Source: an uncultured Fluviicola sp. (GTDB taxonomy: Bacteria; Bacteroidota; Bacteroidia; Flavobacteriales_D; Crocinitomicaceae). From it: 64,000 bases of DNA. Shown in pieces: positions 1-64,000 of the stretch. The notes beneath the pieces were generated by a model that had not been told where the DNA came from, made no database searches, and saw only the letters and a program-made list of their open reading frames with translations. Numbering within the stretch: position 1 is the first letter of the stretch; every line of letters begins with the position of its first letter. Location of the stretch: contig CBFGNV010000012.1 of the NCBI GenBank assembly GCA_965650275.1, positions 3,111 to 67,110 on the forward strand, in the 5' to 3' direction. A program made the position numbers and the translations under genes.

Positions 1-1673
1 GGTTTGATGATCTCTTGGTTTTCAACGTCAAGGAATACTTCACGTTCAATTTCATCGTATTCTTTGTTACAATCTGTAGAGAACGATTCTTTGTAGAATT
101 CTTTCTTACCATTGTCATAAGAGAAGACCATTTCATATTCTCTACATGGCTCAAGTGCACTAAAGAACACACCGTCACGCATACGAGGGAATACTTTACG
201 CTCCAATTTATCACCACAGTTGATACATTTCACATTGATTGAGATGTCTTCAGGTAACTTAGCACCGTGAAGTGTAGTGATCTTACCTTTCAATACAGCT
301 AAGTTCTTGTTGCGTAAGTAGTCGTTTTGAACTTCGTAAATGTCTTTTTCACCTTTACCACCTGTTCTCGACGATGTCAAATATCCTGTCAATCCGTCAA
401 CAGTTGTTGTGTAGAATAAATCATCAACAGTTGAATTCAATGGATAACCAAGATTAATTGGGTCAGACCATTCGTTGTTATCATCACGAACCGCAACGAA
501 TACATCGAATCCTCCCATTGAAGTTGGTCCGTTTGAAGAGAAATAAAGTGTTTTGTTATCGATTGCGATAAACGGAGAGTCTTCATCCATTGATGAATTG
601 ATCTTTGGACCCACGTTTTGCGGATCACTCCAGCTTCCGTCAGGTAATTTTACCACACGGTAAATATCACGACCTCCGTATCCACCTTTACGGTCAGAAA
701 CGAAATACATATTTTGTCCGTCAGGCGTAACCGTACAGTGTGTTTCCCAAGCGTCTGTGTTTACTTTCTTCGCTTCGTAATGTGTAACTCCCTGGAATTT
801 ATTTGTAGAGAAATCGGAGTAGAACAAGTCACCATTTCCTTTTGTATCCTGATACAAGTAGATTCTACGCTCATCAGAACTTACGGCAACAGTTGCTTCG
901 TTTTGATCAGGAACACAGAACTCCATTCGATAAGGCTCCATCCATTCACCGTCAAAATCCTTGAAAGACACGTAAACATCTTCCGTTGGCATGTTGTTTC
1001 TCGGATCGATCCATTCTTTACTTGCGTCATCATCCCACAAACGACGTGTTGTGTAATACAATGCAGTACCATCTAAAGAAACTACAGGTGAATACTCAGG
1101 ATTAGCTGAGTTAATCATGTAACCTACGTTTTTCAAGCTAACATTACGCGGGATATCAATTTCCTTACGAGCAACTGCACATTGTTGCAAGAATAATTTT
1201 GACAAGAAAATGTACTCAGAAGAGCTTTTCGACTCGTTTATGAAACGTGTATAGAAATTCTCTGCTTTGTTGATGTCCATTCCCATGTGGTAAACTTTCG
1301 CCATGAAATAAAGCGCATCAAGCGGCGCACTTTCTTCGTTTGGAGAAAAGGCATCCCAGTTTTTGTCTAGATCGGTAACTGCTTTTTCCAAATGAGGAAT
1401 TGCTGAACCAAAATCTTGCGACATTTCAAGGTAAATAAACCCACGACGATAATTGTAGTTAGCGCTGTTCGGTTTAATCGTTAAAAGTTTGTCACAGATT
1501 TTCGCGGCTTGGAAATAGAATCCTTCGGCCATTAATTCAGAACAGGTCTGAACCATTTTACCTTCATTACCTCCGTCAATCAGTTTTTTCAGATCATCAT
1601 CTGAATATTGACTAAAACTTAAAAATGGGGTGAAAATTAATAGTAGTAAAAGAATGGGTTTGAAATTCCTCAT
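1..1673 (-). CDS. Secreted TPR + PD40 (WD40-like) beta-propeller protein, PorE/OmpA-family-like; 3' end runs off the window
   Basis: Not in the ORF track. ATG at 1673 reads MRNFKPILLLLLIFTPFLSFSQ (signal peptide), then TPR-like helices (NYNYRRGFIYLE), then PD40 repeats (INSANPEYSPVVSLDG, TPDGQNMYFVSDRKGGYGGRDIY, NLGYPLNSTVDD). The frame is open as far as I read it towards base 1. Confidence 0.8.
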   Translation of the reverse strand, partial: MRNFKPILLLLLIFTPFLSFSQYSDDDLKKLIDGGNEGKMVQTCSELMAEGFYFQAAKICDKLLTIKPNSANYNYRRGFIYLEMSQDFGSAIPHLEKAVTDLDKNWDAFSPNEESAPLDALYFMAKVYHMGMDINKAENFYTRFINESKSSSEYIFLSKLFLQQCAVARKEIDIPRNVSLKNVGYMINSANPEYSPVVSLDGTALYYTTRRLWDDDASKEWIDPRNNMPTEDVYVSFKDFDGEWMEPYRMEFCVPDQNEATVAVSSDERRIYLYQDTKGNGDLFYSDFSTNKFQGVTHYEAKKVNTDAWETHCTVTPDGQNMYFVSDRKGGYGGRDIYRVVKLPDGSWSDPQNVGPKINSSMDEDSPFIAIDNKTLYFSSNGPTSMGGFDVFVAVRDDNNEWSDPINLGYPLNSTVDDLFYTTTVDGLTGYLTSSRTGGKGEKDIYEVQNDYLRNKNLAVLKGKITTLHGAKLPEDISINVKCINCGDKLERKVFPRMRDGVFFSALEPCREYEMVFSYDNGKKEFYKESFSTDCNKEYDEIEREVFLDVENQEIIK

Positions 1674-1754
1674 GGTTGTGTGTTTAGTTTCCAATAGTTT
1701 TCAAAAATAATCATTGCGTACGAATAGCCTCATACGCAATGATTTAAAAAAAGG

Positions 1755-3125
1755 TTACAGTTCTCGGTTTGGATCGAATTGCTCAAGGTAGTCAGCAACT
1801 CTTCTTACAAATTGTCCACCCAATGAACCATCAACTACGCGGTGGTCATAAGAGTGAGACAAGAACATTTTGTGACGGATCCCGATGAAATCTCCGTTCG
1901 GAGTTTCAATAACAGCTGGCATTTTACGAATTGCTCCTAAAGCAAGGATAGCAACTTGTGGCTGGTTAATGATAGGAGTACCCATCACGTTACCAAATGT
2001 ACCAACGTTTGTAACTGTATAAGTTCCACCCTGGATATCTTCCGGCTTCAACTTGTTGTCACGAGCATTACGTGCCAATTCATTCACCGCCTTAGCGATT
2101 CCTGTCAAGTTCATTCTGTCTGCATTCTTGATAACAGGAACAATAAGATTTCCTGAAGGAAGTGCAGTGGCCATTCCAAGATTAATATCTTTTCTCTTAA
2201 TGATTGTAGTTCCTGAAACAGAAACATTGATCATAGGGAAATCTTTAATTGCTTTAACAATTGCTTCCATGAAGATAGGAGTGAACGTCAGGTTTTCACC
2301 TTCGCGTTTTTGGAACTCATTCTTCATTTTGTTTCTCCAGTTCACGATTGTTGTCACATCAGCTTCTACATAAGAAGTAACGTGTGGTGAAACGTGAGTT
2401 GACATTACCATGTGGTCTGCGATCAACTTACGCATACGGTCCATCTCGATAATTTCATCACCTGGATTCGGAACTACAATTGGTTCTTTGATGTTTGAAA
2501 GGAATCCTCCACCCATTGGCGCTGCCTGAGCAGGTGCCGGTGTAACAACTCCATTCGTGGAAGGTGCCGGAGTACTTACTTGAGGAGCAGGTGACTGAGC
2601 GGGAGTCGAAGTCCCGGAAGTCCTGTTTTCAAGGTAAGTGATAATATCTTTTTTGGTAACTCTTCCACCAGTTCCAGTTCCTGAAATGTTTTCCAATTCG
2701 TTGTGTGCAACGCCCTCTTTTTGAGCGATACTACGAACAAGTGGTGAGTAGAATTTACCGTTTTCGTTTGATTTTGGCAAAGCATCAGCGCTTACAATTT
2801 CTTTAGCCGCTTCAACCGTTTTTTCAACTGCAGCAACAGGAGATTGAGCGGCAGAAGGTGTAGATGCAGTTGGTGCAGCATCTCCGTCAGTAGAGATAAT
2901 TGCAATTACATCTCCAACTTGAGCAACCTGGTCTTTTTCGAAAAGTCTTTGGATCAAAACTCCTTCAGCTTCTGAAGGCAATTCATTATCAACTTTATCT
3001 GTAGCTACTTCTACTAAAGGTTCGTCTAATGCAACAGTGTCACCAACATTCTTCAACCAGTTTGTAATGGTTGCTTCTGTAACACTTTCTCCCATTTTAG
3101 GTAGACGAATTTCTATTTGCGCCAT
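1755..3125 (-). CDS. 2-oxoacid dehydrogenase E2 (dihydrolipoamide acyltransferase)
   Basis: Lipoyl domain (EVATDKVDNE), E3-binding domain (SPLVRSIA...GTGGRVTKKDI), catalytic SYDHRVVDG motif. Substrate class not assigned. Confidence 0.95.
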   Translation of the reverse strand: MAQIEIRLPKMGESVTEATITNWLKNVGDTVALDEPLVEVATDKVDNELPSEAEGVLIQRLFEKDQVAQVGDVIAIISTDGDAAPTASTPSAAQSPVAAVEKTVEAAKEIVSADALPKSNENGKFYSPLVRSIAQKEGVAHNELENISGTGTGGRVTKKDIITYLENRTSGTSTPAQSPAPQVSTPAPSTNGVVTPAPAQAAPMGGGFLSNIKEPIVVPNPGDEIIEMDRMRKLIADHMVMSTHVSPHVTSYVEADVTTIVNWRNKMKNEFQKREGENLTFTPIFMEAIVKAIKDFPMINVSVSGTTIIKRKDINLGMATALPSGNLIVPVIKNADRMNLTGIAKAVNELARNARDNKLKPEDIQGGTYTVTNVGTFGNVMGTPIINQPQVAILALGAIRKMPAVIETPNGDFIGIRHKMFLSHSYDHRVVDGSLGGQFVRRVADYLEQFDPNREL

Positions 3126-3153
3126 AATTATTGAATCTCAATTAAAATTGGCA

Positions 3154-3161
3154 CAAAAATA
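3154..3161 (-). promoter_or_regulatory. Bacteroidetes sigma70 -7 element TATTTTTG upstream of the E2 gene
   Basis: Matches TAnnTTTG, about 30 nt upstream of the ATG. Confidence 0.55.
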
Positions 3162-3268
3162 AAGGAAAAAAAATATAAATAAGCTAGTAATGTGACATCT
3201 ACCTAATAAATCCATTTAGTTTTTAGAAAACTACAGGAATAAAGAGTGTTTTTCCAAGTGATAGTCTA

Positions 3269-5224
3269 TTATTGCGGTCGACGATCTAACTTTTTCCAGT
3301 TGCGCAGAATCAGCTGTAGGTCAAGTAGTAAATGATATTCACGGGCATAGAGCAAGTTCATTTTAATGATCATTGCATCTTCAGTCACCAAATCTTCATT
3401 ATACGGAACCAGAATTCCCTTTTTTAAACGCGGGAGATCCAACTCGTTCATCACTGTTTTTCCATAACTCACGCATGTGATCTTTGAAAAGAGAATGCCA
3501 ATTGCATTCCGAAATAATTGCTTCTTATGTTTGAAGAACCAACATAGAATAGGGAAGGTTACGAGTAGAATTATTCCTGTAAGAACATCTAAAAAACGTT
3601 TGTGACGCTGCTTGATTGGTTCGCTCAAAGCGTTTATATCAAGAATATACAGATCACCAGCTGTTTCAATGGAATTTGAACCTATCAGAAAAGAACTGTC
3701 GGGCTGGGCAATTTTGAAATCTACATTGGGCTTGTCAACGGCAATGATCCAATGGATAATGTCTTTTGCTGTGGTATCTTTTGCACAGAAAATCACTTCG
3801 TCTATCTCATGAATTTGAACTACCTGCCCCAATTTATCCATAGTCAAATCTTCGTTCTGAACATTTTCATTGGGTGATACATGGATAATCTTCTCAATTT
3901 TTGGCTGAGTTATTTTCACCAGTTCCGAGACACGTTTGAATTCTTCTTCTGACCCGATAACGGCAAAGTTGCTGTTTTTTCTACCGTTCAGAATAAAGCG
4001 TTTTCCAATGGTAAAGTGCAGGAAAATTCGAGACAAAAGGAAATAGACAATTGCCCATGCTGCTCCTGTGAAAATGAATAAACGGGAGAATTGCCAATCC
4101 TTTGGAAGCAAGGCGTAAACCATTAAAATCAAGGCGGTTCCAATGGCAACTCCCATCACTGAGCGTTTTAATTTCGCTGGAAAATCATAAACTCCCTGAA
4201 ATAATGACGATAAAAACCAAATGGCGGTATATCCGAAAATTAAGTAGTGGGTGACTTTTTCAGGAAAGAAAATCTCGGCTCGTTTCCAGTAAGTGGTTAA
4301 AGCCAGCATTCCGAAATAGATGTAAGTAAAATCTATTACCGGAAGTGTGATCTTCTTGAAAAAACGATTCAATAATGCCAGTCCTGCTCTGAAATAAATA
4401 GCTGCATTAATGCATAGTGAGAAGAGCTTTGCGTTGTTCTGACTAAAGTGTTTCTGTGCAAAAATGACCATTGCACGGTAGAATACGAAAACGTAGTTTA
4501 CACTGCTTTTCTTGGTGCTTTCACCTTTGTAATGGATGATCCTTGTCTCTGGGAAATAAACGTTTTTGTAGCCGCCAAGAATAATTCGGTATGAAAGATC
4601 AATGTCTTCACCGTACATGAAAAACGTTTCGTCCAACAACCCAACTTTATCCAAAGCCTCTTTACGCATTAGCATAAAAGCACCACTCAGGATCTCAATT
4701 TCGTTGGTTTCGAATTCGCTTAGATTTCCCATGTGGTAACGGGCAAATCGTTTCGATTTCGGGAAAATCTTCGACAATCCGAAAATCTTGTAAAAAGCAA
4801 CAGCCGGAGTAGGTAAACCGCGTTTAGATTCTGGTAAGAAAACTCCTTTACCGTCAACCATTCTAACTCCCAATCCACCAACTTCAGGATGTTCTTCCAT
4901 GTAATCGACTACTTTTTTCAAAGTGTCTTCTTCAATTACCGTATCTGGATTGAGTAACAACTGATATTTGCAGTTGGATTGCAGCATTGCCTGATTATTG
5001 GCTTTAGAGAATCCGACGTTGTCTTTATTGGCGATGAGTTTTACCCATGGGAATTTCTCTTTCACCATTTGTACTGATCCGTCAACACTTTGATTATCGA
5101 CTACCCAAACCTCTGCAGGTTCCAAAGTCATGGCTCTGGCAACGGAATTAATGCACTGCTCTAAAAAGAACACCACATTGTAATTCACGATTATCACTGC
5201 AATTTTTGGTTCCTGAGTATTCAA
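3269..5224 (-). CDS. GT2 glycosyltransferase fused to a TM region and a CoA-binding/sugar-transferase-like C-terminus
   Basis: IIVNYN, VVDNQSVDGS, LLLNPDT, FFMYGEDIDLS motifs; several TM helices; C-terminal KRFLDVL...LDLQLILR resembling a Bac_transf remnant. Confidence 0.85.
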   Translation of the reverse strand: MNTQEPKIAVIIVNYNVVFFLEQCINSVARAMTLEPAEVWVVDNQSVDGSVQMVKEKFPWVKLIANKDNVGFSKANNQAMLQSNCKYQLLLNPDTVIEEDTLKKVVDYMEEHPEVGGLGVRMVDGKGVFLPESKRGLPTPAVAFYKIFGLSKIFPKSKRFARYHMGNLSEFETNEIEILSGAFMLMRKEALDKVGLLDETFFMYGEDIDLSYRIILGGYKNVYFPETRIIHYKGESTKKSSVNYVFVFYRAMVIFAQKHFSQNNAKLFSLCINAAIYFRAGLALLNRFFKKITLPVIDFTYIYFGMLALTTYWKRAEIFFPEKVTHYLIFGYTAIWFLSSLFQGVYDFPAKLKRSVMGVAIGTALILMVYALLPKDWQFSRLFIFTGAAWAIVYFLLSRIFLHFTIGKRFILNGRKNSNFAVIGSEEEFKRVSELVKITQPKIEKIIHVSPNENVQNEDLTMDKLGQVVQIHEIDEVIFCAKDTTAKDIIHWIIAVDKPNVDFKIAQPDSSFLIGSNSIETAGDLYILDINALSEPIKQRHKRFLDVLTGIILLVTFPILCWFFKHKKQLFRNAIGILFSKITCVSYGKTVMNELDLPRLKKGILVPYNEDLVTEDAMIIKMNLLYAREYHLLLDLQLILRNWKKLDRRPQ

Positions 5225-5340
5225 GGTTTGTTTTCTACAATTGGTTTAACGCAAACTTTCGAGGTTTAGCATAATCCGAGTAAAAACTCTTTGGGATTAT
5301 GTAATTTCGTAGTTGCATGCAAGTTTAAGCATTTACAGCG

Positions 5341-5913
5341 GTGAAAATAATACTCATAGATAATTTCGATTCGTTTTCTTACAATCTTGTTCATTATTTT
5401 GAGCAGTTGGATGCTGAAATTACGGTGGTGAATAATCTGGAAATAGATCCGGAAATGCTTCTGGATTATGACGCTTGTGTGTTGTCGCCCGGACCAGGTT
5501 TACCAAAAGAAGCTGGTAGATTAATGGAGGTGGTTGAGTTTGCTGTCAAGAATAAAATTCGAATGCTGGGTGTTTGTTTGGGAATGCAGGCTATTGCTGA
5601 ATATTTCGGAGATGAATTATACAATCAGAAGGTAGTGAAACATGGAACTACAGCTCTTCTTCGGACCCAAAATAATTCGATTATTTATCAAAATTTACCT
5701 GAACAATTTAAGGTTGGACTTTATCATTCCTGGGCAGTGCAATTGAAAACGGATTCTCCTTTGATTCCAACAGCTGTTTCTAGTGATGGAGTATTGATGT
5801 CTTTGGAGCATAAAGAACTGCCTGTTTACGCTGTTCAGTATCATCCGGAGAGTATTTTGTCGGAGCACGGGTTGGGGGTTCTTGCTAATTTTTTGAAACA
5901 CATAGTCACATAG
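5341..5913 (+). CDS. Glutamine amidotransferase, anthranilate/aminodeoxychorismate synthase component II (TrpG/PabA)
   Basis: IDNFDSFSYNL, LSPGPGLP, GVCLGMQ, YHS and QYHPES motifs. Confidence 0.92.
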   Translation: MKIILIDNFDSFSYNLVHYFEQLDAEITVVNNLEIDPEMLLDYDACVLSPGPGLPKEAGRLMEVVEFAVKNKIRMLGVCLGMQAIAEYFGDELYNQKVVKHGTTALLRTQNNSIIYQNLPEQFKVGLYHSWAVQLKTDSPLIPTAVSSDGVLMSLEHKELPVYAVQYHPESILSEHGLGVLANFLKHIVT

Positions 5914-5970
5914 AAAAAAAATAGACACAGTAGCTTAATATGCTATATTTCAAACCTAAAAAGAGATGTC

Positions 5971-6180
5971 ATGAAAAAGGAATACTGGGACGTAAATGAC
6001 GAGCAGGTTATTGAGAAAACGGGAAAGAAAATTGAGGAATGGATTGCTATCCTTGACGAATTTAAAGCGGCTGAACAGAAATCAAATGATGTTGTTGCGC
6101 ATCTTCAAAATACGTATAATGTCCCTCGTTACTGGGCAAGAACATTGACGACTCTTTACCTGAAACAAAACGAAAAATAA
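5971..6180 (+). CDS. Small DUF4287-like protein
   Basis: 69 aa; EKTGKKIEEW...VAHL...YWARTL pattern. Confidence 0.6.
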   Translation: MKKEYWDVNDEQVIEKTGKKIEEWIAILDEFKAAEQKSNDVVAHLQNTYNVPRYWARTLTTLYLKQNEK

Positions 6181-6239
6181 ATCTCCCGCGAAGAGCGCAA
6201 AGTACGCAAAAACAATTTAATTGAATTGAATATCTCAAC

Positions 6240-6722
6240 ATGATTGACGACCTACAAATTATTTATCCGGGAATGCATCCTTTGCCAGGGGCAATGCTTA
6301 TGATGGTCCTCGCCTTTTTCGGACTCTTAGCAATAATAAGCTTGGTTATTACTTTTAGGTTATTCAAAACAGCAAAACGAAAATACACTCCCTATCTATT
6401 TCTTGTTCCATCCATTTTAATCATTGTATTTATTGTATACAACTGGATTGGTTACAATTCCATTTTCAACAAATATGAAAGACAACTGATAGGCACTTTC
6501 TACTGTTCTGAATCCAAAGAAAAAATTTGGATAAATTCAGATAAAACATGGATTTTAAAAGATCAAAATCAAATTAAACAATGTTCAGGAACCTGGGAAT
6601 TCATTGCTTCGGAAGACTGGTTTTATTGGAATATTAGCGAAAACAATATTATTCGTATTCAAACCGGGGATCCAAAGATCTTACGCTTTCGTTCTGGATT
6701 GGAATTTATTAGAAAAGACTAA
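6240..6722 (+). CDS. Hypothetical membrane protein (2 TM + soluble domain)
   Basis: 160 aa ORF with two hydrophobic segments. Confidence 0.6.
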   Translation: MIDDLQIIYPGMHPLPGAMLMMVLAFFGLLAIISLVITFRLFKTAKRKYTPYLFLVPSILIIVFIVYNWIGYNSIFNKYERQLIGTFYCSESKEKIWINSDKTWILKDQNQIKQCSGTWEFIASEDWFYWNISENNIIRIQTGDPKILRFRSGLEFIRKD

Positions 6723-6830
6723 TTTGAGTAAAATTAAAGTTGACGCAGCATCCGTAAAACTATGATCACTATGTTCCTACTATGTGACTATGTGTTTAAA
6801 CTATCCCGAAGTGTCGGGAAAAGTTGTTTC

Positions 6831-7337
6831 CTATGCGTTTTTCAATACCTTTTCGTAAGCTCTCCTCGCTGAACCCCTAAAGAACACTTCTCCACAATAT
6901 GTATATTCTAATCTGTCGAGAATCTTAAGCATGGGAACATTGTCATAATTCGTATCGACCTTAATACTAAAAACATTATTCTCAATCGCTACATCTTCAA
7001 TCATTCGGAAAAGCTCAGTTGCAATTCCTTTTCCTTTGACAGCGTTAGATGTTGCTACACGATGAATAACTACGTAATCACCATTGGTCAACCATGTACC
7101 CTGAATATCTGTGTAAGCTGGTTCAACTTCGAAAATAATTGCTGCGTAAGCAATGATGGTTTCATTCTCGATCAATACATAACCAAAACCATGGTTGATG
7201 TCGTTTTCGACAGTGTCGGGATTTGGATAACCGTCTTGCCATTGCTGACTCCCATCTTGTCGTCGTTGTTCGATAGCTTGTTGAAGTATTTCCCAAATTG
7301 CCGGGATTTCGGATAGATTTGCTTTGCGGAGGATCAT
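6831..7337 (-). CDS. GNAT family N-acetyltransferase
   Basis: IHRVATSNAVKGKGIA acetyl-CoA motif and KVDTNYDNVPM. Confidence 0.9.
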   Translation of the reverse strand: MILRKANLSEIPAIWEILQQAIEQRRQDGSQQWQDGYPNPDTVENDINHGFGYVLIENETIIAYAAIIFEVEPAYTDIQGTWLTNGDYVVIHRVATSNAVKGKGIATELFRMIEDVAIENNVFSIKVDTNYDNVPMLKILDRLEYTYCGEVFFRGSARRAYEKVLKNA

Positions 7338-7541
7338 TGGTATTGAAAATTCAAACGAAGATAAAGCGATTTTTTTGAACCGCTAAGAAAGAAGAACGCA
7401 AAGACTATGTCTCTTTGCTCACTTTGTTTCTTTGCGTTTTATTATTTCGAATTTATGAATTAAATAAGTGTTAACCCGATTTGCTAAGATGAACCATTCG
7501 TTGAGATTTCTGTAATTTCCAGTGATTAATGAAACTGCTCC

Positions 7542-8846
7542 ATGAAGTACTTGACTTTTCTTTGTTTTCTCATCCCAGTTTTATGTTTGTCGCAGAATGC
7601 CGCAGCTATTAAATTGATTAAGGGAAGACAACATGTAGCGAACCATTCACAGAAGGAATATCAATTTGTGATTGAAGGTAACAAATCGCACGGGCATGTT
7701 CCACTCGTTGTAAACGATATTTTTTCCTGGGACACGCTTTCAAAAAAGCAACTCGGAAAAGAGTATATTCTTTCCTTTAAGAACGAATCGAAGTTCCCGC
7801 TTTATGTATTGGATATTTCTGCGCAAAGCCAAAATTTTGATGTGAAAAACATCGGGAAAGCGATGATTCTACCCGATTCAATGGTTCGATTAAGTTTTCG
7901 ATGTGATACAGCAGGATTCGGAGATTTTTACGGAAATATTGCGATTTACTACAACAGAAATAATGCAAATGAATACTACGATATGTGGATGTATGGTTTT
8001 CAACCGTATAAGAATAAAGGTGTTACTCAATTGAACACAGCACTTCGCAGATTAGAGACAAAGAAGCTTATCGTACTCGACGATAAATTGACATCAACGA
8101 ATAAATGCAAAATCAAGGTTATAGAAAAGGACACGTCTTATTATCCAAAGCTGATCCAGGAGAATGGTGAATGGGGTTGTGTTTTGAACCTGAGAAACGA
8201 TTCGTATACTGCCGTTGAAATCATAGATGAGACTGGAAAAGTAAAGGGAAAAGGCTTTTTGGAAAATGATTTTATGAAGCACAATATCTTTCTGCACCTC
8301 CGTCCTGAACCTCCTAAAATACACACTTATAATCGTGGACCAGTAGCTTATAAAGCACTTGATTCTCTCTATTTTGTAAGTTGGACTGGTGATTTTAAGC
8401 AAGACGAAGTGATTACCTATTTGAAGTCGAAAGGAATAGATGCCAGAAATAGTTCATTAGTTAGTTTCGTAATGAAGGATAAAGCTAAAGTGCTTGCCTT
8501 ACAGAAAGAATTGACGTTGTCGAAGTACAAGATTGCTATTCTTCCGGCGATATCTTATTCAGAAGTGAACGAATTTGGTTGGGGCGGAGCATGTCGGTTT
8601 TATACTAATAACTTTGAAATTTCCTTCTTCAACCATGTTTCCAACGAGCGAATCGAACAGATCTTTAAACAACATGGAATTACGAATTATTATGTGCGGG
8701 AAGAAACCAACCAGGAAAAAAAATACACTTTCATACTTCCAGTAATTGTTGACCTGAAATACATGACTCTGCTTGATAAGCTGTGGCAGCTATCAGAAGT
8801 AACATCTATCGAACAGGAAGATCGTGGGATTGATGGCATTGATTAA
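7542..8846 (+). CDS. Secreted hypothetical protein with a probable N-terminal Ig-like (DUF1573-like) domain
   Basis: Signal peptide; FKNESKFPLYV...ILPDS...FRCDT Ig-like pattern. Confidence 0.6.
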   Translation: MKYLTFLCFLIPVLCLSQNAAAIKLIKGRQHVANHSQKEYQFVIEGNKSHGHVPLVVNDIFSWDTLSKKQLGKEYILSFKNESKFPLYVLDISAQSQNFDVKNIGKAMILPDSMVRLSFRCDTAGFGDFYGNIAIYYNRNNANEYYDMWMYGFQPYKNKGVTQLNTALRRLETKKLIVLDDKLTSTNKCKIKVIEKDTSYYPKLIQENGEWGCVLNLRNDSYTAVEIIDETGKVKGKGFLENDFMKHNIFLHLRPEPPKIHTYNRGPVAYKALDSLYFVSWTGDFKQDEVITYLKSKGIDARNSSLVSFVMKDKAKVLALQKELTLSKYKIAILPAISYSEVNEFGWGGACRFYTNNFEISFFNHVSNERIEQIFKQHGITNYYVREETNQEKKYTFILPVIVDLKYMTLLDKLWQLSEVTSIEQEDRGIDGID

Positions 8847-8858
8847 CCTTCTCAAAAG

Positions 8859-10274
8859 CTATTCCTGATAATAAGCATCCCAAAGTTTGTTTCGAAACTT
8901 GTTTGTTGGATCAACGCGCTTTTTGAGTTCGAAGAAAGCATTGGATTCCGGATAGGCATTTGCAAATTGTTCAGTTGTAGCGTGAATTTGATAGGGCAGG
9001 TAGTAACTTCCATTGCATGAGATCGACGCATCAATTAACAATTGTGTCCACGCTTTTACCTTGTCTTTATCCTTTTGTTTTGTTCCTTGTTTGTAATAGA
9101 TCACAAAGGCAAAAACGTCTTCTCTCGCCCAGGCCAAAAGTGATCCCGGATCTTTCTTCGCATGTCGAATGGAAATATTGATCGCATTCACCTTATTTTC
9201 TCTCAGAATTGACCTTAAAAGTGGATAGAACTTATCGAACTCCTGAACCGGAACAAAATATTCCTGCAAAACATAGGTTGAACGCTTTCTTGATTTCGGT
9301 TCCAGTTCAAGCACGGTGTAACTGGCTTCGTAATTTCGCCATTCTACTGGATTTTTACTATAAACAATCGGGTCGAACAAATGCTGTCGAAGCCATTTCC
9401 CACCCGGATATTCCGAGATCAATTTAAAAGCAAAACGATTGAAGCCATAGGTTTTATCTTCCGGAACCAGTCGGTGTTCTACGGTCACCTCTTTATCGGT
9501 TTCACGAAAGGAAACTTCTCTTACTTTTTTATAGCGTTTTGGATAAATATCCGCATTGTGAAACACAACTGTAGAATCGTTTTGAACATGTTCCATGAAG
9601 TAATCTTTGTATTCCGAAATAGGAAGCTTTTTATCGGTTCGTTCCATTTTTACATTGTCGGAAAGCAGTAATGTAGCTTCTGTAATTACGCCTAATCCGC
9701 CGTAACCACCAATTGCACCAAAGAACAATTCGCTGTTTTTGGTTGGACTAGCGGTGATCAATTCTCCATTGGCAAGCACCAGTTTAATTTCCTGAACAGA
9801 AAGAATGATCGGACCTTCACCAATGTATCTGCCATGAACATTTACGCTCAAAGAACCGCCAACAGTGAAGTTTGCATAAGACTGCATAATCTTCACCGAA
9901 AGATTGTATGGATCAATAAATTCTTGAATTTTTCGCCAGGTGATGCCTGTTTGAACCGTAATGGTTTTTTCTTCAGCCGAAAAATGAACAATACTGTCAA
10001 AGCTCCGCATATCAATCTGAAGCGCTTGTTCGGTAGCGGTTTGACCGCCCATGCTGTATCGCCCGCCACCAATGGAAATTGGACCTTTGTGATTTTTCAC
10101 CGCGTTCACAATCTCACTGGTAGATTTTGGTGCAAGTATAGCGTTAACAACAATTGGATTCAGCTGCGTAATATCGTTGACAATCTTTGTCGTGTCCTGA
10201 CCATACAATGCACCATGTAATTGTGCAGTTGCAAGTAAACATAGGATGGAAAAACGATAAAACAGTTTAGGCAT
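8859..10274 (-). CDS. Secreted FAD-binding oxidoreductase (FAD_binding_4 / ALO-like)
   Basis: GGGRYSMGGQ, TVGGSLSVNVHG, GGYGGLGVI, VDPTNKFRN motifs. ATG 10274 preferred to the track's 10343 because a signal peptide follows it. Confidence 0.85.
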   Translation of the reverse strand: MPKLFYRFSILCLLATAQLHGALYGQDTTKIVNDITQLNPIVVNAILAPKSTSEIVNAVKNHKGPISIGGGRYSMGGQTATEQALQIDMRSFDSIVHFSAEEKTITVQTGITWRKIQEFIDPYNLSVKIMQSYANFTVGGSLSVNVHGRYIGEGPIILSVQEIKLVLANGELITASPTKNSELFFGAIGGYGGLGVITEATLLLSDNVKMERTDKKLPISEYKDYFMEHVQNDSTVVFHNADIYPKRYKKVREVSFRETDKEVTVEHRLVPEDKTYGFNRFAFKLISEYPGGKWLRQHLFDPIVYSKNPVEWRNYEASYTVLELEPKSRKRSTYVLQEYFVPVQEFDKFYPLLRSILRENKVNAINISIRHAKKDPGSLLAWAREDVFAFVIYYKQGTKQKDKDKVKAWTQLLIDASISCNGSYYLPYQIHATTEQFANAYPESNAFFELKKRVDPTNKFRNKLWDAYYQE

Positions 10275-10381
10275 GTTTATGTGTGGTAATGAAGAAGGGT
10301 AAAAGTAGGATAATTTTCTTTTTTCGAATTCAACACAAGTCACAAGAGGTTTTAAGGCTTGAAGATTTGGATTGAGTGTTT

Positions 10382-10888
10382 TTATTTGTTGCGATCTTTT
10401 AGCAGTTGATCAATCCGTTCTTTGTCGAACAAAAGTCGCTGTTTGAAAATTTCCAGCATAGCTAAATAATCTTCTTTTGAAAAATTCAATTCCTGAATTT
10501 GATCGAACCATTCTACCGTTGAACCCACTTTCTCCGCTTCCCATTCGCTGGTTTTGTCTGATCCAAGTTGCTTCCATTGAATGATATCGCCACAATTTCT
10601 AATTTCAGCTACAATCAATGTGCACGAAAAATCATTGTCGTCCGGACACATCAAAATCGGACAAACGGAAGTTTCATTCTCATCCGGTAATATTCGTTTC
10701 CAGACCACTTCCTTTTCATCGTTTCGATCCATCCAATACACGAGGGTTGGAATGAGTCCTTTGTAACTTTGCTCAGGATAGAGCTCATCCAACTTTTCGT
10801 CCAACCAATAACCGTCAATGTGATAGTTAATGAAATCCCAATAGTCTTCATAATCGCTTTTATCCAGTATTCCTTCTATTTTGTTCAT
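10382..10888 (-). CDS. Acidic hypothetical protein with a CPILMCPDDNDFSC motif
   Basis: 168 aa ORF packed in a same-strand run. Confidence 0.65.
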   Translation of the reverse strand: MNKIEGILDKSDYEDYWDFINYHIDGYWLDEKLDELYPEQSYKGLIPTLVYWMDRNDEKEVVWKRILPDENETSVCPILMCPDDNDFSCTLIVAEIRNCGDIIQWKQLGSDKTSEWEAEKVGSTVEWFDQIQELNFSKEDYLAMLEIFKQRLLFDKERIDQLLKDRNK

Positions 10889-10892
10889 GGTA

Positions 10893-11501
10893 TTACTTGT
10901 CTAGGTAGCTTGCGGGTCCGTGATATAGAATTCCATTGACAGTTTTGGTTTCTTTCTCAAATTGACTAGGATTTATTGTTCCATCAAACGATTCAGAATA
11001 AAAAAGACTTTTATCTTTTTTCATTTTCAATCTGAATTTGGTTTTCATTTTTCCGTTGTACTCTTTAATTGGAATCATCACATATTTTCCAGGTTCAAGA
11101 CTCAACGGTTCAAAATAGCTGTTCCCGCAACCGCTGTAAACCCAATATTCAATTGGTTGCCATTCTCCTTCAGCATTTTGTGCTTCCTGAATCATAATCA
11201 GGCTGCCGTCTTGACGGTTAGCATTGAATATTGAATCGGTTGTATTGATGAGGTATGCTGTAAAATAATCTTTAGGATTAGATTCCATCCAAACAAAGGA
11301 ATTCGTATCCAGATCTTTTACTTTTAGATTTTTATCAAAGTAAAAGTAAGTTTGATTTGGTCTAAGCTCAGAAAATGTAGAGTCGATATCCAAAGGTTCT
11401 GAACATTCATAAAATGCCCGTCTGTTTCCTTTATCGCTTTTGTTAAGAAAGCTGCAGAACAGAAGTAATACTAGGACAAAAAGGAATGGTTTTCTATTCA
11501 T
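10893..11501 (-). CDS. Hypothetical exported protein or lipoprotein
   Basis: Hydrophobic N-terminus with Cys; ATG 11501 (the track uses TTG 11531). Confidence 0.65.
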   Translation of the reverse strand: MNRKPFLFVLVLLLFCSFLNKSDKGNRRAFYECSEPLDIDSTFSELRPNQTYFYFDKNLKVKDLDTNSFVWMESNPKDYFTAYLINTTDSIFNANRQDGSLIMIQEAQNAEGEWQPIEYWVYSGCGNSYFEPLSLEPGKYVMIPIKEYNGKMKTKFRLKMKKDKSLFYSESFDGTINPSQFEKETKTVNGILYHGPASYLDK

Positions 11502-11543
11502 AAGTGATATTTTATTACCTAATACATTCAATTACTCAAAAGT

Positions 11544-12617
11544 TCATTTTGACGTTTTCCAAACTTCGAATTTCTTCCCATTGAATTTGTAAACACCATT
11601 TTCATGCGTTCCCAGCCAGATATTTCCAGAATTATCCGAATAAATGTAAAACGTATGGATGTCTTTTCCATTGTTCTGAACAGGATATCGAATAATCTTC
11701 TTTCCATTGATGCAATAAACACCGTCGTTATATGTGGCAATCCAAAGATTGTGCTTCTTGTCTTTTGAAATGGATAAATATTCGTTCAGATTATCATTTC
11801 TTTTTTTGTCCAGATTTCCGACACTCTTTTCTTTTGTGTAGAATCCTTTTGAAGATGATTTCTGGTTATAAACGTTGTACTTATAAGCAGAATTGAACCA
11901 GAAGTATCCGTTTTTATCTTCGATTATTGAGCGTACTCCATTCGAAGGTCCATCATGAAGTTCTGTGACATCTTCTTCAGCAATCCATTGAAAGTTCTCG
12001 CCGTTGAATCTGCAAGCTCCTAATGTTGCAGTTCCGAACCAAACATTTCCTTTGCTGTCGTTGTAAATGGTATAAACGGCGTAAGGATTTGGTCGATCTG
12101 GATATTTTGCCCTGAGCTCTTCTCCAACCGGAACAGGTGGAAGTTTCAGGCTGTGTAGTTTTTCTCCGTCGTAACGAAAAATCAAACCTTCCGATTGCCA
12201 GTTTTTGAACCAGAGATCGTCGGGATTCAATTTCCATTCGCTTTCGGTCGAATTGGCTACCAACAATGAGGTAAACTGCTTTCCATCGAATCGACATACA
12301 CCTGAACTTGTACTTAAATAGAGATTACCTGATTTGTCTTCTTTGATCTCTTCAACTCTGTTGCTTGGTAATCCATGTTTTGTGGTGTAATGAAGAATCG
12401 TTTTTCCATTGTAACTGTACAAACCCTCTTCCCAGCTGCCAAACCAGTAGCTGTTCTTTTTGTCTTGATAAACAACCATGATGTTTTTGCTGAGTTCAGT
12501 TACTGTGTCACCGCGTACGATGAAAAGATCTTTGCCTTTGCCCGGATTTGTAGATCCTGAGCAACCGCTTGCAACGAAAAAAGGTAAACAGAAGAAAAGA
12601 AGATTTCGGAGTTTCAT
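11544..12617 (-). CDS. Lipoprotein with two-component-regulator beta-propeller (Reg_prop) repeats
   Basis: Lipobox ASG-C; repeats of D..GN(L/I)W.GT (EDKSGNLYLST, NDSKGNVWFGT, EDKNGYFWFNS, SDNSGNIWLGT). Confidence 0.85.
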   Translation of the reverse strand: MKLRNLLFFCLPFFVASGCSGSTNPGKGKDLFIVRGDTVTELSKNIMVVYQDKKNSYWFGSWEEGLYSYNGKTILHYTTKHGLPSNRVEEIKEDKSGNLYLSTSSGVCRFDGKQFTSLLVANSTESEWKLNPDDLWFKNWQSEGLIFRYDGEKLHSLKLPPVPVGEELRAKYPDRPNPYAVYTIYNDSKGNVWFGTATLGACRFNGENFQWIAEEDVTELHDGPSNGVRSIIEDKNGYFWFNSAYKYNVYNQKSSSKGFYTKEKSVGNLDKKRNDNLNEYLSISKDKKHNLWIATYNDGVYCINGKKIIRYPVQNNGKDIHTFYIYSDNSGNIWLGTHENGVYKFNGKKFEVWKTSK

Positions 12618-12647
12618 AAAAGCAATATACAATGTTTCTTAATGAAG

Positions 12648-13181
12648 CTAGAAATTTAAAGTTTTCTGAACATTTTTCACTTTGCTTGTGATGAGTTTTG
12701 ATAGGTGGTCGAATTCTAATTCACTCATAGAGCTTCTTGGTAAAAGAACATTTGTATCAGAGAATAGCCAAATTAATCGCTCATTTATCACGGCTTTTTC
12801 AATAATCGTCCAATCCTGTTTCAGGGTGTCGTTGTCATGAATGTGAACGAATGAAGTTTCGTTATAACTTAAACGTAAATCTTTTGTGTTTTCAGCTTTC
12901 GTCAAGAATTCTTCTACACTTTTTCTCCATTGAATTACGTTACGTGCGGCTTTCCAAAATTCATAAACAACTGCGAATAAAAAAATAATCGCAAATAGTA
13001 AAAGTCCAAGTTCCTGAATATACCAGGAGTAAAAAGCTAGAGGAGGGACCAGAATCACTCCAATGATTAGAAAAGTGGATTGTTTTTTTGTGGATTGGCC
13101 AAAGAAAAGTTTGTGTTGATTATCACGAAAGTAAATTGATCGCAAATCGTCAATATCAACGCTCATTTTTATTTCCGTCAT
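12648..13181 (-). CDS. YcxB-like membrane protein
   Basis: Two TM helices, then the W..I...........LLPRSS-type C-terminal domain. Confidence 0.6.
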   Translation of the reverse strand: MTEIKMSVDIDDLRSIYFRDNQHKLFFGQSTKKQSTFLIIGVILVPPLAFYSWYIQELGLLLFAIIFLFAVVYEFWKAARNVIQWRKSVEEFLTKAENTKDLRLSYNETSFVHIHDNDTLKQDWTIIEKAVINERLIWLFSDTNVLLPRSSMSELEFDHLSKLITSKVKNVQKTLNF

Positions 13182-13224
13182 TTTATTTTTCTATTTACTT
13201 GTGTCGATACTTTTACAGTGAACT

Positions 13225-13584
13225 TTATTGCTTCAAATAAACAATCTTTCGCTTTTTAAACAAAGAAATCCTTTCTTTTCTGCAGATAACAATGACTCCA
13301 TCGTCCGTTTGATTCAGACTCAATTCATTGATGCTTTTTAGTTCGCTATTGAATTTGACAGGAGTTAGTTTCACAGAGTTTTTAGACACAGAATATTCTC
13401 CAATGCACAAAACAGTATCACCCCAAACTGCATATTGGTAGGTGTGATCACCATCGAAAATAAATGTTTCGTAGCAAGAAATTCCGCAAGTGTAACGGAA
13501 TTCTCCTTTGAGCAAGGGTTTGGTTTGAGCGAAAGTTGAAAAAGCTAAAAACTGCAACGAAAGGAAGATGAATTGTCTTTTCAT
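13225..13584 (-). CDS. Secreted hypothetical protein
   Basis: Signal peptide from ATG 13584 (MKRQFIFLSLQFLAFSTFAQ), 2 nt after the stop of the upstream nuclease gene. Confidence 0.6.
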   Translation of the reverse strand: MKRQFIFLSLQFLAFSTFAQTKPLLKGEFRYTCGISCYETFIFDGDHTYQYAVWGDTVLCIGEYSVSKNSVKLTPVKFNSELKSINELSLNQTDDGVIVICRKERISLFKKRKIVYLKQ

Positions 13585-13586
13585 GA

Positions 13587-14663
13587 TTATTCTCTCCTTA
13601 TCTTTCTTAGCCATGAATCCCATGATTCAACATCTAGACGAATTGATTCTGTTTCACGGTCGTGCCTTTTTTTACTTTCCTTCAAATCATTTTCGGTTCT
13701 TCCTCCAATGACTACGGTATACACATTAATGTCTTTATTGGAGTCAACTTCCAGGTGATCAGATGGTCCAATAAACGCATTGTAAATCTTAGAACCACTT
13801 TCAACAGCTTCTCTTATTTTATGAATCTTCTTTCTAAACTCATTACGATTCTCAGTAATATAGCGCATTCTTTGCCGCAACTGATGCATAGCACTTTCTA
13901 TTTTACTGTTGAATTTATCGTAATGTCCTTTATTGAAAATATTAAACTCAGCTCCTTTTACTTCCACGAGGATAACATCCATTCTAGATATTCCGGAAAG
14001 CACTACAAAATCAACATATCCATCACCTACAGGAAATTCAGAAAAACAAATGTAATCTTCTGTTGGGTGAGCATATACTTCCGCGAAAATGGATAAATCC
14101 TTTTTTAATAGATTCTGAATATCTTGCTCACTTGCTCCATTATCAATTAATTCTTGAATTGATAGTTTTGAAATTTTACCATCTTCTATTTCGAATTTCT
14201 TTTTAAGCCGTTTAATGTCATGAGAATTGGGTAAATTTAAAAGCGGGTTAATCTCCGTTCTGAGTTTTCCAATATCATTGACTAATCTAAGGTCACTCAT
14301 TGTTGGAGTTTCGAATTCCTTCATACTACAATCCACCAGTTCTGAGACTTTAGAGCGCTTGAGCGATTCCCATATTGGTCTGTTTTCACCGTCAAATGTT
14401 ACAAGCTCGAAAACTTCTCGTGAAACACCGCCCATTTCATAGTGCTCTATGAAAATCGTATTAGATGGTACTTCGTAGTTTTTTATTAGTGATTCAACAA
14501 TTGATTCAATAGAGTTTGTAATTGATGCAGAAGGATTTTCGTCTATTTCAGTGATTAGAGCCACAATTTTACCTGCTTTGTTATTGAATATTCGTAGACG
14601 ACATAAACCATCGTTTCTGGAGCCCATACAGGGATATCTGTATATCTTATCGCTAATTTTCAT
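13587..14663 (-). CDS. Shedu (SduA/DUF4263)-like PD-(D/E)xK anti-phage nuclease with an unassigned N-terminal domain
   Basis: C-terminal SEQDIQNLL...SEFPVG...VDFVVL...LVEVKG...SAMHQ...VVIGGR...ESWDSWL follows the DUF4263 pattern. The gene reads visibly more AT-rich than the flanking core genes. Confidence 0.75.
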   Translation of the reverse strand: MKISDKIYRYPCMGSRNDGLCRLRIFNNKAGKIVALITEIDENPSASITNSIESIVESLIKNYEVPSNTIFIEHYEMGGVSREVFELVTFDGENRPIWESLKRSKVSELVDCSMKEFETPTMSDLRLVNDIGKLRTEINPLLNLPNSHDIKRLKKKFEIEDGKISKLSIQELIDNGASEQDIQNLLKKDLSIFAEVYAHPTEDYICFSEFPVGDGYVDFVVLSGISRMDVILVEVKGAEFNIFNKGHYDKFNSKIESAMHQLRQRMRYITENRNEFRKKIHKIREAVESGSKIYNAFIGPSDHLEVDSNKDINVYTVVIGGRTENDLKESKKRHDRETESIRLDVESWDSWLRKIRRE

Positions 14664-14693
14664 TTAGATTTCTTCGTGAATAAGTGATTATTC

Positions 14694-14701
14694 CAAATAT
14701 A
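14694..14701 (-). promoter_or_regulatory. -7 element TATATTTG upstream of the Shedu-like gene
   Basis: Exact TAnnTTTG match about 30 nt upstream of ATG 14663. Confidence 0.55.
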
Positions 14702-14768
14702 AAAAAATGTATGAATTAAATCACTTCATGAAATTTGTGTATTCGTGGTTGATTGGAATAGTGTTAAC

Positions 14769-14801
14769 AAAAAAAAATCCCAGCTCAATTAAGAACCGGG
14801 A
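14769..14801 (-). terminator. Weak intrinsic terminator after the 63-aa peptide gene
   Basis: Imperfect TCCCGGTTC/GAGCTGGGA stem followed by T9 on the minus strand. Confidence 0.4.
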
Positions 14802-14824
14802 CTTCAATATCTTTAGAAAGTGAA

Positions 14825-15016
14825 TTAAGCAGCTTTCTTAGAGCAGCAAGAACCTCCTTTGCTTTCGCAACCTTTCTTAGTAGATTTTTTCTTCTTTTTC
14901 TTATCGTCGTCTTTCTTAACAACTACAGTATGATTTCCTGAAGCTGCAGCGTAAACGTTCGCAGACATAGATCCTACGAAAAGTGCTAGAGTAGCTGCTA
15001 CAAATACCTTTTTCAT
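14825..15016 (-). CDS. Small secreted Lys/Cys-rich peptide
   Basis: Signal peptide ending in VYA, then KKDDDKKKKKKSTKKGCESKGGSCCSKKAA. Codon choices resemble those of the ribosomal protein genes. Confidence 0.7.
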   Translation of the reverse strand: MKKVFVAATLALFVGSMSANVYAAASGNHTVVVKKDDDKKKKKKSTKKGCESKGGSCCSKKAA

Positions 15017-15063
15017 AATATTTTTAATTAATGTGTGTAATTACAGGGACTAATATACATTCT

Positions 15064-15131
15064 TTATTGAAGTACTCCAAGCTTCGTTAACTTAGCTTTA
15101 ACATCTTCACCAATTTTAACATCTAATGGTA
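15064..15131 (-). pseudogene. Orphan diverged copy of the psd 3' end
   Basis: Encodes PLDVKIGEDVKAKLTKLGVLQ* versus psd ...IDVKIGDDVQAKLTKLGVLK*. 53/60 nt identical between 15064-15123 and 15797-15856 (counted by eye). Confidence 0.85.
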
Positions 15132-15680
15132 TTACTTACATACCATATTGTAAAGCCTGATCATTTCCATGAACTCGTCTTCTTTCTTAGAATATTCACC
15201 TTTGAATCGTTTTACAAATTCGGGACATTCTTGTAAATATGGCTTAATGTTATCTTCGATTGTTTTGCTATTGATATCATATAAGATTCCTTCTGGTGTT
15301 CGCATAACAAATCTGTTTTTACTTGCTCCATCTGTTCCTGAATCTTGGTAGACAATAATCTTTCCATCTACTGCTCGCCATTCAAAACGTGAATAACCAT
15401 CGGGTTTATTCAGATTCTGTGGTATTTTATCAGACGTAATTCCATGATAATAGACTGTGGTTATGTTCTGAACATTTTCTTTTCCTTTAATACTGACCTC
15501 TTCTCCTTCAATATCTTTATAGGTGACTTTTTTTAAATCCCCTTGTGCACCAACTATGCACTCCAGTTCACTACAAAATGTAGTATCACTGTTGTTTACA
15601 ATAAAATAGTCTTGAGCTGAAACTTTCATCCCAGTAGCGATGAAGATGGATAGAATAATCTGGTTTTTAAGTGTTTTCAT
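15132..15680 (-). CDS. Secreted hypothetical protein
   Basis: 182 aa with a signal peptide (KVSA-QD); its stop directly abuts the psd-tail copy. Confidence 0.7.
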   Translation of the reverse strand: MKTLKNQIILSIFIATGMKVSAQDYFIVNNSDTTFCSELECIVGAQGDLKKVTYKDIEGEEVSIKGKENVQNITTVYYHGITSDKIPQNLNKPDGYSRFEWRAVDGKIIVYQDSGTDGASKNRFVMRTPEGILYDINSKTIEDNIKPYLQECPEFVKRFKGEYSKKEDEFMEMIRLYNMVCK

Positions 15681-15722
15681 TTAGATTAAATTATGAAGTG
15701 GTATTAAGAATTAAATTTAAAT

Positions 15723-15758
15723 AAAAATCGCGATCTATCAATATAGACCGCGATTCTT
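15723..15758 (-). terminator. Intrinsic terminator after psd
   Basis: AATCGCGGTCTAT/ATAGATCGCGATT stem followed by a T-run on the minus strand. Confidence 0.7.
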
Positions 15759-15796
15759 TATCTTTTTCTGAAACTTTTTAAGCAGAAATAATTTCT

Positions 15797-16462
15797 TTAT
15801 TTCAACACTCCAAGCTTCGTTAACTTAGCTTGAACATCGTCACCAATCTTAACATCAATCTGTGTTCCTAATGGTAAGAAAATATCAACACGAGATCCGA
15901 ACTTAATGAAACCGAATTCTCCTCCGGTTACTGCTTGTTCTCCTTCTTTTGCATAATAACAAATGCGACGTGCTACGGCTCCTGCAATCTGGCGGAACAA
16001 TACTTCTTGTCCGGTTGCATGTTCTACAACTACTGTACTTCTTTCGTTGTCTGTTGAACTTTTCGGATGCCATGCCACCAGAAATAATCCTTTGTGATAC
16101 TTCACGTATTTCACTTTTCCACTGGTAGGGTAGTAGTTGGCATGCACATTTAACGGCGACATGAAAATAGAAACCTGAATTCTTCTATCCTTGAAATATT
16201 CAGTTTCTTCTACTTCTTCAATAACCACCACTTTTCCGTCAGCCGGACAAAGCAAATCATTTGGTTCGAATGTAAATGTTCTCTTCGGGATACGGAAGAA
16301 TTGAACCACTAAATAGAGCATTACCAAACAGCCAAGGCTCAACAACCAGAACAACCAAGCCCAACCGGTCATTTGTAATAAATACCAATTTCCAACTTCA
16401 ATTGCTCCCAAAACCAATAATGCAATCAGAATTGTAGCTGTTCCTTCTCTGTGTAATGTCAT
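15797..16462 (-). CDS. psd: Phosphatidylserine decarboxylase proenzyme
   Basis: CPADGKVV, SIFMSPLNVHAN, RQIAGAVARRI, and FGSRVD self-cleavage motif. Confidence 0.93.
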   Translation of the reverse strand: MTLHREGTATILIALLVLGAIEVGNWYLLQMTGWAWLFWLLSLGCLVMLYLVVQFFRIPKRTFTFEPNDLLCPADGKVVVIEEVEETEYFKDRRIQVSIFMSPLNVHANYYPTSGKVKYVKYHKGLFLVAWHPKSSTDNERSTVVVEHATGQEVLFRQIAGAVARRICYYAKEGEQAVTGGEFGFIKFGSRVDIFLPLGTQIDVKIGDDVQAKLTKLGVLK

Positions 16463-16498
16463 TTTTTCGAATTAATTCGGCGTAAAGATAGTAAATAG

Positions 16499-16516
16499 TC
16501 CCGATAGCTATCGGGA
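16499..16516. repeat. Perfect palindrome TCCCGATAGCTATCGGGA
   Basis: Intergenic; related TCCCGA..TCGGGA hairpins at 6804-6819, 17604-17635 and 34163-34184. Confidence 0.7.
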
Positions 16517-16614
16517 GAAGACGAAAGTCGAAAGAAGAAAGACTTGTTAATGTGAAAGGTCACTTGAGCAAATGAATCTGGACTTTATTAGTTGTGGATC
16601 GTTATGCTGTTCTA

Positions 16615-16668
16615 GTGTCAGATTGAGTGATTCATGCGGGAGCATGAATAGTATCGAAAGCTGACAAC
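16615..16668 (+). ncRNA. Structured repeat, copy 1 (stem-TGAGTG-hairpin-GTATCGAA-stem; possibly Flavo-1-like)
   Basis: GTCAG/CTGAC outer stem and TTCATGC-GGGA-GCATGAA inner hairpin. The Rfam assignment is from memory and unverified. Confidence 0.55.
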
Positions 16669-16669
16669 A

Positions 16670-17569
16670 CTACGCCAGAATCAAGATCACAAACACAATC
16701 GGCGCAGCAAACAGCATCGCATCAATTCTATCCAGAATTCCACCATGACCAGGTAAAATTCCACCTGAATCTTTTACTCCTGCTGTACGTTTCAATCTAC
16801 TTTCGAAGAAATCTCCAAGTGTTGCTAAAACAGAAACCAAAGCGCTCACAATTGCGATTAGCAAGTAATCCTTGTTCGTTGTGAATTCGTTTCTATTGAA
16901 ATAAAGCAATACAACCATTGTAATTGCGGCAATCAACATTCCGCCAATAAATCCTTCCCAGGTTTTCTTAGGTGAAACGCGCGGAAACATTAAGTGTTTT
17001 CCAAACAATCTTCCCGAAATATAAGCGAAGGTATCGTTCAAGTAAATAGGGAGCAAGGCAATGAAAAGAAGCGGTTTGATTTCCTTCGGGCTAAGTGTAT
17101 AAGCTACAGACAACAATCCTAGTGGAATAGCAATGTATAGAACGTTTAAAGGAAATACGAACTTGTAAATCGCTTCAACAGATCCTTTTACAAAGATCAA
17201 CGACGTAAAAATGATAATACTGATGACAACAAGGATGGATCCGATAATTACCAGTTTATAGATCAATTCACCGTTTTCAGGAGCCATCAAAATGGAGTTC
17301 AATGGTAAGTCAGGGAATAGTCCTTTGATACTCACAATCAACATTGGTAGGAATAATGCCGTATTAAATAGCAAAGCCGGCAACATCAGGTTGGAAGGAA
17401 ACGCTGTTCCCTTTCCCATCTTGAACAATTCGTACGTGCCCAACATCACGAAGACGTAAAGCGTTAAATTGAAAATGTTTGTATTGTTCTTTACGTCAAG
17501 AACAAAAGGGGCAAATACGAAAAGTAAAAATACTATTCCGAATATACCCCTTTGTATCAATTCTCTCAT
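16670..17569 (-). CDS. cdsA: Phosphatidate cytidylyltransferase
   Basis: NDTFAYISG, VSPKKTWEGFIGG, GDFFES.LKR.AGVKDSG.ILPGHGGILDRID. Confidence 0.95.
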   Translation of the reverse strand: MRELIQRGIFGIVFLLFVFAPFVLDVKNNTNIFNLTLYVFVMLGTYELFKMGKGTAFPSNLMLPALLFNTALFLPMLIVSIKGLFPDLPLNSILMAPENGELIYKLVIIGSILVVISIIIFTSLIFVKGSVEAIYKFVFPLNVLYIAIPLGLLSVAYTLSPKEIKPLLFIALLPIYLNDTFAYISGRLFGKHLMFPRVSPKKTWEGFIGGMLIAAITMVVLLYFNRNEFTTNKDYLLIAIVSALVSVLATLGDFFESRLKRTAGVKDSGGILPGHGGILDRIDAMLFAAPIVFVILILA

Positions 17570-17645
17570 AGAGTCGTTTGTAATCTATTTCATATTATGA
17601 AGTGATCCCGATCCCGCATGTGTGGGACAGGGATCTACTTCGTAA

Positions 17646-19835
17646 TTATTTTCCGTCCTCTGAGCTTTCGTCAGAAGGTTCTGATTCTTCATTTTTTTTG
17701 GATGCTGAGCCTGTCGAAGCATCTTTTAACGGTGAAACACTTCCAGTTGCAATGTTCTTCTCTTCAGAAGCAGCAAGTGGCGTTTCGTCGTTAGCAATTG
17801 GTGAAATTGTAGGTTCAGTTGCAGTTCCTTCTTGGGAAGATGATTCGGATGTTGGTGTGGCAACAACTTCTTCGCTTAAATCCCAAGTACGTTTTCCGAA
17901 AATTGCTTCCAAATCTTCTTTGAAGATCACTTCACGTTGCAAAAGAATATCTGCCAATTGTGTCAATTTATCTTTGTTCTCCGACAAAATTTGCTTCGCG
18001 CGAACATATTGTGCTTCAATTAACTTGTGAACTTCTTCATCGATTACACGAGCTGTAACATCAGAATATGGTTTCGTGAAAGCATCTCTACCTTGAGAAT
18101 CGTAGTAGGAGATATTACCAATTTTTTCATTCAATCCGTAAATGGAAACCATTGCGTAAGCTTGCTTCGTTACTTTCTCTAAATCGCTCAATGCACCTGT
18201 AGAAATTTTTCCAAAGATCAATTCTTCAGCAGCACGACCTCCCAATGCAGAACACATATCATCTAAGATTTGTTCTGTAGTTGTGATCTGACGTTCTTCA
18301 GGTAAGTACCATGCAGCTCCAAGTGAACGTCCACGAGGAACGATTGTTACTTTTACCAATGGGTGAGCGTGTTCCAATAACCATGAAGTTGTTGCGTGAC
18401 CAGCTTCGTGGAAGGCAATAGCACGTTTCTCTTCTTTGGTAATGATTTTGTTTTTCTTCTCTAAACCACCGATGATTCTGTCAACAGCATCTAAGAAATC
18501 TTGTTTTTCAACCGCTTTTTTGTCTTTACGCGCAGCAATCAAAGCCGCTTCGTTACACAAGTTTGCGATATCTGCTCCAGAGAATCCTGGAGTTTGACGG
18601 CTTAAGAAATCGATTTCGACGTCACCACCCAATTTCAATGGGCGCAAGTGAACTTCGAAAATTTCTTTACGCTCGTTCAAATCTGGCATATCAACATAAA
18701 TCTGACGGTCGAAACGTCCAGCACGCATTAAAGCTGAATCCAATACATCTGCACGGTTTGTTGCCGCAAGAATGATAACTCCGGAGTTCGTACCGAAACC
18801 ATCCATCTCTGTCAATAACTGGTTCAATGTATTCTCGCGCTCATCGTTTGAGTTGAATCCGTTGTTTTTACCACGTGCTCTACCAATTGCGTCGATCTCA
18901 TCAATAAAGATGATTGCAGGTGCTTTTTCTTTTGCCTGACGGAACAAGTCACGTACACGCGAAGCTCCAACTCCAACAAACATTTCAACGAAATCAGATC
19001 CTGAAAGCGAGAAGAATGGAACTTTTGCTTCACCGGCAACGGCTTTCGCCAATAAGGTTTTACCAGTTCCCGGAGGTCCTACCAATAAGGCTCCTTTCGG
19101 AATTTTCGCTCCAAGTTCGGTATAGCGCTTCGGATTTTTCAGGAACTCTACGATTTCCTCAATTTCTTCTTTCGCGCCCTCTAATCCGGCTACATCTTTA
19201 AACGTAACGTTTGTCGATTTTCCTTTTTCGTAAACCTGTGCTCTCGATTTTCCAATGTTGAAGATCTGTCCACCGGCACCTCCGCCGCCTCCCGACATAC
19301 GTCGAGTAAGGAACATGAACAAAGCAATGATCAATACCAAAGGAAGAAGATAACCAAGGATACCAGAGAAGTAATCTTTTTCTTCTTCAGGTGGTGCCGA
19401 AATAGGCGATTTCCCGTGTTTAACCAACGTGTCGCTAATAGCATCAAGACGCTCAACAAAATGTCCGGCATCGTTAATAGGAATGTTGAATTCCGGACTT
19501 AAACGCTGCTTGTTCTTTGCTTTTCTATCCTGAACGATCTTAGCGATCTTTTTGAATTCACCTTTTTGGTCTTTAGCAGATGCGAAGAATTTTTCACCTT
19601 TATCATTCAGGTAAAAATCAACTCTCGATCTGTTTACAACGCGAACGTTTTTAACCATCGACGAATCTGCAAGTGAATAGAATACATTTTCACCTGTTAG
19701 TTCCGTACTTGTAGTGTTTGTGAATAAAATTGCCCCCATTAGAGCAAAAGCAATTAATCCGTAAATCCAATAAATTGCATTTGGATTTCTGCGCGGTTTA
19801 TTACCGTTTGGATTATTATTGTTGTTTTCAGACAT
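17646..19835 (-). CDS. ftsH: ATP-dependent zinc metalloprotease FtsH
   Basis: Two TMs, [15 protein letters not shown] motif [23 protein letters not shown]. Confidence 0.98.
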
Positions 19836-19841
19836 AATCGA

Positions 19842-20219
19842 TTAGTTCAAATTAGGTACATCCGTTCTGTGCGCGTCAGACCAAAGGTCTTCCAATTCAT
19901 AAAACACACGTGCATCTTTGTGGAAAATGTGAGCAACTACAGAAACGTAGTCAAGCAAGATCCATTCTGCAGTCGTTTTACCTTCCTGGTGCCACGGCTT
20001 TTCTTGTAGTTCTTTTCTTGTATGGCGTGCGACAGTAGAGCTGATACCTTCCACCTGCACCGTTGATTCTCCGGAGCAGATCACAAAGAAATCTGAAACT
20101 GCACTTGGAATATGACGTAAGTCCAATACAACAATATCCTTAGCCTTATTCTCCTGCATACCTTCTACGATGGCGTTGCAAAGAATGCTAGAATCTGTAT
20201 CTGTTTTTATTTTATACAT
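19842..20219 (-). CDS. rsfS: Ribosome silencing factor
   Basis: KAKDIVVLDLR...DFFVICSG...WILLDY...VAHIF...FYELEDLW. ATG 20219 preferred. Confidence 0.95.
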   Translation of the reverse strand: MYKIKTDTDSSILCNAIVEGMQENKAKDIVVLDLRHIPSAVSDFFVICSGESTVQVEGISSTVARHTRKELQEKPWHQEGKTTAEWILLDYVSVVAHIFHKDARVFYELEDLWSDAHRTDVPNLN

Positions 20220-20236
20220 TCGCTTTTTAATGTGCA

Positions 20237-20244
20237 CAAATCTA
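20237..20244 (-). promoter_or_regulatory. -7 element TAGATTTG for rsfS-ftsH
   Basis: TAnnTTTG match just upstream of ATG 20219, supporting that start. Confidence 0.6.
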
Positions 20245-20299
20245 AGCAAAACTTCAAGAGAATTGCTTTGTTTCTCGTGCTAATACTTGTTAAACATCA

Positions 20300-21028
20300 A
20301 TGATCGGTTCGAACATCATTTTTTTGCCCGAGGTAGACTCAACGAACAATTATATTGCCAAGCTCGTATCTGAAGGAAATATCAGCCATGGTACTGTAAT
20401 TTTGGCAGAACGTCAAACAGCAGGAAGAGGTCAAAGAGGTAACACCTGGCAGACTGCCACACAGAATCAGTTCACAGCGAGTATTTATTTGTCGACTGCT
20501 TTTTTGTCAGTTCATCATGCGCCATATCTAAATAAAGCGCTTGCAGTTGGTGTAGCTCAGGCGGTAAATGGAATTTTAGGAGAAACTGTTCGTTTAAAAT
20601 GGCCAAATGACATTTTGGTGAGTGATAAAAAACTGGGAGGAATCCTGATTGAAGGAAATATCAAAAATCAATCGTTGGAATATGTGATCTTCGGTTTGGG
20701 AATCAATCTGAAAAAGGAAAATGATATTCCCAAAAGCACAAGTTTGGAAGATCATGCATTCGTATTGTCTCCTTTTGAATTTCTGATGACACTTTTACCT
20801 AAGTTGCAAATGCAGTTTGAACTTTGTCAGCAATTTGCCTTTCAGGAAATTCAGAAGCAATACATGGATTTTTTATGGCGTTTGAACGAAGATCAGGTGA
20901 TTTCCAATCAGGAAGGTGAAACGTTTCTCGGAAGAATTATAGATGTGGATGAAACGGGTTCAGTGGTTATCCAATCGGATGAAGGAATAAAGGCTCATGG
21001 GTTGCAGGAAGTTAAGTTTAATTATTAG
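20300..21028 (+). CDS. birA: Biotin--protein ligase (no HTH domain)
   Basis: VDSTNNY, QTAGRGQRGNTW, KWPNDI...KLGGILIE. Confidence 0.95.
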   Translation: MIGSNIIFLPEVDSTNNYIAKLVSEGNISHGTVILAERQTAGRGQRGNTWQTATQNQFTASIYLSTAFLSVHHAPYLNKALAVGVAQAVNGILGETVRLKWPNDILVSDKKLGGILIEGNIKNQSLEYVIFGLGINLKKENDIPKSTSLEDHAFVLSPFEFLMTLLPKLQMQFELCQQFAFQEIQKQYMDFLWRLNEDQVISNQEGETFLGRIIDVDETGSVVIQSDEGIKAHGLQEVKFNY

Positions 21029-21032
21029 AGAT

Positions 21033-21108
21033 GTTATCTCGACTACGCTCGATAACCTTAAAGTACGAGATGGTGACTGAGTCCGCCGCGGCGGAAAGGC
21101 ACAATCAC
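21033..21108. repeat. REP-like hairpins (GTTATC-TCGACTACGCTC-GATAAC plus a degenerate copy containing TCCGCCGCGGCGGA)
   Basis: Lies between convergent genes; same TGAG/TCGA core family as other intergenic copies. Confidence 0.6.
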
Positions 21109-21506
21109 TCAAACTTCAATTGAAGCTTTTTCGTCATACTCTCAAACAACGAAGTCAATGGTTTTTGAACCATCATTTTCATGAACATGTTTACTTCGCC
21201 TTCAAATTGAAGGAATCCTGAACATGATTTTCCATCAATTGCTTTAATGTGAATGGACAATTTGTAAGGAAAAGGACCTTTGTCATCATCATTCATATCG
21301 ATTCTTTCTGAATCAACTTTTTCGGTGATAATTAGAGGGATTAGAATTCCACCTTGTACTTTGAAGCTGCAACCTTTATCATCTGCCTGAAAGTCTGAAA
21401 TCTTGTCGTGCGGCAATAATTGTTCTATGTTCTTCGGGATACAAAGAAATTCGAACACTTCTTTCGCAGAAGTTGAAATGGTTGTTTCAGTACCTTTAAT
21501 TGTCAT
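21105..21506 (-). CDS. SRPBCC/START-like small protein downstream of pyrE
   Basis: EVFEFL..PKNIEQLLP...MMVQKPLT pattern; operonic with pyrE. Confidence 0.7.
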   Translation of the reverse strand: MTIKGTETTISTSAKEVFEFLCIPKNIEQLLPHDKISDFQADDKGCSFKVQGGILIPLIITEKVDSERIDMNDDDKGPFPYKLSIHIKAIDGKSCSGFLQFEGEVNMFMKMMVQKPLTSLFESMTKKLQLKFE

Positions 21507-21509
21507 TGT

Positions 21510-22151
21510 TTATGGTTTCCAGGTGTCTGGTGATTTACGCCAGTCTTTCAACGACGTAACATCAGATGCATTAATGTATTCCAATTTTACTGCCTGATCG
21601 ATCAAATGTTCGTAATCCGTTAAAGTTACGAAAGCACAATCGGCCTTGTCAAAGTTTTTCAAGGCAATGTCGAACTCATATGTGAAGATAGCAACAAGTC
21701 CTTTAACATCACAACCAGCTTCTCTCAAAGCTTCAACTGCCGTTAACGAACTTCCACCTGTTGAGATCAAATCTTCCAAAACAACTATTTTTTGTCCTGG
21801 TTCAAAATGACCTTCAATTTGATTTCCTAAACCATGACCTTTTGCCGTACTTCTTACATAGATAAAAGGAATTCCCAATTCCTGAGCAACCAAAGCGCCT
21901 TGTGCAATTCCACCCGTTGCTACACCTGCAATTGCATCTGGTTTTCCAAAGTGTTCCAAAATTGCTGTTGCGTAAGCTTGACGAATGTGTGTGCGGATTG
22001 CTGGGAAAGAGAGCGTTTTTCGATTGTCGCAGTAAATAGGTGATAACCACCCTGAGGCCCAGGTAAACGGATTACTTGGCTGTAACTTTACTGCTTTAAT
22101 TTGTAATAAAAATTCTGCTATTTTTAACGCTTGGTCTTTGTTTGAAATCAT
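21510..22151 (-). CDS. pyrE: Orotate phosphoribosyltransferase
   Basis: FTWASGWLSPIYCDNR and PRPP motif VVLEDLISTGGS. ATG 22151 preferred because TACATTTG lies just upstream. Confidence 0.96.
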   Translation of the reverse strand: MISNKDQALKIAEFLLQIKAVKLQPSNPFTWASGWLSPIYCDNRKTLSFPAIRTHIRQAYATAILEHFGKPDAIAGVATGGIAQGALVAQELGIPFIYVRSTAKGHGLGNQIEGHFEPGQKIVVLEDLISTGGSSLTAVEALREAGCDVKGLVAIFTYEFDIALKNFDKADCAFVTLTDYEHLIDQAVKLEYINASDVTSLKDWRKSPDTWKP

Positions 22152-22158
22152 GCCGCAA

Positions 22159-22773
22159 ATGTACAAAGTTTTTATTGATAACGTCGAAGTTCGCTTTGTT
22201 CAACAGAGCGAGAAAAAGAAAGGGAAAGGAATTGTCTTTTTAGAACTGTCAGATTTTGAGTCGAATAGCGACTTTTTTAGAATGCTTTTAGATTATAAGG
22301 AAGCGAATCTTGTTGTGATAAATTGTGCGAATGTGGAAGCAGATTTTAAGCGCGTTTTCAGATCTTACACTAAAATCAGTACTGCGGGCGGTGTTGTAAG
22401 ACGTAAAAAATCAATTTTGGTTATTAAGCGCCTTGGAAAATGGGACTTGCCCAAGGGTAAAATTGAGAAAGGAGAATTACCTCAAATTGCCGGTTACAGA
22501 GAAATTGAAGAGGAATGTGGAATTCAGGGACATGTTCTGTTCGACATTATTGGTGAAACTTATCATACCTATACTTTTCAAAATAAGAAAGTGCTTAAAC
22601 GCAATTATTGGTACTACTTCCTGTATTCCGGACCAAAGGAATTGACTGCGCAAACGGAGGAAGATATTACAGATGCGAAATGGGTCAAAAAAGAAGACTT
22701 GAAGAAAATTAAACGGAATACGTATGGTTCAATTAAGGCTGTTTTAAAAATGTGGGAGAAAAAGTTTGGATAA
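22159..22773 (+). CDS. NUDIX hydrolase
   Basis: Nudix box WDLPKGKIEKGE......YREIEEECGI. ATG 22159 (MYKVF) preferred. Confidence 0.9.
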   Translation: MYKVFIDNVEVRFVQQSEKKKGKGIVFLELSDFESNSDFFRMLLDYKEANLVVINCANVEADFKRVFRSYTKISTAGGVVRRKKSILVIKRLGKWDLPKGKIEKGELPQIAGYREIEEECGIQGHVLFDIIGETYHTYTFQNKKVLKRNYWYYFLYSGPKELTAQTEEDITDAKWVKKEDLKKIKRNTYGSIKAVLKMWEKKFG

Positions 22774-22838
22774 AATTTTGTTAACACAACAGTACTTTTC
22801 GAAATCTATTGTATTCTTGTAAAGTAAAAACTATAAAG

Positions 22839-23306
22839 ATGAAAGCATTATTGATATTGGCTTGTTCACTTTTAACTGTTGGAGCAATGGCTCAAACAAC
22901 AGAACCAGCTAAAGAAACAAAACCAAAGAAAGAAAAAATTGCAAAGGTTAAGAAAGCTCCAGTTGAGTTTAAAACCTTGGTTATTGAAATGAATGATATT
23001 CCATACGGAACGGATACGTCATTCGTTTTTGAGTTTAAGAATAACGGAAAAGAGCCTGTTATGATTACTGAAGCTAGACCAAGCTGTGGTTGTACAACTC
23101 CTCAAAAACCAACTGAGCCGCTTAAAAAAGGAAAAACAGAAAAATTGGTTGTGAAGTACGATACAAAACGTATTGGTGCGTTTACAAAAACGATCACTGT
23201 TACCACAAATGTTTCAACTGAGCCTATCATCCTTACAATTAAAGGAACAGTATTGCCTCAACAAACAGAAGGAACCCAAGAAGGGCACGAAGGACACGGT
23301 CATTAA
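22839..23306 (+). CDS. DUF1573 domain secreted protein
   Basis: F.FKNNGKEPVMI...PSCGCTTP...PLKKG.......YDT motif; His-rich tail HEGHGH. Confidence 0.88.
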   Translation: MKALLILACSLLTVGAMAQTTEPAKETKPKKEKIAKVKKAPVEFKTLVIEMNDIPYGTDTSFVFEFKNNGKEPVMITEARPSCGCTTPQKPTEPLKKGKTEKLVVKYDTKRIGAFTKTITVTTNVSTEPIILTIKGTVLPQQTEGTQEGHEGHGH

Positions 23307-23329
23307 TTTTCCACCACGGATTTATATAG

Positions 23330-23361
23330 AAAGCCTGGATGTTTTGTCCGGGCTTTTTTTT
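23330..23361 (+). terminator. Intrinsic terminator
   Basis: AAAGCCTGGA/TCCGGGCTTT stem followed by a T-run. Confidence 0.75.
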
Positions 23362-23477
23362 ATCCCAATGTTATCTGCGAACTCACGAACTGAATAAAGC
23401 TTTTTGGTGAAAATTCGTGATTTTACGAATTCATGAATTAATGTGTTTGTGAAATCATTGAATCATGTTTTTTGTGC

Positions 23478-23514
23478 AAAAAAAAGAGCCATCCACCTGT
23501 GGCGAATGACTCTT
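23478..23514 (-). terminator. Intrinsic terminator after the cyclophilin gene
   Basis: AAGAGTCATTC/GATGGCTCTT stem followed by a T-run on the minus strand. Confidence 0.6.
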
Positions 23515-23536
23515 CATATTTTTAGATCACCGTTTA

Positions 23537-23989
23537 TTAATCAACAATCTTAATCGATTCAATTCTATCTCCTTGAGCAATTGCGTCAATAACATCCAAT
23601 CCATCAATCACTTTTCCGAAGCACGTATGATTTCTGTCTAAGTGAGCTGTGTTAGTTCTGCTGTGACAAACGAAAAATTGAGATCCACCAGTATTTCTTC
23701 CAGCGTGTGCCATTGATAAAACACCACGATCGTGATATTGATTTCCACCTGTTAATTCGCAATCAATTTTGTATCCAGGACCACCAGTTCCTGGCATTCC
23801 AGTTGCTCCTTCACGTGAATTTGGACATCCACCCTGAATAACGAAATCAGGAAGAACTCTGTGGAAAGTCAAACCATCATAATATCCTTCTTTTGCCAAC
23901 TTAACAAAGTTTGCTACTGTATTCGGTGCATCTGCTTCGTAGAATTCTACGGTCATTGCACCTTTTGCTGTTGTGATAATTCCTTGCAT
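23537..23989 (-). CDS. Cyclophilin-type peptidyl-prolyl isomerase
   Basis: APNTVANF, YYDGLTFHRV, FVIQGG, LSMAHAG, GGSQFF, HLD..HTCFGKV. Confidence 0.96.
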   Translation of the reverse strand: MQGIITTAKGAMTVEFYEADAPNTVANFVKLAKEGYYDGLTFHRVLPDFVIQGGCPNSREGATGMPGTGGPGYKIDCELTGGNQYHDRGVLSMAHAGRNTGGSQFFVCHSRTNTAHLDRNHTCFGKVIDGLDVIDAIAQGDRIESIKIVD

Positions 23990-24003
23990 TGTAATTTTTT
24001 TTG

Positions 24004-24011
24004 CAAAGATA
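24004..24011 (-). promoter_or_regulatory. -7 element TATCTTTG for the cyclophilin gene
   Basis: Exact TAnnTTTG match, 14 nt upstream of the ATG. Confidence 0.65.
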
Positions 24012-24068
24012 GAGATATTCTGCTTTTGTCAACCTTCGTTATAATTTAGATATTCCGTTACACTACAA

Positions 24069-24152
24069 TCGAAATCACTCAGTCTGACCAGTTACGTTTT
24101 CAGGTCACACTGAGTGTTTCGTCCGGAAGGACGAAATGTATCGAAGTGTGAC
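24069..24152 (+). ncRNA. Structured repeat, copy 2 (24104-24152), preceded by an inverted half copy
   Basis: GTCACAC-TGAGTG-TTTCGTCC-GGAA-GGACGAAA-TGTATCGAA-GTGTGAC; both stems are perfect. Confidence 0.6.
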
Positions 24153-24249
24153 TATTCTCCAAATCCTAAAAATAGTTTACAGGGTAAATATTTCTTGTTT
24201 TCTGTTAAAATCGAAATTCGTTTAGGTATTGAATGCTTAATTTTACCGC

Positions 24250-25827
24250 ATGAAAATTTCAGAAGCATCTCGCAGTGATTTCAAACAGTTTTCGGGGTTC
24301 TCGAAAGCATTTACGAATCAAGATTCCTTTCGTGCATTTTTGCATCGACCATTGAATTCGGGGAGCGATTTGAAGCTGCAGGCTACAGAAAAAACAGCTT
24401 TGTATTCCAACGAGAACAGAAGTGTTCTGGTAAACGTTCTTAGCGACCAAATGCTTGAATTTGCTTCTGAAAGTCAGCGAAAAAATCTAAAACTTTTGGA
24501 GCAGGGAAGTACGGTTACGATTACAACCGGACATCAATTGACTCTGTTTGGCGGACCACTTTATCTGGTTTACAAAGTAATGCATGTGGTAAAGTTGGCA
24601 GAAGAATTCAACGCTCTATCTTCCGTTAATAAAGCTGTTCCTGTGTTCTGGATGGCAAGTGAAGATCATGATTTTGAGGAGATTTCAAGTGCATCCTTAT
24701 TCAATCAACAATTGAAATGGGTGACAGATCAAACGGGTGCGGTTGGTCGAATGAATACCAAGGAGTTTATGGAAGTGTATTCCACTTTTTCAGAACTGTT
24801 TAAAGGTAAAGAAACGGCCATTCAACGATTGCTATCCATTCCTGTTGATGAGAATTATGCCGTTTATTTTCAACGTTTTTTGATCGAACTTTTTGCTGAT
24901 TACGGTGTTTTGGTCATTCAACCTGATGATGCGCGATTGAAAACATTGTTTTTGCCTTCGATTTTAAGTGAATTGGAGAGCGATGCCTCTTTGAAAGCGG
25001 TTGAAACAACCAATGCTGAACTGATCAAAGCTGGTTATACACCTCAGGCAATTGCGAAGAATTGTAATCTTTTTTCACTGAAAGAAGACAAACGAACTCG
25101 TATTGATAGAATTGAGAAAGGTTTTGCCGTTGACGGTGAGGTCTTTTCGAAAGAAGAATTACAGGAATTGGCAACAAATTCTCCTGAATCGTTTTCTCCA
25201 AATGTGATTCTTCGACCAGTTTATCAGGAAACCATACTTCCGAACATATGTTATGTTGGAGGTGGTGGAGAAATGGCTTACTGGGTTCAGCTAAAAGGTG
25301 TTTTCGAAGCCAAAAACATTCCCTTCCCACTTATTGCTCAACGAAATTCAGTGATTTTAATTGATGGGGGAACAGAGAAGAAATTGAATACTATGAATTT
25401 ATCATGGCTGGATTTTAAAGACGATATCGAACAATTGAAAAAAGCACAACTGGCCTTGTTAAGTGGTGAAGATGTTGATTTTTCGGAATTGACTTCAGCA
25501 GTGAAAGTATTGAAAGAAGCAATGGTCGACAAAGCTGCGAAAACGGATAAATCATTAGAATCCTTTGCCGAAGCGGAAGTCGTGCGCGTTCAAAAGCAAA
25601 TTGAAAACTTCGAACAGCGAATCATTAAACAGGTGAAACAGAAAAACGAGGTTCAACTGAAACAGATGGATACCGTTGCGGATAAGTTGTTCCCGTCTGG
25701 TGGTTTACAGGAACGTCATTTTCACTGGCTGCATTTTGCTCCTTCAGGAAATTTTGACGAATTGTTCAAGGCAATATACGATGGAATAGAGCCTTTTAAT
25801 TCAAATTTCATTGCAATTCGTAGCTAA
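24250..25827 (+). CDS. bshC: Bacillithiol biosynthesis cysteine-adding enzyme
   Basis: TTGHQL.LFGGPLY..YK, VPVFWMASEDHDFEEI, SPNVILRPVYQE..LP...YVGGGGE.AYW, LQER. Confidence 0.93.
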   Translation: MKISEASRSDFKQFSGFSKAFTNQDSFRAFLHRPLNSGSDLKLQATEKTALYSNENRSVLVNVLSDQMLEFASESQRKNLKLLEQGSTVTITTGHQLTLFGGPLYLVYKVMHVVKLAEEFNALSSVNKAVPVFWMASEDHDFEEISSASLFNQQLKWVTDQTGAVGRMNTKEFMEVYSTFSELFKGKETAIQRLLSIPVDENYAVYFQRFLIELFADYGVLVIQPDDARLKTLFLPSILSELESDASLKAVETTNAELIKAGYTPQAIAKNCNLFSLKEDKRTRIDRIEKGFAVDGEVFSKEELQELATNSPESFSPNVILRPVYQETILPNICYVGGGGEMAYWVQLKGVFEAKNIPFPLIAQRNSVILIDGGTEKKLNTMNLSWLDFKDDIEQLKKAQLALLSGEDVDFSELTSAVKVLKEAMVDKAAKTDKSLESFAEAEVVRVQKQIENFEQRIIKQVKQKNEVQLKQMDTVADKLFPSGGLQERHFHWLHFAPSGNFDELFKAIYDGIEPFNSNFIAIRS

Positions 25828-25875
25828 AAGACGAAAGGAATATACTATTTTCGGCCTCCTTTCGTTTTGAAACTG

Positions 25876-28509
25876 ATGAACTTTAAATCCGGACTATTTT
25901 TACTCGCTTTATTCTTCACTTCGAGCATTGCCTTTGCTCAGGTAAAAGTGCAGGGAAATGTGGTCGACAGATCTTCGAAACCGTGGCCGGAATTGCCTGT
26001 TGTACTTGCAAATCAGAAAGACACCGTTATCACTCTAACAGATAGAAAAGGTGAATTTGAGTTTAAGAATGTTGTTCCCGGAACGTATCGGATTTTAGTT
26101 GAAGAAGGTAGCGGGGTTCGCTCAACTGAGGTGATTATTCCAAATCTGGAACAAGTTAAGATCCCTGAAATTAAGCTCAATGAAGGTTATCTGAAAATAG
26201 TGGACATTTACGTGGAGCAATTTGAAATTGATCCCATTCGTCCACCTGATTTTGGAAAGTTACTTACTGGTGGTGTAGAACGAATTTTGATCTATGCGAC
26301 TCCAGCAAGTTCCAATAACGAATTGACTTCCAATTACAATGTTCGTGGTGGAAATTATGATGAAAACCTGGTTTATGTCAATGGGTTTTTGGTCAATCGC
26401 CCGTTTTTGACACGTTCGGGTCAGCAAGAAGGAATGAGTTTTGTCAATACCTTATTGGTTCAGAATTTGGCTTTTTCAGGTGGTGGATTCCAGGCTATAT
26501 ACGGAGACAAATTGAGTTCTGTTCTTGATATTCATTATAAACGACCAGATTCCTTGCGTGCTTCAGCGTTGGTTGGTTTGTTGGGAATGGAAGGTCATTT
26601 CGAAAATAAATTTGGAGAACGTTTTCGGGTGTTGTTCGGAACACGTTACAGAGCAAACGGTTATTTATTGAATTCGCTTCCTTCAAAAGGAAATTACAAT
26701 CCTGTTTATTGGGATGCACAGTTGCTCACAACTTACGACATTACTGAAAAGTGGGAATGGTCCATTTTAGCACATACTTCTTCCAATCGTTTCCGCTTTG
26801 CACCAGAGACACAAAAAACCGATTTCGGAACATCGAATGAAGCCTATTCATTCAACATTTATTTCGATGGTCAGGAAAACACACGTTTTCTAACTTCTAC
26901 AGTTGGAACTTCATTGACCTATAAAGGGACGAAATATCGTGGCTCTACCTATTTTACTGCATTCAATTCTAACGAATCTGAGAATTTCGATATTCAGGGA
27001 CAGTATTTCATTAATGAATTGGAAACCGATCCTTCGAAAGAGGAGTTTGGAGATTCTATTGCCGTTTTGGGAGTTGGTACTTTCCTTAATCACGCCCGAA
27101 ACCAGTTGAATGCATCCATTTTTACTGCTTATCACGATGCGAATTTCTATCTGAAGAAGTTTACAAAAACATGGGAAGGCGATAGAAACTTCAGCAATAC
27201 GTTGAAAGTTGGCGGTGGTGTTCAGTTCGACGATTTTTCGGATGTGATCTCTGAATGGCGCATGATTGATAGTGCTGGATTCTCGCTTCCGCAGGGAAAT
27301 ACGGAATCTGTGCAATTGATGGAAACCATTAAGAGTAATCTTTCCATTGAAAATCAACGTTATTTCGGATATGCTCAAGAGCATTTGGAATGGCTTTTTA
27401 GAAGAGATTCTGTGAAATTGACGAAGTATAAGTACGATGTTAAAACAGACAAGGAGATTCTGGTCGCCGATTCCATTATTGAAAAAACCAATGCGAAAGT
27501 GCAGCTGGATTTCGGTACAAGAGCTGTTTATACCACTTACAACGACGAATTCTTTTTAGCGCCGAGAGCAAGTTTGAGCATTCTTCCAGTTAAATATGCT
27601 TATCACGACAGCAGTTTTATTCGTCGATTTGTGCGTTATACCTTTGCAGCCGGAATTTACAATCAACCGCCATTTTATAGAGAATTCAGAAAGTATGATG
27701 GGACGTTGAATCCGAATGTGAAGTCTCAAAAGTCGGCACATTTTGTAGGTGGAATGGAATACAATTTCTACATGTGGAAACGTGATGTTCCATTCAAGTT
27801 TACGGTTGAAGGTTATTACAAGTACATGTGGGACATTAACCCATACGAAATTGAAAACGTTCGCATTCGCTACTATGCAGATAACATTGCGAAAGGTTAC
27901 GCAACCGGGTTGGATATGATGTTGAATGGGGAATTTGTTCCCGGATTGTTGTCTTTTTTCAAAGTAAGTGTACTTTCTACTAAGGAAGATATTTTGAATG
28001 ATCAGTACACGAATTATTACAATGCCGCTGGTGAAGTGATTAAACCTGGAATTAGTGAAGATCAGGTTGCCGTTGATTCGGCAGTTGTTTATCCGGGTTA
28101 CATTCGTCGACCTTCAGATCAACGTGTGAATGTGGGAGTTTACTTTCAGGATAAAATGCCGGGATTTGAACGTTTGACAGCCACTTTAGGATTGAACTAT
28201 GGCTCACGCTTACCTTATGGTCCGCCAGATTTTACACGCTACAAAGATACGTTGACGATGAAAGCCTATTTCCGTGTCGATCTGGGATTCTCGTTCAGTT
28301 TATTGCAGGTAGATCCTAAAAAGCCGAACAAACATGCGTGGCAGAATAAACTCTCCGATTGTATTGTTACTGTTGAGTGTTGGAATTTGTTGGGTTACAA
28401 CAATGTCCTTTCAAAACAATGGATTCAGGATGTTTCTGGAAAATATTATTCTATCCCGAATTATTTGACCTCTAGGAGGTTGAATTTGAAATTGTTGATT
28501 CGAATCTAG
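25876..28509 (+). CDS. TonB-dependent receptor-like outer membrane protein with a carboxypeptidase-regulatory-like N-domain
   Basis: Signal peptide; plug YNVRGGNYDENLVYVNG, FSGGGF.A.YGDKLSSVLDI; beta-barrel-type C-terminus. The upstream TTG 25867 lies inside a hairpin. Confidence 0.88.
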   Translation: MNFKSGLFLLALFFTSSIAFAQVKVQGNVVDRSSKPWPELPVVLANQKDTVITLTDRKGEFEFKNVVPGTYRILVEEGSGVRSTEVIIPNLEQVKIPEIKLNEGYLKIVDIYVEQFEIDPIRPPDFGKLLTGGVERILIYATPASSNNELTSNYNVRGGNYDENLVYVNGFLVNRPFLTRSGQQEGMSFVNTLLVQNLAFSGGGFQAIYGDKLSSVLDIHYKRPDSLRASALVGLLGMEGHFENKFGERFRVLFGTRYRANGYLLNSLPSKGNYNPVYWDAQLLTTYDITEKWEWSILAHTSSNRFRFAPETQKTDFGTSNEAYSFNIYFDGQENTRFLTSTVGTSLTYKGTKYRGSTYFTAFNSNESENFDIQGQYFINELETDPSKEEFGDSIAVLGVGTFLNHARNQLNASIFTAYHDANFYLKKFTKTWEGDRNFSNTLKVGGGVQFDDFSDVISEWRMIDSAGFSLPQGNTESVQLMETIKSNLSIENQRYFGYAQEHLEWLFRRDSVKLTKYKYDVKTDKEILVADSIIEKTNAKVQLDFGTRAVYTTYNDEFFLAPRASLSILPVKYAYHDSSFIRRFVRYTFAAGIYNQPPFYREFRKYDGTLNPNVKSQKSAHFVGGMEYNFYMWKRDVPFKFTVEGYYKYMWDINPYEIENVRIRYYADNIAKGYATGLDMMLNGEFVPGLLSFFKVSVLSTKEDILNDQYTNYYNAAGEVIKPGISEDQVAVDSAVVYPGYIRRPSDQRVNVGVYFQDKMPGFERLTATLGLNYGSRLPYGPPDFTRYKDTLTMKAYFRVDLGFSFSLLQVDPKKPNKHAWQNKLSDCIVTVECWNLLGYNNVLSKQWIQDVSGKYYSIPNYLTSRRLNLKLLIRI

Positions 28510-28571
28510 ATTTTTAGAGTCTGGATATTGAGAATTTGGAACCTGGATTTTGAGAGTCTGGAATCGGGAAA

Positions 28572-29018
28572 TCAAGATTCAGAATCGAGTAGATCCGTTC
28601 TTGTTTCTACATTCTTAACGTATGGCCTGTGTAAAGAGATCATAGTTGCTATAGTAATGAGTACTGATCCTGTGATTGAAATGTAATACCCGATTTCCCT
28701 GGTTGTTCCATGGTAATTAGGTTCGCTCAATAGCTCAAAGCGAATGGCAACATAAGCAATGAACGATAGAAGAAGGTAATAGCCGATTTTGAAGACCAGT
28801 GAGTTCTTAAAATACCCGACACTAAATAAAACCACGTTTGCAATTAATAAACAATACCAGTGTTTTGAATCAATTCCGGTTTTGGTCCAAACTTCATGAG
28901 TTAGATAAGCGTCATAATAATCCGCCTTAAGAATAGGAATCTTGGCTGCCGATAAAAGCAATCCGGCTCCTGTAAAAAGAAGAATCAGTTTGACTGTTTT
29001 GTTGATTTTTGCTGACAT
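28572..29018 (-). CDS. 4-TM membrane protein, tandem paralogue D
   Basis: Shares F.NS..FK, G(Y/F)Y, ISLHRP and DLLDS with its neighbour. Confidence 0.75.
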   Translation of the reverse strand: MSAKINKTVKLILLFTGAGLLLSAAKIPILKADYYDAYLTHEVWTKTGIDSKHWYCLLIANVVLFSVGYFKNSLVFKIGYYLLLSFIAYVAIRFELLSEPNYHGTTREIGYYISITGSVLITIATMISLHRPYVKNVETRTDLLDSES

Positions 29019-29023
29019 TCTGT

Positions 29024-29467
29024 TTATGAATCAAGTAAATCTGCGTAAGCTCCATCCTTCTTTACATGTGGTCGATGCAAGGAAATAATTGTTCCGATTA
29101 CCAGCAATCCAAATCCAATTTGTTGAACATAGAAACCATATTCCAAATTGTTTGTAAAGCCATTCGTGTCCCGGGAAAAAGTCATTGAAAAAACAACTAC
29201 AAGAAATAGAACGATTGCCAATACTGTGTAATGTGCTATTTTAAAGAAAAGTGAGTTTCGGAAAAAACTGAGAAGAAACAATAACGCTCCTCCAACAACA
29301 ACCAAAGACCAAAGTGGTACTTCAGTTCCAACATATTCTTTGCACAAGTATTGAGATTGAGGAAGAAGAGGACTGCTAAAACACATAGAAGCAACAACCA
29401 ATCTGGAGGAAATCAACATAAGGATAGCTCCGATAATGATGAAGGAGTATTTGGTGAGTTTAATCAC
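29024..29467 (-). CDS. 4-TM membrane protein, tandem paralogue C
   Basis: FRNSLFFK, YGFY, IISLHRPH...DLLDS. Confidence 0.75.
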   Translation of the reverse strand: MIKLTKYSFIIIGAILMLISSRLVVASMCFSSPLLPQSQYLCKEYVGTEVPLWSLVVVGGALLFLLSFFRNSLFFKIAHYTVLAIVLFLVVVFSMTFSRDTNGFTNNLEYGFYVQQIGFGLLVIGTIISLHRPHVKKDGAYADLLDS

Positions 29468-29480
29468 TTTTGGATTGATG

Positions 29481-29927
29481 TTATGAGTTTCTGTTAAGGT
29501 ATTCGTTTATTTGCTTTGAGTGCAATGAAATTACCGTTGATATAACAACGCAGAAAACACCACTCAACTCGAATTTCAAAGAATTTTCTAAAACGAGAAT
29601 AAATGATGATGCTCCCCACGTATTCATAGAAAGCCCTGTGAACGCTGATGCTATTGGAGTAAGAATTAAAAGACAACCGTAGAATGCTGTTTTCGTTCCA
29701 GTAGAAGAGTAAAAAAAGCCAATCGAAAATACGATGGCAGTTATAATTACCCAAAGAATCCAGGCTGGATGCTCATATCCTTTTGTGTATTCTGTATAAA
29801 TGCTCTCCCAATTGTCAAACTCTCTAAAAACCTCTTGTGATGTAAAGTTTAGCTGTGAACTGTAGGCAATAAGTACTATTCCTATGAATAACAGAATGTA
29901 TTTTATCGTTTTTGGATTCATTTTCAA
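29481..29927 (-). CDS. 4-TM membrane protein, tandem paralogue B
   Basis: Same topology; NTWG loop and VISLH. Confidence 0.7.
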   Translation of the reverse strand: MKMNPKTIKYILLFIGIVLIAYSSQLNFTSQEVFREFDNWESIYTEYTKGYEHPAWILWVIITAIVFSIGFFYSSTGTKTAFYGCLLILTPIASAFTGLSMNTWGASSFILVLENSLKFELSGVFCVVISTVISLHSKQINEYLNRNS

Positions 29928-30352
29928 TAGTCAGCTTTTTCAAAATAATCAGTTGTCAAAAATGCTCCAACAGTTAAAACAATGTCACCAAATAAAAGAA
30001 ATAACATTCCGCTTCCAGTATAACCGCTGATTGGCCCACCCCAGTTAAATGTTGAAATTTCCCCACTAACTTTAGTAACAATGAGCGTAAAAAGTCCTGT
30101 TAAAACAATAAAAACTTTGGCAATTGTTCCTTTTCCGTAATTACCAATAACTAAGGGTACAAGAATCAGAAAAAGGTTTAAATAGAAAATACCACTTACC
30201 AGCCCATAATTAATGGTGTCAATTGTATTCCATTCGTCTTGGGGAGTAGGATCCAATCTTGAGTCTATTGTAACTGGCAAAAACCAGGCAATTCCAATCA
30301 GAATGAAGCCAATCGAAGTAATGATTTGGTGTGTTTTTACATTTTCGAACAT
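29924..30352 (-). CDS. 4-TM membrane protein, tandem paralogue A (most diverged)
   Basis: Same length and topology; FNWGG loop. Confidence 0.65.
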   Translation of the reverse strand: MFENVKTHQIITSIGFILIGIAWFLPVTIDSRLDPTPQDEWNTIDTINYGLVSGIFYLNLFLILVPLVIGNYGKGTIAKVFIVLTGLFTLIVTKVSGEISTFNWGGPISGYTGSGMLFLLFGDIVLTVGAFLTTDYFEKADY

Positions 30353-30354
30353 TC

Positions 30355-31269
30355 TTACATCTGCTCAAGGAAAGCAATGCGTTTCTCAATTGGTGGATGC
30401 GTAGAAAACAAACCTCCTAATGCGTTATGATGAATGAACATTTGTTTTACATCGTCACTCTTTACTTCGCTAACATCGCTGTTGCCCGAGATTTTTCTCA
30501 ATGCACTCGCCATCGCTTTTGCATTTCTGGTCATTTCTACTGCTCCTGCATCTGCAAGATATTCGCGTTTACGTGAAAGCGAGAACTTGAATAAAATGGC
30601 AAGTAACCAAGCTACCAAACCAATTGCCAAAGCAATGAGCTGCATGCTTCCATTGTCGTCTTTATCGTCTCTTCTTCTGCCGCCACCCCAAAGAACGGAA
30701 CGGAAAAGAATATCAACTGCAAAAGAGAAAATCCCTACAAAAATGATGGAGATCACCAATAAACGAACGTCCTTATTTTTAATATGTGTCAGCTCATGTG
30801 CAATTACACCTTCCAATTCCTCATCGTTCAAATGTTCGATAATTCCGGTTGTTAACGTCACAGCGTAAGAACTTTCGCTCATACCACTTGCAAATGCGTT
30901 TAACGCTGGCGAATCGATAACGTGTAATTTTGGCATGGTCATACCAATGCTCATACACAGATTTTCCGTAAGGTTATAAACGCGCATGTTCTCTTTACGT
31001 TCAAGAGTTCTTGAGCCTGTAGCAAGATTGATCATAGTTGAATTCGCGAAATACGCAATAGCAAACCAAATTGCTACACCGCCAAGCACAAAAGGAATGG
31101 TTTTGACGTAAGCCATATTGACTTCAGCAATTTTTTCCTTACCGCCATGCGTAAAGAAGAAGAAAGCATAAACCCCGGCTAAAATTAATGTGGGAAATGC
31201 TGCGAGTAATAATACGGATTTCAGATTGTTCTTACTGATCTGAGATTGTAAACCAACGTATGTAGCCAT
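30355..31269 (-). CDS. htpX: M48 zinc metalloprotease HtpX family
   Basis: LNAFASG, GVIAHELTHIKNKD, SRKREYLADA, FSTHPPIEKRI. Confidence 0.93.
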   Translation of the reverse strand: MATYVGLQSQISKNNLKSVLLLAAFPTLILAGVYAFFFFTHGGKEKIAEVNMAYVKTIPFVLGGVAIWFAIAYFANSTMINLATGSRTLERKENMRVYNLTENLCMSIGMTMPKLHVIDSPALNAFASGMSESSYAVTLTTGIIEHLNDEELEGVIAHELTHIKNKDVRLLVISIIFVGIFSFAVDILFRSVLWGGGRRRDDKDDNGSMQLIALAIGLVAWLLAILFKFSLSRKREYLADAGAVEMTRNAKAMASALRKISGNSDVSEVKSDDVKQMFIHHNALGGLFSTHPPIEKRIAFLEQM

Positions 31270-31284
31270 TGAGATAAGTCAAAA

Positions 31285-31380
31285 GTCACACTTCGACATA
31301 CTTCGACAATGCTCAGTACAAGTCGCTCAGTGCGAGAAAGTTAAAAGTAAAACGGTGACTGAGGTTCTCGAAGTCACCGT
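31285..31380. repeat. REP-like repeats: a nested CTTCGAC..CTCAG copy and ACGGTGAC-TGAGGTTCTCGAA-GTCACCGT
   Basis: Perfect 8-bp stem at 31352-31380, lying between lemA and htpX. Confidence 0.7.
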
Positions 31381-31403
31381 TTTTATTTTGAATTTGTTTA
31401 ATC

Positions 31404-31967
31404 TTAAAAAGAAACTTCAGGAGCTTTGTCTAAAGTTTGTCTTTGCTCAACACCAAGGTCGAACATAGGTTCTTTTGTGTAACCTTTCATTCCAGCAATA
31501 ATACTACTTGGGAATTGTTCAATTCCGTTGTTGTATTCTTTTGTAGCCGAGTTGAAGAAACGACGCACAGCAGCCAATTTGTTTTCAATATCTCCAATTT
31601 CGTTTTGAAGGTTCATGAAATTAGCATTTGCCTTTAAGTCTGGATAAGCTTCAATTTGCATGTTGAATCCGTTCATAGCCGCACCCAAAGTTGCTTCTGC
31701 TGCAATTTTCTCAGAAATTGTTCCAGCTTGCATTGCGCGAGAACGGGCTTCAGTAACTCTGATCAATACTTCACTTTCGTGATTCATGTAACCTTTAACA
31801 GCTCCAAGTAATTGAGGAATTAAGTCATAACGTTGCTTCAATTGTACATCGATGTCAGCGAAAGCACTTTCTCTGTTGTTTTTTAATGCAACAAGGCGGT
31901 TGTTGATAGAAACCCACCAAATGATCAAAATCAATACAACACCACCAATAATTAACCCAGGAATCAT
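31404..31967 (-). CDS. lemA: LemA family protein
   Basis: DIDVQLKQRYDLIPQL, EAYPDLKAN.NF..LQ, RRFFN...KEYN..I.QFPS. Confidence 0.95.
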   Translation of the reverse strand: MIPGLIIGGVVLILIIWWVSINNRLVALKNNRESAFADIDVQLKQRYDLIPQLLGAVKGYMNHESEVLIRVTEARSRAMQAGTISEKIAAEATLGAAMNGFNMQIEAYPDLKANANFMNLQNEIGDIENKLAAVRRFFNSATKEYNNGIEQFPSSIIAGMKGYTKEPMFDLGVEQRQTLDKAPEVSF

Positions 31968-32108
31968 AATTCTTATTTATAAATTGTTTTGACTAAAGTA
32001 ATTGTTTTTTAATTCGACAATAGCGAATTGATTTTTTTTGGCTAAAAAAATGATTGAGCGACTTTATTTCGTTTGAATTTGGTGTTGTTCAATTAGTAAT
32101 TGACATTC

Positions 32109-34082
32109 CTATATTTCGATAGCCAACAAGCAGATATCATCGATTTGATCTAATTCTCCTTTCCAGTTGTTAATGGATTTTTCAATGGTTTGAATCTGTT
32201 CTGAAATGCTTTTGCTCATGCTTGATAAAACCACTTCTTTTAGCTGTTTCGATTTGAATTTTTTGCCGTGTTCACCACCAAACTGATCTGGAATTCCATC
32301 TGAGAATAGGTAAATTCGATCACCTTTTGAAATAGAAACGTTGTGGGTGGTGAAATTCTTGTAGTCATGATGATTACCCACCGGTTGTTTATCGCCTTTC
32401 AGTTCAATGATTTCTGTTGAATGCTGTTTCAATATCCAAAGCGGATTATTTGCTCCGGCCCATGTTAATGTCTCGTTTTTCTGATCCCATGCACAAATGG
32501 AAACGTCCATTCCATCGTTTAGATTCATCTGACTCTTGGCAAATTCAGCAAGAATGATCTTTCGTGTTTGAGTTAAAACTTCACCTGGAGTTGAAGCGCC
32601 TGCTTCCAGAATTGCTCTATTCAAGGCATTGTTACAAAGTAAGCTCATGAATGCTCCGGGAACTCCATGCCCGGTGCAATCGGCAACGGCAATGTAAACC
32701 AGGTTTTCTGATTGATGAATCCAGTAGAAATCCCCCGCAACAATGTCTTTCGGCTGGTAAATCAACCCGAACTTTGGAAATGCACTTCTGATCGATTCAA
32801 AAGAAGGAAGAATGGCACTTTGAATGCGTTTCGCGTAGTTGATGGAATCCAGAATTTCGTCGTTCTTTTCTTCCACCATTGCACGCTGTTCATCGATAAT
32901 GCGTTTTTGTCGAGTGGCGATCCTCCATCTGCTGAATAGAATAATTGCGAAAATGGCAATGATGAAAACGATGATTCCCAATGACCAGAAAATGATGTTG
33001 TTTTGAGTTGCGCGAGCCTTGTCCTCTGCTTCCTTTTGGATGTCTTTCTTCAGCTGACGCATTTTCTCGAGTTCGCTTTTCTTTTCGAATTGATAACTCA
33101 ACTCTGTTTCAGCTTCATCCCGAATAGAAGATGCGCTGGTCCAGGCACTTTTAATCTTAAGTGATTTTGTTAAGTATTCGAATGCGGCCTTGAAATCACC
33201 TTTGATTCGTGCAATTTCACTTAAGTTTTCATAGGAATACCAGATACTCTCGTTTCCACCTACTTTTAATCCTATTGCCAATCCCTTTTTGAATTCTGCC
33301 TCGGCTAAATCATACTTTTTTTGCTTCATGTAACATGTTGCAATGTTGTTTATTCCTTTGGATGCGCCGTATTCATCTTTGTACTTCAATCGCAGTTCAA
33401 TACAATCCTTAAAATTTTGAATGGCCTTTTCGTATTGCTTTTTGTCGAGGTAACATAGACCGATATTATTTAAATCATCCATTAAACCAACAGTGTCATT
33501 TCGTTTTTCATCCATCAATTTTGATCGGGTGAAATAATCCAGTGCCTTATCGAAATCTTTTTTGTTCAAGTAACAAATTCCCATGTTGTTATAACACGCT
33601 GAAATGCCATTATCATTCTTAATTCGTTGTCGAATTTTCAGAGCCTTGGTGTGGTAATAAAGTGCCTCATCGTTATTGTTCTGATTGGAATAAATCAGCC
33701 CGATATTACTCATGGAGTAAGCCTGGCCTTCCAAATCCTTTATTTTTTCCTGAATGCGTAGTGCAGTAAAATAACATTTCAGCGATTTGGGATAATCTCC
33801 CTTATAATCGTAGATAATTCCAAGGTTGTTTAAAAGCTTGCCTTCTATTTTTTTGTACTTGTTTTTTCGCGCAATGTACAAGCCTCTGTGGGCATAAATA
33901 ATTCCGGTTTTGTAATGGCCCGTTTGCCAACAAACTTCTGTCGCATTGTTGAGTGCAATAGCTTGTTTTTCAGGAGATTTAATTCTGTTTAATCTGCTCA
34001 ACAAAGTATCTTGTTCAGCCGAAAACGTGAATAATGGCGTTATCAGAATTAAAAAGCAAGAAATGAATACGCTTCTGATCAT
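32109..34082 (-). CDS. Periplasmic TPR sensor-TM-SpoIIE/PP2C phosphatase
   Basis: About 6-7 TPRs (NNLGIIY...), one TM helix, then DIVAGDFYW, VADCTGHGVPGAFMS, DGMD, FSDG, DDI. Confidence 0.9.
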   Translation of the reverse strand: MIRSVFISCFLILITPLFTFSAEQDTLLSRLNRIKSPEKQAIALNNATEVCWQTGHYKTGIIYAHRGLYIARKNKYKKIEGKLLNNLGIIYDYKGDYPKSLKCYFTALRIQEKIKDLEGQAYSMSNIGLIYSNQNNNDEALYYHTKALKIRQRIKNDNGISACYNNMGICYLNKKDFDKALDYFTRSKLMDEKRNDTVGLMDDLNNIGLCYLDKKQYEKAIQNFKDCIELRLKYKDEYGASKGINNIATCYMKQKKYDLAEAEFKKGLAIGLKVGGNESIWYSYENLSEIARIKGDFKAAFEYLTKSLKIKSAWTSASSIRDEAETELSYQFEKKSELEKMRQLKKDIQKEAEDKARATQNNIIFWSLGIIVFIIAIFAIILFSRWRIATRQKRIIDEQRAMVEEKNDEILDSINYAKRIQSAILPSFESIRSAFPKFGLIYQPKDIVAGDFYWIHQSENLVYIAVADCTGHGVPGAFMSLLCNNALNRAILEAGASTPGEVLTQTRKIILAEFAKSQMNLNDGMDVSICAWDQKNETLTWAGANNPLWILKQHSTEIIELKGDKQPVGNHHDYKNFTTHNVSISKGDRIYLFSDGIPDQFGGEHGKKFKSKQLKEVVLSSMSKSISEQIQTIEKSINNWKGELDQIDDICLLAIEI

Positions 34083-34201
34083 ACTACAATATTAAACGTT
34101 TTGTATGCTCACACACAATAATGTGCAAAAAATGCTTCTAAATTTATTATCTTCGCGCACCCAATCCCAACAGAATTCGGGATTCTTTTATTACACAAAA
34201 T

Positions 34202-37200
34202 ATGGAACAACAAGCACCCTACAAATCGAAAAATAATATTCGTATTGTTACAGCAGCATCTTTATTTGATGGTCACGATGCAGCAATCAATATTATGCGT
34301 AGAATCATTCAATCAACTGGTTGTGAGGTGATTCATTTAGGACACGACCGTTCTGTGGAAGAAGTAGTTGATACTGCAATTCAGGAAGATGCGCAGGCAA
34401 TTGCAATGACTTCTTACCAAGGTGGACATACAGAGTACTTCAAATACATGTATGATTTGTTGAAAGAAAAGGGTGCACCGCATATCAAAATCTTTGGAGG
34501 AGGAGGAGGAACTATTCTTCTTTCTGAAATTGAAGAATTACAGGGATATGGAATTACAAGAATTTACCACCCTGATGATGGTCGTTCACTTGGTTTGCAA
34601 GGAATGATCAATGATTTGGTGGAGAAATCGGATTATCCTGTTGGTGATGTTTTAAATGGTGAGATCAATCATATCGAAGAAAAACATGTGCCGTCGATTG
34701 CACGATTGATTTCTGCAGCTGAGAATTTCCCTGAACAATCTGCTCCGGTAATGAGCAAAGTTCATGAGATTGCCTCTAAAAATGATGTTCCTGTTCTTGG
34801 GATTACAGGAACTGGTGGCTCAGGAAAATCTTCTTTGGTGGATGAATTGGTTCGTCGTTTTTTAATGGATTTCCCTGATAAGCAAATTGCTGTTGTTTCT
34901 GTGGATCCATCGAAACGTAAAACTGGTGGAGCTTTGTTGGGGGATAGAATTCGCATGAATGCAATTAAGAACTCACGAGTTTATATGCGTTCATTAGCGA
35001 CGCGTCAATCGAATTTAGCTTTATCAAAACATGTTGCCGAGGCCATTCAAGTTTTGAAAGCAGCAAATTATGACTTGATCATTTTGGAAACTTCCGGAAT
35101 TGGTCAATCGGATACAGAAATCCTGGATCACTCAGATGCGTCTTTATATGTAATGACCCCTGAATACGGTGCAGCTACACAGTTGGAGAAAATCGACATG
35201 TTGGATTTTGCAGATGTTATTGCATTGAATAAATTCGATAAGCGTGGAGCATTGGATGCTTTGCGTGATGTAAGAAAGCAATATCAACGCAACCATGGTT
35301 TGTGGGATAAGAATGTAGATGAAATGCCGGTTTACGGAACCATCGCATCGCAGTTCAACGATCCGGGAATGAATACACTATATAAGATAGTGATGGATAA
35401 AGTGCGTGAGAAAACAAATGCACCACTTGAATCCAAATTTGAGATTACGAAGGAAATGTCGGAGAAGATCTTCGTTATTCCACCAGATAGAACACGTTAC
35501 CTTTCTGAAATTTCTGAAAACAACAGAGGTTTTGATAAGTGGGTGGCGAAGCAAGTTGATGTTGCGGATAGATTATACGGTTTACAGCGTTCAATTGAAA
35601 CAATGCAAAGCTCAACGTTAGATGACAAAGATCGTTTGATAAAAGGTTTGCAGGAAGCTTTTGAAAATGTGAAAAGAGATTTGGATGGACACAACTGGCA
35701 GATTCTTGAAAATTGGGAAGCGAAGAAAGCATCTTACGCTGCACCTGAGTTCATCTTCAAGGTTCGCGATAAAGAATTGAGAATGGCAACGCACACAGAA
35801 TCGTTGTCGCATTCACAAATCCCGAAAGTAGCTCTTCCGAAGTTTAAATCGTGGGGTGATATTTTACGTTGGTCGTTGCAAGAAAATGTTCCAGGTGAAT
35901 TCCCATATACTTCAGGATTGTTCCCTTTCAAAAGAGAAGGTGAGGATCCAACGCGTATGTTTGCTGGTGAAGGTGGTCCTGAAAGAACGAATCGTCGTTT
36001 CCATTATGTAAGTTTAGGGATGCCAGCCAAGCGTTTGTCTACAGCATTTGATTCGGTAACATTATATGGTAATGATCCGGATGTTCGTCCGGATATCTAC
36101 GGTAAAGTGGGTAACTCGGGAGTTTCCATCTGTTGTTTGGATGATGCGAAGAAATTGTATTCAGGTTTCGACCTATCACATCCTGCAACTTCGGTGTCAA
36201 TGACAATTAACGGTCCGGCACCAATGTTACTTGGTTTCTTCATGAATGCTGCCATTGATCAGAATTGTGAGAAATACATTAAGGAAAACGGATTAGAGAA
36301 AGAAGTTGAGGCTAAGATTGTTGCAATCTATAAGAAGAAAGGAGTAACAAGACCGAAATATCAAGGCGACCTTCCGGAAGGAAATGACGGATTGGGATTG
36401 ATGTTGCTTGGTGTAACAGGAGATCAGGTTTTACCTGCAGATGTTTACAATGAAATTAAAGTAGAAACCTTGAAACAAGTTCGTGGAACTGTTCAGGCAG
36501 ATATTTTGAAGGAAGATCAGGCTCAAAACACGTGTATTTTCTCTACAGAATTCGCTTTGCGTTTGATGGGGGATGTTCAGGAATATTTCATTGAGAAACA
36601 AGTTCGTAATTTCTATTCGGTTTCTATTTCAGGATACCACATTGCTGAAGCAGGAGCAAATCCAATTACACAGTTGGCATTTACACTGGCAAATGGATTC
36701 ACTTATGTAGAGTACTATTTAAGTCGTGGAATGGATATCAATGCATTCGGACCAAACTTATCATTCTTCTTTTCGAACGGAATTGATCCTGAATATGCAG
36801 TAATTGGTCGTGTTGCTCGTCGAATCTGGGCTAAAGCTTTGGCGAAGAAGTACGGGGCGAATCCGCGTGCACAAATGTTGAAGTACCATATTCAGACTTC
36901 GGGTCGTTCGCTTCACGCACAGGAAATTGATTTCAACGATATTCGTACAACGCTGCAAGCATTGTATGCAATTTATGATAACTGTAACTCATTGCACACA
37001 AATGCATACGATGAGGCGATTACAACTCCAACTGAAGAATCGGTTCGAAGAGCGATGGCTATTCAATTGATCATTAATCGCGAGTTAGGATTGGCGAAGA
37101 ATGAAAATCCTTTACAAGGTTCATTCATCATTGAAGAGTTAACGGATTTGGTTGAGGAAGCTGTTTTGACAGAATTCGATCGAATTACAGAGCGTGGTGG

Positions 37201-37582
37201 TGTTCTTGGTGCAATGGAAACAATGTATCAGCGCTCTAAAATTCAGGAAGAATCGTTGTACTACGAAACGTTAAAGCACAATGGTGAATTCCCGATTATT
37301 GGTGTAAACACCTTCTTAAGTTCAAAAGGTTCGCCAACGGTTGAGCCGAAAGAAGTCATTCGTGCCTCTGAAGAAGAGAAGCAATATCAAATTGATATGT
37401 TGGGTGAATTACACAAAGCACATGCGGAACATATTCCAGAGTTTGTTGCTTTGTTACAAAGAACGGCGATTCAGAATCAAAACTTGTTCGAACAACTGAT
37501 GGAAGTTTGTAAATACGCCTCTTTAGGTCAAATTACAAAAGCATTGTTTGAAGTAGGAGGACAGTATAGAAGAAATATGTAG
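34202..37582 (+). CDS. icmF: Fused isobutyryl-CoA mutase with MeaB-like GTPase chaperone
   Basis: B12-binding FDGHD; P-loop GTGGSGKSS; LETSGIGQ; mutase barrel with RMFAG (Phe rather than the Tyr of methylmalonyl-CoA mutase RQYAG). Confidence 0.92.
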
Positions 37583-37628
37583 TTGTTGAAAATTGAATAT
37601 CCAGATTTGGGTATGTTTTTATAGAATT

Positions 37629-37659
37629 AGGCTGAAGAATTCATCTTCAGCCTTTTTTT
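37629..37659 (+). terminator. Intrinsic terminator after icmF
   Basis: AGGCTGAAGA/TCTTCAGCCT perfect stem followed by a T-run. Confidence 0.85.
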
Positions 37660-37976
37660 GTGATTGAGTACCATGGTAATTACCGTGTATAATTTAAAGA
37701 ATTAGCTGTACTTTTGTTTACTAATAAACAAAAGCACACTTATTTGTGTAATAAATAACTAAAATACATTTTCATGATCTTTGATTTGTCAATGTTCAGA
37801 TTTATTATTTCGCAAGTTTCGACGAATATCCATATTCTTTCGTTGAATTTTAATCGATATGCTATGCGTAAATAAAGAAAAAGGTTGATTTTACTAAAGA
37901 TTTAGTGTGTTAAGTGTTGTTTTTTAATACATTATGATCACTAAATTGCATCATTATTAACCGAAATTACTATTAC

Positions 37977-38405
37977 ATGGCACTACTACTACGCTGGAAA
38001 GTCCTGCTATTTATTTTCTTTATTCAGAATGGGGTATATGCCCAGAATCAGTTTACAGGAAACTCGTTGGCACCAGATCCATTGGAGGAGCTAATTGCTT
38101 CAATTTATGGAGAAGACTGGCTTGTGAAGAATCAGGAAGCGTCTGACGCTCTCATTAAATGTGTGAATGAGCGTATCAGTTATGTTCAAGTTCCACTCGA
38201 AGGTGAAGATAAAATGCCATTGCTATCATCTTTCCCTCTGATGAACAAGTACAATTCCACTATTGTCGAGATTGATTATTCACTGTTTAATCCGGAGTCG
38301 TTTGTCCCGCTAACCTATAGTCTTCCATTTTTTAGCGACATGACACAGGCTATTCGAGTGGATGGAACTGATTATGTTATAGTTATTCAACCCTTAACAC
38401 GCTAA
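37977..38405 (+). CDS. Small secreted hypothetical protein upstream of a T9SS cargo
   Basis: Signal peptide; C-terminal FNP..F.PL.Y...F.......RVDGTDYVIVI; stop directly abuts the next ATG. Confidence 0.7.
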   Translation: MALLLRWKVLLFIFFIQNGVYAQNQFTGNSLAPDPLEELIASIYGEDWLVKNQEASDALIKCVNERISYVQVPLEGEDKMPLLSSFPLMNKYNSTIVEIDYSLFNPESFVPLTYSLPFFSDMTQAIRVDGTDYVIVIQPLTR

Positions 38406-40475
38406 ATGATGAAAAAGATATTATTACTCATAGCTGTTACGGTTAGTGTTGTTTTGCATGCGCAGGTTTATAATATGCCTGCAGGTACATCTTCGGTGAC
38501 CACTTGTTCTGGAACGTTTTATGATTCAGGAGGTGCCGGAGGAACTTATTCAAATAGTGAAAACAGAACATTTACCATTTGTCCGTCAACCCCTGGCGCA
38601 AAGATTCGGGTGGATTTTACATCATTTGCCATTGAGAATAACTGGGACTATTTATATATATATGATGGAACAACGACCGGAGCCCCAACTTTAGGTACTT
38701 ATACTGGCGTTGCCGGACCAGGAATTGTTCAGGCAACACCTGGAAATGCCTCTGGCTGCGTGACTTTTCGTTTTACTTCAGATTTTACCGGTACTCTTGC
38801 AGGTTGGACGGGTAACATCTCATGTATTTCACCATGTCAAACAATTACTGCCAATTGGGTAAGTTCAAATGAAGCTCCCGAGCCAGATGGGGTTATCCGT
38901 ATTTGTCAGGGACAAAGTGTGAATTTTGTTGGAAGTGGAACATTCAGTACATCCGGAGCTGGCGCAACGTATACATGGTCAATGGGGAATGGTGCTACAG
39001 TGAACGGAACAAATATCAATTACACATATCCTGTTGCAGGTAGTTTTTTGGTGAATCTGTTGATAACTGATCCGGGTGGTTGTACAAACGCAAATACTTT
39101 CAATAGAAATGTTCAGGTGTCAACTACACCAACCATTAGTACTTCGGCTACACCTTCAACGCTTTGTACAACTCAAACATCGGCTTTGGCGGCAACAGTT
39201 ACAATGACACCTTTTACAGTTAATTGTACTCCTCCAGTTTCAGGAACCACATTTTTACCTGACGGTTCTGGAGTTTCCTATACTACTTCAATTACAACCA
39301 ATTGTTATAGTCCGTCAGCAACAGTAACTGCAGCTTCAGATATTACTAACGTTTGCGTGAATATGGAGCACTCCTTTCTAGGTGATTTGGATTTAAGATT
39401 GATTTGTCCGAACGGTCAGTCAATCAGCTTAAAAGATTATCCAGGTGGAGGTGGAACTTACCTTGGTGGTGCTCTAGATGATGGAGGAACTGGGCCAGGA
39501 ACTGGCGCAACTTATTGTTTTACTCCTTCGGCGGTAACACTTTTAGTTAGCGGTCCAACAATAATGGCAGGATCTCCGTCAAGTGCATCAATAACTCCGG
39601 GAAATTATATGCCGGTGAATTCATTTGCAGGATTGATAGGTTGTCCTTTAAATGGTAATTGGACTATTCAGGTAACAGATCACTTGGCTATTGATAATGG
39701 TTATATTTTCAATTGGGATATCAATTTCAGTGCAGGGTTACTTTCTGCGGCATCATTTACACCAACAATTGCATCGCAAGGCTGGGTTGCTAATCCTGTA
39801 CTTACGTCTACGGGACCAACAACTGCGAATGTTGTTCCATTGAGTCAGGGAACCCCATGTTTCAATTATAGTGTTACAGATAACTTCGGTTGTACCTACA
39901 CTTCGTCACAATGTATTACAGTGAACTGTGGTTCTTCATTGCCAGTAGGTTTAATAAGTTTTGAAGCAAGTGCTGTCAGCAATGAACGTATTCAGTTAGA
40001 TTGGGTAACATCATCTGAAACGAACAGCGATTACTTTAAAATTGAACGTTCACTTGACGGAAATCATTGGGAATGGATTGCAACAAAAGACGCCGTTGGA
40101 AATTCAAATGAGTTGTCTAACTATCAGGTAGTTGATGAAAATCCATATCCGGGAACCTCGTACTACAGACTATTGCAGTATGATAATAACGGAAGTTTGG
40201 GAACTACAGATATGGAAGCTGTCTATTTGGATGTTTCAGGAGAATCAGGCTTTGCACTGTTTCCAAATCCAACAAATTCATTAGTTACACTCAGGGGTGA
40301 TTTAGTTGCCTTATCGAATTTTCAAGTATTGAACATGCTCGGTCAAAATTTACGAAGTATCATTCCCGTTTATGATCAGGGAGATGGAACGGTAGTTTTG
40401 GATTTGAGTAATTTGTCATCAGGAATATACTCCGTGAAATGCGGAGTGAAGATTGTCTCATTAGTGAAAAACTAA
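38406..40475 (+). CDS. T9SS cargo: CUB + PKD + proprotein-convertase-P-like + Ig + type A CTD
   Basis: CSGTFYDSGG...WDYLYIYDG (CUB); YTWSMGNG..VNG...YTY (PKD); VNMEHSFLGDL...LICPNG (P-domain); SLPVGLISF; FPNPT CTD. Confidence 0.85.
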   Translation: MMKKILLLIAVTVSVVLHAQVYNMPAGTSSVTTCSGTFYDSGGAGGTYSNSENRTFTICPSTPGAKIRVDFTSFAIENNWDYLYIYDGTTTGAPTLGTYTGVAGPGIVQATPGNASGCVTFRFTSDFTGTLAGWTGNISCISPCQTITANWVSSNEAPEPDGVIRICQGQSVNFVGSGTFSTSGAGATYTWSMGNGATVNGTNINYTYPVAGSFLVNLLITDPGGCTNANTFNRNVQVSTTPTISTSATPSTLCTTQTSALAATVTMTPFTVNCTPPVSGTTFLPDGSGVSYTTSITTNCYSPSATVTAASDITNVCVNMEHSFLGDLDLRLICPNGQSISLKDYPGGGGTYLGGALDDGGTGPGTGATYCFTPSAVTLLVSGPTIMAGSPSSASITPGNYMPVNSFAGLIGCPLNGNWTIQVTDHLAIDNGYIFNWDINFSAGLLSAASFTPTIASQGWVANPVLTSTGPTTANVVPLSQGTPCFNYSVTDNFGCTYTSSQCITVNCGSSLPVGLISFEASAVSNERIQLDWVTSSETNSDYFKIERSLDGNHWEWIATKDAVGNSNELSNYQVVDENPYPGTSYYRLLQYDNNGSLGTTDMEAVYLDVSGESGFALFPNPTNSLVTLRGDLVALSNFQVLNMLGQNLRSIIPVYDQGDGTVVLDLSNLSSGIYSVKCGVKIVSLVKN

Positions 40476-40517
40476 TTTTAGGTTAAGGTTTCCTATTGAG
40501 CATATAGTTGTTAGGTT

Positions 40518-40550
40518 AAGGCTGTTCAGAACATGAACAGCCTTTTTATT
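40518..40550 (+). terminator. Intrinsic terminator
   Basis: AAGGCTGTTCA/TGAACAGCCTT perfect stem followed by a T-run. Confidence 0.85.
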
Positions 40551-40877
40551 TGCTTTATCATTGTTTTAATTATCTGAATTACTGTGGTTTAAATTTTTTC
40601 ACGACGTGAATAGGATATTGTTCAATTCCAATTTACAGAAATGATAGATTCTTAACAAAAAGTGATTTAAAATTTAACAAAATTGTAATATGTTATTTTT
40701 TAAACGAACTAAACATTAGTAGTTTGCTGGGCTATTCTAGGTGCATTTCGAATATTTCTCATGATTATATGAGTGTAATGGCTTTTTCAATGAATATTTG
40801 ATGAAGATCCATTCGATTTAAACAAAAATGTGAAAAAATATTTTTGAAAGTCGGAATCCGTGTAATAATGTACATCG

Positions 40878-40885
40878 TAAATTTG
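40878..40885 (+). promoter_or_regulatory. -7 element TAAATTTG
   Basis: TAnnTTTG match 23 nt upstream of ATG 40909. Confidence 0.5.
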
Positions 40886-40908
40886 GGACAACTATATGCT
40901 CAAAATCT

Positions 40909-41292
40909 ATGAAACTAATTCAGGGGATTCTGTTTCCCGTATTTATTCTGGCGTACTCCAATGCGTCATTCTCTCAAACCGAGATACATTCCGGACTTTT
41001 AATTGCTCAAAGCCAAACTGAGGAGCTAAATGCTTTGAAGTTGCATTCCAATGAGGCTTTAACTCATGAAAATATAGATATTATCAGCAAGGAATTTGCT
41101 AAATACACCGAGTCAATTATTTCCTTTCATTTTGATGTAGCAAACAGCAAAATTTATGTGAAGTATAACAGTAGTATTGAGCTGAATTTTGTGATGGGAA
41201 TTTTGAGAAGAGTATCGATCGATACTTATTATCTGAACAATGGGGTTGAGGTTCATTATGTGAAAAACCCAAGTGATAACTTCAAATTCTAA
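40909..41292 (+). CDS. Small secreted hypothetical protein (possible HMA/ferredoxin-like fold)
   Basis: Signal peptide; alternating beta/alpha pattern; 6 nt before the large T9SS gene. Confidence 0.65.
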   Translation: MKLIQGILFPVFILAYSNASFSQTEIHSGLLIAQSQTEELNALKLHSNEALTHENIDIISKEFAKYTESIISFHFDVANSKIYVKYNSSIELNFVMGILRRVSIDTYYLNNGVEVHYVKNPSDNFKF

Positions 41293-41298
41293 GCGATC

Positions 41299-44200
41299 AT
41301 GAAAAAAATACTAGCTCTTTTAAGTTTGGTAACGATTGTAGGTTCGCTTACATCAAATGCTCAAAGCTACTCTTTCACTGCTGTTGGCGGAACTTATACT
41401 TCGAATACCGGAGGTACTGTAATTCATGCTTCTGGAATAGACGAAGCAGTGTCTGGAGCACTACCAATTGGATTCAATTTTACAATGGGTTGTGATAGTT
41501 ATTCCACTTTCTATTGTTCATCAAACGGTTGGATTTCTTTTGGAACAGCACCGGTTTCTGCCGAATTGACCAATAACTTGAATACGGGAACAGTTCGTCC
41601 TAAATTGGCTCCTCTTTGGGATGATTTGGCTGTGGGTGCTGCTGGAAATGTAAACTATGTGCTTACGGGTACCGCTCCGAATCGAGTTTTAACCGTAGAG
41701 TGGGAAGAAATGGAATGGTACTGGTTGGCAACAACTTGGGGACTGTCGTTCCAATGTAAATTATATGAAACTTCAAATAGAGTTGAGTTTGTTTATACCA
41801 GAAATGGAAATGCTACAGCAAACCTTGATTCACCAAGTGCAAGTATCGGAATAAGCTTACCTGCTTCAGGGAACTTTATCTCATTGAGTGATGTTTCAGG
41901 TGCACCAACAGCTTCAACAGTTACTGAAACAAATAACCTTGCTTCAAAGCCTGCAAATGGTCAAATCTATCGTTTTGATAACACTTCGGTTTTCTGTACC
42001 GGCACTCCAACTGCAGGAACTTCCAGTGCCGCGCCAGCCACTACTAACTGTGCAAGTTCAACAACAACGTTAACGGCAGCCGGAATGTCTACTGGATGTG
42101 GATATGTATATCAATGGCAATCATCACCAGACAATGCCACATGGACAAATATTAGTGGTGGAACGGGAGTAAGCTATGTTGCCTCAAACACTGCATCAAC
42201 TTACTATAGATTAGTTACAACATGTACAGGAAGTGGTTTGTCAGCAAACGGAGCAAGTACTCTTGTAACGTTTAGTGGTTCTGTTCCTGTCAATGATTTG
42301 CCATGTAATGCTACTTTGATGACCGTTGGTTTAACAGAAGTAGGAAACAATACCTGTTCAGGAAATGCAAGTGAACCTGCAACCCCTTCATGCTGGACAG
42401 CAGGTTCTTACAATACAGTTTGGTTTAGGTTTGTTGCAACTGCTGCAAATATGACTATCCAAACATTTAATTCTGCAATTACGGGAACTCAAATTGCCGC
42501 GTATTCGGGGGCTTGTGGTTCTTTAACGCAGATTGCTTCGGCTTGTAATGCGGATGCTGGGAGTTGTGGTTTCACAACAATGACAAATTCATTATTGAAT
42601 TTAACGGGGCTTTCGGTGGGAACCACTTACTATATTGTTGTAGATGGTGATGCTAGTGCTCAAGGTTCTTTTACGGTTATTGTCAATCCAACAGGAACAG
42701 CTGCTCCTCCGGTACAAGGTCAGGATTGCATTCTTGCGAATCCGGTTTGTAACCAAAGTATGACGATTTCTGATCCCGGTTATCAGGGAATTGGTGCAAC
42801 TTGTGATATACCATCTTCTTATTGTTTAGCATCAGCTGAAAGAGGTTCGGCATGGTATAGTTTTACAACAACTGTTGCTGGTAATATTAATTTTGATATC
42901 ATTCCGAACAACTGGCCCGGAGCGCCTTCAACAACGGCAGCGGATTATGACTTTGCAATTTGGCAAATGGGTGGAGGAGTAACTTGTGCTTCAATCCTTG
43001 CCGGAACATCTACTCCTTTGAGATGTAATTACAGCGGATTAGGAGTTACCGGATTAAATGGTGCTGCAGGAAACGCGCCAGCTGCTTACCCAGGATTTGA
43101 TGCTTCCTATGAGGCTCAGATAGCTAATGGAGTTGGTCAAACATATCTTCTTTTAATCAATAATCACAGTACTTCTGTTGATGGATTTACTATTAATTTC
43201 TCTGCAGCTTCTCCAATTCTTTATACAGCGCCTACAACGGTTTCCTGGATGGGGGGGAATGGTGTTAGTACGCAATGGGATTTGAATGCCAATTGGGGTG
43301 CTTGTAATTTCCCAACCTGTGCTATCAATGCGGTGATTAACCCGTTTACAAACCAACCGATGGTAACCGGGACAAAAACGGTGAGAAATATTACGATCAA
43401 TCCGGGTGCAACCCTAACTCTGGCTGCTGGTTCAACGCTTGAGGTTTGTGGGGATTTTATAAATTATGGAACCATTAACGCGGATCCAACTTCAACTGTT
43501 GTAATGTTGGGGACTGCTGTGAACCAAACAATGACTGGTTCATTCACCGGAACAAATGCTTTGGGTAACCTTACTATCAATAAAACCAGTGCACTCAATT
43601 ATGTGATCACGAATGATGATATTGACATGAAAGGTTCATTCTTAACTGCTAATGCTACGTCTATCTTTAACAGCAATGGTGAGTATATTAAAGTAGCCGG
43701 GAATTTCACAAATAATCTAGGAAATACGACATATACCAATACGGGTACAGCCGGAACACTGGAGTTTAATGGAACAGGTGCTCAAACTTATAATCAGGGA
43801 ACAACGCAATTGGATTTGAATAATGTTGTGATGAATCACACCGGTACAAATGTGGTTTTAGCTACAAACATGTTCATAAAAGCTACAACAGGAACGCTTA
43901 CTTTAACTAATGGTAGAATTCAAACAGGTGCGAATCGAGTGGATGTAAGTAATTCGGCTAATGCCTCAGTTACTGTTGGAAATAACAATAGTTATGTGTT
44001 TGGTAATTTGTACAGAACATTGAATGGAGCAGCTGGTGCCTACGATTTTCCGGTTGGAACTGCTACGTTGTATGAAAGAGCAAACATTAACTTTACTTCT
44101 GCTACTACAATTCCTCGTTTACAATCGCGCTTTGATTCCTGGGGAACACCTGCGCTACATACAAATGGGATGTCGGAATGTGCTACTACCTATAATATTG

Positions 44201-45009
44201 CGGATGAGAATATGGGGTATTGGACGATCAATGCATCAGCTAATCCAACAAGTGGAACTTACAATACAACACTTTACTGTAACGGAGCAACGAATACTGC
44301 AGGTGTAGCTGCTTGGACGGTGGAGAAATCTTCAGATGCAGGTGCAACATGGGTTCTGAGTGGAACTTGTGATCCTACTTCAACAGCCGCGGTTGTAAAA
44401 CGTAATGGTATGAATGGCTTCAGTCTTTTTGCTGCGGCTCAGGCAAACACGCCAATGCCAGTAGAATTGCTTGGGTTCTATGGTTTCTCTGTAGGTCGTG
44501 AAAATGAATTGCATTGGAGTACTCAGTCAGAAATAAATTCTGCTTATTTCGTGATCGAGCGCTCAAAGAATGGTGAAGATTTTTATCCATTCGCACAGAC
44601 TCCTGCGCAAGGAAACTCGACAACAGAGGTGAAATATTCTGTTGTTGATAATCTGCCATACTTCCCGTTAACGTATTACAGAATTCGTCAGGTAGATTTG
44701 AATGGTGATTACACCTACACTCCGAAAATTGTTGTTGAATCTGATTTGCAGAGCGATTTGACGATTTATCAAATTTTCCCGAATCCAACAAGTTCGAACT
44801 GTTCTGTAGAAATTAGTGTTAAGTCGAAAGAGAATTTAGTAATGACCATTGTTGATTCAAAAGGAACAATCGTTCATATGAAAGAATTTGAAATGAAAGG
44901 TGCTGGAATTTTGGAGATCCCAAGTAAAGAATGGTCAAATGGTGTGTACTTTATCCGAATCACTTCTGATTCAGGTAAAATCGCAACAACGAAGTTCGTA
45001 AAAGAATAA
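41299..45009 (+). CDS. Large T9SS type A cargo, adhesin-like (1236 aa)
   Basis: Thr/Ala/Gly/Asn-rich; Cys-paired modules (NDLPCNA, GQDCILANPVC); beta-helix-like stretch; PMPVELLGF Ig domain; IFPNPT...GVYFIRI CTD. No catalytic motif recognised. Confidence 0.85.
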   Translation: MKKILALLSLVTIVGSLTSNAQSYSFTAVGGTYTSNTGGTVIHASGIDEAVSGALPIGFNFTMGCDSYSTFYCSSNGWISFGTAPVSAELTNNLNTGTVRPKLAPLWDDLAVGAAGNVNYVLTGTAPNRVLTVEWEEMEWYWLATTWGLSFQCKLYETSNRVEFVYTRNGNATANLDSPSASIGISLPASGNFISLSDVSGAPTASTVTETNNLASKPANGQIYRFDNTSVFCTGTPTAGTSSAAPATTNCASSTTTLTAAGMSTGCGYVYQWQSSPDNATWTNISGGTGVSYVASNTASTYYRLVTTCTGSGLSANGASTLVTFSGSVPVNDLPCNATLMTVGLTEVGNNTCSGNASEPATPSCWTAGSYNTVWFRFVATAANMTIQTFNSAITGTQIAAYSGACGSLTQIASACNADAGSCGFTTMTNSLLNLTGLSVGTTYYIVVDGDASAQGSFTVIVNPTGTAAPPVQGQDCILANPVCNQSMTISDPGYQGIGATCDIPSSYCLASAERGSAWYSFTTTVAGNINFDIIPNNWPGAPSTTAADYDFAIWQMGGGVTCASILAGTSTPLRCNYSGLGVTGLNGAAGNAPAAYPGFDASYEAQIANGVGQTYLLLINNHSTSVDGFTINFSAASPILYTAPTTVSWMGGNGVSTQWDLNANWGACNFPTCAINAVINPFTNQPMVTGTKTVRNITINPGATLTLAAGSTLEVCGDFINYGTINADPTSTVVMLGTAVNQTMTGSFTGTNALGNLTINKTSALNYVITNDDIDMKGSFLTANATSIFNSNGEYIKVAGNFTNNLGNTTYTNTGTAGTLEFNGTGAQTYNQGTTQLDLNNVVMNHTGTNVVLATNMFIKATTGTLTLTNGRIQTGANRVDVSNSANASVTVGNNNSYVFGNLYRTLNGAAGAYDFPVGTATLYERANINFTSATTIPRLQSRFDSWGTPALHTNGMSECATTYNIADENMGYWTINASANPTSGTYNTTLYCNGATNTAGVAAWTVEKSSDAGATWVLSGTCDPTSTAAVVKRNGMNGFSLFAAAQANTPMPVELLGFYGFSVGRENELHWSTQSEINSAYFVIERSKNGEDFYPFAQTPAQGNSTTEVKYSVVDNLPYFPLTYYRIRQVDLNGDYTYTPKIVVESDLQSDLTIYQIFPNPTSSNCSVEISVKSKENLVMTIVDSKGTIVHMKEFEMKGAGILEIPSKEWSNGVYFIRITSDSGKIATTKFVKE

Positions 45010-45026
45010 AGAGTTTAATAGAAATA

Positions 45027-45069
45027 GAAAAACCCTGTAGCGATGACAACATCTGCTACAGGGTTTTTT
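45027..45069. terminator. Bidirectional intrinsic terminator
   Basis: A-run, ACCCTGTAGC/GCTACAGGGT stem, T-run, between convergent genes. Confidence 0.85.
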
Positions 45070-45077
45070 GTTTATTG

Positions 45078-45947
45078 CTATTTGATCAATGAATCGAGAA
45101 CGTACTCGATCAATTCATTCATTTCTTTCTCGTAACCTTTAGAAAACTGATTGTTAGGACGATTAGCTATTCCTAAACAAATGGTAGCGCATTCATGCCT
45201 CATTGCTTTTCCTAGTGCAAACAAAGCTGAACTTTCCATTTCAAAATTGGTGACAAGCAGATCGTTCAATCGAAATGTTTCCAGTTGTTCATTGATATCC
45301 GGAACATTCAGACCTAAACGCAATGACCTGCCTTGTGGTGCATAAAAACCTGAACTGGTCATTGTAATGCCTTCTACTGTTCTATTTGAAGAAAGAAGTG
45401 TAAACAGTTCGTTTGATGATTTAGAAGCGTAAGGAATGATCGTAGCTGGTAATTTGGCATGTTTTGCTAATGTGGAAGCGAGTTCCAGTTCATCGTTTGA
45501 AAATTCAACAGGATAGAAATGAGCTACGTTGTCCAATCCAACCGCGTATTTGGATAAAATAAAACTGTGAACGGGAACTGAGGATTGAAGAATGCCGCAG
45601 GTTCCAATTCGAACCAATCTCAATGATTTTTGCGTTTTAGAATCGGTTCTATTTGCTAGATCGATATTTGCTAAAGCGTCCAATTCGTTGACAACAATAT
45701 CGATATTGTCGGTTCCAATTCCTGTTGAAAGAGCTGTTATTCGTTTCCCCTTATAGGTTCCGGTATGACAACAAAACTCACGGTGTTGACTTTGGTGTTC
45801 TATCTCATCAAAATAGTTGGAAATGAGTTTTACTCGGTCCTGATCACCAACAAGAATAATGTCATCCGCAATCTGTGACGGATTAACTCCCAAATGGTAA
45901 ACTTCACCATGAGCATTTAATACTAATTCGGACGGAGGATACTTCAT
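45078..45947 (-). CDS. Nucleoside phosphorylase (PNP/UDP family 1)
   Basis: ILVGDQDRV, STGIGTDNIDI, RIGTCG, GFYAPQGR, NFEMESSAL. Confidence 0.92.
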   Translation of the reverse strand: MKYPPSELVLNAHGEVYHLGVNPSQIADDIILVGDQDRVKLISNYFDEIEHQSQHREFCCHTGTYKGKRITALSTGIGTDNIDIVVNELDALANIDLANRTDSKTQKSLRLVRIGTCGILQSSVPVHSFILSKYAVGLDNVAHFYPVEFSNDELELASTLAKHAKLPATIIPYASKSSNELFTLLSSNRTVEGITMTSSGFYAPQGRSLRLGLNVPDINEQLETFRLNDLLVTNFEMESSALFALGKAMRHECATICLGIANRPNNQFSKGYEKEMNELIEYVLDSLIK

Positions 45948-45979
45948 AAAGTTAAAAATCAAAAGTCAAAAACGAGAAA

Positions 45980-46003
45980 AGACGCGATGCTTCGCGTCTA
46001 TAC
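45980..46003. repeat. REP-like hairpin AGACGCGA-TGCT-TCGCGTCT-ATAC
   Basis: Perfect 8-bp stem; the GTAT tag on the minus strand resembles GTAG-type REPs. Confidence 0.55.
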
Positions 46004-46109
46004 ACAGTGAATTTAATAAAAAAAGGAACTAGATTTCTCCAATTCCTTCTCAACTCTATATTTTAAATGGATTCTGAGCACCGGTCATCGAGCGGAGTCG
46101 AGCTGCAAC

Positions 46110-46844
46110 TTATTTTCCGATGCTTCCGAAAACTTTTGATAACAAATCAGTTACACGAGCTGCCGGATCCAGACGAATTTTATTTTCTTCTTTCTCAACC
46201 ATCAAGAATAAGCCATCAATTGCTCTGTCAGTTACGTATTTGTTTAAATCCGTTTCTACTTTTTGTCCACCAGAAATTGCCATTGCCTGATTGTATTTCG
46301 TTGCAACCGGATTCCAGTATTCTGTCAATTTTACTTTCTCGATAGCTGCCTGAACTTTTGGTCCGAATGCGATAGCTAATTTCTCTCTAGTATTCGTTTT
46401 CAAATATTTTGTAGCCGCTCCGTTTCCGCCATTCAAAATCGCAAAACCATCCTGAATTGACATGTTTAAGATTGCGTCTTTGAAAATCGGAAGCGCCTCT
46501 TTTGTAGCTTCTTCAGCTGCACGGTTCAATGTTGTTTCGATTTTTGTTACTTGTTCATCAAGTCCCCAGGAAAGTGCTTTCTCTTTCACTTTGATGGCAT
46601 CTGGAGGGAAAGGTAAACGAATTTCTGAATTCCCTAAAAATCCGTCGGTGATAGATGTAAGGTTCACTGAGTTTTGAATTCCAACATTCAAAGCTTCCTT
46701 TAATCCTGAAATAACTTCGCCGTTTGTAAGTGCCTGTGTTGTTGTGCCTGTAGGCTCTGTAATTACTTTCGTTGCTTCGTCAAGAACTTCACAAGAAACT
46801 GCAAATCCGAGTATTAACGCTGGTAGAACAATTCTAAATTTCAT
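46110..46844 (-). CDS. DUF4197 family lipoprotein
   Basis: Lipobox AVS-C; GLKEAL.VG, LNRAAEEA, ATKYLK, YVT.RAIDGLF.MV.KEE.KIR.DPAAR. Confidence 0.9.
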   Translation of the reverse strand: MKFRIVLPALILGFAVSCEVLDEATKVITEPTGTTTQALTNGEVISGLKEALNVGIQNSVNLTSITDGFLGNSEIRLPFPPDAIKVKEKALSWGLDEQVTKIETTLNRAAEEATKEALPIFKDAILNMSIQDGFAILNGGNGAATKYLKTNTREKLAIAFGPKVQAAIEKVKLTEYWNPVATKYNQAMAISGGQKVETDLNKYVTDRAIDGLFLMVEKEENKIRLDPAARVTDLLSKVFGSIGK

Positions 46845-46861
46845 ATTCAATCAATTTAGTC

Positions 46862-46869
46862 CAAACTTA
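46862..46869 (-). promoter_or_regulatory. -7 element TAAGTTTG
   Basis: TAnnTTTG match upstream of the DUF4197 gene. Confidence 0.55.
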
Positions 46870-46906
46870 GCAATAAATTTGCCAAAGTTTAAAATGGTTT
46901 CGGGAT

Positions 46907-48154
46907 ATGGTTAGAATTGAAGTTATTTCGATTGGAGATGAGTTGTTGATTGGACAAACAATTAATACAAATGCATCATGGATTGGTTCTCAGCTGGCTA
47001 ATCTTGGTTATAAAGTAAATCACGTTGCTACCATTTCTGATAATCGTCAGGACATTATAGATTCGCTCGATCTTGCTGTGAAACGAAGCGATTTGGTGAT
47101 CATAACTGGAGGACTAGGTCCAACCAAGGACGATATCACGAAAAAAGTACTTTGTGATTATTTTGATTCCGAATTGGTTGAGAATGAAGAAGTGTTGAAT
47201 CACGTGAAAAGTTTTTTTGAGAAACGAAACCGACCAATGTTGGAAGTGAATATTCAGCAGGCCTTGGTACCTTCCAAATCAAAAGTGTTGTTTAATCAAA
47301 ATGGCACGGCTCCCGGAATGCTCTTCGAACAAGATTCTACTTTGGTTGTTTCTATGCCTGGTGTTCCGTATGAAATGAAAGGCATTTTTACAGACCACAT
47401 TATTGGGCTGGTAGAAGAACGTTTTGGAAGAAGATCCATTTATCAAAAAACAATATTGACTCAGGGAATTGGTGAGTCTTTTTTAGCCAATCAATTTTCA
47501 GATTGGGAGAATAGAATAGAAGAAGCTGGTTTGTCTATTGCCTATTTACCTTCGCCTGGAATGGTGAAAGTGCGGTTGACGTCCTTTAACGGTTTAGAAG
47601 ACCAGAAAGTGATAGAAGGATTCTTTACTGAGTTGAGAAATGAAATTCCGAAACACGTTTATGGGGAAGGAGAAGATACGCTCGCTGAAGTGGTTGGTAA
47701 ACTTTTGTTAGAGAGAAATGAAACCTTGGGTACAATTGAAAGCTGCACTTCCGGAGCGATTGGAGCGACTATCACGTCTATTTCAGGTTCTTCGGCTTAT
47801 TTCAGCGGGGGATTAATGACTTATTCTAACGATTTAAAGGTGAAATTGGCGAATGTGAATAAAGATACATTAGAAAAACACGGTGCAGTTTCGCAAGAAG
47901 TAGCAGAGGAAATGGCTAAGAATGGAAGAGAAGTGCTTGGAACAGAGTGGAGTGTAGCTGTAACCGGAGTTGCTGGTCCAACTGGTGGTTCAGAAGAAAA
48001 GCCTGTTGGTACTGTTTGGATAGCGATTGCTTCAGAAAAAAGCGTAACTTCGCAGCGCTTTCTGTTTGGAGATAATAGAGAGCGCAACATTCAGATGACT
48101 GTTTTAACAGCTTTGAATCTGTTGAGGTGTAATCTTTTAAGAATAAAACAATAA
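46907..48154 (+). CDS. cinA: CinA (MoCF-binding + PncC NMN deamidase)
   Basis: IGDELLIGQTINTNA, TGGLGPTKDDIT, GTAPG, ESCTSG, HGAVSQEVA.EMA, VTGVAGPTGG. Confidence 0.95.
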   Translation: MVRIEVISIGDELLIGQTINTNASWIGSQLANLGYKVNHVATISDNRQDIIDSLDLAVKRSDLVIITGGLGPTKDDITKKVLCDYFDSELVENEEVLNHVKSFFEKRNRPMLEVNIQQALVPSKSKVLFNQNGTAPGMLFEQDSTLVVSMPGVPYEMKGIFTDHIIGLVEERFGRRSIYQKTILTQGIGESFLANQFSDWENRIEEAGLSIAYLPSPGMVKVRLTSFNGLEDQKVIEGFFTELRNEIPKHVYGEGEDTLAEVVGKLLLERNETLGTIESCTSGAIGATITSISGSSAYFSGGLMTYSNDLKVKLANVNKDTLEKHGAVSQEVAEEMAKNGREVLGTEWSVAVTGVAGPTGGSEEKPVGTVWIAIASEKSVTSQRFLFGDNRERNIQMTVLTALNLLRCNLLRIKQ

Positions 48155-48235
48155 TTTTTCTCACAAAGAGTTGTTGGTTTAAGAGATTTTGCTTTTCTTT
48201 GCACCCGCTTTTAGAATTAGGAAAATAAAAATACA

Positions 48236-48472
48236 ATGTCACGAGTTTGTCAAATCACAGGAAAATCGGTAATGGTAGGAAACAATGTTTCTCACTCAAA
48301 CCGTAAAACTAAACGCAAGTTTTACCCGAACTTGTTAACGAAGAAATTCTTCGTTCCAGAATCTGAATCATTCATTACTTTGAAGATTTCAGCAGCTGCG
48401 TTGAGAACAATTAACAAGAAAGGTATTTCTGCGTGTTTGAAAGACGCTCGCGAGAAAGGGTATTTAAAATAA
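48236..48472 (+). CDS. rpmB: 50S ribosomal protein L28
   Basis: [10 protein letters not shown]...GNNVSHS..KTKRKF.PNL. Confidence 0.98.
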
Positions 48473-48502
48473 TTGTCGTTCGTCGACACAAAGCATTAAG
48501 AA

Positions 48503-48691
48503 ATGGCTAAGAAGGCAAAAGGAAATAGAATCCAAGTGATTTTAGAGTGCACTGAGCACAAAGAGTCTGGGATGGCTGGAACATCTCGTTACATTACGAT
48601 GAAAAATCGTAAAAACACTCCAGACCGTTTGGAGATCAAGAAATTCAACCCGATTCTTAAGAGAATGACGGTTCATAAAGAAATTAAGTAA
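48503..48691 (+). CDS. rpmG: 50S ribosomal protein L33
   Basis: [14 protein letters not shown]...[21 protein letters not shown]. Confidence 0.97.
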
Positions 48692-48728
48692 TAATCTGCT
48701 CGCAGGTTCATACATAAAATATTAAGTC

Positions 48729-48881
48729 ATGGCAAAGAAAGTAGTAGCGTCGTTACAAAAAGGAGGAGGAAAAGAGCATACAAAAGTTATCAAGATGACG
48801 AAGTCTGATAAAACTGGTTCTTTTTCATTCAAATCTGAGATTGTACACAACGACAAAGTAAAAGAGTGGTTCGCTAAGTAA
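48729..48881 (+). CDS. DUF4295 small protein (below the ORF-track cutoff)
   Basis: MAKKVVASLQKGGGKEHTKVIKMTKSDKTGSFSFKSEIVHNDKVKEWFAK; the usual position after rpmG in Bacteroidota. Confidence 0.88.
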   Translation: MAKKVVASLQKGGGKEHTKVIKMTKSDKTGSFSFKSEIVHNDKVKEWFAK

Positions 48882-48903
48882 TCTTCTTTTCGAGATATTG
48901 TAT

Positions 48904-48938
48904 AACCCTGATTCAGTTCGCTGAGGTCAGGGTTTTTT
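48904..48938 (+). terminator. Intrinsic terminator
   Basis: AACCCTGATTCAG-TTCG-CTGAGGTCAGGGTT followed by a T-run. Confidence 0.85.
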
Positions 48939-48943
48939 GTTCT

Positions 48944-48989
48944 TTGTCGATTTCGATACATCAGCCGCGGCTGACACTCAATCTGACAA
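48944..48989 (-). ncRNA. Structured repeat, copy 3
   Basis: Minus strand reads TTGTCAGAT-TGAGTG-TCAGCCGCGGCTGA-TGTATCGAA-ATCGACAA. Confidence 0.55.
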
Positions 48990-49072
48990 ACGTCTAGTTT
49001 CATTGGAAGAGATCTTCAAAGTCTTTGGTCTTTCCTCTTTAGTCTTAAGTCTATTTTTTGCAACTTTGTATT

Positions 49073-50029
49073 ATGGCATTATTTAATTGGTTCTCGAAAG
49101 AGAAAAAAGAATCACTCGACAAGGGTTTAGAGAAAACAAAGGATAGTTTCTTTGGTAAACTTACCCGAACAATTGTTGGTAAATCAAAGGTTGATGACGA
49201 GGTTCTGGATGAATTGGAAGAGATTCTGATTTCTTCTGATGTGGGTGTGGAAACAACCTTGAAGATCATTGATCGCATTAACGATAGAATTGCTCGCGAT
49301 AAATATGTTGGTACCGAGGAATTGAATAATGTATTGAAAGAAGAAATTGCGGCACTTTTGTCGGAAACCGATTCTGGACAACCAACAGAATATGAAATTC
49401 CATCGCATAACGGAAATCCTCATGTAATTATGGTTGTTGGTGTGAATGGTGTAGGGAAAACTACTTCCATTGGTAAGTTGGCGCACCAGTTTAAATCTGC
49501 CGGAAAGAAAGTGGTTCTTGGTGCGGCGGATACGTTTCGCGCTGCGGCGGTAGATCAATTGATCATTTGGTCTGAACGTGTTGATGTTCCGATTGTTCAT
49601 CAGGGAATGGGGGCTGATCCTGCTTCCGTAGCTTTCGATGCGCTTAGTTCCGGAAAAGCACAGGGAGCAGATGTGGTGATTATTGATACGGCAGGACGTT
49701 TGCATAACAAGGTAAACTTAATGAACGAGTTGTCGAAGATCAAACGTGTGATGGAGAAAGTTGTTCCTGATGCGCCACACGAAATTTTGTTGGTTTTGGA
49801 TGGTTCTACCGGGCAAAATGCATTTGAGCAAGCGAAGCAATTTGCGTTGGCGACTTCATTGACCGGATTGATTATTACCAAGTTAGACGGAACTGCAAAG
49901 GGTGGAGTTGTTATCGGTATTTCAGATCAAATGAGTATTCCTGTTCGCTTCATCGGAGTTGGTGAGGGAATGGAGGATTTACAGGTGTTTTATAAGGAAG
50001 AATTTGTGAATTCATTGTTCGGAGTTTAA
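49073..50029 (+). CDS. ftsY: Signal recognition particle receptor
   Basis: GVNGVGKTT, DTFRAAA, DTAGR, TKLDGTAKGG. ATG 49073 preferred. Confidence 0.98.
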   Translation: MALFNWFSKEKKESLDKGLEKTKDSFFGKLTRTIVGKSKVDDEVLDELEEILISSDVGVETTLKIIDRINDRIARDKYVGTEELNNVLKEEIAALLSETDSGQPTEYEIPSHNGNPHVIMVVGVNGVGKTTSIGKLAHQFKSAGKKVVLGAADTFRAAAVDQLIIWSERVDVPIVHQGMGADPASVAFDALSSGKAQGADVVIIDTAGRLHNKVNLMNELSKIKRVMEKVVPDAPHEILLVLDGSTGQNAFEQAKQFALATSLTGLIITKLDGTAKGGVVIGISDQMSIPVRFIGVGEGMEDLQVFYKEEFVNSLFGV

Positions 50030-50037
50030 TTCTGGTC

Positions 50038-50120
50038 TTCGTTGACTTCGAGTGCCTCAGTCAACGAAATTCTCCTATGTTTTCGGGCTCTTACGGTTGG
50101 CTGAGGCTCTTGAGGCCAAC
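50038..50120. repeat. Inverted doublet of REP-like hairpins (stem-TGAG-N5-YGAR-stem)
   Basis: TTCGTTGAC-TTCGAGTGCCTCA-GTCAACGAA and GTTGGC-TGAGGCTCTTGAG-GCCAAC. Confidence 0.7.
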
Positions 50121-50218
50121 TGTTTGATTGCTTGATAATCAGATTGTCATGTTTTCAAAATATGTTTATCTCAGTTTTATTTTTTTCTTAGATTAGTAAC
50201 TCACTAATACGATTACTT

Positions 50219-50611
50219 ATGGAAATTCTTGACACTGAAACAAATCAAGTACAGGATAAAACTGTAGCTATTGTGGCGTATATGACGCTGATAGGCTGGA
50301 TCATTGCCTTGGTAATGAATGGCGATAAAAAAGGAGAGGAAAGGTCTTTCAACGGGTTTCACATTCGTCAAATGCTGGGATTGATTATTTTCTCATTTGG
50401 AAGCTCCATTGTCTTTGTGATCTTAGGAATGGTACTGGCTTTTATTCCCGTTATCGGATGGTTGATTCTGCTATTATTGCAGCTGGGACTCTTTGGTGGA
50501 TTATTAGCGTTATGGATCATGGGTGTGATCGCTGCCAGTAATGGTGAGAAAAAACCTGTGCCTGTTCTTGGAGGTGTTATTCATAAAATGCTTGGAACGG
50601 CATTTGAATAA
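50219..50611 (+). CDS. DUF4870-like membrane protein
   Basis: AIVAY.TLIGWIIA...FH.RQ.LGL...LWIMG.I.A.NGE.KPVP.LG. Confidence 0.8.
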   Translation: MEILDTETNQVQDKTVAIVAYMTLIGWIIALVMNGDKKGEERSFNGFHIRQMLGLIIFSFGSSIVFVILGMVLAFIPVIGWLILLLLQLGLFGGLLALWIMGVIAASNGEKKPVPVLGGVIHKMLGTAFE

Positions 50612-50631
50612 ACCTTAGTTAAGTTACTTTG

Positions 50632-50669
50632 AAAGATTCGGTTCGTTTGTGGATCGAATCTTTTTTTTT
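50632..50669. terminator. Bidirectional intrinsic terminator
   Basis: AAAGATTCGGTTC/GGATCGAATCTTT stem with a T-run, between convergent genes. Confidence 0.7.
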
Positions 50670-51711
50670 AGCCTTTACTTTTCAAAATATGCAGGAGCAG
50701 GTTTTCTTCTGAATTGAACCATGAACTTGATTTGGCTGTGCGCTTCGTGAGTTTTTCGAATTCTCCATTTTCATAGAGTTGAAGAATTGCAGGGTGAACA
50801 TAATAGTTTTTGCAAACGGTTCGTGTGTTTCCCAAGTGTCCACTTACCATGTCGAGTACTTCTACAATATTTTTTTTCCGTAAAACTTGATTTTCCGCAG
50901 ATCCAATTTCAATGAATCCTTGAATAGCGTGAACACTTCCCGACCATGTTCGCATGTCTTTTGTGCTGAAAGATTCATCCGTGTATTTTCGGAGATAAGC
51001 ATTCACTTTTCCTGAATCTATGCTTTGTCTGTTGCCTTCGTTATCGTAATACTGAAACAACTCTTTTCCGGGGATATCTCTGCACTGCTTTACAATTTTT
51101 GCAAGGCGTTTGTTGTTTAGAGAAATTTTGTGCTTTACACCTTTCTTTCCAACAAACGCAAACTGGAGACGATCTCCTGAGATTTCAACGTGACGATCTT
51201 TTAGGGTTGTTAATCCGTAGGATTTGTTTGTTTTTGCGTATTGATTGTTTCCAATTCTGATATGTGTTTCGTCCATCAAAGCAAGAACCGTTGCGATTAC
51301 TTTTTCTTCAGTTAGTTTCTGTTTGCGTAAGTCGGATTTTATCTGTTTTCTGAGTTTAATGATCGCTTTTCCGAAAGAGACCAGTTTAGAGAATTTTGAT
51401 TCGTTTCTTGATTTGTTCCAAAGTGGGTGATATCTATATTGTTTTCTACCCCGGGCGTCTATTCCTGTGCATTGGATATGGCCATTTGCATCTTTACAGA
51501 TCCAGACATTCTCCCATGCTGGAGGAATGACGAGCGATTTGATGCGGTGCAAATGCTTTTCGGAAGTTAGCTTTTTGCCTCTGTAGAGATACTCAAATTT
51601 CTTTCCTTTTCGAACGCGTGAAATACCAGGATCACAATTGGATACATAGATGAGTTCAGCCATTTCAGGAAATGCATCCAGGTCAATTAAATCTGATATT
51701 TCTTGCAACAT
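50668..51711 (-). CDS. DNA topoisomerase IB (bacterial/poxvirus-like)
   Basis: IPPAWENVWIC, DARGRKQYRYHP, RIGNNQY, FVGKKG, KDMRTW, LGNTRTVCKNYYVHP (catalytic R, K, R and Y present). Confidence 0.93.
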   Translation of the reverse strand: MLQEISDLIDLDAFPEMAELIYVSNCDPGISRVRKGKKFEYLYRGKKLTSEKHLHRIKSLVIPPAWENVWICKDANGHIQCTGIDARGRKQYRYHPLWNKSRNESKFSKLVSFGKAIIKLRKQIKSDLRKQKLTEEKVIATVLALMDETHIRIGNNQYAKTNKSYGLTTLKDRHVEISGDRLQFAFVGKKGVKHKISLNNKRLAKIVKQCRDIPGKELFQYYDNEGNRQSIDSGKVNAYLRKYTDESFSTKDMRTWSGSVHAIQGFIEIGSAENQVLRKKNIVEVLDMVSGHLGNTRTVCKNYYVHPAILQLYENGEFEKLTKRTAKSSSWFNSEENLLLHILKSKG

Positions 51712-52078
51712 AGACGAAAAATAAAGCAGTCAGAAGAAAATGATGTTACAGGAATTGCGTAAGAAATTGTAAAATTCGCTTGTAAAAACACACAAGACGA
51801 TTGATTTGCCATTAAGAAATTAAGGGTCATTAAGATGAGGGGGAGATAATTTTCGATATAAACAACATGCTTTAAAATCTTTTCTTTTTACGATGTGTTC
51901 TGGGCTTAGTTTTTCTTAATCCTTAATGGTTCAGTTTTTCATTCCATGTCTGTTTTGTGGTCAAAATGCCTTAACTTTGTTGCTCGGAAACGAAACGTGA
52001 TTTATGGCGCTGTTTTTATAGAGATTGCCTTGTTTTCCGCTTTATTTCTGTGAATCCCTAAGTTTATTAGAGAAACCC

Positions 52079-52109
52079 TTGTTATTAAAAAATAGAGTTT
52101 CTATCTTTG
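52079..52109 (+). promoter_or_regulatory. Bacteroidetes sigma70 promoter for rplM-rpsI
   Basis: TTG (-33) at 52079-52081, 20-nt spacer, TATCTTTG (-7) at 52102-52109. Confidence 0.75.
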
Positions 52110-52162
52110 CACCCCTCAAAAGTGGATTTTGGGGATATTGTCTTATTAAATATAGGTAAGTA

Positions 52163-52618
52163 GTGAATACTTTAAGTTACAAAACTGTATCTGGCAACAA
52201 AGAGACCGCGAATAAAAAGTGGTTGTTGGTAGATGCTGAGGGCCAAACAGTTGGTCGCTTAGCGAGTAAAGTGGCGAAGTTGGCTCGTGGAAAACACAAA
52301 ACTAACTTTACGCCGCATGCTGACTGTGGAGATAACGTGATCGTTATCAATGCAGCGAAAGTTTCTTTCTCTGGTACAAAATTAGAGAACAAGGAATATG
52401 TGCGTTACACTGGATATCCAGGTGGACAACGTTCATTGACAGCTCAAGAGTTGTTGCAACGTAACCCTTCTCGTGTTATCGAGAAAGCAATCAAGGGTAT
52501 GTTGCCTAAAAACAAATTGGGTCGTCAGTTGTACTCAAATATTAAAGTGTATGCTGGTACAGAGCACAATCATGATGCTCAAAAGCCAGAAGTTATTAAT
52601 CTAGATACATTCTTATAA
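52163..52618 (+). CDS. rplM: 50S ribosomal protein L13
   Basis: [42 protein letters not shown]. Confidence 0.98.
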
Positions 52619-53004
52619 TGGAAGTAGTAAACGCATTAGGAAGAAGAAAAACATCTGTTGCACGTGTGTACCTTTCTAAAGGAAAAGGAACAGTTACTGT
52701 AAACAAGAGAGATTATAAAGAGTTTTTCCCGGTAGCAATTCTTCAATCAAAAATCGAGCAACCATTTAACTTGACAGATACTTTAGGTCAGTACGACGTG
52801 AAAGTAAATGTTATGGGTGGTGGAGTAAACGGACAAGCAGAAGCTATTCGTTTAGGAATCTCTCGTGCATTGGTAGAAGTTTCTGCTGATTTTAAACCGT
52901 TGTTGAAAGCTGAAGGTTTGATGACACGTGACCCTAGAATGGTTGAGCGTAAGAAACCAGGTCAGCCGAAAGCACGTAAGAAATTCCAGTTCTCTAAACG
53001 TTAA
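52618..53004 (+). CDS. rpsI: 30S ribosomal protein S9
   Basis: [47 protein letters not shown]; TAATG overlap with rplM. Confidence 0.98.
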
Positions 53005-53145
53005 TTGGAGTTTGTTCTCCGTTTTTGGAGAGCGCATTGGTTGTTTAGTATCCAAGCACAAAGTATCCTCGTTAGTCAAACGACTAATTGACCCTTTGAA
53101 CGCTGAATAACTAAAGGAAAGTGAACAATTTTAAAAAAGAAGAAA

Positions 53146-53904
53146 ATGTCAAAAGTTAGTTTTGAAAATTTGTTAGAAGCAGGTGCTCATTTTGGACACT
53201 TGAAAAGAAAATGGAACCCGGCAATGGCGCCGTATATCTTTGAAGAGAAAAAAGGTATCCACATTATTGACCTTAATAAGACAATTGCACATCTTGATCA
53301 AGCTTGTGCGGCGATGAAGCAAATTGCTAAGTCGGGGAAAAAGGTTCTTTTCGTAGCTACTAAAAAACAAGCTAAAGAAATAATTGCTGAGAAAGTTGCA
53401 GCTGTAAACATGCCTTTCGTTACTGAGCGTTGGTCAGGTGGTATGTTAACAAACTTCCAAACTACTCGTAAGTCTATCCGTAAAATGGCTGCAATCGATA
53501 AGATGAAAGCTGACGGAACATGGGAAACATTAAACAAGCGTGAGCGTTTATTCAAAACACGTCAACGTGAGAAATTGGAAAAGAACTTTGGTTCTATCGC
53601 AGATATGACTCGTCAGCCTGCAGCAATTTTCTTGGTTGATATCTTGAAAGAGCACATCGCATTAGCAGAAGCAAAACGTTTGAACGTTCCAACTTTCGCT
53701 ATCGTTGATACAAACTCTGATCCACGTTTGGTTGATTTCCCAATCCCGGCTAACGATGATGCTACAAAATCAATCTCTTTGATCTTGGATGCAATCTGTG
53801 GTGCTATCAAAGAAGGTTTGGAAGATCGTAAGTCTAGCGGAACTGCTAAAGACAAAGACGAAACAGCTGAAGAAGTAACAGCAACTGAAGAAACAAACGA
53901 TTAA
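53146..53904 (+). CDS. rpsB: 30S ribosomal protein S2
   Basis: LLEAGAHFGH...WNP.M, FVATKKQA, RWSGGMLTN, VDTNSDP, PIPANDDA. Confidence 0.98.
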   Translation: MSKVSFENLLEAGAHFGHLKRKWNPAMAPYIFEEKKGIHIIDLNKTIAHLDQACAAMKQIAKSGKKVLFVATKKQAKEIIAEKVAAVNMPFVTERWSGGMLTNFQTTRKSIRKMAAIDKMKADGTWETLNKRERLFKTRQREKLEKNFGSIADMTRQPAAIFLVDILKEHIALAEAKRLNVPTFAIVDTNSDPRLVDFPIPANDDATKSISLILDAICGAIKEGLEDRKSSGTAKDKDETAEEVTATEETND

Positions 53905-53911
53905 TTAAACA

Positions 53912-53990
53912 AGACTATAGACGATAGACAGGAGACGAAAGACTTAATGTAGTCCTTCGTCTTTAGTCTTCAGTCTCGAGTCTAAAAATC
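53912..53990. repeat. Heptamer tandem repeats in fold-back arrangement between rpsB and tsf
   Basis: AGACNNN x5, a short spacer, then NNNGTCT x4-5. Confidence 0.75.
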
Positions 53991-53999
53991 TATAAGAAA

Positions 54000-54830
54000 A
54001 TGGCAATTACTGCATCAGATGTAAACAAATTGCGCCAGCAAACAGGTGCTGGTATGATGGACTGTAAAAACGCATTGGTTGAAGCAAACGGAGATTTCGA
54101 AGCTGCTGTTGATGTATTGCGTAAAAAAGGACAAAAAGTTGCTGCGAAAAGAGGAGATAACGAAGCTGCCGAAGGGTTGGTTTTCGCTCAAACTAGTGCA
54201 GATAGCAAAGTAGGTGTTTTGTTGACATTGAACTGTGAAACTGACTTCGTAGCAAAAAATGATACTTACCGTAACTTCGTTCAATCATTGATGGACATCG
54301 CAATGAATAACTTGCCTGCTACTGCAGAAGAGTTGAAGTCATTGAAATACGATGATAAATTGACTGTTGAAGAGAAAATCACTGAGCAAGTTGGTGTAAT
54401 CGGTGAAAAATTGGATCTTTCTGGATACGCTGTTGTTAAAGGTGACACTGTTGTTGCTTACAACCACCCAGGAAACCAATTGGCTACTTTGGTTGCTTTA
54501 AACAAAGGAGGTGAAACAGTTGCTGAAGCTGGTCGTCAAGTTGCAATGCAAATTGCTGCTATGAACCCAATTGCTTTGGATAAAGACGGAGTTGATGCTC
54601 GTACAATTGAGCGTGAAATCGAAGTTGGTAAAGAATTGGCTATCCAAGAAGGTAAACCTGCTGAAATGGCTGATAAAATTGCACAAGGTCGTTTGTCTAA
54701 ATTCTTCAAGGAGAATACATTGTTAAGCCAAGAGTTTATCCGTGATAACAAATTGACTGTTGAACAATTCTTGAACTCAACTGAGAGCGGTTTAACTGTA
54801 ACAGAATTCAAACGTTTCTCTTTGAGCTAA
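54000..54830 (+). CDS. tsf: Elongation factor Ts
   Basis: LRQQTGAGMMDCK.AL, LNCETDFVAKN, MQIAAMNP. Confidence 0.98.
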   Translation: MAITASDVNKLRQQTGAGMMDCKNALVEANGDFEAAVDVLRKKGQKVAAKRGDNEAAEGLVFAQTSADSKVGVLLTLNCETDFVAKNDTYRNFVQSLMDIAMNNLPATAEELKSLKYDDKLTVEEKITEQVGVIGEKLDLSGYAVVKGDTVVAYNHPGNQLATLVALNKGGETVAEAGRQVAMQIAAMNPIALDKDGVDARTIEREIEVGKELAIQEGKPAEMADKIAQGRLSKFFKENTLLSQEFIRDNKLTVEQFLNSTESGLTVTEFKRFSLS

Positions 54831-54852
54831 TCACGGGAAACGTAAAAAATAG

Positions 54853-54888
54853 AAATCCCCTTATTCGAAAGAGTAAGGGGATTTTTTT
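54853..54888. terminator. Intrinsic terminator after tsf (likely bidirectional)
   Basis: AAATCCCCTTATTC-GAAA-GAGTAAGGGGATTT followed by a T-run. Confidence 0.88.
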
Positions 54889-55930
54889 ATGGGCGATCTA
54901 TGAAATCAAAGAAGAATGCAAATCCTAAATCGGCTTCCAGCTTTTTCTTTTGTTGGTCGATAGAAAACCGTTGCATGTAAATCGCCTTTCTGTTTTCTTC
55001 CACCTGTGCTATTCCTTCTTCTGTTCGGGTGTAAATGTTTATGCTTTTAAAAGGATCGAACCCTAAAATATTGTAGCATACCTTTGCAGTTGGAGCTTCA
55101 CATATTTCGTCTTTATTGTCGTCCTTCTTATACCACATGATTGATGTTTCCTCCATAATCGCATACTCCTTGGGATGCAGGTAGCCTTTCTTCACTGCTT
55201 CCAAAAATAAGGACTTGTTTTCCTGGAAGAAACAGTGAGAATGCAATAAAATGTTGAATGGACAGGCAACACGCAGCTCCCATTCTGACTTGTTGCTCAT
55301 GGGAGGATACCCGACATAAGGATCCGGTTTGTTATTCTCTTTGAGAAAAATCGACGTTTGCTCATCGCTTGTAATTGGAATCAGGTGTTCATTAAAGTAT
55401 ATTCCTTTATTCAGAAATCCTTTCAGGATATACTGACGTGCCGCATTTTCAGACATATAAAATTGTTGATTCAAAAGGTAATCAGTACCCATAACCAATT
55501 TGATACTGTCTGATTGATAACAATACTGACAAATTTTAGCGAAGGCAGAGGAATCAACTTCCTTTGGTTTGTACTTTAGGTCGTAAATCGCTTTGATCCT
55601 GGTTCTTTCTGCAGTTGTCAGGTTCTTCCGAAAAATGACCGCTGCATCTACTGATGTAAATGGCATTCCAAGTGAAAAACACAATCCAAGATAATTGTAA
55701 AAGCGAGAACTGTCTTTTAAGTAATAAGCAATTTGACTAGCGATATATGGATCTTTTATAAAAGGGACATTTGATTTAAAAGCATCATCATACCATCGAA
55801 AACAAGAGTTATCCTTCAGGGTGACAAATTGTTCTTCCGCTTTATTGATCAGCGCATAGTATTTTTCGTAATCCTGAGAATTTCCGTTTATTGTAATTGA
55901 AATGAAAAGAAGAAGTAGCAGTGTTTTCAT
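54887..55930 (-). CDS. Secreted hypothetical protein
   Basis: Signal peptide; helical N-terminus YEKYYALINKAE. Confidence 0.7.
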   Translation of the reverse strand: MKTLLLLLFISITINGNSQDYEKYYALINKAEEQFVTLKDNSCFRWYDDAFKSNVPFIKDPYIASQIAYYLKDSSRFYNYLGLCFSLGMPFTSVDAAVIFRKNLTTAERTRIKAIYDLKYKPKEVDSSAFAKICQYCYQSDSIKLVMGTDYLLNQQFYMSENAARQYILKGFLNKGIYFNEHLIPITSDEQTSIFLKENNKPDPYVGYPPMSNKSEWELRVACPFNILLHSHCFFQENKSLFLEAVKKGYLHPKEYAIMEETSIMWYKKDDNKDEICEAPTAKVCYNILGFDPFKSINIYTRTEEGIAQVEENRKAIYMQRFSIDQQKKKLEADLGFAFFFDFIDRP

Positions 55931-56028
55931 AATCTACTAAACGAAATGACATGGAAACGGTTGTCAACTTGTTTTAATGAGTAAACTTCAATTGTTTTAG
56001 ACTTAATTAAACTGGTAAAAGAACCTTG

Positions 56029-56442
56029 TCAATCCTCATTCATTGCAATGATTCCCTGAACAATTTTTACCGCTCCCACCACAATTGCCCCGTAAAAAAC
56101 ATAACCAATTCCAGCGGTGCTTAAAGCGATTCCTGCGACAAGAAGAACTATTCCGATGACAAGATTGGCAACGCCATTTCCACTTTTCTTTTTAACAACC
56201 TGTTTCGAAACTTGAGTGGCATAAGCTACAATCATTGTTGCTTTATCTTCTGAATAACCGCGCTTTACAAAACTTTGAATCGTTTCGTCAACAGTGTATT
56301 CTGCATCAATAAGTAATGAAGCTGCACGTTTAATGTCCTCGCGGTCAATTTGCATATCTTCTGTTTGCGACGTGCTTTCCTGCGCTGAAGTTGTATTGTT
56401 TGATTTCTGTTCAAGATTGATCGTTCCTGGATCGTTTGACAT
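56029..56442 (-). CDS. Hypothetical membrane protein (helical N-domain + 2 C-terminal TMs)
   Basis: FYGAIVVG TM motif. Confidence 0.65.
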   Translation of the reverse strand: MSNDPGTINLEQKSNNTTSAQESTSQTEDMQIDREDIKRAASLLIDAEYTVDETIQSFVKRGYSEDKATMIVAYATQVSKQVVKKKSGNGVANLVIGIVLLVAGIALSTAGIGYVFYGAIVVGAVKIVQGIIAMNED

Positions 56443-56463
56443 GGTGTTTATAGTTTAATTGAT

Positions 56464-56895
56464 TTATAATTCTCCAAGTTTTGATGCTGCATCAGCCATT
56501 TTGGAAGTGTCTTTTGTTGTTCTGATTTTAAGATAAAAGAATATTCCTCTAAACATCGAAACCAGACCGAATAATCCTATTGCTGCTAATATTCCGAGTC
56601 CTCTTCCTGTCCCTGATCTCGAAACGAGTAGGAAATTTAATCCCAGACCAATTAGAAAGGTTGAGAATCCGATGATTATATAGATCATAGCTTTCTTTCT
56701 GTAGTTTCTGATCAGTTCGTAGTTGCCGTGAATCAATAGAAGTTCTATTTCATCATTCGGAACCATTTTGTTTAGAAGTTTCAATTCAATTTCTCGATTC
56801 GATAGTTTATCATGAATAATCCAGTTTTCAACATCAATCTTGTATCTGCGAAATTCTTTCGAAATTTCATTTGGATTTAGTTTTCTGATATTCAT
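56464..56895 (-). CDS. Hypothetical membrane protein (2 TM)
   Basis: ATG 56895 preferred; architecture similar to the adjacent gene. Confidence 0.55.
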   Translation of the reverse strand: MNIRKLNPNEISKEFRRYKIDVENWIIHDKLSNREIELKLLNKMVPNDEIELLLIHGNYELIRNYRKKAMIYIIIGFSTFLIGLGLNFLLVSRSGTGRGLGILAAIGLFGLVSMFRGIFFYLKIRTTKDTSKMADAASKLGEL

Positions 56896-56982
56896 AATTG
56901 GTATGATAGAAATTGATTTGATTTTATTCGTTTTTATTGAATAATTACTTACCCGCACTAAATATAATAAAATCATTCGCAC

Positions 56983-56990
56983 TATATTTG
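56983..56990 (+). promoter_or_regulatory. -7 element TATATTTG for pyrH-frr
   Basis: Exact consensus 21 nt upstream of ATG 57012. Confidence 0.65.
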
Positions 56991-57011
56991 CACAACATCT
57001 TACAATCCTTT

Positions 57012-57719
57012 ATGAAGTATAAACGCATTTTGCTGAAGTTAAGCGGTGAGTCACTAATGGGTGACAAACAATTTGGAATTGATAATCAGCGTATTAGTGT
57101 TTATGCCGAACAGATCAAAGAAATTCATGCTTTAGGAATTGAAGTCGCAATTGTAATTGGCGGTGGAAATATTTTCCGTGGAGTTCAGGCAGAAGAAGGA
57201 GGAATGGACAGGACTCATGGCGATTATATGGGAATGTTGGCAACCATGATTAACTCTATGGCGCTTCAGGCAGCTTTAGAATCTACTGGTATGCAAACCC
57301 GACTTCAATCTGCTATTGAGATGAAGGAAATTTCGGAACCTTATGTAAGAAGAAGAGCTGTTCGTCACCTTGAGAAAGGACGTGTGGTGATTTTTGGTGC
57401 TGGAACGGGAAATCCATTCTTTACTACAGATTCTGCAGCTTCTCTAAGAGCAATTGAGATTAATGCCGATGTTATTCTTAAAGGAACACGTGTAGATGGA
57501 ATTTACACTGCTGATCCGGAGAAAGATCTTTCCGCAACGAAGTTTGATGTTATTTCTTTTGACGATGTTTACGCACGTGGATTGAAGGTGATGGATATGA
57601 CGGCGTTCACGCTTTGTAAGGAAAATGACTTGCCAATTATCGTATTCGATATGGATAGTCCGGGTAACTTAAAGCGTTTGATGCAAGGCGAACAAGTTGG
57701 AACAATAGTAAGAAATTAA
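57012..57719 (+). CDS. pyrH: Uridylate kinase
   Basis: [51 protein letters not shown]. Confidence 0.98.
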
Positions 57720-57762
57720 TCAGGAGAGAAAGTAACATTTCTAATTGCAATAGATTTATAAG

Positions 57763-58326
57763 ATGACTGAAGAATTACAGATGATTTACGATGAGTTAAA
57801 GGATTCAAACTCCAAATCAATGACTCACCTTGAAAATGAATTAATGAAAGTTCGCGCTGGTAAAGCAACTCCATCTATGTTGCAAGGCGTTATGGTTGAT
57901 TACTACGGTTCTCCAACTCCAATTCAGCAGGTTTCAAATATCAATACAATGGACGCTCGTACATTGACTGTTCAGGCTTTTGAAAAACCAATGTTGAACG
58001 AGATTGCAAAAGGAATCATGAATGCCAATCTTGGATTGAATCCGCAAAGCAATGGTGAACAGTTAATTATTTCAATTCCACCATTAACAGAAGAAAGAAG
58101 ACGCGATTTGGTTAAGAAAGCTAAAGCTGAAGGTGAACATGCTAAAGTTGGTGTTCGCAATAACCGAAAAGATGCAATTGATATGGTGAAAAGCTTGAAA
58201 AGCGAAGGTTTATCTGAAGATATGACCAAAGACGCTGAAAACGAGATCCAAAACATCACCAATAGCTTCATCAAAAAGATCGATGATTTGGTTGAGGCCA
58301 AAGAGAAAGATATCATGACGCTGTAA
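57763..58326 (+). CDS. frr: Ribosome recycling factor
   Basis: RAGKATPS.L..V.VDYYG, PPLTEERR..LVK, VRN.RKDA. Confidence 0.98.
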   Translation: MTEELQMIYDELKDSNSKSMTHLENELMKVRAGKATPSMLQGVMVDYYGSPTPIQQVSNINTMDARTLTVQAFEKPMLNEIAKGIMNANLGLNPQSNGEQLIISIPPLTEERRRDLVKKAKAEGEHAKVGVRNNRKDAIDMVKSLKSEGLSEDMTKDAENEIQNITNSFIKKIDDLVEAKEKDIMTL

Positions 58327-58327
58327 A

Positions 58328-58708
58328 ATGAAATTTCTAACACCTGTATTTCTATTGCTTCTTTTTAATGCTTGTTTGCATAAAAAAGTGGTTGTAAATA
58401 GACTTGAGGGTAATTGGAATCTTGAAAAGCAGATGAATACTGACGGTTCTTACTCGTATTTTTCCAATGTTCATATCCAATTTTCATCTGGTAAAGCAGA
58501 TGGAAAAACATATCTGGATTGTACTACAGACAGTGCTGGAGTTGTTTCTGTAGGAAATTATCTGGTGAGCAAAAACGGTGAAGAGTTATTCATTAACTAT
58601 GATTTGAATAATTTGGGTCGTAAAGATCAATTCACGATAGAGGATATGGATAAGAATTCATTGGTGGTTCGAAATCAGGGGATTGTTCGGTTTTTTAAGA
58701 AGATTTAA
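58328..58708 (+). CDS. Lipocalin-like lipoprotein
   Basis: Lipobox FNA-C; LEGNW.L motif. Confidence 0.6.
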   Translation: MKFLTPVFLLLLFNACLHKKVVVNRLEGNWNLEKQMNTDGSYSYFSNVHIQFSSGKADGKTYLDCTTDSAGVVSVGNYLVSKNGEELFINYDLNNLGRKDQFTIEDMDKNSLVVRNQGIVRFFKKI

Positions 58709-58783
58709 ATCGGGGCGATGTTTGGTCGGGCAGATTACAATCCGACCGTTGATGGTGGTTATGGCTTTGGTTCAGATTGCCTA

Positions 58784-58857
58784 TTGGCAATGTGCCCAAT
58801 GAGAAACATTCTTCACTCGGATTTGTTAAAAGGTCAGTTGGCAATATGCCCAATGAG
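58784..58857. repeat. 20-bp direct repeat TTGGCAAT(G/A)TGCCCAATGAG x2
   Basis: Copies at 58784-58803 and 58838-58857, one mismatch. Confidence 0.7.
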
Positions 58858-61800
58858 TTACAGCACCACTTTCTTATATTCCGCCTTGTTGCTATAATAC
58901 AAATATCCTTCAATTTCTTTTTGTCCCATTTGTTTTAAAACAGCAGCGTATTCCTGAACTTGTTGGTGATGCTTCGGAAGTTCTTCGCCCGTTTTGAAAT
59001 CGATAATGACTAACTTATTCTCTTGCTGAACAATCTTATCCGGACGTAATCGCTTTACTTCGTCAACAATTAAAGTTCTTTCGTTCAGGGAAATGCCGTT
59101 TTGTAAAATCGATTGCGTTAGTTCGTGACTAAAGAAATTGGAGAGCATTTCCATCAGGATCTCTTTGTGTTTTTCTTCGCAAAAACCTGAAATTAGGCCT
59201 TCCTCTAGTTGTAGAATCGCTTCTTCGTTATTGGAAGATCGTTCCATGACCCAGTGAAATTGTTTTCCCAGTCGAATTTGCTCCGTAAACCCTTCAGTTT
59301 CTTTGTCGAATTTTTCCCTCAAACTAATTTCCGGAAACCACAACTTTCCTTTCAAAGGCTCAATTGGATAGTAAGCCGCTTCTTCTGTTTTATGTTTCGT
59401 TATAACTGGCTTTTTGCCATATTCCAGTATCATTTCTTTCTCAGAAACTTCAACGCCTTCAAAAGATTCAATCAATTGTTTTACAGCTTTGTCGAATGGA
59501 ATTACTGTTCGTTCTTTCTGTTTACCTTCGTTTTTTGTGATCGTATATTCGTTGTAAACGTAAAGTTGGTCAACTGCCCGCGTAAACTGAACATAAAGCA
59601 AATTCACAGCATCCATTAATTCGTCTTCCAACTCTTTTTGGATTGATTCAACACTGATTCCTTTTCCTATTGTGGAGTCAGAAGCTGTTACTTCGAAGAA
59701 ATAATCATCGTTTTCACAAAGCAGATCTGATGTTCGTTTAGAAGCATTGTCGAGAATAGGGATGATCACTACCGGAAACTCCAATCCTTTCGATTTATGA
59801 GCTGTCATAATTTTTATTGCCTGATTATTCTCCGGGATCTGAACATTGGAATCTTTTCCTTTGTCTTTGTAAAACGAAATGAAATCCTGCAAATTCGGAC
59901 CGTTTCGCTTATCGTAATCAAACGCCAAATCCATTAATTGTTTTACATAAACATTGTTGGTCTTGTCAATGTTCATCAAATCTAAGGCTTCTTCCAGGCA
60001 AGAATAAATGGAAGTGAACGGCTGCATCCATTGTTTTTCTCCTATCGCAGAAAGTTCAAAGAATTTTTCAACGGAAAAGAAACTCTGCGATTCACCAGTT
60101 AAACACTGCATGTATTTACCAAAACCTTGTTCATCCAACTTTGAATCAAAATAATGGTAGGCAAAAATGGCTGCTTTTTTTTGGTCTGTTGGACGAAGTC
60201 GCCAACCTAAATAATGAATGAGCATTCGAACGGTAGATTCCGCATTCACCGAAAGAGAATCGGCTGAAACCACCTGAAAACCTTCTTTTTTCAAAGCTGT
60301 TGCCATGGCTAGACAAGCACGTGATTTCAATGCTAGAATACAAATGTCGCCAGGCAAATAACCATCAGCAATGGCCTCCTTAACATATTCAATACATTTT
60401 TGCTGATTAGTTGTGTTGTCATCGTCAGCATTTTCTGAATCAGAATCGATTGCTGAGCCCGTCGAAGAATTGCTTTTACCAACAAGTTCTATTTTTACAT
60501 ATCCGCCATCTTTTCCTTGCGGGTGCTGCTCCACAGAATCGAAATAACGTTTACCGTTTTCGGGAAGTAACTCTCTGAATTGAAGGAAAAATGAATTGTT
60601 GAAATTCACTATTTCTTTTGCTGAACGCCAGTTATCATTCAATTTTCCTTTATATCCACGCTGATTGAAGTAATTCGACTTTAAAGCAATAGACGGATCG
60701 TTGTTTGGATTGTAAATTCCGGGAAGTTCAATGAACTGGTCTGCAATTCCGTTCTTGAAGCGATAAATACTTTGTTTTGGATCGCCAACAATGAAGTTGA
60801 ACTGATCATGCGCAATAGATTCATGAACTAAGGGAATCAGATTTTGCCATTGCAGAAAAGAGGTGTCCTGAAACTCGTCCAAAAAGAAATGCTTGAATTT
60901 GTTTCCCAAACGTTCGTAAATGAAAGGTGCTTCTTCGTTTTTCACCAATTCGGAAACCAGTTGATTGAATTCTGCTACCAAAATCGTTGCTTCTCGTTTT
61001 CTCAGGTTGTTTACGTAAAGCGCAAACTCACGAAGCATTTTGGTAGAGGTGAGCTGTTTCTGAATCAAATGTAATTCTGCCAACTCTTTTCCATGGTTAT
61101 TTAACCAGGTTTTGTAATAGTTGTAAGCTTGAATTACAGTCGAAAAGTCTATGCTCTCAGCAGTTTTATGGATGTTCTTTAAAGCCGATTCTGTAAAATC
61201 GAGAAGTCCGCCATTGATTCCTAGTTCTTCTAGCTTATCAAATTTTAGGATCGCAGTTTCCAGTCGACCTTTATCCGCAAGCATCGAAGCATCAAAACCA
61301 CCATTTCTATAAGCATCAGCAATGGTTTTTCCAGCTCTGTAATACGCTTGAAGACTTTCCTTGTATTTCTCTCGTAGTTTAGCTTCGTCCTCAACACTTT
61401 GTTCCTTTTGCACAAGTGCGTCAACTATTCCCAGTTCTTTTTCGCTGAGGATGTATTTGCTTTTCTTTTTGAGTTCTTTTTTGATGTTCCAGCTTCCTTC
61501 TTCGTACAGTTTTTCCTTCCCGAAGTTGATTGCCAAACGTTGTAATTCACTTTTGTCCTTTGCATCAACTTGAAGCAAAAGCTCGTTTAAACAGCGCTCC
61601 AGAAGCTCGTTTTTTTGGATTAGAATGTCAAATTGTTCAGGTAAGTTCAAGTCACGACTAAAGGTTCGGATCAAACGCAGATTGAATTTGTCAATCGTCA
61701 TCACATTGAATTCTTCGTACTGATGAAGTAGTTTCCGAAGAACGGTTTTACTGTTTCTTTGAATATTCAGAGCAGGAATACCAACAAATTGAGCTGTATC

Positions 61801-62037
61801 GTTTAAGAATTTTTGATGTTTTGGATCATTACCGGATAACTTTCCCAAATCCTCCAGAATTCTGGTTTTCATTTCCAGTGCCGCCTTATTTGTGAAGGTC
61901 ATGGCGATGATTTGTCCCAATTCAGCGCGATTTTCATTCTCCTGAAGCAAGAGTTTCAGGTAGTGTTGTACCAAAGAATAGGTTTTTCCACTTCCCGCCG
62001 ATGCGTCGCGAATCTGTAAGGGTTTATTCAAATCCAT
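58858..62037 (-). CDS. AddA-like UvrD helicase with a C-terminal PD-(D/E)xK nuclease
   Basis: ASAGSGKT, MTFTNKAA.EM, LDEFQDTS, VGDPKQSIYRF, NWRS, MTAHKSKGLEF, RPD...IIDFKTG. Confidence 0.9.
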   Translation of the reverse strand: MDLNKPLQIRDASAGSGKTYSLVQHYLKLLLQENENRAELGQIIAMTFTNKAALEMKTRILEDLGKLSGNDPKHQKFLNDTAQFVGIPALNIQRNSKTVLRKLLHQYEEFNVMTIDKFNLRLIRTFSRDLNLPEQFDILIQKNELLERCLNELLLQVDAKDKSELQRLAINFGKEKLYEEGSWNIKKELKKKSKYILSEKELGIVDALVQKEQSVEDEAKLREKYKESLQAYYRAGKTIADAYRNGGFDASMLADKGRLETAILKFDKLEELGINGGLLDFTESALKNIHKTAESIDFSTVIQAYNYYKTWLNNHGKELAELHLIQKQLTSTKMLREFALYVNNLRKREATILVAEFNQLVSELVKNEEAPFIYERLGNKFKHFFLDEFQDTSFLQWQNLIPLVHESIAHDQFNFIVGDPKQSIYRFKNGIADQFIELPGIYNPNNDPSIALKSNYFNQRGYKGKLNDNWRSAKEIVNFNNSFFLQFRELLPENGKRYFDSVEQHPQGKDGGYVKIELVGKSNSSTGSAIDSDSENADDDNTTNQQKCIEYVKEAIADGYLPGDICILALKSRACLAMATALKKEGFQVVSADSLSVNAESTVRMLIHYLGWRLRPTDQKKAAIFAYHYFDSKLDEQGFGKYMQCLTGESQSFFSVEKFFELSAIGEKQWMQPFTSIYSCLEEALDLMNIDKTNNVYVKQLMDLAFDYDKRNGPNLQDFISFYKDKGKDSNVQIPENNQAIKIMTAHKSKGLEFPVVIIPILDNASKRTSDLLCENDDYFFEVTASDSTIGKGISVESIQKELEDELMDAVNLLYVQFTRAVDQLYVYNEYTITKNEGKQKERTVIPFDKAVKQLIESFEGVEVSEKEMILEYGKKPVITKHKTEEAAYYPIEPLKGKLWFPEISLREKFDKETEGFTEQIRLGKQFHWVMERSSNNEEAILQLEEGLISGFCEEKHKEILMEMLSNFFSHELTQSILQNGISLNERTLIVDEVKRLRPDKIVQQENKLVIIDFKTGEELPKHHQQVQEYAAVLKQMGQKEIEGYLYYSNKAEYKKVVL

Positions 62038-62166
62038 ACCCGAATTTATGGTTTTTATGAGTCACGGTCGATAATAATGATTGAAAATTCGCCGATTGGT
62101 CAATAGAAGTGGAAGATTCCTCAAAATTATTTTTTAATGAAACGAGGTTTACGTAAATTTACGAGT

Positions 62167-62928
62167 ATGAAAATGAAATTCTTCTTTCCAGCAATTTTAT
62201 TAACCATCTGCAGTCTTCTTTTCGCGGTTTCGTGTAAGAAACCTCAGGAGGTAGAGCCAGAATCGAACGACGTTACTGTTGAAGGTAAGATTGTTCCAAC
62301 TTTTGGTGGCTCAGAGTTCCAATTAGGAGCGGTTTACACGTTGACAAACGGCGTGAAATTCAAGATTACAAAACTGAAGTTCTATACGTCTGCAGTTTCT
62401 CTGGGTGGAACTCAAATGATTGATTATTCATTGTATGATTTTGAGGAAAGAGGGACAGCATGGTTTTCTAAAACCGGAGAGTTCACAGTTGGTTCAGCTT
62501 TGAATTATGCCATTGGTGTTGATGCAGATAAGAATCACGCTGATCCAACATTGCCTTCTCCATCAAGTTGGTTATATGTTACCAATGCAAATGATATGCA
62601 CTGGACATGGAATTCAGGATACATTTTTATAGCTATTGAAGGTTATTACGACGCGATAGTTGATGCTAACGATGATTTCCAAAGTTTCTCGTACCACATT
62701 GCGAGAGATGATTTCTTTACTTCAGATCAGGCTTTAACTGTTGCGCCAACTCTTGTTGCAGATAAGAAGTACGAAGTGAAATTGAAATTTGATTTTCAAT
62801 CTTTCTTCGAGAACTCGGTTCGACCAATTGATCTTGCGACTGAAAACCTGACGCACTCGTCTCCATCAGAAGACGCTTTGACTGAAAAAATAAGATTAAA
62901 CTTTGCGGAAGCATTCTCTCCATTATGA
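62167..62928 (+). CDS. MbnP family copper-binding lipoprotein
   Basis: Lipobox AVS-C; conserved MHWTWNSGYIF (WxW) motif; GVD..KNH; paired with an MbnH-like gene. Confidence 0.82.
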   Translation: MKMKFFFPAILLTICSLLFAVSCKKPQEVEPESNDVTVEGKIVPTFGGSEFQLGAVYTLTNGVKFKITKLKFYTSAVSLGGTQMIDYSLYDFEERGTAWFSKTGEFTVGSALNYAIGVDADKNHADPTLPSPSSWLYVTNANDMHWTWNSGYIFIAIEGYYDAIVDANDDFQSFSYHIARDDFFTSDQALTVAPTLVADKKYEVKLKFDFQSFFENSVRPIDLATENLTHSSPSEDALTEKIRLNFAEAFSPL

Positions 62929-63995
62929 ATAAATACTTTTTATTCTTTCTTATTGGAATAGGTTTTTTCTTGGGTTGTAAAAAAGACAATACTTCTTACA
63001 GTCCAACACCTTATGAATTGGAGATTCCAAGTCATTTTCCGCAAATGCAGATTCCAGCTGATAATCCAATGACCGTTGAAGGAGTTGCATTAGGGAAGAA
63101 ACTGTTTTACGATAAAATACTCTCGCTTGATAACACCATTTCGTGTGGATCTTGCCATGCTCCAAACGCTGGATTTTCAGATAACAACCAGTTTTCTGTT
63201 GGTGTCAATGGAGCACTTGGAAACCGTCAATCAATGGCACTTGTGAATCTGGGCTGGCAAACCAAATTTTTCTGGGATGGAAGAGCTCTTTCGTTGGAGG
63301 ATCAAATTCTTCAACCTGTTCCCAACCCTGTGGAAATGCATCTTTCCTGGCAAGAAGCTGTTTCTCGTCTTCAATCAAAAATGGAGTACAAGAACATGTT
63401 TTATCAGGCATTTGGAATTCAAAAAATAGAGAAAGAATATGTTGCTAAAGCCATTGCTCAGTTTCTAAGAACGATGATTAGCGGTAAATCGAAGTATGAC
63501 GTGATGTATAAAGTGGAGAATGGGATTCCGCTTTCTGCTGCTGAAGAAGTGATTCAGAATCAAATTACGTTTGAAGAACTTGCTGGATACGATTTATTCA
63601 AAAGTTTGGTTGGAGCAGATTGTTTCCATTGTCACAATGGGGCATTAATGCAGGTACAGAAGTTTTCAAACAATGGTTTGGATGCCACTTTTTCGGATTT
63701 GGGAAGAGGGGCTATAACCGGAAATGCAAGTGACAACGGAAAATTTAAAGTTCCATCGCTTAGAAATATTGCGTTAACTGCACCTTATATGCATGATGGA
63801 CGTTTTCAAACATTGGATGAAGTAATAGAACATTACTCAACAGGAATACATCAAAGTGGTACAATTGATCCGCTGATTGAATACGCCTTTCAGGGTGGAG
63901 TTCAGTTAGATGCGACTCAAAAAGCACAATTGAAGGCATTTTTGTTGACATTAACAGATAATGAATTTGTAACCAATCCTGATTTTCTACCGTAA
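62925..63995 (+). CDS. MbnH/MauG-like di-heme cytochrome c peroxidase family lipoprotein
   Basis: Two heme motifs, CGSCH and CFHCH; FWDGRA..LE.Q; FKVPSLRNIA.TAPYMHDGRF.TL. Confidence 0.9.
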   Translation: MNKYFLFFLIGIGFFLGCKKDNTSYSPTPYELEIPSHFPQMQIPADNPMTVEGVALGKKLFYDKILSLDNTISCGSCHAPNAGFSDNNQFSVGVNGALGNRQSMALVNLGWQTKFFWDGRALSLEDQILQPVPNPVEMHLSWQEAVSRLQSKMEYKNMFYQAFGIQKIEKEYVAKAIAQFLRTMISGKSKYDVMYKVENGIPLSAAEEVIQNQITFEELAGYDLFKSLVGADCFHCHNGALMQVQKFSNNGLDATFSDLGRGAITGNASDNGKFKVPSLRNIALTAPYMHDGRFQTLDEVIEHYSTGIHQSGTIDPLIEYAFQGGVQLDATQKAQLKAFLLTLTDNEFVTNPDFLP

Positions 63996-64000
63996 TGTAG

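Follow-up and report, generated by a model that had tools for sequence, protein, structure and literature searches.

The 3′ end of the phosphatidylserine decarboxylase gene (psd) occurs twice at one locus of a Fluviicola genome, once as the end of the intact gene and once, untranslated, on the far side of a single inserted gene. This arrangement is best explained, and we think probably so, by an ancient insertion that duplicated the tail of psd, followed by a division of coding and regulatory functions between the two copies.

The psd locus, its empty site and its other carriers

The genome under study (G000, 4.26 Mb) is a draft of 139 contigs, and its assignment to Fluviicola agrees with the source names of the close psd homologues. 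Positions given below are those of the window, the whole 64,000-nt stretch that was analyzed. All features of the locus lie on the minus strand, in the order psd, hairpin terminator, 182-aa gene, orphan psd tail and 63-aa gene. The host gene psd (16462..15797; an ORF of 221 aa, with PF02666 on close homologues) has the C-terminus ...DVKIGDDVQAKLTKLGVLK* and is 77-91% identical in amino acid sequence to a single-copy gene in 24 genomes of the same genus. Its codons 202-221, together with the stop and 4 nt, form the active, translated copy of the repeat (15793..15859), as defined by BLAST and by alignment of the tails. The left end of the insert carries an intrinsic-terminator-like hairpin followed by a U-run (15758..15723; folding energy −23.7 kcal/mol, z = −4.6), and next to it lies the cargo gene, an ORF of 182 aa with an N-terminal signal peptide (15680..15132). 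Nine nucleotides past the cargo stop begins the orphan psd tail, 20 untranslated codons reading DVKIGEDVKAKLTKLGVLQ* (15123..15064; repeat copy 15060..15127), whose pseudo-stop TAA occupies 15066..15064. A 47-nt spacer separates the orphan tail from the conserved 63-aa gene (15016..14825), the native downstream neighbor of psd throughout the genus, which encodes a Lys-rich product with a signal peptide and the pattern CxxxxxxxCC and is followed by a predicted terminator-like hairpin (14774..14805). A search of Rfam gave no match above threshold between positions 14500 and 16600.

The two 60-nt tails are identical at 53 of 60 nt. The 7 differing positions fall in the codon pairs (active/orphan) AAG/AAA, GAC/GAA, CAA/AAA, GTG/GTA, TTG/CTT (two changes) and AAA/CAA. 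The gene order, the orphan tail with its own stop and the 53/60 identity had all been given in a preliminary description of this DNA, and the ORFs and the tail alignment show it to have been accurate in every detail. By BLAST the repeat extends to 68 nt (88% identity; 15060-15127 and 15793-15859, spacing 733) and includes the AGAA that follows the stop. Exactly two copies exist in the 4.26-Mb genome, the second matching the first at E = 8e-18, which excludes chance similarity. The repeat is thus neither a multi-copy genomic repeat nor an att site of the tRNA type, and no tRNA is involved.

Relatives of G000 lack the insert. In 24 of 24 loci of the same genus, the small gene (MKKxF...CCxKKAA) starts about 35-50 nt past the end of psd; the psd tail is single-copy in the other genomes of a 36-genome genus set, and the cargo gene was not found in the 35 other Fluviicola species genomes. 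The psd/63-aa-gene junction is also uninterrupted in three closer, metagenomic relatives, L036 (P0003), L037 (P0004) and L038 (P0005), whose Psd proteins are 92-95% identical to that of G000. In L036 and L038, psd ends with exactly the peptide of the orphan, followed by a homologous spacer; the orphan is 59/60 identical to the native psd tails of both, and the small gene of G000 is 97.9% identical to that of L036. The preliminary description had predicted that relatives free of the insert would end psd with the orphan-type tail GEDVKAKLTKLGVLQ* and carry the 63-aa gene next, and P0003/L036 and P0005/L038 do so. The psd gene of G009 likewise ends in GVLQ*, but that of L037 ends in GVLK*, so the split between the two endings does not cleanly track the insert. 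Because insert-free relatives share both the tail and the spacer, the native junction is the orphan plus spacer, and the 733 bp represent inserted DNA. Direct repeats of more than 30 bp bound it on both sides, and both correspond to one and the same copy at the uninterrupted site of the relatives.

Two further deep lineages carry an insertion at the same junction. In L035 (P0002, from JGI metagenome 3300003964), psd shares its GDDVQAKLTKLGVLK* tail with G000 and is followed by a homologous hairpin (6697-6730), and the place of the cargo is taken by about 600 nt of non-coding filler with 2.3 copies of a 199-nt unit; the orphan tail DVKIGEDVKAKLTTLGVMK*, the native spacer and the small gene follow. 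No remnant of the cargo was found in L035, and its filler has no match in G000. In L067 (Logan SRR30452385), a hairpin-free stretch of 56 nt separates the psd tail GDDVKAKLTKLGVLK* from a cargo homologue (64% amino acid identity); 18 nt, the orphan, the spacer and the small gene come next. G000 thus has its cargo in common with L067 and its hairpin in common with L035, and the starting points of the three orphans, at (GA)TGTTAAAAT, agree to within 2 nt. Given this sharing and these coincident starts, a single ancestral insertion is the simplest reading, and the three insertions are related by descent. Candidate 5′ extensions of the orphan, longer and decayed (TACCATTAG in G000, a further stretch in L035), aligned no better than shuffled sequence and were rejected.

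The insertion is old. Among the three lineages, psd and cdsA have diverged to a dS of 1.0-1.5 and the cargo to about 2, although values of about 1 to 2 are saturated and weak for dating. The preliminary description had envisaged acquisition by this genome; with psd and cdsA at dS of about 1, the event instead predates the split of at least three lineages. In gene trees of psd and of the small gene the bootstraps stay below 65, so that a single gain with losses and a horizontal spread of the whole cassette both fit. Similarly, the insert-free L036, L037 and L038 may never have had the insert or may have lost it, and the trees accommodate both histories. A pattern scan of metagenomes returned only 5 matches to the consensus tail, all of them single-copy, and no match to the active tail.

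Constraint on the psd tail and the proposed roles of its two copies

If the end of psd encoded only protein, synonymous codons there would be free to vary. They are not. Across 27 undisrupted Fluviicola psd genes, synonymous-codon entropy falls to the lowest level of the whole gene around codons 205-219 (0.45, with 206-215 as the lowest window; mean over the gene, 1.18), and the tail codons GTT, AAA, GAT, GCT, AAG and CTT are near-invariant. Since synonymous diversity reaches its minimum there, constraint on the end of psd acts on the DNA and not solely on the protein.

The constrained segment contains the motif TTG-N20/21-TAnnTT[TA][GA], with the TTG placed in the psd codons CTT-GG and the second box 8-13 nt past the stop. 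Of 27 undisrupted lineages 25 have it, as do all three orphans, but none of the three active copies does. At the G000 orphan, a −33-like TTG (15080..15078) is separated by a 20-nt spacer from a −7-like TATATTAG (15057..15050), and an imperfect, operator-like palindrome, AAGCTAAGTTAACGAAGCTT (15098..15079), lies just upstream of the promoter-like motif. Promoters of the Bacteroidetes type consist of a −33 TTG and a −7 TAnnTTTG, and by its match to this consensus the motif in the tail is probably such a promoter. Taking motif and conservation together, we infer that the psd tail doubles as a candidate promoter and operator of the small gene, with the putative element of the 63-aa gene spanning 15050..15098 in G000.

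The active copies have changed at positions that scarcely vary in the rest of the genus. In G000, the active copy has AAG at codon 207, where the genus invariably uses the synonymous AAA, and changes AAA to CAA at codon 213, replacing K with Q. The active copy of L035 bears four synonymous changes plus CAA at otherwise frozen positions, and that of L067 bears two changes at such positions. The orphans, meanwhile, are stable: those of G000 and L067 are identical over 48 nt, between lineages in which dS of the neighboring genes is about 1.1. The two copies therefore appear, from these sequence comparisons, to have split the coding and regulatory roles. The preliminary description had regarded the orphan as a scar; its conservation at the nucleotide level and its promoter-like motif for the next gene suggest instead that it is most likely functional regulatory DNA, kept as the putative promoter of its neighbor. 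The small gene itself has a very low dS among lineages (0.10-0.25), which could reflect recent recombination sweeps that dragged the orphan along, but variable patches of the spacer differ between lineages, and this counts against sweeps.

These observations suggest the following history. In the ancestral state, the last ~60 nt of psd would have served also as the control region of the 63-aa secreted peptide gene, with a −33 TTG and operator-like palindrome inside psd and a −7 box just past its stop. A segment made up of spacer, with or without a hairpin, and the cargo gene would have entered the psd/small-gene junction in a forerunner of at least three extant lineages, and the junction region, at least 66 nt, would have been duplicated, so that psd would have retained its full C-terminus and the small gene its promoter. 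Only an insertion that duplicates the dual-use segment would leave both genes working. The upstream copy, which is translated, would then have drifted at positions that other members of the genus keep fixed, and the downstream orphan, which is not, would have been held constant as regulatory DNA, with all sequence 5′ of it decaying. The interior of the insert would have turned over, the cargo being kept in G000 and L067 and the 199-nt tandem repeat standing in its place in L035. Finally, recombination or gene conversion between lineages would have shuffled the last three codons.

Source of the translated tail and competing explanations

The preliminary description held that the two tails had evolved in different lineages. 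The mosaic of tail ends fits some exchange between lineages, and to that extent agrees with this idea, but a foreign origin of the translated tail is possible rather than proven. The orphan of G000 ends as psd does in L036 and L038 (GTACTTCAA; GTA-CTT-CAA), and the active tail ends (GTGTTGAAA; GTG-TTG-AAA) as in L035 and close to L037. In L035, by comparison, the orphan and spacer match L037, the spacers being identical at 47 of 47 nt. Such a mosaic requires some recombination or gene conversion between lineages. It is compatible with a foreign donor and equally compatible with duplication in situ, relaxed constraint and later homologous exchange of the orphan/small-gene segment.

According to the first of these possibilities, a fragment from another Fluviicola lineage, consisting of a variant psd tail, the terminator and the cargo, recombined into psd, so that the translated tail is the donor's and the orphan is the recipient's displaced tail; the route would have been homology-facilitated illegitimate recombination or a Campbell-type single crossover of a circle. 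Several features point this way. The orphan and its spacer take the form that is native in L036 and L038; a psd with the active tail type, GDDVQAKLTKLGVLK*, is found only in lineages that bear the insert, and of the 120 closest Psd proteins, P0002 is the only one with the full G000 active tail. Between the active tails of G000 and L035 there are 5 differences, against 7 (G000) and 10 (L035) between each active tail and its own orphan, GAC and TTG-AAA-TAA are native in the G016 clade, and the sequence after the active copy's stop resembles a degraded native spacer. We nevertheless consider a foreign donor unlikely. The arrangement is common to three lineages at dS of about 1, and no transfer into G000 itself is needed. 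The differences of the active copies fall at sites that would have been freed once the promoter role was lost, and relaxed synonymous constraint after duplication in situ can explain them with no foreign donor. Moreover, a crossover within the repeat should give chimeric copies, but both orphans are native-type throughout, and no lineage with psd, hairpin and cargo and without the orphan was found.

Other duplicated tails in the same genome also weigh against a donor. The scan for them that the preliminary description had recommended uncovered younger single-gene inserts with duplicated gene tails on three contigs of G000: an ABC-F gene tail (C57; repeat of 135 nt, 97.8%) with an inserted hairpin and a gene of 1459 aa, a glyoxalase tail (C27; 59 nt, 96.6%) with a gene of 299 aa, and the tail of a 665-aa gene (C74; 79 nt, 93.7%) with an OmpA-like gene of 568 aa. 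On a fourth contig (C44; 61 nt, 91.8%), the repeat comprises the 5′ end of an oppositely oriented 473-aa gene, and the inserted gene encodes an M48 peptidase of 691 aa. The tails on C57, C27 and C74 are single-copy in relatives where the gene was found. At polarizable sites on C57 and C27, the translated copy is ancestral and the derived changes are in the orphan, the pattern expected for a duplication in situ whose orphan has no second function.

A second alternative is that the locus is the remnant of a site-specific integrative element that entered at the psd 3′ end, supplied a surrogate tail and left attL/attR-like repeats, and has since lost its integrase and most of its content. The layout does resemble attL/attR at a gene 3′ end, down to a 24-nt identical core, and the content between the repeats differs between lineages. 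Repeat-bounded islets also adjoin tRNA-Arg and tRNA-Ser elsewhere in G000. This explanation is very unlikely, however. The insert, only 733 bp long, has a single ORF with no Pfam match, and no mobility genes were found between positions 3269 and 19835 (recombinase domains were sought in ORFs of at least 100 aa in 3269-13623, plus psd, cdsA and the ftsH side). As the preliminary description had stated, an integrase is absent from the insert, and no recombinase was found in ~12 kb on the low-coordinate side or 4 kb on the other. Inserts of the cargo family at other sites have no end sequences in common (G000, L039, L041, L042, L048 and L067 were compared, and only the same-locus pair shares an end motif); repeat lengths range from 59 to 188 nt across loci, and the identical core is accounted for by genus-wide conservation. 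A DNA transposon or IS element was likewise rejected: no terminal inverted repeats were found at the ends of the insert, and the duplication, 68 nt here and 59-188 nt elsewhere, is not of a short fixed length.

Last, chance similarity or an assembly artefact is hardly credible even for a 139-contig draft, because the repeat matches at the E value given above, the 7 sites that differ between the copies are at odds with a collapsed or duplicated read path, and independent assemblies from two other samples (L035 and L067) show the same architecture.

Route of insertion, the cargo family and relation to known systems

Returning to an ancient tail-duplicating insertion, its original mechanism has been erased by age, and no microhomology junction was established at the insert. 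The insertion step would have proceeded without a recombinase encoded by the element. The route that we prefer is integration of a circularized fragment, [tail + gene], by a single homologous crossover, such circles arising by recombination between repeats. To this we would assign somewhat less than half of the weight given to the insertion itself. Repair of widely staggered breaks, or template switching, might have produced the same duplication without a circle.

The cargo gives a further handle on the mechanism, because its family is strongly enriched for this footprint. A word-index protein search had made the cargo look like an ORFan, a view that was dropped when a full HMMER search recovered a family of 121 representative clusters of roughly 190-aa proteins in Bacteroidota. 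Members have a signal peptide, a β-rich N-terminal part, three C-terminal helices and three conserved Cys residues. The cargo has no match in Pfam or NCBIfam, no similarity to nucleases or methylases, and no fold match in the PDB despite an AF2 model with pLDDT 88. Its homologues are spread across Bacteroidota, and at 4 of 11 other genome loci they are enclosed by direct repeats (72-156 nt, 86-96% identity). For comparison, 14 of 2486 ORFs in G000 are flanked by repeats (0.56%; binomial p = 3e-7), this background being drawn from one genome. One more repeat-flanked homologue was present among three extra contigs (L092). In a Flavobacterium case, the host-gene tail with its adjoining intergenic region occurs three times around stacked inserts and once in each of 24 relatives. 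In four of six cases, no more than 28 nt separate the stop codon of the cargo from the downstream repeat. The cargo family is thus a frequent passenger of tail-duplicating insertions, and since its product is secreted, it is unlikely to be the driver of insertion.

A wider possibility, of which we are more doubtful than convinced, is a recombinase-free traffic of single-gene cassettes among Bacteroidota. A cassette flanked by tails would loop out, by recombination between them, as a [tail + gene] circle, and one homologous crossover between this circle and the corresponding tail of another genome would insert it there and regenerate the duplication. The 182-aa family would be a frequent passenger of this traffic, and tails that double as promoters would be the tolerated sites at which insertions become fixed.

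Insertion with long and variable target duplication has been described for restriction-modification genes, with no other mobile element and no established mechanism (Nobusato et al. 2000, Gene 259:99; Furuta, Abe & Kobayashi 2010, NAR, PMC2853133). Restriction-modification genes were proposed as the drivers of this class, which was seen mostly in recent, intraspecific comparisons (PMC2853133). The insertion in the psd tail belongs to this known, poorly understood kind. As in the described cases, a short insert (well under 20 kb) lies between direct repeats of more than 30 bp, of which the empty site has one copy; integrase and transposase genes are absent, overlap of the repeats with the 3′ end of a gene is frequent, and repeat lengths vary from locus to locus. 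It differs in that the cargo is a secreted protein in Bacteroidota rather than a restriction-modification unit, and in that the psd event is ancient, with a downstream copy that seems to have been kept by selection as a putative promoter. A rarely cited and mechanistically unsolved mode of gene gain is thereby extended beyond restriction-modification to ordinary accessory genes of Bacteroidota. For annotation, it follows that orphan gene tails beside accessory genes should not be dismissed as junk or assembly errors.

The locus also resembles the islands and phages that integrate at the 3′ ends of tRNA or protein genes, where attL and attR likewise leave the target intact through a second copy of its end and place the orphan end at the far side of the insert. 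Unlike elements that carry a surrogate 3′ end, the psd locus has no recombinase, no conserved ends, an insert of 733 bp and no fixed repeat length. In naturally transformable bacteria, homology-facilitated illegitimate recombination takes up foreign DNA that is anchored by one stretch of homology, with no functions of mobile elements. At the non-homologous end, recipient DNA is as a rule lost or replaced, and duplication of the whole anchor is not a regular outcome. The psd insertion shares with this process an anchor of homology to a housekeeping gene, but here the whole anchor was duplicated.

Finally, the fate of the two tails recalls subfunctionalization under the duplication-degeneration-complementation (DDC) model, in that an ancestor with two functions, a coding tail and a putative promoter of the neighboring gene, gave rise to copies that would each keep one. 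Unlike in that model, the unit is a 60-nt segment rather than a gene, and its duplication was a by-product of insertion. Because the orphan would take over a regulatory job that once overlapped the coding tail, the footprint of such an insertion can persist across speciation, and the psd locus offers a concrete, testable case of the subfunctionalization of a 60-nt dual-use sequence.

Conservation of the 63-aa gene and the adjoining variable region

The 63-aa gene (14825-15016, minus strand) encodes a signal peptide, a KKDDDKKKKKK stretch and three Cys residues. Its nucleotide sequence is 96-98% identical among the window and the lineages of relatives with (L035, L067) or without (L036, L037) an insert at the junction with psd, whereas psd and cdsA beside it are only 78-86% identical among the same lineages. 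dS is 0.10-0.25 for the 63-aa gene vs. 1.0-1.5 for these neighbours. This low dS reflects either very strong constraint on synonymous sites, such as might follow from extreme expression or from a function at the RNA level, or a recent recombination sweep of the segment.

Between the 63-aa gene and a conserved GATase gene (5341-5913) lies a variable region of low GC content (31-36%; 5913-14825). It contains a Shedu-type nuclease gene (SduA_C; 13587-14663), genes for a Reg_prop protein, a GNAT protein and an FAD-binding protein, and several ORFs without a family. Gene content here differs in relatives (e.g. a DUF433/DUF5615 pair in L067).

Other repeat-bracketed insertions in the genome

Four more single-gene insertions were found in the same Fluviicola genome, each between direct repeats of 59-135 nt that are 92-98% identical. 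For ORFs of 1459 aa (C57:11739-16462), 299 aa (C27:17865-19032) and 568 aa (OmpA-like; C74:1977-4061), each pair of repeats overlaps the adjacent gene at its 3′ end; for an M48 peptidase ORF of 691 aa (C44:18457-20857), the overlap is with the 5′ end of a gene on the opposite strand. Islets also occur beside tRNA genes: two are stacked beside tRNA-Arg (C22:35141-42382), delimited by repeats of 166 nt and 69 nt, and one beside tRNA-Ser (C48:24595-25357) has a 166-nt repeat.

The cargo position and the cargo family in other genomes

In L035, a non-coding unit of 199 nt, repeated 2.3 times in tandem, occupies the cargo position (6694-7110). The unit starts within the terminator hairpin, and nothing matching it occurs in the genome that contains the window. 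A Flavobacterium genome (L048; G052:C65:45314-50104) carries, in three copies, a segment made up of the tail of a core 255-aa gene and the intergenic region downstream of it. These copies bound two stacked inserts, one of which holds a cargo-family gene; 24 relatives carry a single copy of the segment. Another cargo-family member (L090:697-1281 and L091) overlaps the maf stop codon by 4 nt (ATGA) and lacks a flanking repeat. Thus, some cargo-family members are embedded in housekeeping operons.
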